Assembly: GCA_907165135.1 (NCBI GenBank)
Contig: OU015567.1
Span: 372,001-436,000 of the forward strand
Direction: 5' to 3'
Source of the DNA: Oikopleura dioica
Lineage: Eukaryota > Animalia > Chordata
Length of the DNA: 64,000 nucleotides
Every line of letters starts with the position of its first letter. Positions within the stretch are counted from its first letter, which is position 1. Made by a program: the position numbers and the translations under genes. Below are positions 1-64,000 of the stretch, piece by piece. The notes beneath the pieces are model-generated. The model made no database searches and was not told the DNA's origin. It saw only the letters and a list, made by a program, of their open reading frames with translations.

Positions 1-59
1 CACGGCGTCCCGCTAGCTCTCGAGCTCCGAGCACAAGTGAGAGACCGAGAATCAGGTAA

Positions 60-562
60 AATTCGAATCCGACTTACCCTAAGCTAAATTTTTCGATAGG
101 ACTCGTCCTCAAGACTCTCGAAGGTCACACCAGAATCGCCTCGGACTACTTAGCCCGCTATGGAGCCAAAGCAGGACTCTCTAAGAAGGTTTATAACTTA
201 AAATCCTCACGTACCGTAAGAATCCAATTCAGGTTTCCGCACATTCAGGCAGAGTCAGTTTCTACATCGAAGGACGACGCTCTGGCCTCTCTCAACAAAC
301 GCTCGCGCACACGCTCCGCTGGGCGCCAGGAAGCTCGATGCCGGACTACTACGAAAGATGCTGGCTTGAGTGCAGCAATTTGGGAGCGCCAGTCAGCGTC
401 GCAAAATCAAGAGCCAGAAAGCGAAACGGAAGCGACAACGAAGACAACTCTCTTCAGGTAAAAACCAGCATGACAAGGGAGACTCCTTCATTTAAAAAGG
501 TTTCAGATACCCCAAGAACCACAAGAAGCCAATCAAGAGCAAAAGAAACAGAAAACAACTGA
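60..562 (+). pseudogene. Tyrosine recombinase C-terminus, frameshifted/degenerate
   Basis: HSGR, LRW and DYY motifs in the frame running 197-562. Upstream coding-like text (RIASDYLARYGAKAGL) is in a different frame, with stops between. Confidence 0.7.
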
Positions 563-677
563 AGCTTAGTCCACAGATGACGCTGTCAACATGAAAAAGA
601 GTCTTTCCATCCTTTTTTTTCCTGCCAAATTAGAATCCTTAGACATCGATTGACGAGAATAACGAGAATGGTAGGGA

Positions 678-722
678 GGGAATATTCCCATTACCATTGT
701 TATTTGTGCGTGATTATAATAC
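678..722 (+). repeat. 45-bp direct repeat copy 1 (B1), starting with the palindrome GGGAATATTCCC
   Basis: gggaatattcccattaccattgttatttgtgcgtgattataatac, identical to 1114-1158. Confidence 0.95.
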
Positions 723-1113
723 GAATCTAGGACAAGGGATTAGCAGCCCGCTAGAAATAGAACGCGGCAGGAAGCCTAGTAACCAGAGGCAGGGATTCCC
801 AGGAGGCAGCGGAAGGTGTCAAAGGCGCCCGAGAGCACCTGGTTTCGAGCGGGTGCCCCGGAATCACGCAGGTTCATTCGAAAGGTTCTTAGCCTACAGC
901 TAAAACCTAAAACGAGGAATTTTAAATAGAGCCTTTTTCTCAGCAGAAGCATTACCAATAAGACTCCTAGCTGAATCAAAAAGACTCTCCCGCCCACCAT
1001 CCCTGAAATAAGCAGTACATGTAGGGTAAAACGAGCACACGCCCTACATACTGCCCAGTCCATTACCTTAGAAAGGCTCTTTCTCTACCACAGTATTGTA
1101 ATTGCGCGTGCTC

Positions 1114-1158
1114 GGGAATATTCCCATTACCATTGTTATTTGTGCGTGATTATAATAC
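1114..1158 (+). repeat. 45-bp direct repeat copy 2 (B2)
   Basis: Identical to 678-722. Confidence 0.95.
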
Positions 1159-1454
1159 ACATCGGAACTATGAACCATCTGAAGCGGGTAGGTGCATTTC
1201 CACTCAAAAATCTTCTGCGTTCCAAAAGTACCGACTTCCAATCCAGCTGTGCTCGATCGATCGGGGAAGAAGTGAGTCACGTGGTTGGAGAAAACAGCAT
1301 GGGTCGCATTGGTGTTCAGGTTCGTCCCGCAGTTGAGAAAATCCGAAGTGTTTTCATCCCCAAGACACATTTTAAACGTCGTCGCGTCTTCATAAACATG
1401 GAGCTCGTTGCAGAGCTGGCTGAAGTGGAGACCCCACCATTTGTCCTCGTGCCA
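1159..1454 (-). repeat. 296-bp inverted duplicate of ZP-gene exon sequence 3731-4026
   Basis: Reverse complement of 3731-4026; ORF-track translations of both copies are identical over the shared part. Confidence 0.95.
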
Positions 1455-1533
1455 AAAGTAGTAAGAGATGAGAAAAGAGATAAAAACTCGTGCAGAGAGC
1501 TGTAACTGTAAATCATCCCTCGGCCCGTGTCGC

Positions 1534-1599
1534 GGCACACCTTTACCAGTGCGCTGGGGAGTTAAACTTATGGAACCCAGCCGCATTGGTCAAGGTGCC
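1534..1599. other. 66-nt imperfect hairpin
   Basis: acctt/aaggt, accagtgcg/cgcattggt and ctggg/cccag pairings around a 17-nt loop. Confidence 0.6.
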
Positions 1600-1646
1600 A
1601 CCTGACCGGATGGGAAAATGACAGCATGAAAGGAAGCACAAAGCAT

Positions 1647-1694
1647 TAAGGGTGTCCACATCGAATAGAATCAATTTCGATGTTGACACCCTTA
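1647..1694. repeat. Short palindrome / mini-MITE remnant
   Basis: taagggtgtc-c-acatcgaa ... ttcgatgt-t-gacaccctta. Confidence 0.7.
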
Positions 1695-2137
1695 TTGTTC
1701 ACTTCACATGCTTGGCCTTTTCTCTAACGCCAAAATCGACCTCATGTAATCGAACTGGATACCCTTAACCGGGCTGGACGCTAAAAATCTGTCTTGGTAA
1801 ATCGTTAGCACCAGAAATTGACAACCATCTGAGAAATCTGGTTGTGAACAGACGGTAGCAAACGGCGCTGATGACACCTTCGACTGTAACTCTCCATTTT
1901 ATCATTTGACTGTTCTTCAGTTGATGATTTTTTCTGCAGAAAATGATCAAAAAAGAATCTGAATAAAACCATATCTTTCTTCCAAGACAGGGATGGAAAT
2001 ATGACAAAATTTCAAGCCCCTTAAATAAAAAATCAAGGAACGGGGCTGAAATGGCACTTCGTTTCCTTTAATTTTTTTTATTTGATGTTAAAATAGTGTT
2101 ATTCTGTGCCGCGGTGCCGCAACCAGATTTTGTTCTC

Positions 2138-2202
2138 CGGCACGGCACGGTACGGCACGTGCCGTGCCGTGCCATGCCGCTGTGCCGTGCCGTGCCGTGC
2201 CG
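2138..2202. repeat. Palindromic (GGCAC)n/(GTGCC)n pentamer array
   Basis: cggcacggcacggtacggcacgtgccgtgccgtgccatgcc... Confidence 0.85.
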
Positions 2203-2597
2203 CTCAGATTTCCATCCCTGTTCCAAGACGAGATTCCGTGAATTGTTTACTAGACGCCGAAACTGACGCCCAAGATTTGAGATAGAAATCGACAATCTTG
2301 GGCAGTAATTAAAAACTCTAATTGACAATCTTGGCCGCTGAAATTCGCTCAGCTACGGTAAATGCTGAACTCGCCAACTAGTGATTAATTTTCCATGAAG
2401 CGATATTCCTATTCCAGACCGTCCAAATGAACCAGCTGGTTGTTCCCCTTCCGATATCGCTTATCAACTCAGCATGATTTCAATTTGCGCGAACGCATGC
2501 CCAACAAGTGGCTCAGTTAACGAGAAAAGGCTAATTCAAGAAGCTGATTTCTATTTTTTTTACTTTTGTACTTTTTCTTTTGTTTTATTTCTGAAAA

Positions 2598-4916
2598 ATG
2601 AAGACAAATACTGTTTTGGCGACTGTATTGGCCCAGGCCGCGAGCGGACTAAGAGTTGATTTCGGAAATAATGACTCGAAAAGTTACAGGTAAACAGTAA
2701 GGGAAGGGACTAAGCTGGGCAACCTGTGTTGAAAACCTGAGTCAGGGTCTTGAAAGCGTTTTTATGAAAAGCTGCGACTCAGCGACCCTAACCCTGACTC
2801 AGGTTTGCTTAACAGGTTGCCGAGCCCACGGTGACCCCCTTAAAACACTATGTTTGCAGATCACTAGACGAGCTCCAGAAGCAACGCGTCCGGGCCGCCT
2901 CTAGAATCGCCACCGACCGCGAATCGTTCATCGCCAATCTTCGCAAAAACAACTTTTTCGCCGTTCCCGAATTCGAAATCACAAAAATCGTAGACTTGAA
3001 TGTCGACCTTCGCGATGTGCGACCAAACGACATTGATGTTGATTTTCTGAAAATGAATCGCGGCTTTGGTTTTTTGGAGAGTGACGATCCTCAAAGCCGA
3101 AGTCCGAGAAAGACGATTTTGGATGATGAGCCGAAAGAAGAGGTTTTTGAGAGCTTTTCAGAGGAGGCAATCGAGCTGGATTTTGAGGCTTCCGGGGAAG
3201 GATCAGGAAAGAGTCTTGAATAGAGGACATACTTTGAGTCTAAGACCTAATCTTTTTGTATCGGGCAATTTTCAAAACTCTGCAGGCTCCGATCCATTGA
3301 CAACCGAGAGTCCACTTACAACCGAAAAATCTACCGTAGAATGGATGGAAGAAAATACCACTCGATTGGAACTGTGGTCAACCGTAAACGGATACGAAAA
3401 TGAAGAATCGACAACATCAGAGATTTATACAACATCTGGGACAACAACATTGGAACCAACTCAAACAACTCAAAATGCTGAAACAAGATTTAATCCAATA
3501 GATAAGGCAGCTTTTTCGGCAATCCAGGGGCGGTTCTCTTCCTTGATTTTTGAACTTTATTGAGCAAGAATTGATTTGAACCAAGAAACAGTTACTACTG
3601 AGAGCAATCAGCCAATCACTTCCGTAATCAAAATCGAAGATGAAGCTCTCTCAATCGCTCCCTCTGTTGATGTTCAGTGCTCTGCAAAACCATCTGCGTC
3701 GAGTTCACCAAGTCCTATCTCGCCCAACACTGGCACGAGGACAAATGGTGGGGTCTCCACTTCAGCCAGCTCTGCAACGAGCTCCATGTTTATGAAGACG
3801 CGACGACGTTTAAAATGTGTCTTGGGGATGAAAACACTTCGGATTTTCTCAACTGCGGGACGAACCTGAACACCAATGCGACCCATGCTGTTTTCTCCAA
3901 CCACGTGACTCACTTCTTCCCCGATCGATCGAGCACAGCTGGATTGGAAGTCGGTACTTTTGGAACGCAGAAGATTTTTGAGTGGAAATGCACCTACCCG
4001 CTTCAGATGGTTCATAGTTCCGATGTTCTTTATAAGTAAGAACGCTCCAAGTCTTCTTTCATTCACTTTTATAGAGGCCAAAATACAGCGAAAAGATCGT
4101 CATCGATTCACTCGATGCTTCTGGAAAGTTTGGAGTGGATTTTGAATTGTATGCCGATGAAAACTACACGGATTTGATCAATCTTTCAAGGTAAAATAAT
4201 TTCTTTAGGATTTGAGTGAGACAATTTTTAGCCCGACTTTGGATACAGGAAATTTTCTGAACATGAAAGTCGTTCTCGAAGAACCAATGAATGGGACAAA
4301 CCTTCAAGTTGTCTCTTGCTGGGCAACTCCTACTGAAGACATCAACGGTAAAAACCATAAAACGCAATCCATTTTCGTAACTTTTTGAAAGATAAGGATG
4401 GTTTCGAGTTCTACGACGATTTTTGCACAACTCCAATCGGCTCACAAATCGAAATGACGATCCGCGAAAATGGACAAGAATCCGAAGTTCTCTGGCAATC
4501 CCGAGTTTTCAAGTAAGACAAAAGTTTTCTTCGTTGATGATGATTTTCTTAGATTCACAAACTCTGAAAATGTCTACATGCACTGCAAAGTCAATGTCTG
4601 CATCGAAGACTTTGATGGTAGCTGCGCTGTCGAATGCGCAAAATCTCGATCTCCAAGAGATGTTTCTTACGATGGTCAAAATGTTGTCTCCCTTGGTCCC
4701 ATTCGATTCACTGGCTATTCCAAAGCTGAGTACTTGATAATTGATCCAGCGACAGGACTCGTTGGGGAACAAGGAGAAGAAGCAACTTTTGATGCCGAGT
4801 TTAACTTTATCAACCACTTTCTAATCGCACTGATAACGCTTATCACAATGGTCATGCTCGTTGCAATTTATGGAGCGACAAGAAAATGCCCAACAGAAGA
4901 CTCGACTCTTGCATAA
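2598..4916 (+). CDS. ZP-domain type I membrane protein (Ser/Thr-rich stalk, ZP-N/ZP-C, furin-like RSPR, C-terminal TM); apparent 1-nt frameshift at ~3686
   Basis: Signal-like MKTNTVLATVLAQAASG; VDVQCSA-TICVEF; FEWKCTYP; FGVDFELYADENY; NVYMHCKVNVCIEDFDGSCAVECAKSRSPR; TM FLIALITLITMVMLVAIY; about 6 introns. Confidence 0.8.
2712..2828. mobile_element. MITE family A (TIR ~TGGGCTCGGCAACCTGTGTAGAAAACCTGAGTCAGGG), ZP intron 1
   Basis: gggcaacctgtgttgaaaacctgagtcaggg ... ccctgactcaggtttgcttaacaggttgccgagccca. Confidence 0.85.
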
Positions 4917-5004
4917 TTCTGTTTTATTCCAAGCAATATTGCATGAAAAAGCTATTGTGATAATATATCAGTCTCGATTGCCTCATTCAAATACAATTCA
5001 ATAA

Positions 5005-7844
5005 TTAGATGAAACCATGCATATTTTCATAATTACAGTCGTTTGTCGTGCACGTCTGTTGGCAGCCGCTGAATTCTTCTCCCGTGGAGTTGTATGCATA
5101 GCAAGACTCTTCATTCTTAAATTCAAACGGAGCGCAACCACGATGAGCGAACTGATTAAACTCTTCTTTTAATGGAGGATAAGAAACAAGTTTTGCACTT
5201 GTAGAGAAACAAGCTGTGTTTGAATATCGGGGACACTCAACACTTTTACTAGTTGAATTTTGAGCATAAGAACAAGTTTGGTTTCCATACAAGGAACCAT
5301 TAAGGTTCTCCTGATCACATTGAAAGCATCGTTTGACAGCATTTTCTGACTCAAATTTCTCTGATATTTCCTCTAAGCCTGAATTACAGGCTCTTCCGGC
5401 AATTGAGGGATTACATGTAATTGCGCATTCTTTGTGTTGTGTAAAAGTACCAAGTCCACTCGTACAAAAATTTATAGGCTGATTATCTGTAGTCTTTATA
5501 CAACCGCGAGCAATTGTGAATGTCATCATCCCGTAACGACCCATAGCTGCAATCAATGACGTATGACAGAGATCATAACCTTCAGGACAGGGAGATTATA
5601 TTGTTGTCCATATTTAAAACATCCAGGTTGGCCTTCGATGGTATTATTCCAAATTCCAAGTATTTCAGCACACCGAGCACAAACAGCCAAGCCTATAATT
5701 TACGTTTATTAATGCAATTATTGCTTTGCAATTTCAAAGATGTATTTTCAATTTTTACCGATTTTTGTTGTTGTTGTCTCGGAAACGCCTGTGGTTGTAG
5801 TTGTTGAAGTGGTTTGAACGGGAGGAACAGCGCTTAGGCTTTCCGAATTACAATCTTTAGTTGAGCAAGTGCTTTTGCAATATTTATTTTTGTATCGTTT
5901 ACGGCCATCAGAAGAATATTGTGTGTAACACGTATCAACATTTTCAAGCTCGAATGGTACGCATGCACGATAAAATTCCCCAGGAAGCTCTTGGATTTGA
6001 AAAATTGGCCGAGTTTGTACTTAAAAACGGAATACTTAAAAAAAGATAAACAAATAAAGATAAAGACGATATTCCGTGGCTCGTTCGGAACTAGCATACA
6101 TGCAAGCTGAATTTGCATATCGAGGACACTCAACAGTCTCGTTCCCGACCAGATACCGGGGCAGATTAACACATTTCGAAAATTTGGGGTTAGAACCTCT
6201 GTAATCGCATTGAAAACAACTCTTCACATCGTTCTCTGACTTGAATTTTTCTGAAACTTCCTCAAGGTTTAAATTACACCCGATGCCAGTCGTTCTTGGG
6301 TCGCACAAAGACGTACAGTTTTTGAGCTGAGTCCCACGAGAATAATCAGACACATAACAGTCCTCTTCAACATTATTATTTACGCAGTTCCGTCCAATCT
6401 CAAAGGATATCTCTCCAGACATGGACATATTTGCCAAGAGATATGTCAAGCACAAATCAGTTTGACCCGGACATCTTTTTATGAAATCGCTGCCATCGTG
6501 AAAGCATCCAATATCGCCTTTTCCGATCGTTTTATTCCAAATATCGACTTTTTCCGTACACTTCGCGCAGTTCGCCCAATCTCAAATGAATATAGAAACG
6601 CGAAACTTCAAAGGAAACTTTCTCATTGGTAGATAAATTTTATTTCGTTAACGATAACTTCTCGGACTTACCTTTGTCAAATGGGGTAGTTGTTGTTGTG
6701 GTGGTGGTTGTTGTCGTTGTTGTCGTTGTGGTCGAGGTCGTTTGTACTGGAGGAATGAAGGTCAAGTCTTCATCGTTACATTTGTTATTTGAACATGTGC
6801 TTTTGCAATATGTTGTTTTATATTTTTTACGGCCGTCAGTATAAGTTTCTTCATAGCAAGTTTCTACATTTTCAAGCTCAAAAGGCACGCATCCTCGATG
6901 ATATTCTCTTGATTTGACTCCGCTTTGTAAAATTGGTTTTGTTTGCTCTTTCAAGCGGAATACTTAAAATAAAATCGAATATGATATGTAGTAATGTTTA
7001 TGAAATTCCGTGGCTTTTATTGCACTAGCATATAAGCATGCTGAATTGGCATATCGAGGGCATTCAACAGATTCATCGCCTGTGAGATTCGCGGGTAAAT
7101 ATACACAGTCCGAACTGCTTGGATTACCAACGTGATCGCATTGATAACAACTTGTCACATTATTTTCTGACTCAAATTGATCTGAAACATCCTCAAGGCC
7201 AACATTGCAGCCGATGCCGCTTGCTATTGGGTCACACAAAGATGTACAATTTTGAACTAAGCTTGAACTATAACATTGCCTGTCAAAATCCTTGCCAACG
7301 CATTCTCGTTTTATCTCGTATAAAATTTCTCCATCAGAATACATTTTGGCCCAAAGAGATGCTGAGCATAAATCATTACGATTCGGGCATCTTTGAATAA
7401 AGTCGAAACCATCTTGAAAGCATCCTTCATTGTCATCATTATTGCCGCGCGTTTGGTTCCATATGTCTACCCGTTCTTTGCATCTCGCGCAATTTGCCCA
7501 ATCTGAAGGCAATTTTAGAATTCATTTGAAAATAGAAAAAAATGACAGCTCTTGATACCTTCGTCGAAAGGAGTTGTTGTTGTCGTTGTGGTTGTCGTAG
7601 TTGTAGTTGTTGTCGTGTTGAATGGCTCAAGAATGAAGGGCAAAGTCATGGCCAAAACAATACCGCCGGCAAAAATTAGGACAAGAATAGCCCAAACAGC
7701 TTCCCTGTAGTTACACTTTTTTTCACTCTCGCAAGCTACAAAAGAATGAATTGAAATCTCTTCTCTCGAGAAAGTACTACTTCTTGACGGAGTAATCTCT
7801 CTATTTGATTGTAATTGATCATTTAGATCATTGACTTGCTCCAT
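5005..7844 (-). CDS. Type II membrane protein with tandem Cys-rich Ly6/uPAR-like modules and Thr-rich linkers
   Basis: N-terminal TM AVWAILVLIFAGGIVLAMTLPF; poly-Thr tracts; three similar units (CTSLCDP...GCN.GLE.VS..FESEN.V.SC.QCD...ECPRY.N.AC...RGC.PF...CN). Confidence 0.7.
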
Positions 7845-8169
7845 TTTTTTTATTCTGTCTTTCTCGAGATTCAGTTTTGCGAGAAATTCAGTTATCATCA
7901 GTTTTATAATTGTGTCAATTTACACTTTCATAAATTCGTGAATGACTTTCGCTTGAACAGTAACGTGCTCCTACTGTAGGAATGGGTGCTTCTAAATAAG
8001 TGCTTGAATCATAGAGAATGACATATTTATTTATTGACATATTTCATTTATTGATGCATGAACAAAGATGAGATGAAGAATTTTTTGATTCTATGGTTAT
8101 ATTTCATATACGATTAGGCTTATGGTTAGGGTTAGGGTAACAATGTGACATTATTGATTATTATTTTTC

Positions 8170-8700
8170 TCATTTCAGAAGAAGATGATTATTTGTCGCT
8201 GTTTTCATTTTCGTCCATTGGCGCACTTCTTTTTTCGCAAAAGCAAGAAAAAAGCTCATAAAAATGGTAAAAAGACCAACCGGCACCACAAAAAACTGAT
8301 TCCAATTTGCAGGGTCTCCTAGGGTAAATTTTAAATAAATAATTTCAGCGATTGTTTTGATTTCTTCACCTTGATTTTTGTCTTTCAGCAGGTTAACCAT
8401 GAGCGAAGTTGAAACAAAACCAGCAAAATTCCCAATTCCACCGGCAAAACCAGTCACTATCGGGCCAAAATTTGCTGAAAGCTCGGCAGCAATTGGCAAT
8501 ATCCCGGCTTCTTTTGTTCTATCAGATGAGTTGTCAACATTCACAACTTACTTCCGGTAGCAGCTATAAAAATCATCAAAATAGCAAAGAGGATCGACAC
8601 TCCTACAAAGTTGCAACCAAAAAGTTTGATGCAACAAATGGATGGAAGCATCAAAACCCAGAAAAAAATCATCATTGATTTTTATATTTTATTATGTAAA
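8170..8700 (-). pseudogene. 5'-truncated paralogous fragment (last exons) of the SLC17-like gene at 19686-21318
   Basis: AGILPIAAELSANFGPIVTGFAGGIGNFAGF...DPANWNQFF is shared with ~20990-21318; homology stops at ~8700 with no upstream exons. Confidence 0.75.
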
Positions 8701-8774
8701 AATATACCTGTTGTTTATTAAATGCAAATCAAATATATGCGAAAAATCTGAATCTTGATACCGACCACCTTAGG

Positions 8775-9082
8775 AGCTCAGAATCATCTTTACAGTAAAA
8801 ATAAGGCGTTGGTTCTTCTCGTAAAGAGGGAGATTAGTGAATATTTAACGACAAGGGCGGTGACAGTTTGCCACTGTCAGAAAAAGGTAATATCTGATAA
8901 TCAAAGCCGATGGCAAATCAATGAAAAACGTCACCCAACCCTGTGTCAGATTGATTCCCTCTTGTTTTATGCACATTTCATTTCAGTAAGCAAATTTGGT
9001 AAATTAGCAAAACCAAAAAATTATCAAACAATTCCTTTTTTAAATGACAGCTGGAAGCGAAAATAAGAGAATCGCCCAAAGA
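8775..9082 (+). repeat. Inverted duplicate of ~22950-23255 (3' end of the hypothetical gene)
   Basis: Near-identical core agaatcatctttacagtaaaaataag...gattccctcttgttttatgcacatttcatttcagtaagc. Confidence 0.9.
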
Positions 9083-9891
9083 CTGGCTCTTCAAAAGAAA
9101 TGAGTTTCATCTACTTGTAATATTGGGTTAGGGCTAGAGTTAGGAGAAGGTTAGGCTTATGCAATGTTACCTTCTTGTCAATAAAAACTCAAAAGAAACT
9201 CAATAAAGTGTGATCATACTCCAATCGTAAGTTTTTTTGAGAAAAAGAAGGGCTTTGAGTTGAACTGATCGCTGAAAAAATTCATGAGCGAAAATCAGAA
9301 TTGGCCCAAAAACAAGAATCGAATTGAAAAATTAATTTCCTCCTTCTTTTTTCTTTGAGCGATTAGATTAAAGAAAACAAACCGCACTTTTGTGAAATAA
9401 AGAAAAGTAAATAATTAATCTCGGCGCAATCCAGAAGTCTATCCTTTTATCGGTTTATTGTTTAGGTTTTAGTCGCTTATGAGAATTTTATCGGGTAAAG
9501 GGATGAGAAATTAATTACAAACTTTTTCTATTATAATTCTTTGCACAATAGCGGTTCGTGAACACTTTCATGCCTTTTAATTGAAGGGACCGATAATAGG
9601 GGCCAATAGAAAACTCTACCTTTTTGACAATTGGGCAGAAATAACCGCGGTTAATTTAGTAATAGTTACAGTTATTTTTATGACCCGCCGCACAACGACC
9701 TTGGCCGATGCTCATCAGAGAGATGTGTAAATAAAGAATGACTTCTGTTCCAAAAAAGACAGTCGCAGATCTTTCAGAGGCTACCTCTCTAATTTGATTG
9801 TCAGATAAGGTCGGGCCGATCTTGATGCTACTTTAGGGAATAGAAATTAAACTTAGCAGAAAAACGCTTTTCATCGTCTTTTCCTTTTGAG

Positions 9892-12872
9892 ATGCCGCCG
9901 AGACGGGGCTCCTCGGGGACGGGCTCCTCCTCTCCGACGAAGCAGAATGTCCATCCAGGTAAGTGTGTCTTCCCCTAAAGATTTGGGCACGAGCGCGTAA
10001 ACAGCGACTCATCCCCTCAACTCGCCACAAAATCCAAAAATCAACTCTGACTTCTTTTCGGTCATTTTCGGTCAGGATGGAAAATGAGACGAAATGAAAA
10101 CCTTCGATATTTTTGATAATAAGAGAAAGAGAATTAAAAGAGATAGGAAAATGTTCAGAGTTGAATCTGACGATTATGTTATTGGAAACATAGGTATTCA
10201 AGTTTTCATATAAATTATATGATATAATGAAACAAAAAAATTGATTCATAATAAATTTTGCTAACAAAAAATTCTTCAAAGTCAAAAAAAAAACAGAAAT
10301 TTGAAGTTCAATTTAATTATTCACTCGAAATATTTTATTAATAAAAACTCAGTATGGAACATATTTTAGTGGGTATTCATTCGAATTCTACGTAAAATCA
10401 ATTTTTAAACACGACTGTTAATACCAGGCCGCCGAATATTCATCTTACTCTTCCGAATCTGACTCGACTGAATTATTAATTCTTAATTAATTAACCCTTG
10501 GTGTAAATTTCTTTCCAATGAAAGCGAAGCGGGAAAGAAGGTGCTCGAAATCGGATGGTCGGATGAAAGTGTTTTTCAGATTTTGATTTTTAGATCGCTT
10601 GTCGAATTTGATTAGTTTTAATATTCAATTTGGCCAGCGCTTCTGGTTTTATTTATCGAAAAGCAGATCTGCCTAAGCCGATCAAGAGCTTTTGACCTTT
10701 CTTTTTTTCGCTGATCAAGTGACGTGAAGACGTAGACTTAGAGGTTTATCAGAAGACAACAAATATGCGCACATCTTTCTCAATAGTTGTTTCACTCTTT
10801 TTGTCAATAATGAAATTTTTCTTTCAAAGAAAAGCCTCATTTTTGGCATTGACCTTGGGCAGCTTCCTCTTCCCCCAAATCTTCAAAAACAATAAAAATA
10901 AAGCCTTCTTAGCGCATGTGCCCAAATCAACCTCCTTTATTGAATCCCTCATAAAAATAAGCAAAACTCCCTTCGTCGATGAATTAATTCATCTTTCAGA
11001 TGTGAGCAGCAGAAAAGACGAGCACTCCTCTTTTGGAAAGAGAACGACCATCGCCACCATGCAAAATAACTCGAACGGGCACCACCACAATGGGCATGGT
11101 TACGGGCAGAATGGCTATTTTGTCGACACAAGGAACGCGCTAAAAATGTAACTGTAACTGGCAGTGGTCAAGTGATAATGTGTAACAGGCTGTTGCAGAA
11201 GTATTGATCATGAATAGATGATTTTATGCATAATTTGCCATTCAGCGAAAAAAATGCAAAAACAGCGCTTTTTAGTCTGAAGCTGTCGGATAAAAACCAC
11301 TCAGAAGATTCGCTAGGACAGATTTCAGATTGACAGAATTTAATTGACTCCAGCAGCTTAAGACCACATAAGCTACTTAATCTGAAAAAGCAGTTTGAAA
11401 TCTCAGAACAGGTCCAATTTTCAGGCCACAGAGAAAAATGGAAGAAGGGGCGAAAAAACACGGAAGAAAAATTGGGATTGGAACTTGCTTTTGTCTTTCT
11501 TTTTTGTTCATAACTACAGTTTTAGGTAAGAAGATGATGAAAAAGGTGATTTTCATGCTTTTAGGTGCTCTTGTTGGGCTTGGGTACTACTTCTTTTGGC
11601 CAGATTATTCGATGCTTTTGGAAGCCTCAAAAGCGGAGGATGGCACGTGGTCAGATTTTTCCGCGTGGTCAGAATGCTCAACCACATGCGGCCCGGGGGA
11701 GCAAAAACGCATCCGTTTTTGCTTGAATCTAAAAAACGACGGGAAACCCTGCGATGGGGAGCGGGAAGAAGTGCGCGTTTGCAACGCTAGAATTGAATGT
11801 CCAGATTGTGGGAAAAAATGCGCTTTTGGATCGCTAAACAAGGTTTGCAAAGACATTTTTTGTCCTCAATTTGAGTCCTTTTTGCTTTAGGACTGTACAA
11901 AATGCACGTGCGAAAATCATACAGTGACTGGGAAGGTGTCCGACTCGACAGGACAGCCGATAATTGGAGCTTCGATCAGAAGAACAGATGTTTTTATGGA
12001 CACTCTTGCCATTTCGAATTTTCAGGGTGAATTCAGGTGAGTTTGCACTCCGACTCACGTCACTAAAACATTCAAGCATAACTGGAGTCTGCTCAAATGG
12101 AGACAACAGTTTAACAGCTTCAAAAGTAGGCTTCAATCCAAGGCCCGCGAATCCAGTCGAAATCTCTGTTGGATCTGCCCGTGTAGAAATCAGATTAGAA
12201 CACGTCTCCTTGCCGCGGATTCTCATCAATCCTCAACCGAAAATTCGCTTTGTTGGGCAGTCGGCGCGACTCTGTTGTTCAGGTTCTCTTCCTTGATTTC
12301 AGAGGATGGATTTTTTATGAGAAAAATGAATCTTGTTTTAGCTCAAGATGATGGGAGTGGAACATTTCCTCTCCGCGTAAATTGGTATTTTAACAATAAA
12401 CTGGTTGAAGAAGGAGAAGCTTACAATCAGACATCTACGGACCTGAAGCTGAGTGACATAAGAAAAGAAGATGCAGGAGAGTACTTCTGCCAAGTGACGA
12501 ATAATGCGGGAGTGATAAGAACGCAAAAAGTAAAACTTGAAGTGAAGGAAAAAAGTGAATCCAGTTGTCTTCCGCCAAAAGTAAGAGCAATTGTGAAAAG
12601 ATAAATCATGATTGAAGGTGTATTCCGTCGAAATTTGCCCAACGACAAGTCTGAAACAAGGGAACTGCGCGACAAGTCAACGATGCAACCATCCAGAGCA
12701 GCATCTTTCAATTGAATCGGAAAAGTGCGTCGACCAAGTTTCGGATTATTGCTGCCAAGTGGGCGCGTCTGATCAAATTGAAGTGACCTGTCCTGTTCCG
12801 GGCAGTGCGGACTTGACTTATCTAATGCCAATACAAAACTCGACGAGTTGTGCCTGCTTACCTTGTCAATAA
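9892..12872 (+). CDS. CILP: CILP-like protein (TSP1, carboxypeptidase-regulatory-like, Ig domain, Cys-rich end), membrane-anchored and C-terminally truncated
   Basis: WSDFSAWSECSTTCGPGEQKRIRFC; CTKCTCENHTVTGKVSDSTGQPIIGASI; RILINPQPKIRFVGQSARLCC; DAGEYFCQVTNNAG; ends CVDQVSDYCC...SCACLPCQ*. Exon 1 (9892-9958) joins in phase to 11000. Confidence 0.75.
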
Positions 12873-13038
12873 AGAATATTGAAAACTTTATTTTAGCGAT
12901 TTTGCCTTTTTTCTTCTGGAGAGTATATATTATATTAAAGTTCTTTAATTTAAAGATCATTTATTTCAGTGATAATGAAAATTAATAGATCTTGTAGAAG
13001 AACTGATGATTAATCAGTAGTGAACAATTTTGGAAAAT

Positions 13039-14203
13039 TCACTCATCATTGACGGGAGCTGCTTGGCAGTAGTCGAGCTTCTTCCCTTGATTTCTATCTG
13101 GGTCCTTTTGCCAACCAAATCGACCGCATTCTAGATCGAAGCTGACTTTTCGAGCGCCATTCCAATCGCAATCGGCTTTACATCTTCTTTTTGCTCCATT
13201 ACCCGTTGAATAGCAATTCCAGTGCCCCGCGCCAAGTGGAAAGAGCTCATCAACATCGCCCACGTGACAGGGGTATTCGCACATAGAAATAAGGTATCCG
13301 GCTTGTTGTGAAATATTACCGCCTCTAAATTTTTCTTCACTGATGAAAAATTCATAAGATCATACTTATCGCATCTATATTTCGCGATTCGACGACCATC
13401 GTTGCAGGTCAGCCTGTACTCCCAGTGAAATCTTTGGTTCCGATCAGGTCCATAGTGGTAGTTAGTTTCTCGCCTTTTTCGATCACCTGAAAGGCCTGAC
13501 CAAGAGCCATTCGAGCTCGAATTGCATTATCGCACCGATCTTTCGGTCTCATGCAATCAAGGGGCTCTCCATTGAAGCCGTGAAACTCGATTGTTGGCGA
13601 GATTGAACGGCACCCCTGCAATGAGATTTTTCTCTGGGAATTGTTTGGCAGCGAAAGCCCACTTGGACAACGAGCCTTACAACTTAAGGCTCGGGTTGGG
13701 AAGTCACCGCACTCCCACGAGCCATTCTCGATCGGCGCGGCTTTCAGGGCATCCGCCAGCATCTTCTTGCATCTCGATTCCGGATCGGCCCCACACTCTA
13801 GCTTCGCGCCGATGCCTGCTGAATTGATTCTTGCGCCGTCAGTCGAACACCCTTTTATCAGAGCTCAAGTTCTTTTCAGAATGCCAGTATGAACATCCAG
13901 CAATCAATATTTATACAAAAGCATATCTGCTGTATCCGACAATTGATTTTCCTCATAAACTTTGAGCCCTGCTTTTGCATTGAAAAATGCTTGTTTGCGA
14001 TTTCCATCGATGAAAACAACTTCGTCCGAGTTTGAGCATTTTGCGATGCATTTTACCACATCTATCCCTTCCCGCTGGCATTGCCACTCGCCACCAGCAA
14101 TGAGAGTGGAAAAAGTGGCTTCTCTAGCAAGACTCATGCATGCTCCTCGCGACTCCTCTTCAGCAGCGAAGGAAGCAAGAAAAAAACTTGTTAAAAGTTT
14201 CAT
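13039..14203 (-). CDS. Secreted protein with repeated sushi-like GxWxC...CxAxC modules (may be more than one gene)
   Basis: Signal MKLLTSFFLASFAA; GGEWQC...KCIAKC; NGSWEC...SCKARC; AGHWNC...RCKADC; internal junctions not fully resolved. Confidence 0.55.
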
Positions 14204-15033
14204 TTTTTTTTATATCTTGTCGATAAAAATTTGGAATACAAATTACAACAGAAGTTTTTATGCTCTTGCGAGTTCGGGCGCTAGAGATCTTTTAACCTGG
14301 CTTGTCTGGGAGAGTGCGCTACAAAGTCAGAGTAGAAATTCGGAAAACTTCTGTTGCGCTTTCTTGATGTCAACGGTTCAACCTACCATTTACATGTCAA
14401 CCATCAATCAAGAAGTGGATTCCAGAAAGGAAGTTATCTCCTGCTCACGTTTCGAGATACGAACTTTTAAGAAAATCAGTAATTTGAAATGCATGTATCT
14501 AAATTCGTGCTGAAACGGTACCTTTAAGGTTCTCATAGAACGTGTTGCGTCCGTAGCACCTCTCATGAACCTCTTGGCTAGATGAAGCCTAGCCCAATAG
14601 AAAGCTATTCTATTGATAAAATGAAGGCTGCTTCTTGATCGCCCGGAATGTTGGATTGCCCGGATCCTGAATCGCCCATTTTCCTTGATCGGTTCCGAGG
14701 ATTCCGGGCGATCCAGGATTCCAACGACAAAGGAGCATCTCAAAATGATCTTTCTTTGAGAATTTCGAAAAATAAACTCTTATTTTACGAGCCATCCGCG
14801 CCGAAACATAAACTGTTCTTTTAAGCGAGAAAAGCAAAAGAGGATTTCGACCCGCAAAGAATTTCAATGAAAAAAGATGGAAATCCTTAACAATTGAATT
14901 GCGACATCATTTGAGCGAGATTTATAATGAACTCTGAAATGATGATAAAAACTGATCATAAAATTGCCGTGAAATCAGCTTTATTTTTGAAAGTCGTTTT
15001 AAATTGCCAAAAGAGACAATACACTGAGAAGAT

Positions 15034-16955
15034 ATGAGTTTTTTTTATCATTTAAAACTTTTCACTTGGTTTTTGACCGGCTTTTTGGAGAATTTCCTCT
15101 TTCTCGGATTTTCATATGGCTTTTCTTTCTTTGAATTTATTTTAAAAGACCAAGGAGTTTTCTACAGCCAGTCATGTTCAAATGGGACTAATGTCTATTG
15201 GTCAGAAAGCAGCGAGCTTTGTCCAGAAGCATTAGAGCTTTATAATACCCTTTTTACGACAATATGAACGGGGATAAATTAAAGAAAAATAAAGGTTTAC
15301 AATTCTTTATTTGATCCTCAAAATAGCGGCAATTGCTATTCTAGGTTATTTTCTCTCAAGTTTCCTCATCGATTTTGTCGGAATTTTCTGGTTTCGAATG
15401 CTTTTTTGCTCGATGAACACTGCTGGATACATAATGGTCGCTTATTATGAAGAAAACCACCTTCTGCTCTTCCCAGGATTGATATTTATTGCCTTCACGC
15501 TCGCCGGCGTTTGGTTGGCGGATGCAATCGCTTCGAGCATTTTCGGAAAATACGAAGGAATCGTTGTTGTTCTTCTAGCTGGCGCGTTTGATGCATCAAG
15601 TGGGGTGCCGCTGATTTTGAAGAAGATTTATTCGACGTTTTCGCTCTCGCAAATGACGATATTTCTAGCGATTTTGACGGGAATCATGCACATACGAACA
15701 TTTCTGCAGATGCCATACTTTCTTCCGAATAATAGTTTTGAGAAGGGTTCGAGAAAAAATCTAACTAAACGACCTTCATCTAAATTGTTCATCATTCAAA
15801 ACTAATCCAACCCTATTACAGACAATGGCGAGATACTCAAAAATACTGTCTTCGGTAAACTCTTCTCAAAGAAAAAAATCAAGCCAAGAAAATCAATTGG
15901 CTTCGAAGATGAGCCAAAAATTTTTGACTTGAAAAAATGTTGTTCATCGGAAGAATCAAATAAAGTGACGAAGCTGACAGACTCCTTGAAAGACCCCGTA
16001 TTCATCATTTTTACATTGGTTTATCTTATTTCCTCGACGAGAGCGAGAAGCATCTCTGGCTGGATGTATCCCTGGCTTCAGTGGACTTATGCGTTTTCTC
16101 AAAATGCAACAAACGTGGAAATTGAAGAGCATGTTTCGCAGATTTTGGATGTTTTTGGCTACCTAATTTTTGCTTCACCCCTCTTCGCGCTTCTACCAGA
16201 ACTGATTGTTATCATCGCATTCTGGACACAGGAGCAGCTTCATAAAGAAGAATAATTGATTAAAAAAAATCACGCTTGAATTTTTTCAAAAGCTTTTTTT
16301 CAGCCGAACTTGAAAGAAAGGTTCAACCGAGATAAATTTCTCACAGTCGTTTTGATGAGCTTCATTTGCATGTCTGGAGTCATTTTGTCTGGACAAATGA
16401 TGTACCGGGTAAACTTTGAATAAGTAAAAAAATCATAACGAAAGTTGAGGCGAAGAGTTTGACGGACAATGCAAATACCTACGTCTTTTTAATACTTTTT
16501 CTTCTTTTCAAAGCGAACGTCTACGCTTCTCCTTGCAGTATGCTCTTGTTTTTCTTTCCAAAAGAACATTATGGCAATCTGGTCTCATTCAATGTCGCCC
16601 CTGTTTTTCTGTCAATGTGGCTGATTGATCCTCTTTTTCGAGTGATCTTAGGAAGAGTTTTTCTGACCATTCAAATATTGATAAAAGACTCAAAACTCTT
16701 TACAAAGGTGGAAATCAAATAAAAGAGGCGAATTTTGTTTGGGTCAACTTGGGCTTCGCCGTTTTACAAGGAATCTGTTTTTTCGAAGTATTCGCGCCGA
16801 AACATGGACTGTTCTTTTTGGCGAAAAAAGAGAGAGAGAACCTAAATACACGGAGAGCCTCGGTTTTCAGTCGAATTTCGGGAATTTCAGTGACAAGACT
16901 TCCAGCAGAAATGCTCGATGAAAATGCTCCGAGAAGATACTCAATAATTGGATGA
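15034..16955 (+). CDS. SLC43A: SLC43-family (LAT3/EEG1-like) MFS transporter
   Basis: TGFLENFLFLG...FILKDQGVF; LLAGAFDASSGVPLILKKIY; HIRTFLQMP; multiple TM exons. Confidence 0.8.
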
Positions 16956-17098
16956 AGCTTTTCATAAATATATCAAAGAAGATCCTTTATTCAAAAATAA
17001 ACTTGTTTTGGAAATAATATTCACTAAAAATCAATTGTCTGGAACAGTAGGAAGTCAGGAAGTCAATAAATTATAACATTAATTTTACACTTATAATC

Positions 17099-19351
17099 TT
17101 ATAGGGAAGTTGTTTGTGAGAAATCTGCGGTGGCATCGTTTCTTTGAGAAATATCTTTTTCATCCTCAGAAATTTCATTCCCTTCGCTCTCAATTTTCGA
17201 AAGATCTTTATTTTTCGCAAAATAAGAAGCAGCCAAGTAGCACAATCCAGCCGTTGCTTTCATCGTCAGTGCTTAAAAATGAGTTTAAATAATCAACAAT
17301 TTTCTTACGCAAGACGAGAAAAGCATGAACAAGCCCTCGATTGTCATGAATCAAGCAGTTTCCATCGGAACCGTCTTTCATTTCACTCCAGACGACGCAG
17401 GCTTCGTCGATGACAGCACCAACGACGATCGGAGCAGTGATGCTTCCGAGCAAGCACAAGATCAGGTTCAAACTCGCTGCGGTCGTCTTTTCGTCAGAAT
17501 TGAATTGGCGCAAATAAGCCGTCTGAAATCAAAATTCTTATTTCTATTTTAATCAAGCCGAAGATAACCTTGACGATCGGCAAGGGAGCATACGAAAACG
17601 CAAAAACGAAAAAGAAGCAAATAGTTATTTTCCAAAGAGAATCGCACTCAATAGCGTTTTCACAAAAGCCATCAGCAAGAGATTTGGCCACAGAATCCTC
17701 ATTGTCGCATCGACAATTGGTCAAATTGAAGTCGAGACAGCCAGCATGGCAAGGCGAAAAGTAAGTGATCGCTGATTCCTGGTCGCAAACTGGTTCGAAA
17801 ATTTCGTTTTGACAGGAACAACCCGAACGGCAAGATGATAAGTTGGAAAAATTTGAGAGAATCGAGTCTCCGTTTTTGTCGAAAACGCCGAAAATTTCTT
17901 GATTGTCGCAGGGAAATCTGTACATGCTCGGCAAGTACACCACCGATGCTGCCATTGAAGTCAGGAAACAAATGAAAAGCAACTTGCTGCTCTGCAATTT
18001 GAAAGTTCCAAAGGGAATCGGGATCAGACATCCAATAAGACCTCCGAGAGCGCATACGCCGCCGCAAAGTCCAGCTACAGAGGCGGAAATGTTGTATGTT
18101 TCTTGAAGAAGTTTCATTCCGTAGCCCATCAGAGCAGCTTATTTTAAGATTTTTATCGCCAAATTTCTTGATTTTTATTAAAAAGATTCTTTTAAAAAGT
18201 CAGAATGAGAAGATTTGAAAATCTTTCCTGTTGTAAAAAGATCGCAAATTCCACCAATCGAGCAAAACCACCAACAAGCATTTTTGAGCACAATTTTCGT
18301 CGCCTTCAATTCGCTCCCAATATCCGTTTTCTCGCTTCTTTTCCTTCCTGGCGCCCCGGGTAGAACTCTCGGGTAACCAAACAGAAAGGGGAAAGTGAGA
18401 CAAGCAATAAAGAACTGTATCAAAAATGGCAGCCACCAGGCCCCGATCCAATTTGGATCGCTCGGGTCAAGATCAACGGAGCCGTGTAGAGAAATATCCG
18501 TCCAGATGCCAAGGAAAAAAACGCTGCTGAAAAGTCCAAGCAGAGATCCAGCGACAGTACCGGCGTTGCAGATTGTTATATTCACTCCTCCCTTTTGCTC
18601 GTTTGTTTGGTCCTCTGCGGCTGTTACTCCTTTAAATAGAAGGTTCAAAATATAGCAAATCTTGATCTAACTCGCCTCTTGTCCATAAGACACTGTTACC
18701 GATTCCAGTAAGAAGCCCAGCGATGATAAAACAAGCAAGCCAGCTGGACTGATCAATTTCTCCAAAGAACTGATTATCTTTAGAAACAGAGCAAATATTC
18801 GGTTCAGACTCCTCCGCGCCTAAAATCGGAGCATTCGGAGTTACAAAATGCGGAATAAAATTGAGCGCCGCACCGAGAGCAATGGCTGCTCCGGCTGGAC
18901 CCAAAGAGCCGCCAAGAGAAATCTTCTTCGCTAACCAACTGGATGGAAAGGCAAAGGCAAGATAGCCAATGTCATAGGCAGCCATGATTAAGCCGGATTG
19001 CTTCGAGTTGAAACCAAAGCGTTTTTCAATTGTTGAAATTGAAGCTAAAAGAGCGCCGTATGGGCCGAATCCAATTGCGGCGATAATCACGGTGAGGAAG
19101 AAAACAAACCAATTCATCGAGTTCAAACACTTGAGAAAAAGTCATTTCCTAGTAAGAATCATGCAAATTTATACCTGCAAAAATTTAAAATAGAAAAAGA
19201 AAACATATCTTCCTTCTTCTTCTTTATTGCTCTGATTAGTTTTTTTAACATGATTTTTCTCTGAAAATTCTTTATTGAACATATTTTCTTCTCTCATTTT
19301 AAAGCAAAAGGACGGCTCTTGAACTTTTTGTAATTTTCTGTTAGACTTCAT
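17099..19351 (-). CDS. SLCO: Organic anion transporting polypeptide (OATP/SLCO)
   Basis: ISTIEKRFGFNSKQSGLIMAAYDIG; DPNWIGAWWLPF; Kazal-like CRSGCSCQNEIFEPVCDQESAITYFSPCHAGC; LGSITAPIVVGAVIDEACVVW; start approximate. Confidence 0.9.
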
Positions 19352-19685
19352 TGGCAGGAAACTAGCCGGACAGCCGGAACTTGAGCTCCCATCCGGTGGA
19401 TACAGGCCTCACTGATATAGCTTGAACCCGAGGTTGATAAGCAAAGCATAACACCGTAGCAAGAATAAAGCATTGAAATTCCTTCTCAAAAAGCAAATAC
19501 GAGCACGTCACAACTTCAAGCTATTTCTTTTACTGACCAATCTTCATCTTCAAACTCAACGAGAAACTTTTCAATACAGTGATGGAGAAATGATTAAAAA
19601 AGACATTGATGGCTTCCTTTTTTAAAACAAAAAAAGTCAAAGAAAACTATTTTGTTTTCGAAAAATTGACAGGAAGAGAAAAATA

Positions 19686-21318
19686 ATGCCGGGAAGAAAA
19701 AGGCTTGAATTCACGTTTTTAGCCTCGTTGGTAACCATATTTAAATACACCTCTGAGCTAACTCTTCCCTTTACAATAACGGCCATGTCTTCTCCTCAAG
19801 ATGGCGGCACTGTGGAATCTGTCTGTACGTTGAATGGATCAGTTCCAGTTGAAAATGCGGGGAAATCAGGAAACAACGATTTTGCCTGGACAGATGAGCA
19901 GTACGGAAACATACTCGGAGCATTTTTCATCGGCTATTCAATTTCTACCATCGGATCTGCTTTCGCAACGCAGAAATATGGGTTTTATCCGTTGATCAAG
20001 GTTTTGTGCTTCGGAAGTGCAACAACAACGCTTCTTTTCCCATTTGTCGTCAGGAGATCCTACCAACTCGGATGTCTTTTACGAGTCCTACTTGGCATCT
20101 TTTCCGGTCCATATGTCCCCGCTTTGCAAGGATCATGGTACTGGTGGGGCATTCCCAGCGAATTAACGACGAATATCGCGATTCAATCGGCTGGCGTGAC
20201 GATCGGGAATATTCTTGGCTCAGTCGGAAGCGGCATGATAATCGATTCATTTGGCTGGGAATACTGCTATTACGTCGCTGGAACTTGCCAGATTTTCGTT
20301 GGTCTTCTCTGGGCGGCTATGGTTGATCCTAAGCCAGACAGAGAAAGAGAAGCATTTGGCTTTTGCGGGATAAAGAAATTGAAGATTTCAAGTAGAATGT
20401 CAAAAGAAGAAAAATCTCTGGAAGGGACAAGAAATTCTTTACTAAAAAAAATAATGATGGCTTTTTCTTGTCCAAAAACAGATAAAACATTCTCGACCAG
20501 CATCACTTCTTACAACAGAACTGCGGGATATTCCTTTCCGATCGATTATAATAGACCCTCAAGTCCTCCTCGCTCTTCTAGGATTATTCTCTTTTAACTT
20601 GATAATGAGCAGCACGATCAGCGTTCCGACATATTTGACACGCGCTTTCGGGTTGCCACTTTCGATAGTGACCTACGTTTTTGGAACAGTAGCGCTTGGA
20701 TGCTTGATTGCTAGTTTACCTTCGGCGCTAATAGGTAATGATGAAGAAGATTTTAAAAGTATGAATTTTTCCGTTTAAAGTTGATAAATTACGAAAAAAG
20801 TACAGCACGACTTTTGTTCGAAAATCAATGATTGTATTTTTCTGGATTCTGATGCTCCCGTCAGTTTGCTGCATTAAAATTTTTGGTTGCAATTTTGTTG
20901 GAGTGTCCGTCCTTTTTTCTATTTATATTATTTCAACAGCTGCTTGCGGAAGTAAGTGATAAAGTTCGACGATTGATCTGATCGAATTAACAGTAGCCGG
21001 AATACTGCCAATTGCTGCTGAGCTGTCTGCAAATTTCGGCCCGATTGTGACTGGTTTCGCCGGTGGCATCGGCAATTTTGCGGGGTTCGCTTCCACTTCG
21101 CTCATGGTTTACCTGCTCAAAGACAAAAATCAAGGTAAGTCGTCAAATCAGACGTATCGAGTGTATATATAGATGACCCCGCCAATTGGAACCAGTTTTT
21201 TGTGGCCCCGGTTGGTTTCTTTACCGTTTTCATGGGCTTTTTCCTTGCTTTTGGAAAGATAGAAGTTCGACCGTGGGCGAAGAAAAGAACGACAAATTTT
21301 CCTTTTCTGCTGAAATGA
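19686..21318 (+). CDS. Divergent SLC17 (sialin/VGLUT-like) MFS transporter
   Basis: FAWTDEQYGNILGAFFIGY; GSGMIIDSFGWEYCYYVAG; ELSANFGPIVTGFAGGIGNFAG; NWNQFF. Confidence 0.75.
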
Positions 21319-21369
21319 GGAAAAAAATACACAAAAAACAATTTCACAATTTGTTTCAACTTTGTTTTT

Positions 21370-22676
21370 CTATTTAGCTTTAACGAATTTTTTCGCTTTT
21401 GCAACAGCATTGCCGAATTTCTTCTTCAAGATGACTTGCTTAGTTTTCTCAAGTCCAACATAGTAGGGTTGAGGCAAATGACTCCCGATCGGAAAGTCAG
21501 ACTCGTCGAAAAGCGGAAAATCAGTTGGGCCGTGATCATCCCCAGAATGTCTAAAGAAGTGTTTTTCTCCTCTTTTCGTTAACAGAAAAAAACATAAATG
21601 CTTGCCTGAACCAATAAAGTAGATCAAGCACTTTCACAATGGGATCGCTAACAAGTCGGATTCGCAAATGCTTCTTTACTCTAAATTTTTAGAGTAACAT
21701 TATCGGAAAACATTATCGGAGCAACAAAAATTTTCCGAGCGAGAAAATTAACCTTTCCTTGAACAAATCTTGAAGCGCCTGATTCCCAATTTTCGGGGCG
21801 GCGACACTCACAACTCGAAAATTCTCATTTTCATACTTAGGCGCTGATTATTGGCTCCGATTTTTTTTCATTTCTATACAACAGCCATTTTCACTGAAAA
21901 TTTAAAAAGTTCATCCTAGTTTTCGAGCCAATCCTAAGGAAGCGCCAACTAAACAGGCAACTGCGCCACCAAGTGAGTGGCCAACAATTAATATTTCGTC
22001 GACTGGTTTTGTTTCCAGAGTTGAATCGATAAAACTTTCAATTTTCGGCTTCAGAGCTTGAAAGCACTCGTAGAAACCGCTGTGAACGCGAGCTTCAGTT
22101 TCTTCAAATTGAACTTGGGAAATCTTTAAATCTTGCCAGACGTCTTGAAGCTCAAGTGTCCCGGCGATGGTGGCGATCGCATAAGTTTTTCCCTCAACAC
22201 CATCAATAGGCTTGTCTTTTGCATACATTAAGATGGCATCGGAGCCCGTTTCTTCGTCTCGGATGACTTCGAACTCGAAAAACTCGAATCTTTGCAGCAA
22301 TGAAGCCAAAGAAGACTAAATTAAGATTATCACTGATAACAGATATTAAAATTCTAGAACACCTTTTCGAGCTCACTTCCATGTTGCGTCACAATCTCAG
22401 TAAATTTTTTGCTGTCACCATTTTCAATTCGTGCTTCAGAGAGACTCTAGAAACGATTCTCAGTTGAAACGGGTGGTAAAATAGTATTTTTACTTGACAA
22501 TTGTAAGGAAGTGCAGATAGCCGAATAGAGAATTGAACTTTTAGGATTTTGTCGATTGAGATATTTTGGTAGTTCTCGTCTACCCACTCTTGGGCGTCAC
22601 TGTTGAACCACTCTTTTAAAAAATCAGCACAACCCATTTTAGATGAAATGCTTCCTTTTGAAGACTCGAATCGCAT
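21370..22676 (-). CDS. Class 3 lipase (alpha/beta hydrolase)
   Basis: IAGTLELQDVWQDL; RVHSGFY; ILIVGHSLGGAVA; C-terminal HLPQPYY. An alternative start MGCADF at 22637 is possible. Confidence 0.85.
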
Positions 22677-22972
22677 CAAAAGAAGAGACCGGAAATCGAT
22701 ATGATAAATGCTCAGCTCATAATACTTTCTATTGTACTACCATTAATTATGCACCATAATGGTAGAGATTAACCAACGAGTTATAACTTATAAGTCTTTC
22801 CCTCATGTCAGATCATTTAGCAAGAATCAAGAAGAAATTCTTGAAAGCGAGAATAAGTTGCATAACAAAATCTATATTACAAATAATTTATTTGAAATAA
22901 ATTATGATACTTATTGTCAATAAACCGATAATAGGAAAGAAAAATCTTAGGGCAATTCTTTAATTTTCGCTT

Positions 22973-24061
22973 CTAGCTGTCATATGAAAAATGAATTGAT
23001 GGATAAATTTCTGGTTCTGCTAATTCACTTAATTTGCTTACTGAAATGAAATGTGCATAAAACAAGAGGGAATCAATCTGATGCAGGGTTGGGTGACGTT
23101 TTTCATTGATTTGCCACCGGCTTTGATTATCAGATATTACCTTTTTCTGACAGTGGCAAACTGTCACCGCCCTTGTCGTTAAATATTCACTAATCTCCCT
23201 CTTTACGAGCCTGAGTAACGTCTTATTTTTACTGTAAAGATGATTCTGTAAAGAACTTCTTGCACGCGTCCATCATTTCGTAAGTAACGTAAAATTCTCT
23301 CTTGAGAGGAATTCTAATTTGCGATCCTGAATGGTCGATGAGATTGTTTTGGAGAATAAATTGGGAGTCTTCAATTCGGTCTAGCACCATTTGGTGGAAA
23401 ATTATAGACCCGTCGATTCGTTGATAGGCGCCAGTTACGGTTAACGGTTGAATAAATTCAAATTCTGAATGCAGGAGGACTGAAATTTAATAACTTACTG
23501 ATAATCTTTGTTCTTTTTAATAAACCTTTTTCAAAATCAAAGTTGCCTTGTAATCCTTGATTTAATTGATCTTTGATAATATCCCATCCGCTTTTGTTCA
23601 AATATGTTTCCAATTTCAAGCGTTTTAGGAGCACTTCGATGTTGTTCGCTTGAAATTCTTGCTCGTCATTTTTTGGATTGAGATTCAAGCCAGCCAGACT
23701 CCTCGGGTAGATGATCATTGTTAACATTGTGAAGATTTGTTCGAGTATAAAATATCTTTGCAAATCTAGGTCATCGTTATATCTAAGATCATTTTTAATA
23801 GCCCATCGAATAAGCACTGTTATGGCGATTGGTACATCAAGATTGCTTTCTTTCTGGTCGAGAACATTCTTCGTTAGATTTTTGAAGTCGAAAATAATAA
23901 CGATAATAAAAAGAAATTTTTCTCTTTTTCATTAAGAAATTCATACCCTTAGTTCTTGCATTATCTGTTCTCTTTCGTCTTCTTCGAGTGGTTTGAAGTT
24001 CAAACTTTGAACATAAGACTCCAGGCTGTCTCCAGGGTTCAACCATCTCCCTAGTCTTCAT
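22973..24061 (-). CDS. Hypothetical protein, multi-exon, unknown function
   Basis: Consecutive open coding-like segments (RWAIKNDLRY...; FEFIQPLTVTGAYQRIDG...; QNHLYSKNK...); junctions unresolved. Confidence 0.45.
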
Positions 24062-24660
24062 TTCTTTCCATATTCATCATATTCGGTCTATTAGTGTTCA
24101 TTTCCAATAAATTTGGTCTTTCAGTCTGCATCTCCATTATATCTGGCTTAAATTTAATTTTTTTCAATAACAATTTTTCAATAAAATTGAGCGTCTCTTT
24201 CTCGATTGATTTTCAGGAAGGAAATTGTGCTTCTTTCGAAAGTTTGCTTTTTACAATCATATTTGCTTTTTGAGGGGGAATCTGAACGTTTCTGATGAAT
24301 TTAGGGTTAGGGTTTCACAAGCCCTAGCAATTAATGCCATAACCAGAGTTGGTAAAAAGTATACTTCACTCGCCCTTCGGAATGAAGTATACTTCAGGGC
24401 GTTGCAGGGCGTTGAAGGGCGTGAAGTGTACTTCCGCCCTTCCCTCTGCTTCAACCGCCCTTCCGCCCTTCACTCTACTTCAAATTGGTTCTGTCGGCCA
24501 TCAGAATCCATCCGCCAGATTTTTTTCAAATTTTGCGCTTATTGGCTCTCAGGCGCCATGATTTAAATCACGCTGATTGTGGCAGATGAAGTGGCAGCTA
24601 AAGTTTTCGATAAGAACCGATAGGGCGATGCTGCTGCGGGCCCTTTTCGCGGTGCCCCGC

Positions 24661-24687
24661 GTCGCGCGAGTTGCGACATGCCTCTAG
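24661..24687 (+). mobile_element. Possible Helitron-type 3' terminus
   Basis: Hairpin gtcgc-gcgagtt-gcgac, then 6 nt, then CTAG followed by T; 5' end not identified. Confidence 0.35.
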
Positions 24688-25110
24688 TTATCGGATGATT
24701 TCAAGATACCAGTAAGCACTCGTAAAAACATTTTTTCAGAGATGAAAGATAAGTGTCTGATAGAGAACATATCGAAAAAAGAATGACGGGGTAAGACGGG
24801 CCTAGAAGATCTGCCTATTTGAAGGATAAATTCCATGTTTTTCATAATACTCATTGATTTTTTGCGAATTTTTCTTTCATATTTAAAATCAGTAGGTAAG
24901 AAAACATACTTGTCTGTAAAATCAGGAAAAACGGATGAATATTTCGGGTACATATGAATATTTCGGGTTGTAGTTGGGAAAGCGAAAATGGGGCCCTCGC
25001 GCTCCCGTGATAGTCCCTAGCCAAAACCATTGCCAAATAGACTATTTGAAATAGTCTATTCATTCACGTTTTCGAAGCTTTCCAGAACATGTTTTTTTTT
25101 TGTTATTTTT

Positions 25111-25230
25111 GGCGACGTTCGACGACATTAAGTGACATTCGTCGACATTTGGCGGCATTCATGGACATTTAGGAATATTCGTCGACATTTTGGGACATTC
25201 CACGACATTTAGCGACATTCGGCGACATAG
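25111..25230 (+). repeat. Degenerate ~10-bp minisatellite (core CGACATT)
   Basis: About 11-12 units of ...gacatt... Confidence 0.85.
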
Positions 25231-25564
25231 TCAGTGCCAGCCAAATCTTTATTTTCAAAACAAATTTGCTTGATAAAGTTTATTTGATAAAAGTCAGTTG
25301 AAATTTCAAAGGCCTTCACAGTACAAAAAAGGTTTTACGCATAAAAGTGTTGTCGACACACACATTTTTTTAAACTCTTTCAAATCTCCTAAAGCTAGCT
25401 GTCTTTTCCGAGCATTTCGATTACCTGCGCCTGAGCTCTAGAAAATTCTGCTAGCAAGGAAAAATTGATATGAGTGGAGCGCGAAGAGAAGGGGCATGAA
25501 AAACGGGTGAAAATACGGTTCCGAATCGAGAAATTTGAAAAAGAAAAAGAGAAGCGTCCAATTT

Positions 25565-26346
25565 TTAGGCTTGAGCTTGTTTGATGGCAGCAGATCGTCG
25601 CTTGAGTCGTCGCTTCTCACCTCGTCGCTTTCGGGCAGCTTCTTTATCGTAGCCCTGCGACATCGCTGAAGAATAAATTAACACGGGTCATCGTTAAAGG
25701 GGGTGAGGTACCAAGTAGATAAATTTAAAAGCCGTTAACTGTCTATTTTTGCACAAGAAATTAATATTTTTCAAGACTTATCACCAAAGTCCCTATCTAA
25801 AAAACACGTTTATGATAAAAGGGAGGAGAAAAATAGCCCAAAATTTTGGATAAAACTTCAAAAAACGAGTCCAAGATTAATTGTCTTCAGAACACTTGAT
25901 CTAATTCAAACCATTACTTGTCGAGTTAACCCTGAATCGACAATCTTTACCCGATTTTCCGGAGTCTTTTCGACAATGATGGCAAAAGCCAGTTGAAAAA
26001 GATGGGGTACCCGATTCGAACCTGAAAGAATAGCAGCTTTTTCCTCAGCTTCGTTCGCTTTTCGCTCTTCTTCAGCCTTCTCTCGCGCTTCCTTGGCGAG
26101 TCGCTCAGCCTCGACCTTGGCCTTTTCCTTCTCCATTCGAGCGTTTTTCTGCTCTTCTCGGAGCTACAGCAATTTTAGCTTCAATAGCTATTTTGTCAAC
26201 TTTACCGCTTTTCGGTCGTTCATTCGTCCTTCAAGAGAAGTGATGTTTTCCTCATCAGCAGCTCGCTTTTGGAAGTGATCGTCGCACATTCGCTTCAACT
26301 CGGCCAAATCTCGCTCGAGTCGCTTCTTTACGAAATCGTCATCCAT
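25565..26346 (-). CDS. TNNT: Short troponin T-like protein (three exons, about 125 aa)
   Basis: MDDDFVKKRLERDLAELKRMCDDHFQKRAADEENITSLEGRMNDRK / LREEQKNARMEKEK...AAILS / AMSQGYDKEAARKRRGEKRR...* resembles the TnT1 tropomyosin-binding region. Confidence 0.75.
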
Positions 26347-26767
26347 CGTTGAAAATTTGCTCTAGAATCGAAAATAAGCCAAGATCCCCCGCTTTATCTC
26401 TTCTATTATTATCGTCATAAAATTACGAATTTACACAAAAAATTTGAAAATTACCTCGTTCCTCGACAAGCAAAAATTGAAAAAACAAGGGTCGGGCCAA
26501 GGTGGATCCGCAGAAGACTCAACAGCTGTCTCCCCAACAGAAATCACGCCAGCTCTTGTAGCCAGGTCACAACAGCAACTGATGAGCTAACAACTTGCTG
26601 ACAGGGCGCTTTTAACTCTTGTTAGCCCTGTTTGTTGGAAAACTCGTAAATAATAAAATTATTGTCAAGATATACTGTCAAGATAGAATTGTCCTGTTTT
26701 GACATTATCATGATTGCTCATGATAAAGTTTTCTGGAAAAAAAACGATAGATGGAAAATTAAAAAAG

Positions 26768-27807
26768 ATGTTTCCAAAGTATACTTTCCGCCCTTTCACA
26801 AGTAAATAATATGTTCTTCCTTGATTTCAAAACAAAATTTCAGCTGAAGAGAAGGAAGAAATCAAGACCAGAAAGCGCCAAAAAGAAAGCAGAAAACCTT
26901 CGATTTCGAAAGCGATTTTTAAAGTAATTTGACGATTTTTCTTCATATATTATATCTTGAATAGATGCCATTTTACGTGGTCGAAAACGGGCGAGGTTTC
27001 AAATTTGGCGACGGCTTGATTGTCAAAAACTCCAAAAAAGAAGAATCAAAAGAGGAGGAACTTCTTGAGCCTGAAGATGTACTTCTTGTTTTTGACTTTC
27101 TTTAGAGAAAAATTAAGGGGGTGGTGGTCGAGAATCAGACTTCTTTTGACAAAATTAACGCAAAATTCTTCTTAAAAATCTTATTTTTTCTAACCGAAAA
27201 TGGGTTAAAAAGGGTTCAAATTATGTGGGCGACTTGGTCTGAAAAATATATTTTGTCAAAAAATTGTCGTTATTTTGGGTCAAAGTGGACCTGAAATCTC
27301 ATTTTATGCTATTTTTGAGAAATCATTTTCGGCTTTTTGATAATTTTCGGCTATTTTAGGCGACTAACTTGCCTAAACCATAGTTTTTGAGCTAGAAAAA
27401 AATCATAAAAGAAATATCTGAAGTTTATTCTTTGAAATACTGAAAATAAATGCCGAAAATCAAGAATCCTAGATAAATTCTCGACCACCACCCCCTTAAG
27501 GAAATGTCGGGTTTGCTAGACGCAAAAGAGCAGGCGAAAAAGAAGAATGAGACGTCTGAAGAAGGGTCAGGATCGGATTCGGAAGAAGAATCGGAAGAAG
27601 AAGGCGATCTAGAGGATGTAGAAATGTAAGAAACAAAGATGGAAAGGAGAAAGAAAGAGTTGTTTTTCAGAGACCCGGCAGAAATAGAAGCTGCGCTAGA
27701 AGTAGACGCGGACGATGGTAAGAGAGCTATTTTTAGAAATGGTATATGAGTTGATTGAAGGCGATGACAGCAATGACGACGACGCGGAGGAAGACGATCT
27801 TATTTGA
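26768..27807 (+). CDS. Acidic-tailed protein, tentatively RNA polymerase III subunit RPC7/RPC31-like; may extend to ~28156
   Basis: Spliced MFPKYTFRPFTTEEKEE...IFKMPFYVVE... followed by a D/E-rich tail; resembles LFPxxxYKP...MPYFIE of POLR3G; all introns in phase. Confidence 0.45.
27117..27495. mobile_element. TTAA-target MITE (Kolobok-like, GG termini), 379 bp
   Basis: TTAA-gggggtggtggtcgagaat ... attctcgaccaccaccccc-TTAA. Confidence 0.9.
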
Positions 27808-30459
27808 GTTCAAGTATCTTCTTACTCAGCAGAATACGAGCTGAACTTTGAAACTGGATTTTGAAAATGATTTATTTGAACTCGGAAACAGCGACGAAAT
27901 CGGATCAGAACTGGACAAGGGCCTTGATCGCCTCGACTGCGCAGTGGAAGACGAAATGAAAGGTTTTCGATTGCCTGCTCATTAAAATGAATTTTGTCAT
28001 TCAATTTTGTATTCAGATAACAGCCAGCAGGTGATTTATCTGACGGACATCAGTCACTCGGCATCGATCGCTGGCGAATTTACCGATCAGGACTCGTACA
28101 TGCTCGACGAGTTTCCTGATCAAAATGGCGATCAGACGTCTTACCTGCTTGTTTAATGCTCCATCAGTACGAAAATGATATTTTTAAAAGAATAAAGAAG
28201 ATGACAAATGTACTTGCTCTTGATCTTAAACATTTATTATAAAGCGCCAAAAAGGTTGTTGCCATTAATGAGATTCGCCATCTTTGAGTCGTCCCAGAAG
28301 CCTTAAGTGAAGGTTAAAAAGGAGGAAAATGAGATCGATAAACCAAATTGAAGTCATAAAAGAACGACTTCGTTCTTTATTAACAAAAAGGCTGTTGTTA
28401 AAACGATTGAGATTTACTAAAATGATTGTTTCTACGCTCCCTTCCTTACGTCGTTTTTGTCAGTAAAATTCTGGAGAAGTTAGCTCTAGAGCCTAGAATA
28501 AGGGCTAAAAGTACCAACTTGTCACCGAACCGACTCTTATTAGCAGTTGGGGTCCGTGTACAGTCAGTTTAAATCCGACGAAAATGACCAACTAACTGAG
28601 AAAGTCGGGGTTTGGCAACCCTAACTCTAGAATCCAAACGGTAGTAGGGGCCCCCTATTAGGGTGTTATCATTCGAGCTGCCCCGAACCTTAAAACTAAC
28701 CAAGGGGGCTTCGCTCCCCGGACCCCCTTAAGAGTTACCAGTCCCTAGCCCTAACCACTAGCCCAGATTCTAAAGAAATTGAATGGCTCGAATCATAGGC
28801 TCGAATGATAGCCCCTCTCTTCGATCAAAACCTGGTGATGGAGATCTCTTTCCGACGAACATCATTCCGTCCAAAAACTCGTTGTACTCGTCGGCCGATC
28901 TTTGTTGTAAATTGAGCGGATTTGCGCTAACGAAATTGATGATCTTAATTTTCTTGTTTCAAAAAGTTAGTCCTCGTTGATTTCAAATAAGTTTTGAAAC
29001 AAGTGCCGAAAAAGCGAAAAAAGTGAGGTTCATTTTCGTTTTTTTGTTTGATGCGCCGCGTAAAATGTAAAATAGCTTCTGAAAACGAAAAGGGGGTGAC
29101 GAGGAGATTGGCTTTGATTTGAAATGTACAGGTGATCAAAGATTAACAAGGACGCGGTGAATACGCGGTAGCATTATTTTTATATAGCATTATGGATGAA
29201 GAATTGCCATTACTGTGCAATTAACTGTCTCTTGTACCGATACAATCATCATTTCAGTCAGCATTAGTATTCAACCCTTCGCTCTTGTTAACGCTATTTT
29301 GTCTCTCAGTATCATTTGCTTAATTCACAGGGAACAATGTCTGGGAGAGCAAAATGAACTTGACGGTACCGTAAAAAAACTGACAAGAGCTTTCTACGCA
29401 GGTTTCCGACCTCGGGCTTTGATGAAAATCCTATGTTGATGATTTTTAGCGACAAAATGTATTTGGAACTCTTGAGACATGAGAGGCAAAATGGATGGGT
29501 CCGCTTATATTATAAGCCGAGATATATAATTAAATGATCATCTGCGTATAATTCTTTATTAAAAATTGGATGATCCACTTTTCGGACCGTCTGCCCGGCA
29601 ATCGTGTTCCGCTCTTAATTTATATTTTCTTATTTAACAGACATGACAAAAGATGTCTTGTAGACTTGAGGTTCTTTTTCCCCCGTTTGAACTTACTTTA
29701 ATTTGAACTAAAGTTGAGTTTCAGAAACTGCTCTTTGATGATGCTCAAATCGACCACGTCTTATGTATATCAACTTCATTAAACTTTGATTAAGAGCAGC
29801 TTTAGCGATTCTTAAGGATTATTCTCCGAAAAGGGTTTATTCAGAGTTCACTTATTAGCGTACAAAGTAGGCTTAACTCGCATTGGCATCGTGTCACTAA
29901 GACTTTCTTACAGTAGGTAGTAGTCTAATTCTTCATTTGTTTAGTAACATTGTATGTTTTGTAAAGACTTAATCTTTTAATGTCATGAATTTCAGCTAAA
30001 AATAACTTAACACTTGCTCTCAGTTGGTAGATTTAGACATTCTGTCAATTTCCACAAGAGTCTCGGAAAAATCAGTCTGCTGCTGCCGATCCAATTGGCG
30101 AGTCATTCAGAATAATACGGTACAAGAAAGGGAGTACTCATTCTAGCAGTCGATCTGCTCAAGGAAGTCCCAATTTTATGGGATTGAGCTTTTTAATTAT
30201 TCAAGAAGGTAGCATTTTTAACTGTTTTTCGTTTTTCAAAATGTATATTTTCCAAATTTATTTTGACAAAAGGTGGAAATTTCCGAACAACCCTAACCCT
30301 AATCGTCCGTTTTTTCCCTTGAGCAAATAATTCCAGACTTTTCAATAAGATTTTTCGAGTCGCAAAAGTCGAAAATAATTTCGCGTTGAATGACGTCATC
30401 ACTCGCGCGCGAAAGACGCGTTTTGGCTCAAAAGTCGTTTTCCTCACAAAAGTCCTTTT

Positions 30460-31048
30460 GACGCGCTTTTTCTAAGGTGGTGGAGGTTTTCTAGCCCACT
30501 TGCGCCTTATAAACCCTAGAACACCATACCTTTTCGGAATCAGCAGGAAATTCTAAGAACTTTGACCCTTTTAGTTTTCGAAAATTCCACTTCCGGTCCG
30601 ATTCTAGAGCCGGAAGTTGGCGAAATTTAGGAGTTAGGGTAAAGTTTGACATATCAAATTGATGCTCAGAAGATTTCCTTTAAATTAAAGCAAGAATCGA
30701 TCCCGACCGCGGTCAAACCAACCGGTTAAAACTGAAAAAATCATCAATTTATGCGTTTTTTCATAATTTTACCGGTTCGATTGACCACGTTTGGGACTGT
30801 TTCATCTGACATATTGATTTCAGGATGACTCAAAACGTTCGAGCATCAATTTGATATGTCAAACTTTACCCTAACTCCTAAATTTCGCCAACTTCCGGCT
30901 CTAGAATCGGACCGGAAGTGGAATTTTCGAAAACTAAAAGGGTCAAAGTTCTTAGAATTTCCTGCTGATTCCGAAAAGGTATGGTGTTCTAGGGTTTATA
31001 AGGCGCAAGTGGGCTAGAAAACCTCCACCACCTTAAAAAAAGCGCGTC
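30460..31048. mobile_element. Foldback-like element with ~208-bp near-perfect TIRs
   Basis: 30460-30667 is the reverse complement of 30841-31048. Confidence 0.9.
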
Positions 31049-31320
31049 TTTACAAATAATGAAGCGAGAAAAGCAAGAAAAAAGAATTTTCTGTAAAGAA
31101 AAAATCGAAGTGTAAACCGCTGAGCGGTCGCGAATGCTTGTGTTTTACTTTCTGCGAAATGTGTGAAACGAAATTGATCTTTGGCTTTCTTTCTTTTTTC
31201 TGTCTGTTGTGCTGAGCTCAAACACGAGAAAAATATTTATTCTTTTTGACCTCGATTCTTGATAATTCATTTTCGAACTGTTCAAATTTCAAAGAGAGGG
31301 TTGATAAAGAAAAATTCTAG

Positions 31321-34300
31321 ATGAATGAGGACGACGACGTCCTCTTGATCGACGATGATGTGAATTCGACTCTGACGGATGACGAAGAGAGAGAGCTCAT
31401 TTAGACGTTGGGCTCGGCAACATGAGTAGAAAACCTGAGTCACGGTAAAAGGCCGTAAGCTGCTCTTTCAGGAATCTGAGTCAGGGTTTCTACGCAGGTT
31501 GCCGAGCCAAGTTCAGAAAATACAGGAATTCAAGCTGGCGATGAACTGTACAAAATCAAAAACGAGTTCGAGTCGCTCAACTACGAAATCGTCCAAAACC
31601 GCATCCGCCAGGACGAGCTTCGGCGGCACAATAAGACTTCTTCGACGACGAAAGAGCTGGAGAGATGGCTGATTTGCTTCTTTATCGGTGCTTTGACCGG
31701 CGCGATCGGAGTGGTAATCACAGTCTCGATCGAGGCACTTTCGGGATTGAAGCAAAAATGGCTGAATAACTTGTTTCACCCAAGGCAGGGATCTTTATTT
31801 CAATAGCTTCTTTGCTCGAACTTCGAGCCTCGAAGAAGCAAACGGCTTCTCGATTTTCACTAGTAAAATAAGTCAGAAACGAGAATATTGCGCATATTGA
31901 TCCTTGATGAAAGAGAAGTCGAAAGCCACGTGTCCTCCTTCGTCCCCGTCCTCGTCTGGTGCTGGCTGGACACTTCCTTCGTCCTTATTTCCGGACTAAT
32001 GTGTGCCTTTCTCGCGCCAGTCGCCGCTGGCTCCGGCATTCCTCAAATCAAATGCTTCCTCAACGGCGTTCGTTTCCCAAAAGTCATTCGTCTAAAAACA
32101 CTCATCGTCAAAGTTCTTGGAATCATCCTGGCCGTCTCTGGCGGCCTCGTCTGCGGGAAAGAAGGGCCGATGGTCCACGCTGGCGCCGTTTTAGCGGGAG
32201 GTATTTCGCAAGGAAACTCGCTGTCGCTTGGAATCACGACGTCGATTTTCGAACATTTCAGAGATGATCACGAAAAGAGAGATTTCGTCGCGGCTGGAGC
32301 TGCCGCTGGAGTCAGGAAATGGATGAAAATAAATAAAGATAGAGATCTTTTTCTGGCGAATTATTCAATAAATCGCCATCTGCGGCTTTTCGAAATGAAT
32401 AACATCTGCAGTTTGGGAGGAATCCTTCCAAAATAAAGCCGCAAGCTTCTTTCTATTTTTTATCCAACTGAAAGCGCGGCTTTTGGCGCCCCCGTCGGTG
32501 GAGTTCTCTTCGCGCTCGAAGAAGCTGCTTCTTTCTGGAACCAGCCTTTGACCTGGCGCATCTTTTTCTGCTCGATGACTTCGTTCATGAGCCTCAACTA
32601 CGGACTGACAGCGATGAAGACTGATCTTCAATTTGGGAATTTCTCCGCCGTTGGTTTGCTGAATTTCGGCAAGTTTGATAATTCAATGTGGTATTATTAC
32701 GAACTGCCGCTTTTTGTGCTCATGGGAGTCATCGGCGGTCTCCTAGGAGCTTGCTTCGTCCAGCTGAACAAAGTAATCACAATCAACAGAATCCATCTTC
32801 GACCGAGTCGCCTCGCGAAAACGCTAGAAACCGGCTGCATCGCCCTACTTTCTACTTGTGCTTACATCGTCATGCTCTACGTAAACCCTTATTGCCGCGA
32901 CGAAACGGAAGACGGACCAGCTGGATCTGCGATTAGCATGAAGGAATTTCAACATTTGCGAATGAACTGCGGCCCGCATCAGTACAACACCATGAGTTTA
33001 CTTTCGTTTGGAACGCCAGAAACTGCTGTAAAGGTACATTTCTCGGCGGATCACTGAGAACCTGTGTTAAAACCTGACTCAGGTTCTCCTGAAAGGCGTT
33101 TGGTAAAAAGCTTTGTGGGAATTTCAGGGCCCTAACTCAGGTTTCTACACAGGGTACCGAGCCGAGTTTATCAGATAAAGAAATTTATCGAACTTTTAAG
33201 GCCATGTTTCACGAGCCCTACGATTTCTTCCATTCTACTACCCTTCTCATCTTCTTGCCAATCTACTGGCTTTTGGCTTGCCTAACGTATGGCATTTCAG
33301 TTCCCTCCGGTCTTTTTGTCCCTGCTCTGCTGTGCGGAGCCACTTGGGGCCGACTCGTCCACATTCTAATGGCGACGATCTGCGGCGTCGAGAAAATCAG
33401 CGATCCAAGCGTATATGCTCTCGTCGGTGCTGCTGCCGGTTTGGCTGGCACTGTCAGAATGACGCTCTCCCTCTGCGTCATTATTATCGAAGGTGAGAAA
33501 AAAGAACGAAAAATGAAGAAACGAGGCCCTTTTCTTTCTAGCGACTGGGAATTTGACCCTTGCGTTGCCGATTACAGCTGTTTTAATCACGAGCAAAGCT
33601 GTGGGAGATCTCTTCAACAAGGGAATCTACGATACTCACATCCATCTCTGGGGAGTGCCCATTCTCGAGTGGGAACCACCACCGAACTCAGAATTGATCA
33701 AGGCGACGGGAATCATGTCCAAACCAGTTGTTGGCTTCAGATCAGGTAAAAAAAGGTTTGAAAAAGGGATGAAATTGGTCTTTTAAGTCGAAACTGTGAG
33801 AAATCTGTACAACGAATTGGCATCATCGAACCATCAACACAACGGATTCCCGGTTACTGACGCTAATAACGGCGACTATCAAGGATTAGGTAAATTTCAC
33901 TAGAAGTTGTCCTTGATTTCGACTTTTTATTTGAGTTTTACGAAGTCACATTCTGCTAATATTGAAAAATCGCTTGTTTTACGACCCATCGCGGCCGCAG
34001 GATTTGCTCTCGTTGACCGAGCTCAGAAGTGCTTATCCGAGGTACTTTTCAGTATCAGAGACGGGAATCGAAGAAGTGGATATGGACAAACTCGTCGATC
34101 TCAGGAATGGTTAATGAAAATCACTTCATGAAAAAGACCAGAAAAAATATTTCTCCTTTTTCTTCATGATGATTTTTTTTCAGAGATATATTTGATCAAA
34201 TCTTATTAACATTAATCAGACCCTATATCAACAAGTCCGTCCACATGCTGACAGTCGAAAGCACCTTGGAGAGTATTTTCCGACTCTTTCGAGCTCTTGG

Positions 34301-34515
34301 GCTCCGTCATGCCGTCGTCGTCGATAAAGCCCTCAAACCGATTGGAATCGTCACCAGAAAAGGTCTGTTCCGTTAGTTGTGGATGAAATCCCTTCCGGCT
34401 TTCATTCCCTATTTAATTATTTTCTTCAGACATCGCTCGTTTTCGCGCAGAGAACGAGGCCGTCCATCGAATTCCAATTGACGAGTTTCGTCAATCGCAC
34501 GTCTACTACGATTGA
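31321..34515 (+). CDS. CLCN7: Lysosomal 2Cl-/H+ exchanger CLC-7 (CLC-6/7 branch) with CBS domains
   Basis: [63 protein letters not shown]; GA-AG intron at 32316-32474. Confidence 0.95.
31409..31509. mobile_element. MITE family A, CLCN7 intron 1
   Basis: tgggctcggcaacatgagtagaaaacctgagtca ... caggttgccgagcca. Confidence 0.85.
33047..33163. mobile_element. MITE family A, CLCN7 intron
   Basis: acctgtgttaaaacctgactcagg ... ctcaggtttctacacagggtaccgagcc. Confidence 0.75.
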
Positions 34516-35011
34516 TCGGCCTTTTTCGATTTGTACAAAGAAAATTAAGATACCAAAACGCCTTCAATTCAACCTCATTTACCTTCATTCGCCAATCTTT
34601 TTATACTTTCAAAAATATCTTATTTCTCATTCTCTCTTTCATCCATTTTTACACTGTTTCAGTTTGAGCTCCAACCCTGTCTTGTTTCAAAAATATTGAA
34701 TAACAGAAATAAATTTATAGCGATACCCTTATTTTCAAAATTATGCTCTTACAGTTCCGACAAAATCGCATTTACTCATTCTTCATTCTTGTTTTTACAC
34801 TTTCTTTTATTGAATAGTTCTAGTCTCATCTTATCCTTGTTCATTCGTGATTTCTTGTTTATGTTTGTGTGTCGCTAAAATATTTATTTATTGAAACTCG
34901 AAGCTCAACTTTTTCGACTGTTGAAATTTTCAATTTTCGATTCAAACATGCGTTTTTTATAGAGATGATTTACTATTGCAAAGAAAAATTGTAAAAAAAG
35001 GAATTGAATAA

Positions 35012-37872
35012 ATGATGACGGTTGGAATTGACAATCCTGCGTTTGAAGATTTCAAGGACTCTTCTTCTGACGAAGAGAACGATTCCAGAGTAGATGAGAA
35101 TTCGAATGAGTTAAATTCGGCGAGGAAAAATGGGGATTTCAAGCAGGCTTCTGCTGTTTCTGACGATATTAGACCAGGTTTGAAGAAGGAGATCTCAACC
35201 TGGGATCGAAAACCTGTGTGAAAACCTGAGTCAGGGTTCTGAAAGACGGGTGACGGGCGGCCACGTTCTGCCAGAACGGCGTTCTGCAAATACAGAACGG
35301 CGTTCTGCAAATGCAGAATGGCGTTCTGCATACGGATTTTTTTTTTCCGATGTAAATTGATTCTTATCAGTTTTAACGCATTCAGCGAAGCTTAAAGAGT
35401 AACTCCTGACTTAAGAAATTCTGAGATTTCCTTTAAGACAGGCGCGAAGCGCATATATTTTTTGAGTGCAAAACGCCGTTCTGCATTTGCAGAACGCCAT
35501 TTTGCATTTGCAGAACGCCGATCTGCTGCAGAACGTGGCCGCCCTACACCCTGAAAGACTGATTATTTAAAGCATGATAGAATTGGGTAGTTTAATTGAT
35601 AGATTTTGACGTGACTTTCTATAAATTCTATAAAAAAGCTCAAAGACGGCTTTCAGAACCCTGACTCAGGTTCTTTCACAGGTCATCAATCCCAGATTTT
35701 AATGATCGTTTCCATATCTTCGTTTTCAGAAAACGATTCTTCGGAGGATGAAGCACTAGAAGCCGACTTTGGATCGTCGGGTTCAAGAGTTGTGCAACTC
35801 AATCCGGCTGGCAAAGACATCGTCAAGTGCCGAATAACAAGGGATAGAAGAGGTGCAACAGCCTTTCCAAAGCCATGAATAACTCTCTTTGAAATAGGCA
35901 TCGAAGCTTTCGGCTACCCGACTTATTTTCTCTACCTCGACGCTTCAACCGATTCAGAGCCGAATATGAAGGACATGGTTCTTTGCGCCAGAAAACGCAA
36001 AACCGGAAACTCGTCGTATATCATCGCCACCAGTTTGGAAAATTTAAACGCGGAGAAATTCGTGGGCAAACTCAAAAGCAACAATCTCATCGGAACACGG
36101 TTTGTTCGAACTTTTTTGAAGAGTTGAAAATTGGTTAAGATTCACGTGCTACGATCACGGACGAAAACCGGAAGCGACTGATATGTTGAGACGAGAAAAG
36201 GATGAAAACTTGAGGTCTGAATTGGTCTCGGTTTTGTACGATCAGAATGTTCTAGGATTCAAAGGTAGCGTCTTCTTAGTCGACCATTGAAAGAAACCAT
36301 AATCCATTTCTATATTCGACTCTTTGGTATCGCTTTTTTGATGAGGTCATCGATCAAATGTGCCTATTTGTCGTTTATGAGAAATATGTTTCGAACCACA
36401 CCTAACTCTTTATAACCACGAAATATCCAACCTCTAAATTCAAAGGTCCTCGAAAAATGACGATTGTTCTTCCCAAAATGGACGAGGAGACCAAAAAAGC
36501 TGTCACTATCCGCCCAGCTCAAGGTAAATTTCTCCTCGGCTTTATAAGGCGCAAGTGGGCTAGAAAACCTCCACAACCTTAAAAAAGCGCGTCAAACCAT
36601 TTCCTAATCTAATTAACCAGCTTCTGAATCGCTACTTGGTTACTTCGACGAAGCAGATCTGCGAAAAATCACGGTGCACCACAATCGCCAGCCGAATTGG
36701 AACGAGAAGACGCAATCCTACGTGCTCAACTTCAATGGGCGAGTCACTCAAGCCAGCGTCAAGAATTTCCAAATCACAGAATCGGACAATCCGCAATCGA
36801 CAATTATGCAATTTGGTCGTATCAGAAACGTAAGCTATCTATGTTTTCAATTTTTAGGGCTTTCAATCGAAAGATTAAGGGGGTCCACAACGATTTTTCC
36901 GAAATAAGCCATTTTCGAACGGCGCTCACGGCGTCACGGACTTAGATTTTTCACATATTTTTTTTCGTACAACTAGATCATTCTTAGATTTAGTGAAGCG
37001 TGTCTCAAATTTTTTTTAATCCGAACACATTCGTCGCTAGAGCGCCGAGAAGGTAACCATCTCGCGCAAAATGGCGTTTTTGGGCACTTTTTGACCGAGA
37101 TTTACTCCGAAAGTTTAGGAAACAAATTTTTTTTCCATTTGGTTTCTGAAAGGTCTAACGCTAATCTAGTGAAGCGTATCTCAGTTTTGTCAAATTCCAA
37201 AAAATGATAATGTAACGAAGACGATCAAAATAATGTACGATTTTTGAAATTTCAACCAGCCTTCAGGGCATTACCCAAGCCCTTATTTTCGGGCATAAAT
37301 AGAAAGTTGAGCTCATAGCCTTTCTAAAAATATGCCATATACGACCCTTAGACAGCTGTAAATAAAGGTTGATTTTTTAATTTCCATGCAGATGCATCAA
37401 AATTCGCTACTTCAAGGTCAATTTTCGACATTTTTTTCTTATACAATCGAAAAAAGCTAGAGACCTTTTTTGCAGCTTTTTTCATGAGGAATTCAAATCT
37501 GAAGAGAAAAAATTAGAATTCGAAAAATCTAAAAATCGTGTGGGACCCCCTTAAGGCTTCTTATTGGCTCAGGGCAATAATAGCGGCTTTTGATTGGCTC
37601 ACGCCCAGAACAGCTTTTTATTGGCTGAGATAGGTCCTATTTCCGAAAGGCGAGACTCTGATTGGCTAAGACATAAGACGGTGGCTTCTGATTGGCTGAA
37701 AACACCCCTAAAAGGCTCGAATTCCCCATAAACTTCAATCTTTATATTTTAGAAAAAAACTAATAAATAATTTCAGGACAACTTCACAATGGATTACCGC
37801 TACCCCCTATCCGCCGTTCAAGCTTTCGGCATCGCCTTATCCAGCTTCGACCCGAAGATCGCCTGCGAATAA
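35012..37872 (+). CDS. TUB: Tubby-family protein
   Basis: [12 protein letters not shown]; [33 protein letters not shown]; MQFGR; [27 protein letters not shown]. Confidence 0.95.
35201..35694. mobile_element. MITE family A copy enlarged by a nested insertion, Tubby intron 1
   Basis: tgggatcgaaaacctgtgtgaaaacctgagtcaggg ... ccctgactcaggttctttcacaggtcatcaatccca. Confidence 0.8.
35248..35551. mobile_element. Nested MITE with 8-bp TSD (hAT-like) and internal palindromic GCAGAACGGCGTTCTGC repeats
   Basis: TSD tgaaagac at 35240-35247 and 35552-35559; TIR gggtg(t)agggcggccacgttctgc. Confidence 0.85.
36540..36595. repeat. Solo terminal fragment of the 30460-31048 foldback TIR in a Tubby intron
   Basis: tttataaggcgcaagtgggctagaaaacctccacaaccttaaaaaagcgcgtc. 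Confidence 0.85.
36879..37550. mobile_element. TTAA-target MITE (Kolobok-like), 672 bp, Tubby intron
   Basis: TTAA-gggggtccacaacgattttt ... aaaaatcgtgtgggaccccc-TTAA. Confidence 0.9.
37563..37697 (-). promoter_or_regulatory. Array of five CCAAT boxes (ATTGGCT on + strand)
   Basis: attggct at 37563, 37593, 37620, 37661, 37691. Confidence 0.5.
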
Positions 37873-38390
37873 AAAAACTAGTAGACCCGCCTTCAGCAAA
37901 CGAAAACGACTTTTTCAATCCGATCTGGTGTCTTTTATTTTCTGATTATGTCTTTCTAACATTCCCTAAAGTTTTAGTTCCCTGAAATTGAAATTGACTC
38001 AAAAAAACTCAACTTTTTATTTTAACAATTCTTCTTTTTAGTTCCTTTCTTACCCCGCTTTCTTGTAATTAAACTTATTATTATCTACTTTTTTCTAACG
38101 ATTCTTTCTAACTCTTCAAAGTTCCGAAATAAAAAATTTTGCTTCATAAAAATTTGAAATTGTTAACTTCTTAGTTCAATTTCAAGTTCTTTTTCAACTA
38201 TTTTCCAGGGCAAAAGTTTTAAAAAGGCATTTTTGAAAGGGAATATCCGGCATTCTTAAGATTTACTTCAATGCCTTTCAATAATCTTTGAGGCCTTTTA
38301 AAATTGAATTCAAGTTTCACTTTCAATTTCTTCAATTGTACTTTTTTATTTCCGACTCAGAACCTCTTCTACAGAGCAAAAGATAGCAGC

Positions 38391-38536
38391 TGAACTCAGC
38401 AACCTGTGTAAAAAACCTGACTCAGGGTCATTATCAATAAATAATGAAAAGCCGCTTTGGGGCTTTTCATTATTTATCTTTCAGAACCTGACTCAGGTTT
38501 TTACACTGTGTAAAACCTGTCAGGTTGCTGAGCTCA
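38391..38536. mobile_element. MITE family A, intergenic upstream of PKG
   Basis: tgaactcagcaacctgtgtaaaaaacctgactcaggg ... caggttgctgagctca. Confidence 0.85.
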
Positions 38537-38740
38537 GGACAACAGGTACAATATGTTGCAGAGAATCAGCAAAAGCAGTGATCATTATGAAAGGATTCTT
38601 CGCTTCCAGGAATTTTGTTGCCTTTCGTTGAAAAATCAAAACGAAAATCGTCTCTAGAATCATGTTTTTGAATTTTTGCTTTTCTAAGATAACCTCAGTT
38701 CAGTTCCTCTGTGCATTAGTACAGTAGTTGCCCAGAAAAG

Positions 38741-41700
38741 ATGGGTCTTTTCGGCCTCGCAACGAAGAAAGAAAAGGTATTAACGGGATAATTCTTATTG
38801 ATCTTTACTGAATTATGACAGAAACAACTCCAAGATGAAATCGAAAAGCGCGATGTTACCATCAAAGAGTATCAACAAAAACTCGAAGATGTTGAAGCAA
38901 GTTTGAATCGCATTAAAGTTTCTTCTGGCATGAAAGATTTGCCCGAAAACGAGCAGATTGAGCAGTATCAGGAACAGTTTCAAGGCAATTTTCAATTTGT
39001 AATTTTGGCTTGGAGTCATTAGGGTTTAGGCTGAGCTCGGCAACCTGAGTAAAAGCCTGAGTCAGGCGCTGAAAGAGCTGAAATGAAAAACCGCGAAGGC
39101 TTACTGTACCTTTCATTTTAGGCTTTTTCAAAACCTGACTCAGGTTTTTACACAGGTTACCGGGCCTAGGGCCCAGGGGAAACGGTCGGACTCATTACCA
39201 ATTGGTAACCCATTACCAATTTTGGTAACCCATAACCAATTTTGGTAATGCATAGGGGAAATCACTAATAATCGAGCTTTTTTTCTAGCTTAGTAGGGTG
39301 GGAGTATAATACAGTTTTAGAATCCCCAGAAGCTGGGGATCATTTTGACTATTGATAGTGGGGCGTCATCTCGAACCCTGAGGGCATTTAGGCACCTCTA
39401 AAGTCCCAAAATTCGGCCAACTTCGGAAATTTGAATTCGTCAAAAAAATGTCGATTTTTTTTATTCAAAGAGCGAGTGTGCGCTCCGCGCCTGTTTAATA
39501 GAAAACTTGTGGGGTGTTTTATTTATTAACTTGGCAAAAAAGTAAAAATAAATTGATAATGGACTCCCGAAAATTGGTAAGGGTTACCAAAAATTTTGGT
39601 AATGAGTCCCACCGTTCCCGGGGCCCAGATCCCACTTAACAAAATCCGGTTAGGCTTACCGAGAGGCAACCAAAAAAATACGCCTTTTTTGGAAACTTTT
39701 TCGAGAAAATCATCGTTGATCGCGATGCCGAAATCTCCAACCTCCAAGCAAAACTCGCCGATGCAACCCGCGAACTTGACGAGCAACTCAGCACTCATGC
39801 CAAAATGATGGAAGCCGTCTTGAACGAAAAGGACAAGCAAATCAAGGTACGCACGAAATCATCAAAAAAATACTTGATAATGAAACTAACAGGAAAAACT
39901 TCTTTCTCAAGCTTCCGAGCAGCAAGTTAGCTGTTGTGTTTTAATTAAAAAGGTAGATTTTGCGAATCAGAAAAGTCTAAACAGTTTTCTTTTCAGAAAT
40001 TGGACACGAACGACAATTTGCGAAAAGCTGTCGCGGCCGAGGCTCTTGGAAAAGGAAAGCAGAGCGTGTGGACTTTCAAAAAGGTCGAGAAGAGTGAAGA
40101 GCAACAGAGATTGATCAAAGACGCGCTCTTGGCGAATTCTTTCATGCGCGGCCTCAGCGAGAACCAACTTGAGCGGCTGATCGACGCCATGGCCAGCACT
40201 AGCTATCCGGCCAACGAGAAGATCATCAAGGAGAACTCGAATGGCGACGAAATGTACATTATTCAGGACGGAGAGGTGAGCGTCAGCAAGGACGGAACTC
40301 ACATCACCGATATCAAAAGAGGACTTTTCGGAGAGTTGGCGATTATGTACAACTGTCAGAGAACAGGAAAAAGGTTGAAGATTTGGAATTTTTTTTTTCT
40401 CAAAAAGTCTGCTGGACATTTTGATGTGGGTACTCTTCCTTGATTTCAAAGCCCCAAAAATCCAATCTTCAATCATTTTGACAGCTACTGTGACATCAAA
40501 GACCCCAGTTACGCTCTGGAAACTTCATCGAGGTGCCTTCCAATTGGTTGTCAAATCTGCTGGGGAAGAAAAACTCGAGGAAAAGTACCAACTGCTCAAG
40601 TCCCAGAAAGATCTTTCCGGCTTGAAAGAATCGAACTTGCGAAAAATTGCCGACTGCCTCGAGGAAGAGCACTACGAAGACGGAGATATCATCATCAAAC
40701 AGGGCGAGGTTGGTGATAACTTCTTCATCATCCGAACTGGCTCGGTGAGAATCACGGTCAACGATGGCGAAGGCGAGAAAGAAGTAGCGCAAAAGGCAGA
40801 AGGAGAGTTTTTCGGCGAAAAAGCGCTTCTGACTTCCGACACTCGATCCGCCAACGTCTACGCAGTCGGTGACATCGTCTGCTACACACTCGACCGAAAC
40901 TCCTTTACCAATCTGATCGGCTCTCTCGACGCTCCAGAATCAACTGTCGATCTTCACCAGAAAGCCGCGCCAACTCGAGTCGTTCCAGAAGAAATTCTCG
41001 GCTGCAAGGACGTCAAAGACTTGACGGTCGTCAAAAACCTCGGCGCTGGTGGATTCGGCCTTGTCAAGCTCGTCACTGTAAAGGGAATCGACAACAGGGC
41101 TTTCGCGCTGAAATGCATCCAGAAGTGCCGCGTTGTCGAATATGGACAGGAGAGCCACGTCATGGACGAGAAAAACATCTTGGCAGAAATGCAAAGCCCC
41201 TTTATTCTCGGGCTTTTGAGAACATTCAAAGGTAAAAAAATGAAATATGAAAAGTGAAGCCTAACATCAAAATTCTAGACAAAAAATTCGTCTACATTCT
41301 TACCGACGCTTACCTCGGTGGCGATCTCTGGCGAACGCTTTGCAACAAGGGACCTTTCAAAGACTCTGTTGCCCGATTTTACGCCGCTTGCGTGGTCCAG
41401 GCTTTCGAGTACTTGCATTCAAGAGACTACTGCTACAGAGACTTGAAGCCAGAAAATCTCATGGTTGATGAGAAGGGCTACGTCCGACTTGTCGATCTTG
41501 GATTCGCGAAAAAAGTGCTCCCTGGACACAAGACTTGGACCTTCTGCGGAACTCCTGAGTACATTCCTCCGGAGGTATACCAACAAATGCACCTAAAGTC
41601 CACTGGTTAACCTCTCTCGTTTCAGATCATTACCAACAGCGGTCACAACGTTTGCGCCGATCTTTGGTCTCTTGGAATTTTGATTTTCGAGCTCTGTTCT

Positions 41701-42110
41701 CGAAAGACACCCTTTTTCTCAAACAACGACATGGACATTTACGAGAAAATCCTTCAAGGAATTCACGCGGTTTCAATCCCCTTCCGAGTTTCCCGAAAGG
41801 CTGAGAGCTTGATCAAACAGCTTTGCAAGCGAGAGCCAAGTGAGCGAATCGGTTATCAGAAGGATGGATTTGAAGATATTCGACGACATCGATGGTATGC
41901 GGTAAGTTTCCCTAGAATGTAGCTGGACTCGGCAATCTTTAAAAAATATTCTAGGGTTTCGACTGGGAAGCGCTCCAAAATGAAACAATGATTGCCCCAC
42001 ACCCTCCAAAAATCTCAAGCTTCAAAGACTGCTCCAACTTCGATTCCTTCAAAGCCGAAAGCGAGAGCAAAGTTCCTGAAGAAAACTCTGGCTGGGACGC
42101 CGATTTCTAA
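38741..42110 (+). CDS. PRKG: cGMP-dependent protein kinase (N-terminal MG, coiled coil, two cNMP domains, kinase domain)
   Basis: [14 protein letters not shown]; [16 protein letters not shown]; [11 protein letters not shown]; YRDLKPENL; [11 protein letters not shown]; SGWDADF*; GA-AG intron at 40367-40484. Confidence 0.95.
39032..39166. mobile_element. MITE family A, PKG intron
   Basis: tgagctcggcaacctgagtaaaagcctgagtcagg ... cctgactcaggtttttacacaggttaccgggcc. Confidence 0.85.
39169..39626. mobile_element. MITE with GGGCCC termini (PIF/Harbinger-like), PKG intron
   Basis: gggcccaggggaaacggtcggactcattacc ... ggtaatgagtcccaccgttcccggggccc; no clean TSD. Confidence 0.7.
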
Positions 42111-42176
42111 ACTACTGCTTCTTGCAAAAAGATACTGTACAAAAAACATGAATATCGATTTTTTTATGAATTCTGT

Positions 42177-42777
42177 TTATTTGAGAAAATTTCCCATAAA
42201 GCCAAAATCGACGGAGGAATCGCGGTCGTGGTGAAATGAGTCGTCAAATTCTTTCAGGGTCGTTTCTGGTAGCCTACAAGGATTTTGATTTTTCGAAAGT
42301 TAATTGAAATATACTTGTTCGGTTGATGTTTTAGGTAGGTTTTAAGGACAAGGGCGCACATATTCTCGATTCCTTCCATTCCCAAGACGACAAGACTCTT
42401 TTCTTTCGTCAGAACTAAATAACTTCGACCGTGGTTTATTCGGTAAATGCTTGACTTACGGATACATTCGTTATAAAACCGGTTTATTTGGTAGATATCT
42501 GTTTTTTGTTCTTCCAATTTCCTGGAAATGCAAAAGGCGAAAAAAGAAAAAATGAGTTTTATTTTCATCTTGACTTTTTAGCGATATTTATTCAGACTTT
42601 ATATTCGGGAGCTCTTGAAATCCTCCTCGAATTCAAGATCACGAAAGAAAACAACTGGATTGGCTTTAATAAATAACTCTCATTGAATTTTTTCCTCGTT
42701 GAGAGACAGACAGAAGTTTCTGAAGTTCTTCTTGTCCAGTTTCTCAAATGCTTCAGCGAGCGAAAAAAAGCAGCCAT
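42177..42777 (-). CDS. Small hypothetical protein
   Basis: Three coding-like exons (MAAFFRSLKHLRNW...; KLEEQKTDIYQINRF...; LPETTLKEFDDSF...*). Confidence 0.4.
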
Positions 42778-43003
42778 GTGAAAAAACCGGCAGGTCTTTT
42801 TTGCTGATGTCGCTGTGATCTGTCTACCGATAGATTGTTTCGCGATCAGACAGTGTTTATGTTCCCTGAGAAAACTAAAAACACTCGCTCTTAGTCTGAC
42901 CTGAGTTATCTGCTATCTCGAAACAAATTCACATGAGCGCTTACTGTTTTGCTTCTCTTCGTTGATTTCCATGTTTGGTAAGGAGAAAAGCAAGGGGTCA
43001 ATT

Positions 43004-43216
43004 TGGGCTAGGCAACCTGTGTAGAAAACCTGAGTCAGGAATTATAAGAGCCCTATTTAAAGTGGAAGAGGTTCTTCGCAATATAACAAATAAAATTTAT
43101 CATTAAAATCCGAACCGTGGGAGATTAAATTCATGATCCAGAAAAAAAACCCTTTTGCTTTCATAAAAAATCTCTGAGTCTCTGGTTCAGGTTTTATGCA
43201 CAGATTATCGAGCCCA
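43004..43216. mobile_element. MITE family A
   Basis: tgggctaggcaacctgtgtagaaaacctgagtcagg ... caggttttatgcacagattatcgagccca. Confidence 0.8.
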
Positions 43217-43319
43217 GGGTTCAATCGGAGACTTTTTCCCAAAAAACCCTAACCGTTACCCAAATAGCCCTTAAGGGCTAAAGTAAGAGCCCCTAACCCT
43301 AACCTTCTTCATTATCAAG

Positions 43320-43650
43320 ATGTATTTGATGATCTTATTTTATAAGCAAATTGCTTTTCATCCTCTCGATTCCGAACTTTGGCTTTTGGGTAGAACAATT
43401 GAACTTTTCGACGATTATGAATTGATTTATTCTCCAAACGTTAGTTTTCCAGCGAACATCTTATTTCAAAATCAAGAATATGAAGAGCCGGCTTGTTCTT
43501 CTGGGAAGCAACTCATAGACAGTTTCGATATGGCCGCTTTCTTCAAGGCTCTGCATTTTTCGGCCTGAGAATGGCTTCCTGGAGAAGCTGAGCGAGCCGA
43601 TATCTTCTTATCAGAACTCGTCTACCCTGGCTCGAGCGGTATAAAATCAG
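43320..43650 (+). CDS. Hypothetical coding segment (apparent +1 T frameshift at ~43560)
   Basis: IAFHPLDSELWLLGRTIELFDDYELIY...; continues RPENGFLEKLSEP if one T is removed. Confidence 0.3.
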
Positions 43651-43697
43651 CCCTCCCACCCGTCGGATCTCATAATTGAAATAAAAATCAAGAAATA

Positions 43698-44209
43698 ATG
43701 GCAATGAACAAAACTTTTTCAAAAGCCGCCGACTTTTTTAAATCCTTCTTTGGCAATTCTCGAAGAAATGTTTCGAAAAACACCTCGATCGACACCACCG
43801 AGCTCTGCGAGATTCTGGCCGATCCAGCTCGACTCCGCGATTTTCGAGAATTTCTCCTTCCGATGCGCGTCCCCGACATGGAAGTCGACATCGACTTGTT
43901 TCTCCAAATCAACTACGTCGAAACGACAAAGCCGTTTTCCAGCAACCGCCGCAGCTCGCTGGAAGATATTCGCGGCCATTTGACGTCGCAGGAACGACCG
44001 CTTTGGCTCTCGACCGTGGAATTGATGACGGCAAAGTCGAGGGTCACCAATTTACTCAGCGAAAAACCAGCTCACTTGGACCGTTAAAAACGCTTCGCGA
44101 CAAATGCCTCGACCGACTGGTTCCTGTTTTGGAAGTGTTTCGACGATACCAGCTGAAAGACCCGCTGTTTTGGAAAGAAGATCCGCTCCAACTTCTTGTT
44201 GCTAACTGA
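43698..44209 (+). CDS. Stand-alone RGS-like domain protein (apparent frameshift in an A-run at ~44062)
   Basis: LCEILADPARLRDFREFL...EVDIDLFLQINYVE...I...; C-terminal LKTLRDKCLDRLVPVLEVF in an adjacent frame. Confidence 0.55.
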
Positions 44210-44298
44210 TCATTGATCAATTACTGTGTTTTTGATTTGTGACCCTAATTTTAATAATTTTTAAATAAAAAAAAATATTTGATTTGATTGATTTTTTT

Positions 44299-45452
44299 CT
44301 ATGCACAAAAGACTTGCAAGAGCAGCGTTTTTCGCCGGCACAATTGTTTGATCGAATTCGCGGTAGTAAACCCCTTCTTGCAAGTAGGATGGCTGGCCAC
44401 TAACAACCTTTGATTCATTAAGAAAAAAAGGCTGTTTTTACCTGCACCAAGTAAAGCCACTTTCTGACGAGTTGAACTGTTGTTTTTTGAACCCTGTATA
44501 AATGGAGGTAATAAAAATGATTTCCCTAAGAAAACGATTAACAGAAACTTTTTCAATTAAATTTTTTTTACGTTTTATAAGTTGTTTTTCTCAGGATCCA
44601 GGTTTTATCTAACAAATCGCTCTCGAGCACTCCATATTCTCGAATAAATGATGAGTTGATCTTCATTTTCGGACAATTAAGATCCTTCAAATTGCCGTGG
44701 TAAAGGATTGCTCGTCCTAAGTCATCGAATAGCTCGTCTTCGCAGAAAAAACTGGTGGAGAAATGAGGCTCCTCTGCTAAAACAAAAGTCATTTTCGAAT
44801 CTTCTTTTTACCTCACAAATATACGCGCAGAAGGGAGGGCCATTTTTCTCGTTAATTTTCAAAACATCGACCATATTATCCACTTTCTTCTTTCGCTCTT
44901 CAATGTACTCTGGATAATTTGTGTTATCATCATCTATCCAAAAAGCGGCTCGAGTAAAACAACGAGGGTTATATTTCCCGAAATCCATGCTTTCTAAGTT
45001 CAAGAGTCTGAAAGGTTTCTTCGGAAGAGCCATTTCTCGGTCCTCACAAGTCTTTTTCGCATCCTCGAAATAAAATCGTCCCGTGACAAGCAGGCCCTCA
45101 ACCACTTAAAAAATCTTGTAAAGAGGAAATTCTTGAAAGGGTTGTTTACTTTTTCCTTGAATTTCAGCTGTTATATTGAAAATTCTTTCCTTTTCTTCGT
45201 GTTTTCCGGATCTGAAAAAACATGCAATTATCAACAATCTGATAACAAAGACGACTTACAATCTTGCCAATGGCTTAAGAAAATCAAAACCTCCAGCATC
45301 ATCGAAATCTTCCAGTATTGGAATGTCATTTTCATCCCGGAGAAACAAAAGAACTCCGACAAGTATACTTTCAATAAAATCAAGTACAAGACAGTTTTAT
45401 AAATCGAGAGCAACTTACGCAAGCACCAGAAAAATGACGGAAACAATTTCAA
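44299..45452 (-). CDS. Hypothetical secreted protein with a degenerate C-type-lectin-like segment
   Basis: FEDAKKTCEDREMALP...FWID...CAYICE; exon joins unresolved. Confidence 0.4.
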
Positions 45453-46042
45453 AAAAGTATCTTTTTCTGACCATTTTGAAGTTCAAAATTTTTGAACTCT
45501 CAAATAGAATTTACTCTTCTCTTTGGTAATTTTCTGGTGCTAGTTTGATGATAGGTTGGCAACCTATCCATGCGAAACTCAAACATATGTTTTTTTTCAC
45601 GCTGAAGTGCTTATGCTCTAGCGAATAGATCCTGCTGAAATTTTCAGCCTGAAAGAAGATTTATACTACAGTTGAGCATAGAGAACGGTTATATTTCGAG
45701 CCCAAGACTCAAGCAAACCAATATCCTTAGAGGAGTGGAAAATCGACTTTTTTGCACTGTAGCTGGAGGAATGAAATAACAGTTGGTATTTATTTATGAA
45801 GCTGTTGAGAGAAGAAGAGTTATTTGAGAAGGACAAATCTTTGGAGAGTTAATTCTGCTCGAAGAGTACCATGATTATCATTTCTGAATGACCAGAGGAT
45901 CAGGGCCGCCCACGTAATTTTCGCCCGTTCGGACAAATCTTGCATTGTAAAATGTCCTTGAGACTTGGTCAGTCAGGAATGATAAAGAATCGAACGAATC
46001 GTCGCAGGAACGAGTTTTAGCATGTCGGAGGCTAAAATTAAG

Positions 46043-48669
46043 TCAGTAATCAAAAATTGCTTTACAAGGATGCGCAAACCATTTCTCCGTCCAAATATTC
46101 TTTTTGTTTTTGCATCGAACGACGAAATTTCCCGCCTCCGATCCATTTTCGCACTTGACCTTGCAGTTACTTCCAACATTGTTGCGCTTGCACTTCCATG
46201 TGTGAGCGCCATTGGGGGAGAAACTAGCCAGAATCGAATCTGCTGTACATTTTTTCGGAGAAAAGGAGCAACTCGGCGGTGATCCGGTAGTTTTCCAAAA
46301 AACGCTCCAGTTATTTTTGTTGTTTTTGCTGACGCAAGCGACTGTGTAGTTTTCTTTTTCTTTGCTTCCAACACATCTGACCTTGCATCTTCGTTTGCCA
46401 TTGGCGACTTTGTTACATCGCCAAAGGAAGGCCTCGCCCGAAGGCGACAGAGCATCGGGAATCGATGAGACCGCGCAAGTCGACTTGCACGGATTGTTGA
46501 CTGGATCTCTGCACTCACAAGAATAACTTGTCATATCATCACTATTAACACAGCGTTCATTGTCGTCACAATCGTGTGTTGCACATGGAGTCGGAAGTCC
46601 AGGCGAAACGTTTTCTCCGTTGATTTGGCATCTGAAAAACATGTCTGGATTTCCCTGCCAGGAAAAGCCAGGAGCGAGTTCGCCATTGTGACCAAAGCAA
46701 GTGTCGTCCAGCTCGGGACCGCTCCATGACCAGGTATTGTTGCAACCACCATACTCAGCACTTGCGCAGGCAGCCCACCCTTTGTCTGTTTCCCACTGCA
46801 TCGTGCTTAGAAATGGATGCCATCCGTTCGGACCAGGAGTGCACGAATAAACGTCTTTGCCATTGTAAAGTTCGCCAGTAGCGGGGCACAATGCTTCCAA
46901 TCCGCAGTAAGAAGCAAAAACAGCAGCGCAGCAACCAAGGTTAGTCTTTGACGCGTCACCGCAATCAGCGAGTCGGCCATCTTCGTCCTCTCCGTCGAGA
47001 CAGTCAGCATAGCCGTCGCATAGCCTGTGTTTGAACAACGGTCGGATAACGTCGACAACGTCCGGCTCTAGACACTTTGTAACTGGCTCGAAGGGATGTG
47101 TTTCTTGCTTATTTTCACAGTAGAGAGCGTATCCCTGCATCGCGTCAGTAGTTGTCGCTCGAGTGTGAGGCTGGTACGTTTCGCCATTGAGAAGAGTGAA
47201 TCCGAAGTACATCAAGGCTGAAGCAGGCTCAACTGGGTGGTTGGTATTTATCCACTCGTCCTCGTAGATTGCATTTGGACTGTCATAAAACTCGAAGTGA
47301 TCGTGGAAGTCGGGTCGATCTTGCTCGTGGAGAATGCCGATAGCGTGGAGAAACTCGTGAGCGACTCCTCCAAATTTCAAGCAGATGCTGGGAATTCGCA
47401 TTGCTTGCCAACCGGGGTGAATATCTGGCAGATCCCAGTAGCAGCCGCTGCAGACGCCGACGAACGACCAGCAACCAGCACCGTGAACGTTTTCTGAATC
47501 TTCCCCAGCGACGTGAATGCCGACCGAGTGAGAAAAAGTAGGATCGAAAACAAACTTGACGCACCCTAAGGAAAGGCTCAAGTCAGCAAGCTCATCGTGA
47601 ATCTGTTGCCACTGGTGGGAAGGCACGGTATCCTGAAGAGCATACGGAACGACAATATATCCGTCGTCATCCGTCTCGCTCCATTTCTCCGCCCAGTTCA
47701 CCACCCCTCGTGGTGCCGTTTTCGGGGCATTCTGGTCGATTTAAAGCTCGCTAGTGTCGTAGCCAAGGCTCGAAAGGGCCGGGACTTGCCATGGTTGAAT
47801 AACGAGATCAGCATATTTTCCTCTGCTGTGAGGTCCCCCTAAAGCGTCTGCAGGAATTTTCTCGGCCGATATCTAAAGAACATTGTTTCTCTCTAAATGA
47901 TAAAAATTTATTTCTAGAGTCTAGAGAAGTTATTAAACTGTGTTCTAGATTATTTTTGAAGAGATTTTATCGAGTTTTTTTTTTGCTAAAAACACTTTTC
48001 GATCGCTCAAGAAAAATTTTTTTATCATCAAACTTTTTTTTTACCTCAGATATAAATAGGCATAACGCACAAAAAATCGACTTTTTATCTGAAAGTCGTA
48101 GGAAGCTAATTTTCACCTATCATATAGAATTTTGCGCTCTGACAACATTTCAACAAAAAAAAATTTCAAAAATTTAAAATTTAGTACTTTTTTAGTACCC
48201 CAAAGTTGCCAAAAAATTGATTTTTCGTGCCATCCAAGCTACGGGGTTGTAAGTATGCTCATTCGAAAGAGCATAAAAAACTGAGTCAGATACATCGAAA
48301 AAAAGGGGTTCCTAGGGGGGTAAGTCAAATGAAACCCCAAATTTGGCTGATTTTAAGGGGTTTTTCATCCCTAGAATCCAGGGAACCCCACCAGGAACCC
48401 CTTTTTATTGATAATTCTGACTCAGTTTTTTCCGCTCTTTCGAATGAGCATACTTAGAATTCCGTAGCTTGGATTGCTCGAAAAGTAGTCAGTAAAGGGG
48501 TAAAAAAAAGTACTAAACTGTAACAAAAAATTTTTTCCAAAAAATTTTGAAAAGTCAGTTTTGGTGTTTTAGTTGCTCCCAAAGTTTCAAACTTGTATCT
48601 ATTACAGGGAAAAAGTTGATTTTTTTGTGCGTTATGCCTAGATATAAATGTAATCGCGAATAGCTTCAT
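46043..48669 (-). CDS. Astacin-family zinc metalloprotease with LDLa, EGF-like and two C-terminal Cys modules; exon 1 interrupted by a MITE
   Basis: HEFLHAIGILHEQDRPD; Met-turn SALMY; LCDGYADCLDGEDE. Reconstructed N-terminus MKLFAITFISE|ISAEKIP after removing 48058-48639 plus one TSD. Confidence 0.9.
48058..48639. mobile_element. 582-bp MITE with 10-bp TSD (Mutator-like) and long imperfect TIRs
   Basis: TSD agatataaat at 48048-48057 and 48640-48649; TIR aggcataacgcacaaaaaatc. Confidence 0.9.
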
Positions 48670-48944
48670 CTTGAATACTCTCTCTAACGCTTTGTGAGTT
48701 GTTTCAACAAAACTTCTTACACGCGATTTTATATCGCCTTGCGGCTCTAGAACCGTTCCGCATTGACCAGACGGTACGGTTCTTTAGGCGCCCCACTTTG
48801 ATCAGCTTTTTTATGTCAGCATTTTTATAAATTTATTTGGCTTGAGGTATCTTCAAAATTTAAATTGGAGGTTGATCCTTGGCCACAAAGAAAATTTTGC
48901 ACCGGTCGATTTTTTGAACCGGCCGGTAAAATTCGTGGTAAATC

Positions 48945-49160
48945 GCGGTTTTGCCCTTTATGACCCTAAAAAACCCCTAATATAGGTATCAATCGATTTC
49001 TTATGAAATTTCAAGTCGAATGGAATATGAACCGCGGTAAATTGCGATGAACCGGGCGGTTAAAATCGCGGTTTAGCCCTTTTTGACCCTAAAAAACCCC
49101 TAATATACAAATCAATCGACTTCTTAGAAAATTTCTAGTCGAATGGAATATGAGCCGTTG
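48945..49160 (+). repeat. Two-copy tandem repeat (~122-bp period)
   Basis: cgcggttt...gaccctaaaaaacccctaatata...aatcga...tcgaatggaatatga occurs twice. Confidence 0.85.
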
Positions 49161-50145
49161 GAATACTTTCTCGTGGAAAAAATCTTAACAACTGGATTTT
49201 TTCTGAGATACAATTAAAGTACTTTCACAGACTCTAGGAAATTGAGATAATTGCGAAATTTGGGCCGAACTTGGCTCAATTTTGCGGAATTCGGGCATTC
49301 AAAATCTCGACGGTATCTTTTCGTGTCATTTCCCGGGGAGTTTCGGACATCAAAATGACCGGCTTGACGAGTTCTTAATGATGGTATAGTAAGATCACGT
49401 GTACTGTCAGCGGCTTCCGGTGTTATTCTAGAAAAACCGGTTTTCCGACAAAAATTTTTTCAAAAATGAGGGATGAAAAATTTTTTTTGATCAATTTCTC
49501 GTGAAAAACTCTTTATTGGGGTCAGAACAAGTATATTACAAACAAAAAGCAAAATCGAAAGACCAACCCTGAAAGTGAGCCACCTCTCAGTAGAAATCTT
49601 TTTTCGGTGGCGTTACAATCATGATCAAATACTCTCTTCTTTAGTCTTAAAACGTGACCGGAGGAATCTCCATTATTCAAGGAATGCATTAAGGTTAAAA
49701 AAGAATAATTTCTGATTGAAAAATATTTTTATTAAAAATAGCCAGAGACCATGCTGAGAATGTTTGCAACAAAAGAGACGCTGCTGCAATATCCGTTAAA
49801 ATAAATTGCGCGAACATTAATTGTCGGAACACTAAACGTGATTTTCTGAACGTCAATTTTTGTTTTTGGTTGTTGTTAGCAACTCCTACCACAGGAAATA
49901 AGCAAATAAGAGTAATAATCGCTATCATATTCTTGTCGATAACCTGTTTGCAAGTCAAACATAATGATGGTACATCAGGGACCCTCTCAACGTACTCTTT
50001 GCAGATTTGAAATCTGTGAAGTGCATCAAAATGATAAGAGAACCGTCAGAAATATCAAGTATTGACACCTATACTGAAGTAAAAGACTCAAAATGTCGTC
50101 GTGCGGTAAAAAAATGTAGCCATCATATTATGATAGCAATTTTAG

Positions 50146-51880
50146 TTGAAAATAGGACTTATAACATTTTTGGTACTCGGAATACTTGCTGCGATAATTG
50201 TTCCTTGCGTCCTTTATCTTCCTACAAGAGGCAAACCATCAACCACGACAGAATTTCCAAATAATCCTGAATTCAATTATTCGAGATGTTTCGAAGAAAA
50301 ATTGAATGAAAACGTATGTTCTCTTTAAATTATTATTTATTCTCTTTTTAAAGTACCATTGTTTGGCTTCCTGTCCTCATGAAAAATATTGCTACGAAAG
50401 ATGCTATGATTATTTTTATGAAGGCGCGACTGTCTGTTCAGCGATGACAGGGGTTTGTTCCAGACACAAGCTGAGCTTTTAAAATTTGATTTAACGTTTT
50501 TAAAGACCAGTACTGTTACAAGTACTACTACATCAACAACAACAACAAAGTGGACATCGATACCAGTTCCTACTCCCCCAGGATCAAATAATTGGGTAAA
50601 AATAAAATCCAATATTTAAAATATCATATTTGATCTGTGACTTTCCAGGAGAACACACATATCCTTGGATTTTACGATCGCAATCATATGTTTCAATATG
50701 CAACTGTCATCGCCGGAGACGGGTCCTCATCGACAAGGGCAAAAATAAGCTACGGTGACGAAGATTATTTTTATTCTTGGGGAAAAGGGGCCATGGTAAA
50801 GGGCCAATTTTATTTTTTTCAAGAAGGATCGGTAAAGAAAACAAACGTATTCATAATGAATATTGTTCCAGATTCTTAGGCTCGATGGTTGCGACGTTTC
50901 AAAAACGAGTTCAAATTTATTGAATTATTTTGACTCTTATGATGGTGACGCACTTACGATCCATGATGGAAGCGACGGTAAAACTTATATATTATTGTTC
51001 TTAAAAGATTTTAAGCACTTATGTGCTTTCATTCTTACGATGCAAATCACAGAAATTGTGAAATTTTTGATGGGTCAAGTTCAACACAAACACATGCTGC
51101 AATTTTTTCACACTGCTATGGTTCGACATGATTAGTTATATCTAAATCTTAGATAATTATCTGCTAATTTATGGCGAGTTGATCCATGAATGAAGCAGAG
51201 GTTCACTCGGAATATATAAAGGACAACCCACAGCTTTTGGTTCGTATAAATTTTCAAGTTATGAGCCAGGTCACCAAATTGAGACTTTTTCAATCATTGA
51301 TGGATGGATTCAGCTACCTGAACATCCATGGTGAGTTTAGAATCTTCGGCAAAACCTTTAAATATTTAGGTATATTTTTGATAATTCTCTGGTTGGGCTT
51401 GATTCCGGTGCAATTATTACAATTGGAGGATCTTACTACACAGGCATTAAGTTGCTCATATTTTCTATCAATATTTTATGAATATTTTTTCGCTCTTATT
51501 CTGTTATCAGAATAAAGGAAAAGATGTAGCTTTTCGAAGGACCTCCGGACTGGACCATATCTCTTATGGATGATATTTGGATGCTTCAAGATGGAGATTG
51601 GTCAAAAATTGGTCAATTAGCGGTAAAATTAATTTTCAACATGTCAATAAAAATTAAGATCCGTCGATCGTCAATAATCTCGATTGGTGAATCAATTTAC
51701 ATTTATGCCGATGATTATTATTACAATGAGAACAATTATGGTAGCGTCATAAGATTGGACATGGATGGAGACGAGATCCTTAATTCTACAACTATTGCGG
51801 GTTACCCTGGAGGACAAGCCATCCTTACTCGGGCTACACCGAAATATTGCCATGACATTGATTATTATAATTACTATTAA
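50146..51880 (+). CDS. Membrane-anchored protein with a Cys motif, Thr-rich stalk and kelch-like beta-propeller
   Basis: TM GLITFLVLGILAAIIVPCVL; ILRLDGC; CEIFDGS; IWMLQDGDWSKIGQL; SIISIGESIYIY; IRLDM. Confidence 0.6.
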
Positions 51881-52238
51881 AATTTTCCATTTGAAAATTA
51901 GAGAAAAATAAATTTTTAGTTCCAAATTCTTTTTTTTTGCACGCAAAATCGAATCAGATCTGTAGACGAAAAATCGCCAAAGCTATTCAAAGTTGTTCGA
52001 ATCACATAAAAGAGTCACCGATTGCGAAAAAGATATCTGTTACTACAGTAGTAATTAGATTAAAACTGAGTATTTATATTCGGTCACATAAACCTGCAAA
52101 TTGGTGGAGGAGTCATTTGGCCCGGGGCAATGATGCGCTGCGTTGGAACCTTTCACGTCAAAAGTCGCGTTTATCAACTTAGCCGCTTTTGCGTTTTTCA
52201 CCGCCGAGAATAAAAAAACTACTACGAGACTACTAAAA

Positions 52239-52707
52239 ATGAGATTTTTTCTTCTTTTTGGACTTCTGTTTATCGCTGTTTTTGGACAAGTCGACGTCCA
52301 AAATGTGTAAGAAAAAAATTTCTGAGCTCTTTTTTGTTATTTTTTTCTAATAATTATCGTCATTTTAAAATTCTAGTGAAGACGCTCTCGAAGGAACCGA
52401 CCTTGTCAACAACGACGAAGTCTTAGAAGCTGACCCCTCCGACCTGGACGTCACGGAGCCAGAAACCGAAACTGAAACCGACGACAATTCCGCTTCGGAC
52501 GAAGAAGAAGCCGAACCTGAGCCAGAAAAAGAACCTGAAGCAGAACCAGAGGCCGAGGCGGAACCAGAAGCGGAGAAGGAACCCGTTCCAGAACCAGAAC
52601 ACTTCAGCGGAGGATCATTTGTCGGCGGAATCGTCTTTGCCATCGTCGTCATGGGACTGAGCATTGTCGGATATCGATACTGGCAATCGCAGCGAAACAT
52701 GCTTTAA
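52239..52707 (+). CDS. CD164/porimin (MGC-24)-family-like small type I membrane protein
   Basis: Two exons: signal MRFFLLFGLLFIAVFG, acidic EP-repeat ectodomain, HFSGGSFVGGIVFAIVVMGLSIVGYRYW...*. Confidence 0.7.
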
Positions 52708-52888
52708 AAATTCTTCTCGATCGAGATCGTAATATTTACTTTTTTCTTAATTTTATTTGAAGACCTGTTTTAGCCTCTGTTTTACCTTCTTCTTCTTTGC
52801 CATACTTAATCCTCATTACAAATCAACTTTGCTTTTTCAATAAACTCACAAATGAACTTCATCGTTAAAAATTTCAGCAGGATCCAAA

Positions 52889-53038
52889 ATGAGCGGTATT
52901 TGAGCGATAAGTGAGCGGAGCAAAAAGCAAACTCGAGAAGCCGCTTGCGGCTTTGAGCGCAGAATAAAAAAGCCGCGCAAAACGGCTTCTAGAGTTTCAC
53001 TTGTTGTTCCGCTCGCTCATCGCTCAAAAACCGCTCAT
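52889..53038. mobile_element. Small MITE with GAGCG-repeat TIRs
   Basis: atgagcggtatttgagcgataagtgagcggagcaa ... ttgttccgctcgctcatcgctcaaaaaccgctcat. Confidence 0.7.
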
Positions 53039-53909
53039 AGCTCGCTCATGGTCAGGTCAAAGTTTGTGACTTCGGCGGAACCATAAACAATGGGCCATTA
53101 TGCTGTAAATGACGGTACTTTCTGCAAAAGAAAACTCGTCGACAAAGTTGAAAAAGGCAAAATTAATTAACAAAAACGTCTCTTAGCCGCGAATCGAGAA
53201 TACTTAGTTTTAAGTTGAAGGAGGCTTTCTGGACGCTGATCTATCCTTCCATACTCCTGGCAGGTTGATCAGATATCTCGGCTCATCTGCATCGGGAAAA
53301 GACAGTAATGGAAGTAACCAATTCGAGCGAAACGAAATAGGGAAAGGAAATACTGTCATTTTCATTTGGAACGCAAGATGAAAAAAGCGCTAGTTCTTTT
53401 TCTCGTTTCCGCTGTTTTCTGTAGCTTCGGTGCTAGAAGAGGTGGAGACTGTTATTTTGCAAGAAAAAATAAAAGCAAAAAATTTTAGTGCAGAAAAGAG
53501 AAAGTTTGTTGAATCGAAAATGGGCTTCAATCTTGAGGTATTCTTTTTTTGATGGAAGAAATGCATTAAAGACTTTGTCAATAGTGAATTGCACGATAAC
53601 CTTGGGGAGATTAACCATTTTCATAAGTCACCCGAAGAAAAAATTCAAGTATCTCATTTCTCAAAAAGCGAGACTTTATAAAAATCATAGGTTCGCTCTA
53701 TCATTCAGCCAATTCAACATGAAACCAAAAATACTGTGTATGGAAATTCAATGAAGGTAAACTCATATTCTTGAGCGTTCATATATTTACAGTACGCTTT
53801 TCAACCGACTTTCTTCAACGATATTTCCTCGCGGGACCGGCAAGCTGTTCGTCCATTTATCTTTTCTTATGAAAAATAACAAATAAATAAATGAACGAAT
53901 CTTAACATA

Positions 53910-54164
53910 CGCCCGGTAACCTGCGAAGAAAACCTGAGTCGGAGTCCTAAAACGAAAAAATAGTCCTAGAAATAACGAAAAGCCTTGCGGCTTTTTTATG
54001 AATAAAGCCGCGAAGAGGCTTCGCCAAAGTTTTCAAATCAATTGAACTGGTAACTTTGGGAAAGCCGCTTCGCGGCTCTATTTTTGAAAAAGCCGCAGTA
54101 CAACTTTTCATCATAAGTCTTCTCGAACCCTGACTCAGGTTTCCAAGACAGGTTGCCGAGCTCC
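53910..54164. mobile_element. MITE family A
   Basis: ccggtaacctgcgaagaaaacctgagtcgg ... ccctgactcaggtttccaagacaggttgccgagctc; internal AGCCGC/GCGGCT palindromes. Confidence 0.85.
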
Positions 54165-55100
54165 GACCTGAACTTTCTGACTGAACTTTGGAACTGTAAT
54201 GGGGCCATCGGAAGCGTAACAAAATTTCTGTCCGTCTGTTAGTGACCTTGTTTGAATTGGAGTTTGCGCGGTGCCATTACGCAACGGGGCGATTATGAAG
54301 CTCGTGAATGTTATGATTACGTTCTTTAATTACGCTTATGCAACAAAAAAAGCACATAATTTTATTTTGCAAAAATTTATGTTCAGAAAAACAAAATATT
54401 TTTAATACTTAAAGTTTTTTAAGAAATAGAAGGATAAAACTGCTGATCTTTTAAGAGACAATCGATATAAGCAGATTTACTTGCTTTTTGGGTGTATTTT
54501 GCGAGTTGTTGTTTTTCCATTTTTACGATTGAAAAAGAGAACGAAGCTCAAAGCCGCTGTCGGAGAGATTCCAAGACAATTTGTCGGGCAGACAGAACTG
54601 AAAGAGCGCCTACGAATAGACCTTCTCTTCGGAGATAATAAAAAAGGTATGATTTTTAATGGGAAAGTGTAATTTCTCTAGAAACATTGGAGCGTTGAAA
54701 CTAAGAAATCAATATTTTTTATGGCGAGATCAGTTTTGGACTTTTTATCTGATAAGGTAGCGTTTTTCCAGGAATCCGTTTTTTGAGGTAAAAGAGAGAG
54801 AAATCTTTATTTTATAATTTTTTTTGAAAAAAAATACCTTGGCTAAAATTTGAAATATAATTTCGATATCCTCATGCTGATTTTCCCATTTATTATTGCA
54901 AGTTGCACCTAAAGATCAAGTTCTGGTCAGTCTGAAAACAATCGATTTCCCCAGGGGCTTCTCTCTCCCTCTTTCTCCCTGGCTATATTTTAAATTCGCT
55001 CTCAGGCAAATCGGTTCCATTTCTCTCTCGCTCAGAATTAGACTCTGAAAATGTGAGTATTCGAAAAAAAATGAGCATTTTAGCTCGAAAGAAGAAGAAA

Positions 55101-57935
55101 ATGAGCCCAAATTCTGAAGAGCAGGGTTTGCGATTCAGAGGACCATTCGGCGGAAGTGGGGATGAAAACGCAAATGGCAGTAGCTCCAGCAATAACAGTA
55201 GCGCAGCGAATTCGCCGAAAAAGACGGAATCAAAGAGAAAGAGATTCATAAGCGAAAGCGCTTATCAAAGATATGGGAGTAAGTCGAATAGATGTAAGTG
55301 GAAGAAATGTAAGAATATTACATTTTTTTGACCAAATCATTCACTGAAATTTTTCATAGAAAAAATTAAGGGCGTTACATCACAACTTCAACGCTGGATG
55401 GACTGATGCTGCTCCTCAATTCTATCGCAGTTTCGTTCGTTCTCGTCATTATGGGAATTCTACAGTGGTTCTTGAGCATAAGCGAGGCGAGTTTGGGAAA
55501 AACCGAATCACAGATTCTCCGAATAAGGTGACCCCCTGCCCTATTTCTTTTTTTCAAACTGCGTTTTAGGAGAGGAAGGGAGAAGTTCTACCGCCTCATT
55601 CCTACCCGTTTGATTTCGCGACTCTGGGGAGCAGTTCACGATATTCGACTTTTACACGCAGCAAGACCCTTTTTATTCTCAGGCAAGGGCTGTTCCCATA
55701 AATTATGGGCCATAATTCTTCGAAAAAAACAAGGAGATCGAACAAAAGTTACAGCCCCGAAAAAGCGTACTCAAAAATTTATGGCGTGCGGATTGATGAA
55801 GCAGCTGATCAGAACCTGTACAATTACCAAAATCTACAACAATTCTTTAGGCGAAAATTGCGTAAAGGGGTGCGGCCGATTTCACCCGCGAAAATGGTTT
55901 CGCCATGTGATGGCAAAATCATGATTCAAGGTATTTTGCGATTTACAATTAGTGAAATACTGAATTTGGGTGGAACTGATGTAATAAAAGGGGGGCTCAG
56001 CCAATCAGATGGCATCATTTATTGTTCGCACCAATAAGAAAGCCCGAAAGCCCAAACTAGAATCTGCCTATTGAAAATTCTCCGTTTAGGGCGCGTTTTC
56101 GACGGAATCATTTCGCAAGTAAAAGGAACAACTTTCACTCTCTCCCAATTCCTCGGCCCTTCCAACACCTCCAACGACCCTGCCGCTTACATCCACAAAG
56201 GCGACGATGCCGACAACAGAAGACGATACACAAGAGGCCTGCTCAAGAATCCAGACCAAAACCAAATGTACTACTCGGTCATTTACCTCGCTCCTGGAGA
56301 CTATCATCGCTTCCACTCGCCTGTCAACTGGAAGGTTCAAATTCAAGTTTTTAGCTCTTCTCGAAATCGATTTAGGTAAATTTGCGGCGACACTTTCCAG
56401 GCGAGCTTTATTCCGTCAACCCATCAATTACTTCTTGGTTCGACAATCTTTTCGTCCTCAACGAGCGAGTCTGCCTCATCGGAGAGTGGATGCACGGCTT
56501 TTTCAGGAGATGCTCAGAATATTCTTAAAAAATTGAGAAACCGAAAGCGGCTTTTTGAAGAAAAGCGGCTGAATATAGGAGTTGATGGTGGTTGTATTCT
56601 TGAGCAAATAAAAAAAGTTATACAGCTGTTGGAGCGACAATGGTGGGATCAATAAAAGTGAGTTACAGTAAGAATCATGGATTGTTAGGAAGGAGGAGAC
56701 TGTAGCTTTTCTTGTTCTTCAGCAGTAAAGTCGATGTCGACTGGTAGAGTGATCAGCTTTTCCATTACTTTTTCGAGGCTTTTTGCTTGATTTTTAAAGT
56801 AAGATTTTCTCCTAATTTGAAATTGAAAGCCTTTCATAAATTATTATCGATCTTTTCTTGAGTCAGCAATTCAATAATCTCAACCACGTGGGGATCAGTC
56901 GTAATTGTCGAGGTTTCGGGTACTTGGAGCGATTTCTTTTGAAACTCCCAAAATTCGCGGATTTTTTCTAGCCTCTCCAAGTTTTCGGCAAGTTTCTTTG
57001 CCGGTATTCTTCCATAGACAAATGTCTAGAGAAATATTATTCGTAAAAAGGCTCAGTTTAAATTATTACCTCTTTGCTTCGGAGAACTTCTTCAAAAACG
57101 CGAGTTTCCTCTTCTCTCGGCTTCTCTGGGCATTTTAAATCCAGCGTCGAAAACGCATTTTCTCCCATTTTTCGATAAACACTGAGCACTCTGATAACTG
57201 GACAAAATTGACCCGGGCGCTAGCCAATCAGAATCGCGCCTGATTTTGCCGAGGCGCAAAATGGCGCGCCGCGCGCTTGAATTTCTAGAATTGAATTTGC
57301 TCAGAGAAAAGAACGGCTTTTTCGCTGCAAAATTTCTTTCTTGGACATAACTTGGGCTCGGAAACCTGTGAAAAATACCTGAGTAAGGGCTTGCATTATC
57401 TTTTAAATTAACAAAAAGCTTTTAAAAATAACCATTCCGATCAATTTTTATTTCTGAATAGCCGCTTGCGGCTTTGTTAAGGCCCTGACACAGGTTTTCT
57501 ACGCAAGTTGCGGTGTCCCGATCAAAATTCTTGAGTTCAATTTGCTTATTTTCATTTATTTCAGCTACCATGGGATCCAGAACTGAAAACGAACCAGAAA
57601 TCCTTCGACAGAACAAAACCAGACTACAACGACCGCAATTGCTCGAAAGAATTCAAAAAGGGCGATGAAATCGGAGAATTCAATCTCGGAAGTACGATCG
57701 TTCTAGCGTTCGAAGCGCCCAGAGGACTCAATTTCAAATTTGATGATAATCAAGTCGTCCGTCTTGGGTGAGCTTTTCTTTCAAATTCCATCAAATTATC
57801 TCCTTTTTTAGGCAAACTTTCATCTCCAAAATGCTCCGAGTCCAGTCGATGCCTAATCTCCTCACCGTCACGAGCTCCTCAGTCGACTACGAAATGCCTT
57901 CATCCCTCACTCGTAACAAATCAGATCGTCACTAA
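55101..57935 (+). CDS. PISD: Phosphatidylserine decarboxylase proenzyme (mitochondrial type)
   Basis: [14 protein letters not shown]; [13 protein letters not shown]; VSPCDGKI; [14 protein letters not shown]; [14 protein letters not shown]; [10 protein letters not shown]; [16 protein letters not shown] (LGST cleavage site); start approximate. Confidence 0.95.
57353..57519. mobile_element. MITE family A, PISD intron
   Basis: tgggctcggaaacctgtgaaaaatacctgagtaaggg ... ccctgacacaggttttctacgcaagttg. Confidence 0.8.
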
Positions 57936-58149
57936 AATCGCTCCTTTGAATACCTTGCTCTTCTGTACGCTTTTGTTTGTTGATTCGCTCTGATTGTGAT
58001 TCTCCTTTTCTGCCTGTTCTGCTCTTCAAATTTCAAAAATGAAAAAAACTGATTCTGAAAGTTCAAAACTCGAGTTCAACTTTCAAGTTCAACTGTGAAA
58101 CCAAATAAAATCTCAATTTTACAATCATTCATTTTCTTTTCTTGAAGAA

Positions 58150-58613
58150 ATGTCGGCTTTATTCCCCGCGTCAGATTCTCTGCCCATCATTCAATACGTC
58201 ATCGAATCGGATCCAGACATTTTGACCACGAACGAAGTGATCAACGGCAGATCCAGTCCTGAAATTTGGCCAGAAGTCATCCCAGGTGAATTTGCCTGTA
58301 TTAAACCTTGCTCATTTCTTTCACAAGGGTCGAATCAATTCGCAGAAAACGTCGCAACAACCAACCAAGCAGGCAACGAGCTCGACCGTGAGCTAGAAAC
58401 GAACAAAGTGAAGAAACTCGCAGAGCTTCAACAACTTTCCGACCAAGAAATCCTCCACAAGATGAAGAAATTGAAGCAACGAGCGTACAGGTAGCCTTTT
58501 TACTAAACAAAGAAGACTGAAATAATTCTAGCATTGGTTTAACCGAAGCAAAAGAAGTCGAAAGAAGCAAAATGCTGAACATCTTTGGCGATTTCAAGCA
58601 CCAAATCAATTAA
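58150..58613 (+). CDS. LIN52: LIN-52 (MuvB/DREAM subunit)
   Basis: Spliced RSSPEIWPEVIPG...LAELQQLSDQEILHKMKKLKQRAYSIGLTEAKEVERSKMLNIF matches LIN52 RASPDLWPEQLPG...AYQLGLDESREMTRGKFLNI; two short in-phase introns. Confidence 0.9.
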
Positions 58614-58645
58614 TTGAGAAAAACTTTCTTACTTTTCTTCTGCCA

Positions 58646-58724
58646 GGGGCTTGGTAACTTGTGTAGAAAACCTGAGTCAGGGTCCTAAACGAGCTGACTC
58701 AGGTTTTACACAGTTTCCGAGCCC
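58646..58724. mobile_element. MITE family A (shortest copy), between LIN52 and MOCS3
   Basis: gggcttggtaacttgtgtagaaaacctgagtcaggg ... ctgactcaggttttacacagtttccgagccc. Confidence 0.85.
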
Positions 58725-58795
58725 GCATTCTGCCTGTAAATAAATTTCCACGTCGAAATATTTGAATCCCTAATTTTTGTTCATCGAAATTAAGA

Positions 58796-61700
58796 ATGGA
58801 AATAATCACTTGTGCTTCACAAATCCCGACAATCGAAAGAACCCGCAGAAGTTTGACTCAAGCCGAGTTTCAGCGTTACTCGCGACAACTGATTCTTCCA
58901 GAGCTCGGCCGACCCGGTCAAGAAAACTTGATCAACTCGTCCGTTCTCGTTGTCGGCTGTGGCGGACTAGGATGTCCAGTGATTCAGTATTTGGCAGCAG
59001 CAGGAGTTGGTACTTTTGGATTAGTCGATAATGACGTTGTTGATACTTCAAACATACAGGTAAGCTTTGTAAAAGGGTACTCTTTTGCTTTTTGTTCCTA
59101 AATAATCGCGGAAAATCGTCAAATTATCCCCTTTTTGAGCTAAATTTGCATGTTTTTCGGCAAGTCAGTTTTACATTCGTTGCGAAAAATGCTCTTATTT
59201 CATCAATTTTAGCCATATTTTGCCTTTCAAGAGCTCCAAAAGTGTATAAAATGAGTATTTAGCGTCAAATTCTACACATGGAATCAGACAACGGGAAGCT
59301 AAAAGTCCTCTCCGCCGCAGAAACGATCAAAAGCCTCAATTCTACCGCTACTGTTTTCCTTTTCAACTTGACAATCGACTCTTCCAACGCCCAGCAAATC
59401 GTCAATCAATTCGATTTAGTAGTTGATTGCACGGACAACGTCGCGACGAGATATTTACTCAACGACGCTTGTTTTCTTTCACAAAAATCGCGAATCCCGC
59501 TGGTTTCGGGCGCCGCGCTCCGCTGGGACGGGCAAGTAACGGTTTACAAAGAAGAGAGTTGTTGCTACAGATGTGTTCATCCGAATCCGCCAGCGCCAGA
59601 ATCAGTCACGAACTGTTCCGATGGAGGGGTCATCGGAGCAGTTTGTGGCGTCGTCGGAGCTATTCAAGGGAATTGGGTCAATAAGGAGATTTATTTTTAT
59701 TGAGGGTAGGAAAACCTGTAAATGTCTTTCAAGCAGTTGATTAAGCCAGACTTCTGTTTATGCAAATACTCATGTCTTCTTCTGAAAAACTGAAAATGGT
59801 TTTAAATTATATTAGTTGATAGAGGAATAATCCGACATTCGTTTGTCAATAATGAACAATTATTGTACTTACTAAGACTTAGTAATACTAAGTATTATAC
59901 AGTATAATATACAGTATATAAACTGTGATATTTATCGAAATATTATTAATTCTATAAATTGTTTGGGATGTTTAATGCGCACGCTGTCCCTATTTCCAGA
60001 GCGCGAATTCAGAAAGGCGCGTCACCCCGGGCGCCGTCCAGCCCCAAGCGTGGACTTCCAACCGCGGGCGTTCGCCACCCAGCGCCAGGAGTCCGCGAAC
60101 GTCCGGCTCGGGGTTTTCTTCAAACATGGCCACCCACCGCGCAGAAGTCCGGCGCCCGAGAGCGCGCTCGGACTTCCACCGCACATCCAATTTTTCGAGA
60201 CCCTGATTATACTTACTTCTACCAATGCGTAATTTTTCTGAAGTCTTTGGAGCAGATGACTTCTGATGTATCTTTCCATCACTTCGCTCTGAAAGCCGTT
60301 TCCCATTCTATCTTTTACGGCTACCAAGTCTTTTCCGTAGGTAAAAATGATCAAAATTGAGAGCGTTATTTTCAGTCTCATGAGAATTGAGTTTTTATTG
60401 TGGAGACAGGACAGTATTTGAACCCTTTTATACCGTTGTTTTTTATATATCGACCATCGATTGAACAATTGCATTTGCACGAATCGAATTGACATGAAAA
60501 TGTCACTTTCTGGTCCTGAATATGTGGCTTCTGCCTCAATCAGGTCGCTCATTTGACTGTTGTTTTGTGCCTACTTGGCCAGAATTTATTCAATTGGAAC
60601 GAATGAACTTTCGAATGTCTTTAGCACAGGAAAATGAGCTTCTCAAAATACATCTCGTCGCCTTAACGAGCTTGACGTCGTTTTCTCTCTGTTTTAAGAA
60701 CTGAAAACAATTCAAAACCGGGCTTTCAATAAATTTGAATACCTTGTGAAAAGTGTAATCCTTTTGCAAAGCTACTAACTTGGCTGTTTTCGCGATTCGA
60801 TGAAGCTCCTCATTCACGATCGGATTCGTAAAGTATTTCTGTGTTCATTCAAGTTTTGATTCTGAAAATTTTTTACCTTGTGATTGCCAAGCTGGTAGAC
60901 ATCCTTGAAATATTCCTTCATTCCTTCACCGATGTTCGTGTGCCCATTCGCGGGAAGGCCGTCGCCATTCGAAACTCGAAAATGGGCGAAAATCAAGAGA
61001 AACACTTTTGTTTTTCGCATTGCGCGTGCAACGATGGTGCAATGCGTTCCGTCTTCACTTTTAATCGCGTGTCAGCTTATTTATTCTACGAATAAACTTG
61101 ATGCATAATCTTCTGAGATCTTTACCCATGAAATATTACTGACATTCGAAAGGACACGAGAGGACAACAATGAACCACAATCGGGTGTAGGGCGTCCAGG
61201 CTCACAATTGTGAAAAAATACAGTTGCAATTAAACTTGTTGATTTCGATTGGCTTCCATTTTATTACAATTTAAACAGGATGAACAAACTGGTACATCTT
61301 TTGTTTACAGAAAGACGATTTGACCAAAAGACAGTTCGCTGCTTTTGCTAGCCGTAATTGCTTCTGTCTTTCTTCCAAAAACTAAAACCATCAGGAAGGC
61401 TTGCTTTTGGACTTGGTCTTACGTTGTGAAGAGTTGGATCTTTTTGTAGAGCAGAAAGTTTGCCAACCTTTGCCATTCGACCAAGAACATTATTTGTAGT
61501 CGGTTTCGTGAATTTTTTCTTGAGAGAAAAATATTACTCATTCAACCTGTTAGTTTCAATATGATAATTTCAAAAAAATTTTGCGGGTCTGGAAATCGGA
61601 AAAAATCTAAAAGTGCAGTTTTCTTCAGCTCGTTGAGACGAGTCGAATGGTGTGTCAAACTCTTGAAAACTCCAAGGATTGACCGGTAAACCGGCTAATT

Positions 61701-63122
61701 ACCGGAAAATACGTTTCCGGTCGCCGTTTTCGTTCTAGAAATGCTAAAATGACGATTGAACCTGTAAACTGATCCTTATGGTTAGTTTTACTGTGGGCAA
61801 AAAGATATCGGTCAAATATGAAACACAACCTTGATTAACGATTAAAATTCTAAATTTTGTATGTATTTTGTTGTTGCTGCGCCTTCCTAATTTTCGGTCC
61901 CATTTTCATGTGAAAATACAATTTTGGTGATAAGCATGTCATGGTAAGAGATATGATTTTCATTTTTTAGCCCACATAAGAACTTTACATAAGAACTTTA
62001 CACATAAGAATTTTTTGAAATTATCATATCTTTTCGCCACTAAACAATTACCCTCAACAACGCGATTTTTTGGAGGTCTGGCTGGTCGATGTTCGCTTTT
62101 AACATCGGGTTCGTGAAGTGTTTCTTTAACATATTGCGAGCCTTTTAATCAAGTTCTTTTTACCTTGAAATTTCCGCGTTGGTAAACATCCTTGAAGTAC
62201 TGTTTCATTTTGTCGCTCTGGAAGCGGAAATTCGATGGAAGATCATTACCATTCGCCGCTTCAAAAAGAAGCAAAATTGAAAAAAGTATTTTAGTTTTCT
62301 GCATTTGATCGCTCTATTCGGGACTCTATCCTTTTTATTGCTCGTTGTTTCAAGATTCTGTTCATGCATAACCTCTTATCAGAAGCTCTTAGAGCTGGTG
62401 AATAAAGAACAGTCGTTAGTTACAGTAGATTTCCCACCATGACCCCGAAAAAAGCGACAGAAGCGTTGAAAATCCTCGCAGGCATAGAAAACTCTTTGTG
62501 CGGAAACATGATAATCTACGACGGTCTCAGGGCATCTACGAGGACAATCAGACTCCGACCGAGAAGGCCAGAGTGCAAGCTTTGCGGAGAAAAGCGAGAA
62601 ATTATGGAATTAATCGACTATGTTCAGTTTTGCGGAATGGCGGCGAACGACAAGGATAAAGGCTTGAATTTAGTGCCTCCAAATGAAAGGTGAGTTTTCT
62701 AGGGCATCAATAGTAGCGATATTAAAAAAATAAACAATTTTTCAGAATAGAAGTCAAAGAAATAGAAGCGCTGAGAAAACGAGGTGGACTGATTGTCGAT
62801 GTAAGAACAGAAGTGCAATTTGAAATGTGCCGTCTTCCTTTTGAAACGTTCAATTTTCCGCTGAAAAAATTGAAAAGAAAACCGGAGCTTCTGGAAGAAA
62901 TAATTGAAGAGAGAAAAGCAGAAGAAGTCGTCTTCCTTTGTCGGAAAGGAAACGATTCGCAACTTGCCCAGGTGTTTTGGAAGGAACATACGAATGGTAA
63001 GAAAACTGAGAACAAGAACGATTCTAGCGCTTTTTCGTTTAGGAAAGATGAAAACAAGCGACGTCAAAGGAGGCCTGTACGCTTGGCAGGAAGAAATCGA
63101 CAGTTCCTTTCCTTTGTACTAG
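58796..63122 (+). CDS. MOCS3: Adenylyltransferase/sulfurtransferase MOCS3 (Uba4): ThiF plus rhodanese
   Basis: RYSRQLIL; [12 protein letters not shown]; [16 protein letters not shown]; CYRC...NCSDGGVIG; ATEALKI; CRKGNDSQ; [17 protein letters not shown]; 2786-nt intron at 59669-62454. Confidence 0.95.
59697..60381 (-). CDS. Nested secreted peptide precursor C (85 aa; exons 60381-60217, 59789-59697)
   Basis: [55 protein letters not shown]|[30 protein letters not shown]; GT-AG phase 0; TATAAAAG ~45 nt upstream. Confidence 0.7.
60590..61020 (-). CDS. Nested secreted peptide precursor B (116 aa; exons 61020-60877, 60838-60743, 60700-60590)
   Basis: [23 protein letters not shown]...[15 protein letters not shown]|KYFTNP...[17 protein letters not shown]|[36 protein letters not shown]; all GT-AG phase 0. 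Confidence 0.85.
61271..62304 (-). CDS. Nested secreted peptide precursor A (139 aa; exons 62304-62164, 62123-62052, 61518-61423, 61381-61271)
   Basis: [23 protein letters not shown]...[15 protein letters not shown]|KHFTNP...ALLR|KKFTKP...[17 protein letters not shown]|[36 protein letters not shown]; all GT-AG phase 0. Confidence 0.85.
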
Positions 63123-63289
63123 ACCGAAATTCTTCAAAATGTTAAAATACATACAATAACCAGATGTTTAAAAAGAAACAAGGCCTTGTTTATTTGCAGG
63201 AAAAAAACTAATTACAGTACAGGCAGATTCTTGTTGAATAATTACACATCATCTTAACAGTAAACTTTGCAGGGAATCGCTCATCCGCA

Positions 63290-63960
63290 CTAAAATGGCA
63301 TTCCAATGTTGTTAAGATGTCTGTTCAGCAGTTTGTTCCACTTTTTCATTCTGTTCACTTGGTGGTTGTTTTTTCGTTGCCCTTTGCAGCTGTCCAAGTA
63401 TCTAGAATCGAGGTTGTAAAGGGGTGAAAAGAAAGGGATGGTGGATTACCGTTGAGCCCATTTTGAAAGTCCCGTCGTAAGTTGTTTGGTTCCAACTCTC
63501 GGGTCAACATTATCCAGTCGTAGATTTTCCTCATCGTCGAATCGTTCTTCTGGACCACCGTGGGGAAGGCTTGGGTCGTAGAAACCACATCTGTCGAACG
63601 CTGATCTACAATCCGACTTTTACCCGATGGAATTAATGTTTCTTTTCTTACCGCATTCTTTGGATGTTCGTGGCGAATTTCATCTTCCAGTTATCCTGTG
63701 AAGGAACGTGATCAAACCACTTATCCAAAAGTTCGTATGAAAATGCCTCTAAAAAACCAGGTAGAGAAAGAAATGAGGCTTTGAGGCTTACCGAGTGTTC
63801 GAAGTCGCGCTTTTGGATGACGATTTGGCACCTTCCTTTGATCGAGGGAATCGTAGCTGCTCTCATCGTAGTTGTACGGCTGGATGCTTGTCAATTCAGT
63901 TGGCAAGGAAGCAGCGTCGAGGCAGACAGCAAGAAGGCCGATTTGCGAAGCGATTTTCAT
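63290..63960 (-). CDS. Secreted hypothetical protein (four exons)
   Basis: MKIASQIGLLAVCLDAAS...; spliced FDRCGFYDP...GTKQLTTGLSKWAQRYLDSCKGQ...RMKKWNKLL...*; introns in phase. Confidence 0.75.
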
Positions 63961-64000
63961 ATTTATCGTCTTTTGGACTTTTTCGTTTTTTGTGGATTTG

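Follow-up and report, generated by a model that had tools for sequence, protein, structure and literature searches.

A tandem family of three small, basic, putatively secreted proteins encoded antisense within a MOCS3 intron of Oikopleura dioica

The 2,786-nt intron of the MOCS3 gene of Oikopleura dioica contains, on the strand opposite to its host, three small genes in tandem (A, B and C) that belong to one family and have no known relatives. On balance we favour the reading that this is a taxonomically restricted trio, each member of which is separately transcribed, and that the products are small basic secreted proteins acting whole. The window under analysis is a stretch of 64,000 nt from chr2 of O. 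dioica OKI2018_I69, and all coordinates refer to it. The host intron and the exons nested within it are as follows.

59669-62454, plus strand: MOCS3 host intron, 2,786 nt, inferred GG..AG borders, containing A, B and C antisense
62304-62164, minus strand: gene A exon 1, 141 nt, with the start codon, predicted signal peptide and YFKDVYQ motif
62123-62052, minus strand: gene A exon 2, 72 nt, with KHFTNP, within the public model
61518-61423, minus strand: gene A exon 3, 96 nt, with the ALQKD motif
61381-61271, minus strand: gene A exon 4, 111 nt, with the C-x7-C pair and the stop codon; AATAAA at 61265-61260
61020-60877, minus strand: gene B exon 1, 144 nt, with the predicted signal peptide and YFKDVYQ motif
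60838-60743, minus strand: gene B exon 2, 96 nt, public model g4019
60700-60590, minus strand: gene B exon 3, 111 nt, with the C-x7-C pair; stop codon overlapping AATAAA at 60590-60585
60381-60217, minus strand: gene C exon 1, 165 nt, with the predicted signal peptide and the counterpart of the 96-nt exon of A and B
59789-59697, minus strand: gene C exon 2, 93 nt, stop codon overlapping AATAAA at 59701-59696; second AATAAA at 59695-59690

The first-pass annotation of this DNA had proposed three minus-strand genes with phase-0 GT-AG introns throughout. All three models, of 139 (A), 116 (B) and 85 (C) amino acids, were rebuilt exactly in their coordinates, exon lengths and proteins, and every intron is indeed GT..AG and in phase 0. 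The exons read open in the chosen frame only, or nearly so. Two of the genes are found in the public annotation, A as g4020 and B as g4019, identical in sequence and both labelled hypothetical proteins, while gene C is absent from it. The annotation pipeline behind the public models of A and B used RNA-seq hints (PMC8008620). An AATAAA lies within 0-6 nt of the stop codon in all three genes, and each of the seven AATAAA hexamers on the minus strand is located either at the end of a CDS or at most 70 nt upstream of a start codon. The second exon of A is an internal, truncated copy of the 96-nt exon and could be a cassette exon. The intronic and intergenic DNA of the trio holds no further copy within the window, and Rfam gave no match over 58000-64000.

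The paralogy of A and B, already suspected at first pass, is borne out by a pairwise E value of 5e-31, far beyond chance. This similarity takes in the 96- and 111-nt exons as well as the C-x7-C pair and the motifs YFKDVYQ and ALQKD. Their identity amounts to 39-46%, and the conserved residues are spread along the entire mature protein, not limited to a short peptide. When A and B are compared, with each other only and within one genome, pN is 0.32 and pS 0.66 (Fisher p 4.5e-7); identity at codon positions 1, 2 and 3 is 0.64, 0.74 and 0.46, and 23 of 53 conserved residues are encoded by differing codons. BLAST finds only a weak similarity of gene C to A and B (E 0.003). Against an A/B profile the match of C is significant, at 15.5 bits, a value reached by none of 20,000 composition-matched shuffles whether or not the signal peptide is included, and its phase-0 intron occupies the same aligned position as in A and B. 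The proposed kinship of C is upheld by this profile score and the common intron position, and judged from its sequence C is a shortened third member of the family. It would have derived from an A/B-like gene by losing the first mature module and a short stretch with one cysteine.

A contig of the Tara Oceans metagenome (L002) carries an allele of gene C from another population, so that the between-population comparison suggested at first pass could be run for this gene. The allele has kept the reading frame, the GTAAGT..TTTCAG splice sites and the TATA box. Between OKI and Tara, pN/pS is 0.12 (p 2.6e-4): the 13 nucleotide differences in exon 1 are distributed 3/1/9 over the codon positions, exon 2 is identical (93/93), and about 10 of the 70 alignable intron positions differ. 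By this measure gene C is under purifying selection. The Tara intron is only 77 nt long and lacks an insertion found in our window, in which a search of the gene C intron for terminal inverted or direct repeats gave none. This insertion and the candidate upstream elements are located as follows.

59859-60208, minus strand: insertion in the gene C intron, 350 nt, partly GC-rich
60427-60432, minus strand: TATAAA box of gene C, 46-51 nt upstream of the ATG
62364-62371, minus strand: octamer TTATGCAT upstream of A, with a second copy upstream of B at 61108-61101

The claim that each gene has a TATA-like box held in part: a canonical TATAAA is present at gene C only, inside a 24-nt block that is identical in the Tara contig, and the boxes of A and B are of the AATAAA type. 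Promoters of their own inside the host intron nevertheless appear plausible, given that the box of gene C is kept in a second population, and A, B and C would then each be transcribed independently within the roughly 2.8 kb of the intron.

It might be argued that at least one of the models does not represent a working gene, whether an unexpressed prediction, a decaying copy or, in the case of A exon 2, a pseudo-exon. Four RNA runs (three bulk oligo-dT and one single-cell) mapped on 58700-63200 at 90% likeness gave 0-13 reads per run, all of them partial and placed on two repeat-like spots. Depth was zero even on the MOCS3 exons, which implies that these four runs belong to a diverged lineage and do not bear on the models. 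The sequencing runs that do contain gene B were only ones guessed to be DNA (word shares 0.40-1.00); three runs from the study of PMC8008620 contain 0.4-0.5 of its words. The missing annotation of C and the truncated exon 2 of A, which is followed by an unusually long intron of 533 nt, would also fit a defective copy. However, the ATG, the GT-AG introns and the AATAAA at each stop are all intact, signatures of selection are seen in A/B and in C, the latter is conserved together with its TATA box in a second population, and A and B were called with RNA-seq hints. We therefore consider it decidedly improbable that any of the three is a non-functional model, and treat all of them as genes.

Signal peptides were judged by rule, from the n/h/c pattern and the residues at −3 and −1. 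The N-termini of A, B and C, for which signal peptides had been claimed, conform to this pattern, with a basic n-region, a 9-residue hydrophobic core (mean KD 2.6-3.2) and small residues at −3 and −1, and we infer that the proteins are secreted. The mature parts are predicted to measure 69-120 aa and 8-14 kDa. They are basic, with a pI of 9.8-10.2 and net charges of +16, +9 and +7 for A, B and C, and contain no N-x-S/T sequon. A and B have the C-x7-C pair and the product of C a single cysteine. AlphaFold2 run on the A/B alignment gave a pLDDT of 41.9, so that the prediction of helices is weak and no fold search was justified. Each product would accordingly be pictured as a small secreted basic protein with a pI of about 10, probably rich in helix and not N-glycosylated. 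Most likely the whole proteins act extracellularly, where their positive charge may make them stick to polyanionic material; this could be the matrix of the house or of mucus, or microbial surfaces.

The first-pass annotation took the three products for precursors of processed peptides, pointing to dibasic KK sites at exon junctions. Such sites do exist, with KK/RK pairs at the junctions of A and B and an RRR in C, and prohormone-type precursors cleaved there into bioactive peptides would also have a signal peptide such as the one predicted here by rule, the small size of the trio and a C-x7-C loop near the C-terminus that could yield a disulphide-bonded peptide. Yet the dibasic pairs number 3, 2 and 2 in A, B and C compared with shuffle means of 4.6, 3.6 and 2.6. 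Being no commoner than in shuffles, they leave the precursor reading unsupported, and most are KK, a poor site for proprotein convertases. In contrast to neuropeptide and prohormone precursors, none of the three proteins contains a Gly-dibasic amidation signal (G[KR][KR]) or repeated peptide units, and the conservation between A and B singles out no short peptide. Cutting of the products into peptides thus probably does not take place, and a prohormone function is improbable.

Attack on microbial membranes in the gut, epithelium or house, whether by the entire secreted cationic helical proteins or by their C-terminal portions, is a second alternative, which we regard as unlikely. The trio resembles cationic α-helical antimicrobial peptides in its predicted signal peptide, strong positive charge (+7 to +16), predicted helices and tandem paralogues. 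Immune effectors typically duplicate in tandem and diverge fast, as A and B have done. The hydrophobic moment of the best 18-residue segment in the last exon exceeds that of shuffles in B (p 0.03) and C (p 0.05), making amphipathicity marginal in these two, while the last exon of A is not amphipathic (p 0.87). Classical helical antimicrobial peptides are shorter than the mature proteins, whose 69-120 aa are moreover neither preceded by an anionic pro-piece nor marked off by enriched cleavage sites, and neither phmmer nor Pfam detected likeness to any antimicrobial family. A further reading is quite unlikely: young lineage-specific secreted ligands or effectors, with a basic C-terminal module (a C-x7-C disulphide loop in A and B, a dimer through the single cysteine in C) released or displayed to a receptor or to microbes, and with expression from the MOCS3 intron coupled to, or interfering with, transcription of the host. 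Our preference remains for proteins that would act whole by binding polyanions.

No known family had been recognised at first pass, and wider searches agree. An exhaustive phmmer search with B among 1.84 billion representative proteins from public genomes and metagenomes returned only B itself, A and one spurious match (P0003), an 842-aa tandem-repeat translation in which a short HGHTNIG stretch was matched repeatedly. A profile search returned A and B alone, Pfam gave only sub-threshold chance matches (PatG_D, UBact and KRBA1), the first of which (PF18047) reached 22 bits against a gathering cut-off of 27 and was treated as chance, and scans of JGI metagenomes with the A/B alignment and with the Tara fragment of C were without a match, as was an exact look-up of the exon ORFs in the collection. 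Integrases proposed by the ESM Atlas were rejected, their best feature score of 0.86 falling in the noise range and the structural rows coming from a model with a pLDDT of 0.44. The literature contained no mention of g4019 and no work on Oikopleura antimicrobial peptides or neuropeptides that bears on this family.

Orphan status and fast divergence of paralogues would also suit reproductive proteins, secreted by the gonad or belonging to sperm or the egg coat, since these are another class of small, secreted, fast-evolving and lineage-restricted proteins. Nothing specific speaks in favour of such a role, and gene C, with its pN/pS of 0.12, is more tightly constrained than proteins under sexual conflict usually are; we hold it to be very improbable. 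The house offers another comparison. Larvaceans build a unique extracellular apparatus, many proteins of which have no relatives elsewhere, and within this repertoire it is the small orphan secreted proteins that have been annotated least. The oikosins are secreted, larvacean-restricted house proteins without homologues in other organisms, they are described as highly glycosylated, and orphan genes are noted as markers of oikoplastic cells (10.64898/2026.03.31.715263). The trio is likewise orphan and predicted to be secreted, but differs from the heavily glycosylated oikosins in its complete lack of N-x-S/T sequons. No oikosin was matched in the phmmer search with B among 1.84 billion proteins or in the profile search, which would speak against kinship if the published oikosins are contained in those libraries. 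The locus adds one new unannotated gene, C, to the already public A and B and gives evidence of purifying selection on the family; it would represent a new class of biology only if a specific activity were found for the trio.

The position of the trio antisense within a MOCS3 intron, as originally proposed, is confirmed by the flanking exons. The intron joins ...GAIQ to ATEALKIL..., and positions 68-197 of the Pfam ThiF profile end at 59667/8 while positions 195-237 resume at 62454/5. This continuity of the profile across the gap indicates that the host is a single MOCS3 gene, with an intron that is probably non-canonical (GG-AG). The public annotation splits MOCS3 in two at precisely this intron, and in the Tara allele the read-through tail of its upstream model has no conserved counterpart. 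The public model is corrected here to one gene instead of two, and the locus illustrates how automatic annotation of the O. dioica genome is led astray by nested genes and by non-canonical introns.

The locus yields an unannotated third gene (C), evidence for selection on the trio genes and a corrected MOCS3 model. All three minus-strand genes could be rebuilt from the sequence with the exon lengths and proteins proposed in the first-pass annotation, and the description of their introns as exclusively GT-AG and phase 0 holds for six out of six.

Features of the locus
61271-62304, minus strand: gene A, exons of 141, 72, 96 and 111 nt, 139 aa
60590-61020, minus strand: gene B, exons of 144, 96 and 111 nt, 116 aa
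59697-60381, minus strand: gene C, exons of 165 and 93 nt, 85 aa
62364-62371 and 61101-61108, minus strand: octamer TTATGCAT, identical upstream of A and B, 60-88 nt before the start codons
58796-59668 and 62455-63122, plus strand: coding parts of evidently one MOCS3 gene, with the ThiF profile running across a 2.8-kb gap

The protein of rebuilt B matches P0001 (Oidioi.mRNA.OKI2018_I69.chr2.g4019.t1) letter for letter, as does that of A the public protein P0002; the public gene list of the locus contains no model at the position of C. P0001 was the single protein retrieved with a read-through piece of gene B, and its coding contig, OU015567.1 of GCA_907165135.1 (about 427.6-438.0 kb), places the window on chromosome 2 of the Okinawa O. 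dioica genome. The two public models were predicted by AUGUSTUS using RNA-seq intron and exon hints (PMC8008620). Four of the six introns measure 38-42 nt, consistent with a median of 49 nt in the Okinawa O. dioica genome (PMC8008620), the remaining two, one of 533 nt in A and one of 427 nt in C, being longer. AATAAA lies 0-6 nt after the stop codon in each gene, and every one of the seven minus-strand AATAAA motifs either marks the end of a CDS or precedes a start codon by ≤70 nt. The TATA-like box attributed to each gene is canonical in C (TATAAA, 46-51 nt upstream of the ATG), but not in A and B, which contain AATAAA-type boxes only. The octamer may be a regulatory element common to A and B.

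A and B can be aligned end to end with 39-46% identity (E 5e-31), except for the 72-nt exon 2 of A. This exon is a shortened internal copy of the 96-nt one, its KHFTNP... sequence resembling both KYFTNP... of B and KKFTKP... of A itself. Since all internal exons are symmetric (phase 0-0), an A transcript skipping exon 2 would encode 115 aa, exactly the architecture of B. The similarity of C to A and B is marginal by BLAST; against an HMM of A and B it scores 15.5 bits, above the maxima of 20,000 shuffles of C (10.9 bits at full length, 12.4 for the mature part), so that the proposed paralogy extends to all three genes. The HMM alignment places LQKNYALVE/FF of C on LQKDxTxHx/FL of A and B, which puts a phase-0 intron (slash) at the same place in all three, and aligns the one Cys of C with the latter of the two in the A/B C-x7-C motif (C.KDI..F). 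C is thus a shortened family member; in its exon 1 the signal peptide is fused to the equivalent of the A/B 96-nt exon.

That the trio belongs to no known family had been suspected, and is borne out by the searches. An exhaustive phmmer search of 1.84 billion representatives with B as query retrieved only B, A and one repeat protein, the latter a spurious match. No further member came from the profile search, from Pfam or from either of two JGI metagenome scans. As far as the annotated proteomes and collections searched go, the trio is an orphan family, of which unannotated copies could exist in other O. dioica lineages. Helices are predicted by AlphaFold2 from the alignment of A and B, but with a pLDDT of 42; the Atlas model of B is equally poor, and its nearest neighbours were dismissed as noise. 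A weak tblastn match to the signal-peptide region of A at 17896-17997 on the minus strand (E 0.045) is probably just another signal peptide.

The signal-like segments of A, B and C comprise 16-19 residues and leave products of 120, 97 and 69 aa with pI values of 10.2, 9.8 and 9.9 and net charges of +16, +9 and +7. There are two Cys in A, two in B and one in C, and no N-glycosylation sequon in any of the sequences. Processing at dibasic KK sites created by exon junctions, as originally claimed, finds no backing: with a Lys+Arg content of 19-20% KK pairs are expected, the observed dibasic counts are below the shuffle means, and the three sequences contain neither amidation signals nor repeated units. 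As A-B conservation is moreover distributed along the whole mature chain, we favour small basic secreted proteins that would act whole, binding by charge to polyanionic extracellular material. In O. dioica no tissue is a larger sink for orphan secreted proteins than the house-producing epithelium. A 2026 single-cell preprint (10.64898/2026.03.31.715263) notes orphan genes among the markers of oikoplastic cells. The main rival is a role of the A, B and C proteins in defence.

Good, if indirect, evidence supports A, B and C being real coding genes, the RNA-seq-hinted prediction of A and B being part of it. Between A and B, identity over the codon positions is 0.64/0.74/0.46, different codons are used at 23 of 53 conserved residues, and pN is 0.32 against a pS, close to saturation, of 0.66 (Fisher p 4.5e-7). 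For C, searching proteins with the translated exon 1 led to an ORF of 61 aa; it lies on a contig of 586 bp from a Tara Oceans metagenome (ERZ908079) that carries the gene in full and, after it, the MOCS3 exon in antisense. This allele, from another population, preserves the reading frame, the start and stop codons, the GTAAGT..TTTCAG splice sites and the TATA block. Its exon 1 differs from the Okinawa sequence at 13 sites (3/1/9 over codon positions; 4 amino-acid changes, pN 0.034, pS 0.259) and exon 2 is identical (93/93), while ~10 of 70 positions differ in the alignable part of the intron and ~6, indels among them, in the 28 nt from the C stop to the MOCS3 exon. Over the whole CDS pN/pS is 0.12 (p 2.6e-4). 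The intron has 77 nt in the Tara allele and a 350-nt insertion (59859-60208) in the Okinawa allele, so the coding capacity of C has outlasted a large intronic change.

Three oligo-dT runs of 2026 and a single-cell run, all under the same species label, gave no depth even over the MOCS3 exons; they thus represent a lineage too diverged for mapping and have no bearing on expression of the trio. O. dioica is known to comprise a set of cryptic species (PMC11067885). Five further runs, guessed to be DNA, share 0.40-0.76 of the gene B words (60590-61020); one of them (X29) bears the label of another organism, and three are from the source-genome study and could be RNA.

The proposed antisense nesting within a MOCS3 intron is supported by the plus-strand sequence, where matches to the Pfam ThiF profile cover its positions 1-61 and 68-197 before the cluster is reached and resume directly downstream of it with 195-237. 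Public models divide this region into two genes, for a 234-aa ThiF and a 193-aa Rhodanese protein, which are evidently one MOCS3 gene since the profile continues past the gap. The sole in-frame join restoring ...GAIQ/ATEALKIL... is 59668/62455, and would define an intron of 2,786 nt starting with GG and ending with AG. Non-canonical introns amount to ~11% in the Okinawa assembly (PMC8008620). As the cause of the split we infer a predictor unable to use this non-canonical site, which would let the upstream model run out within the intron and open a new one downstream. In the Tara allele, where the donor would read GA, indels just after CAAG put the annotated read-through tail into another frame, and the preceding 156 nt of exon show only 3 differences from Okinawa, by eye all apparently at third codon positions, which supports an exon end there. 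Just past MOCS3 (63290-63960, minus strand) lies an annotated 177-aa gene with a hydrophobic N-terminus; it has no Pfam match, and tblastn shows no resemblance to any of the trio.

The 59859-60208 insertion, missing from the Tara allele, is partly GC-rich; terminal repeats were not found, nor a second copy within the window. RNA reads of the diverged lineage align in part to 60176-60208, loose at either end as would be seen with a dispersed repeat. Similar partial matches, again loose at both ends, occur at 61612-61649 inside the 533-nt intron of A, probably another repeat fragment.
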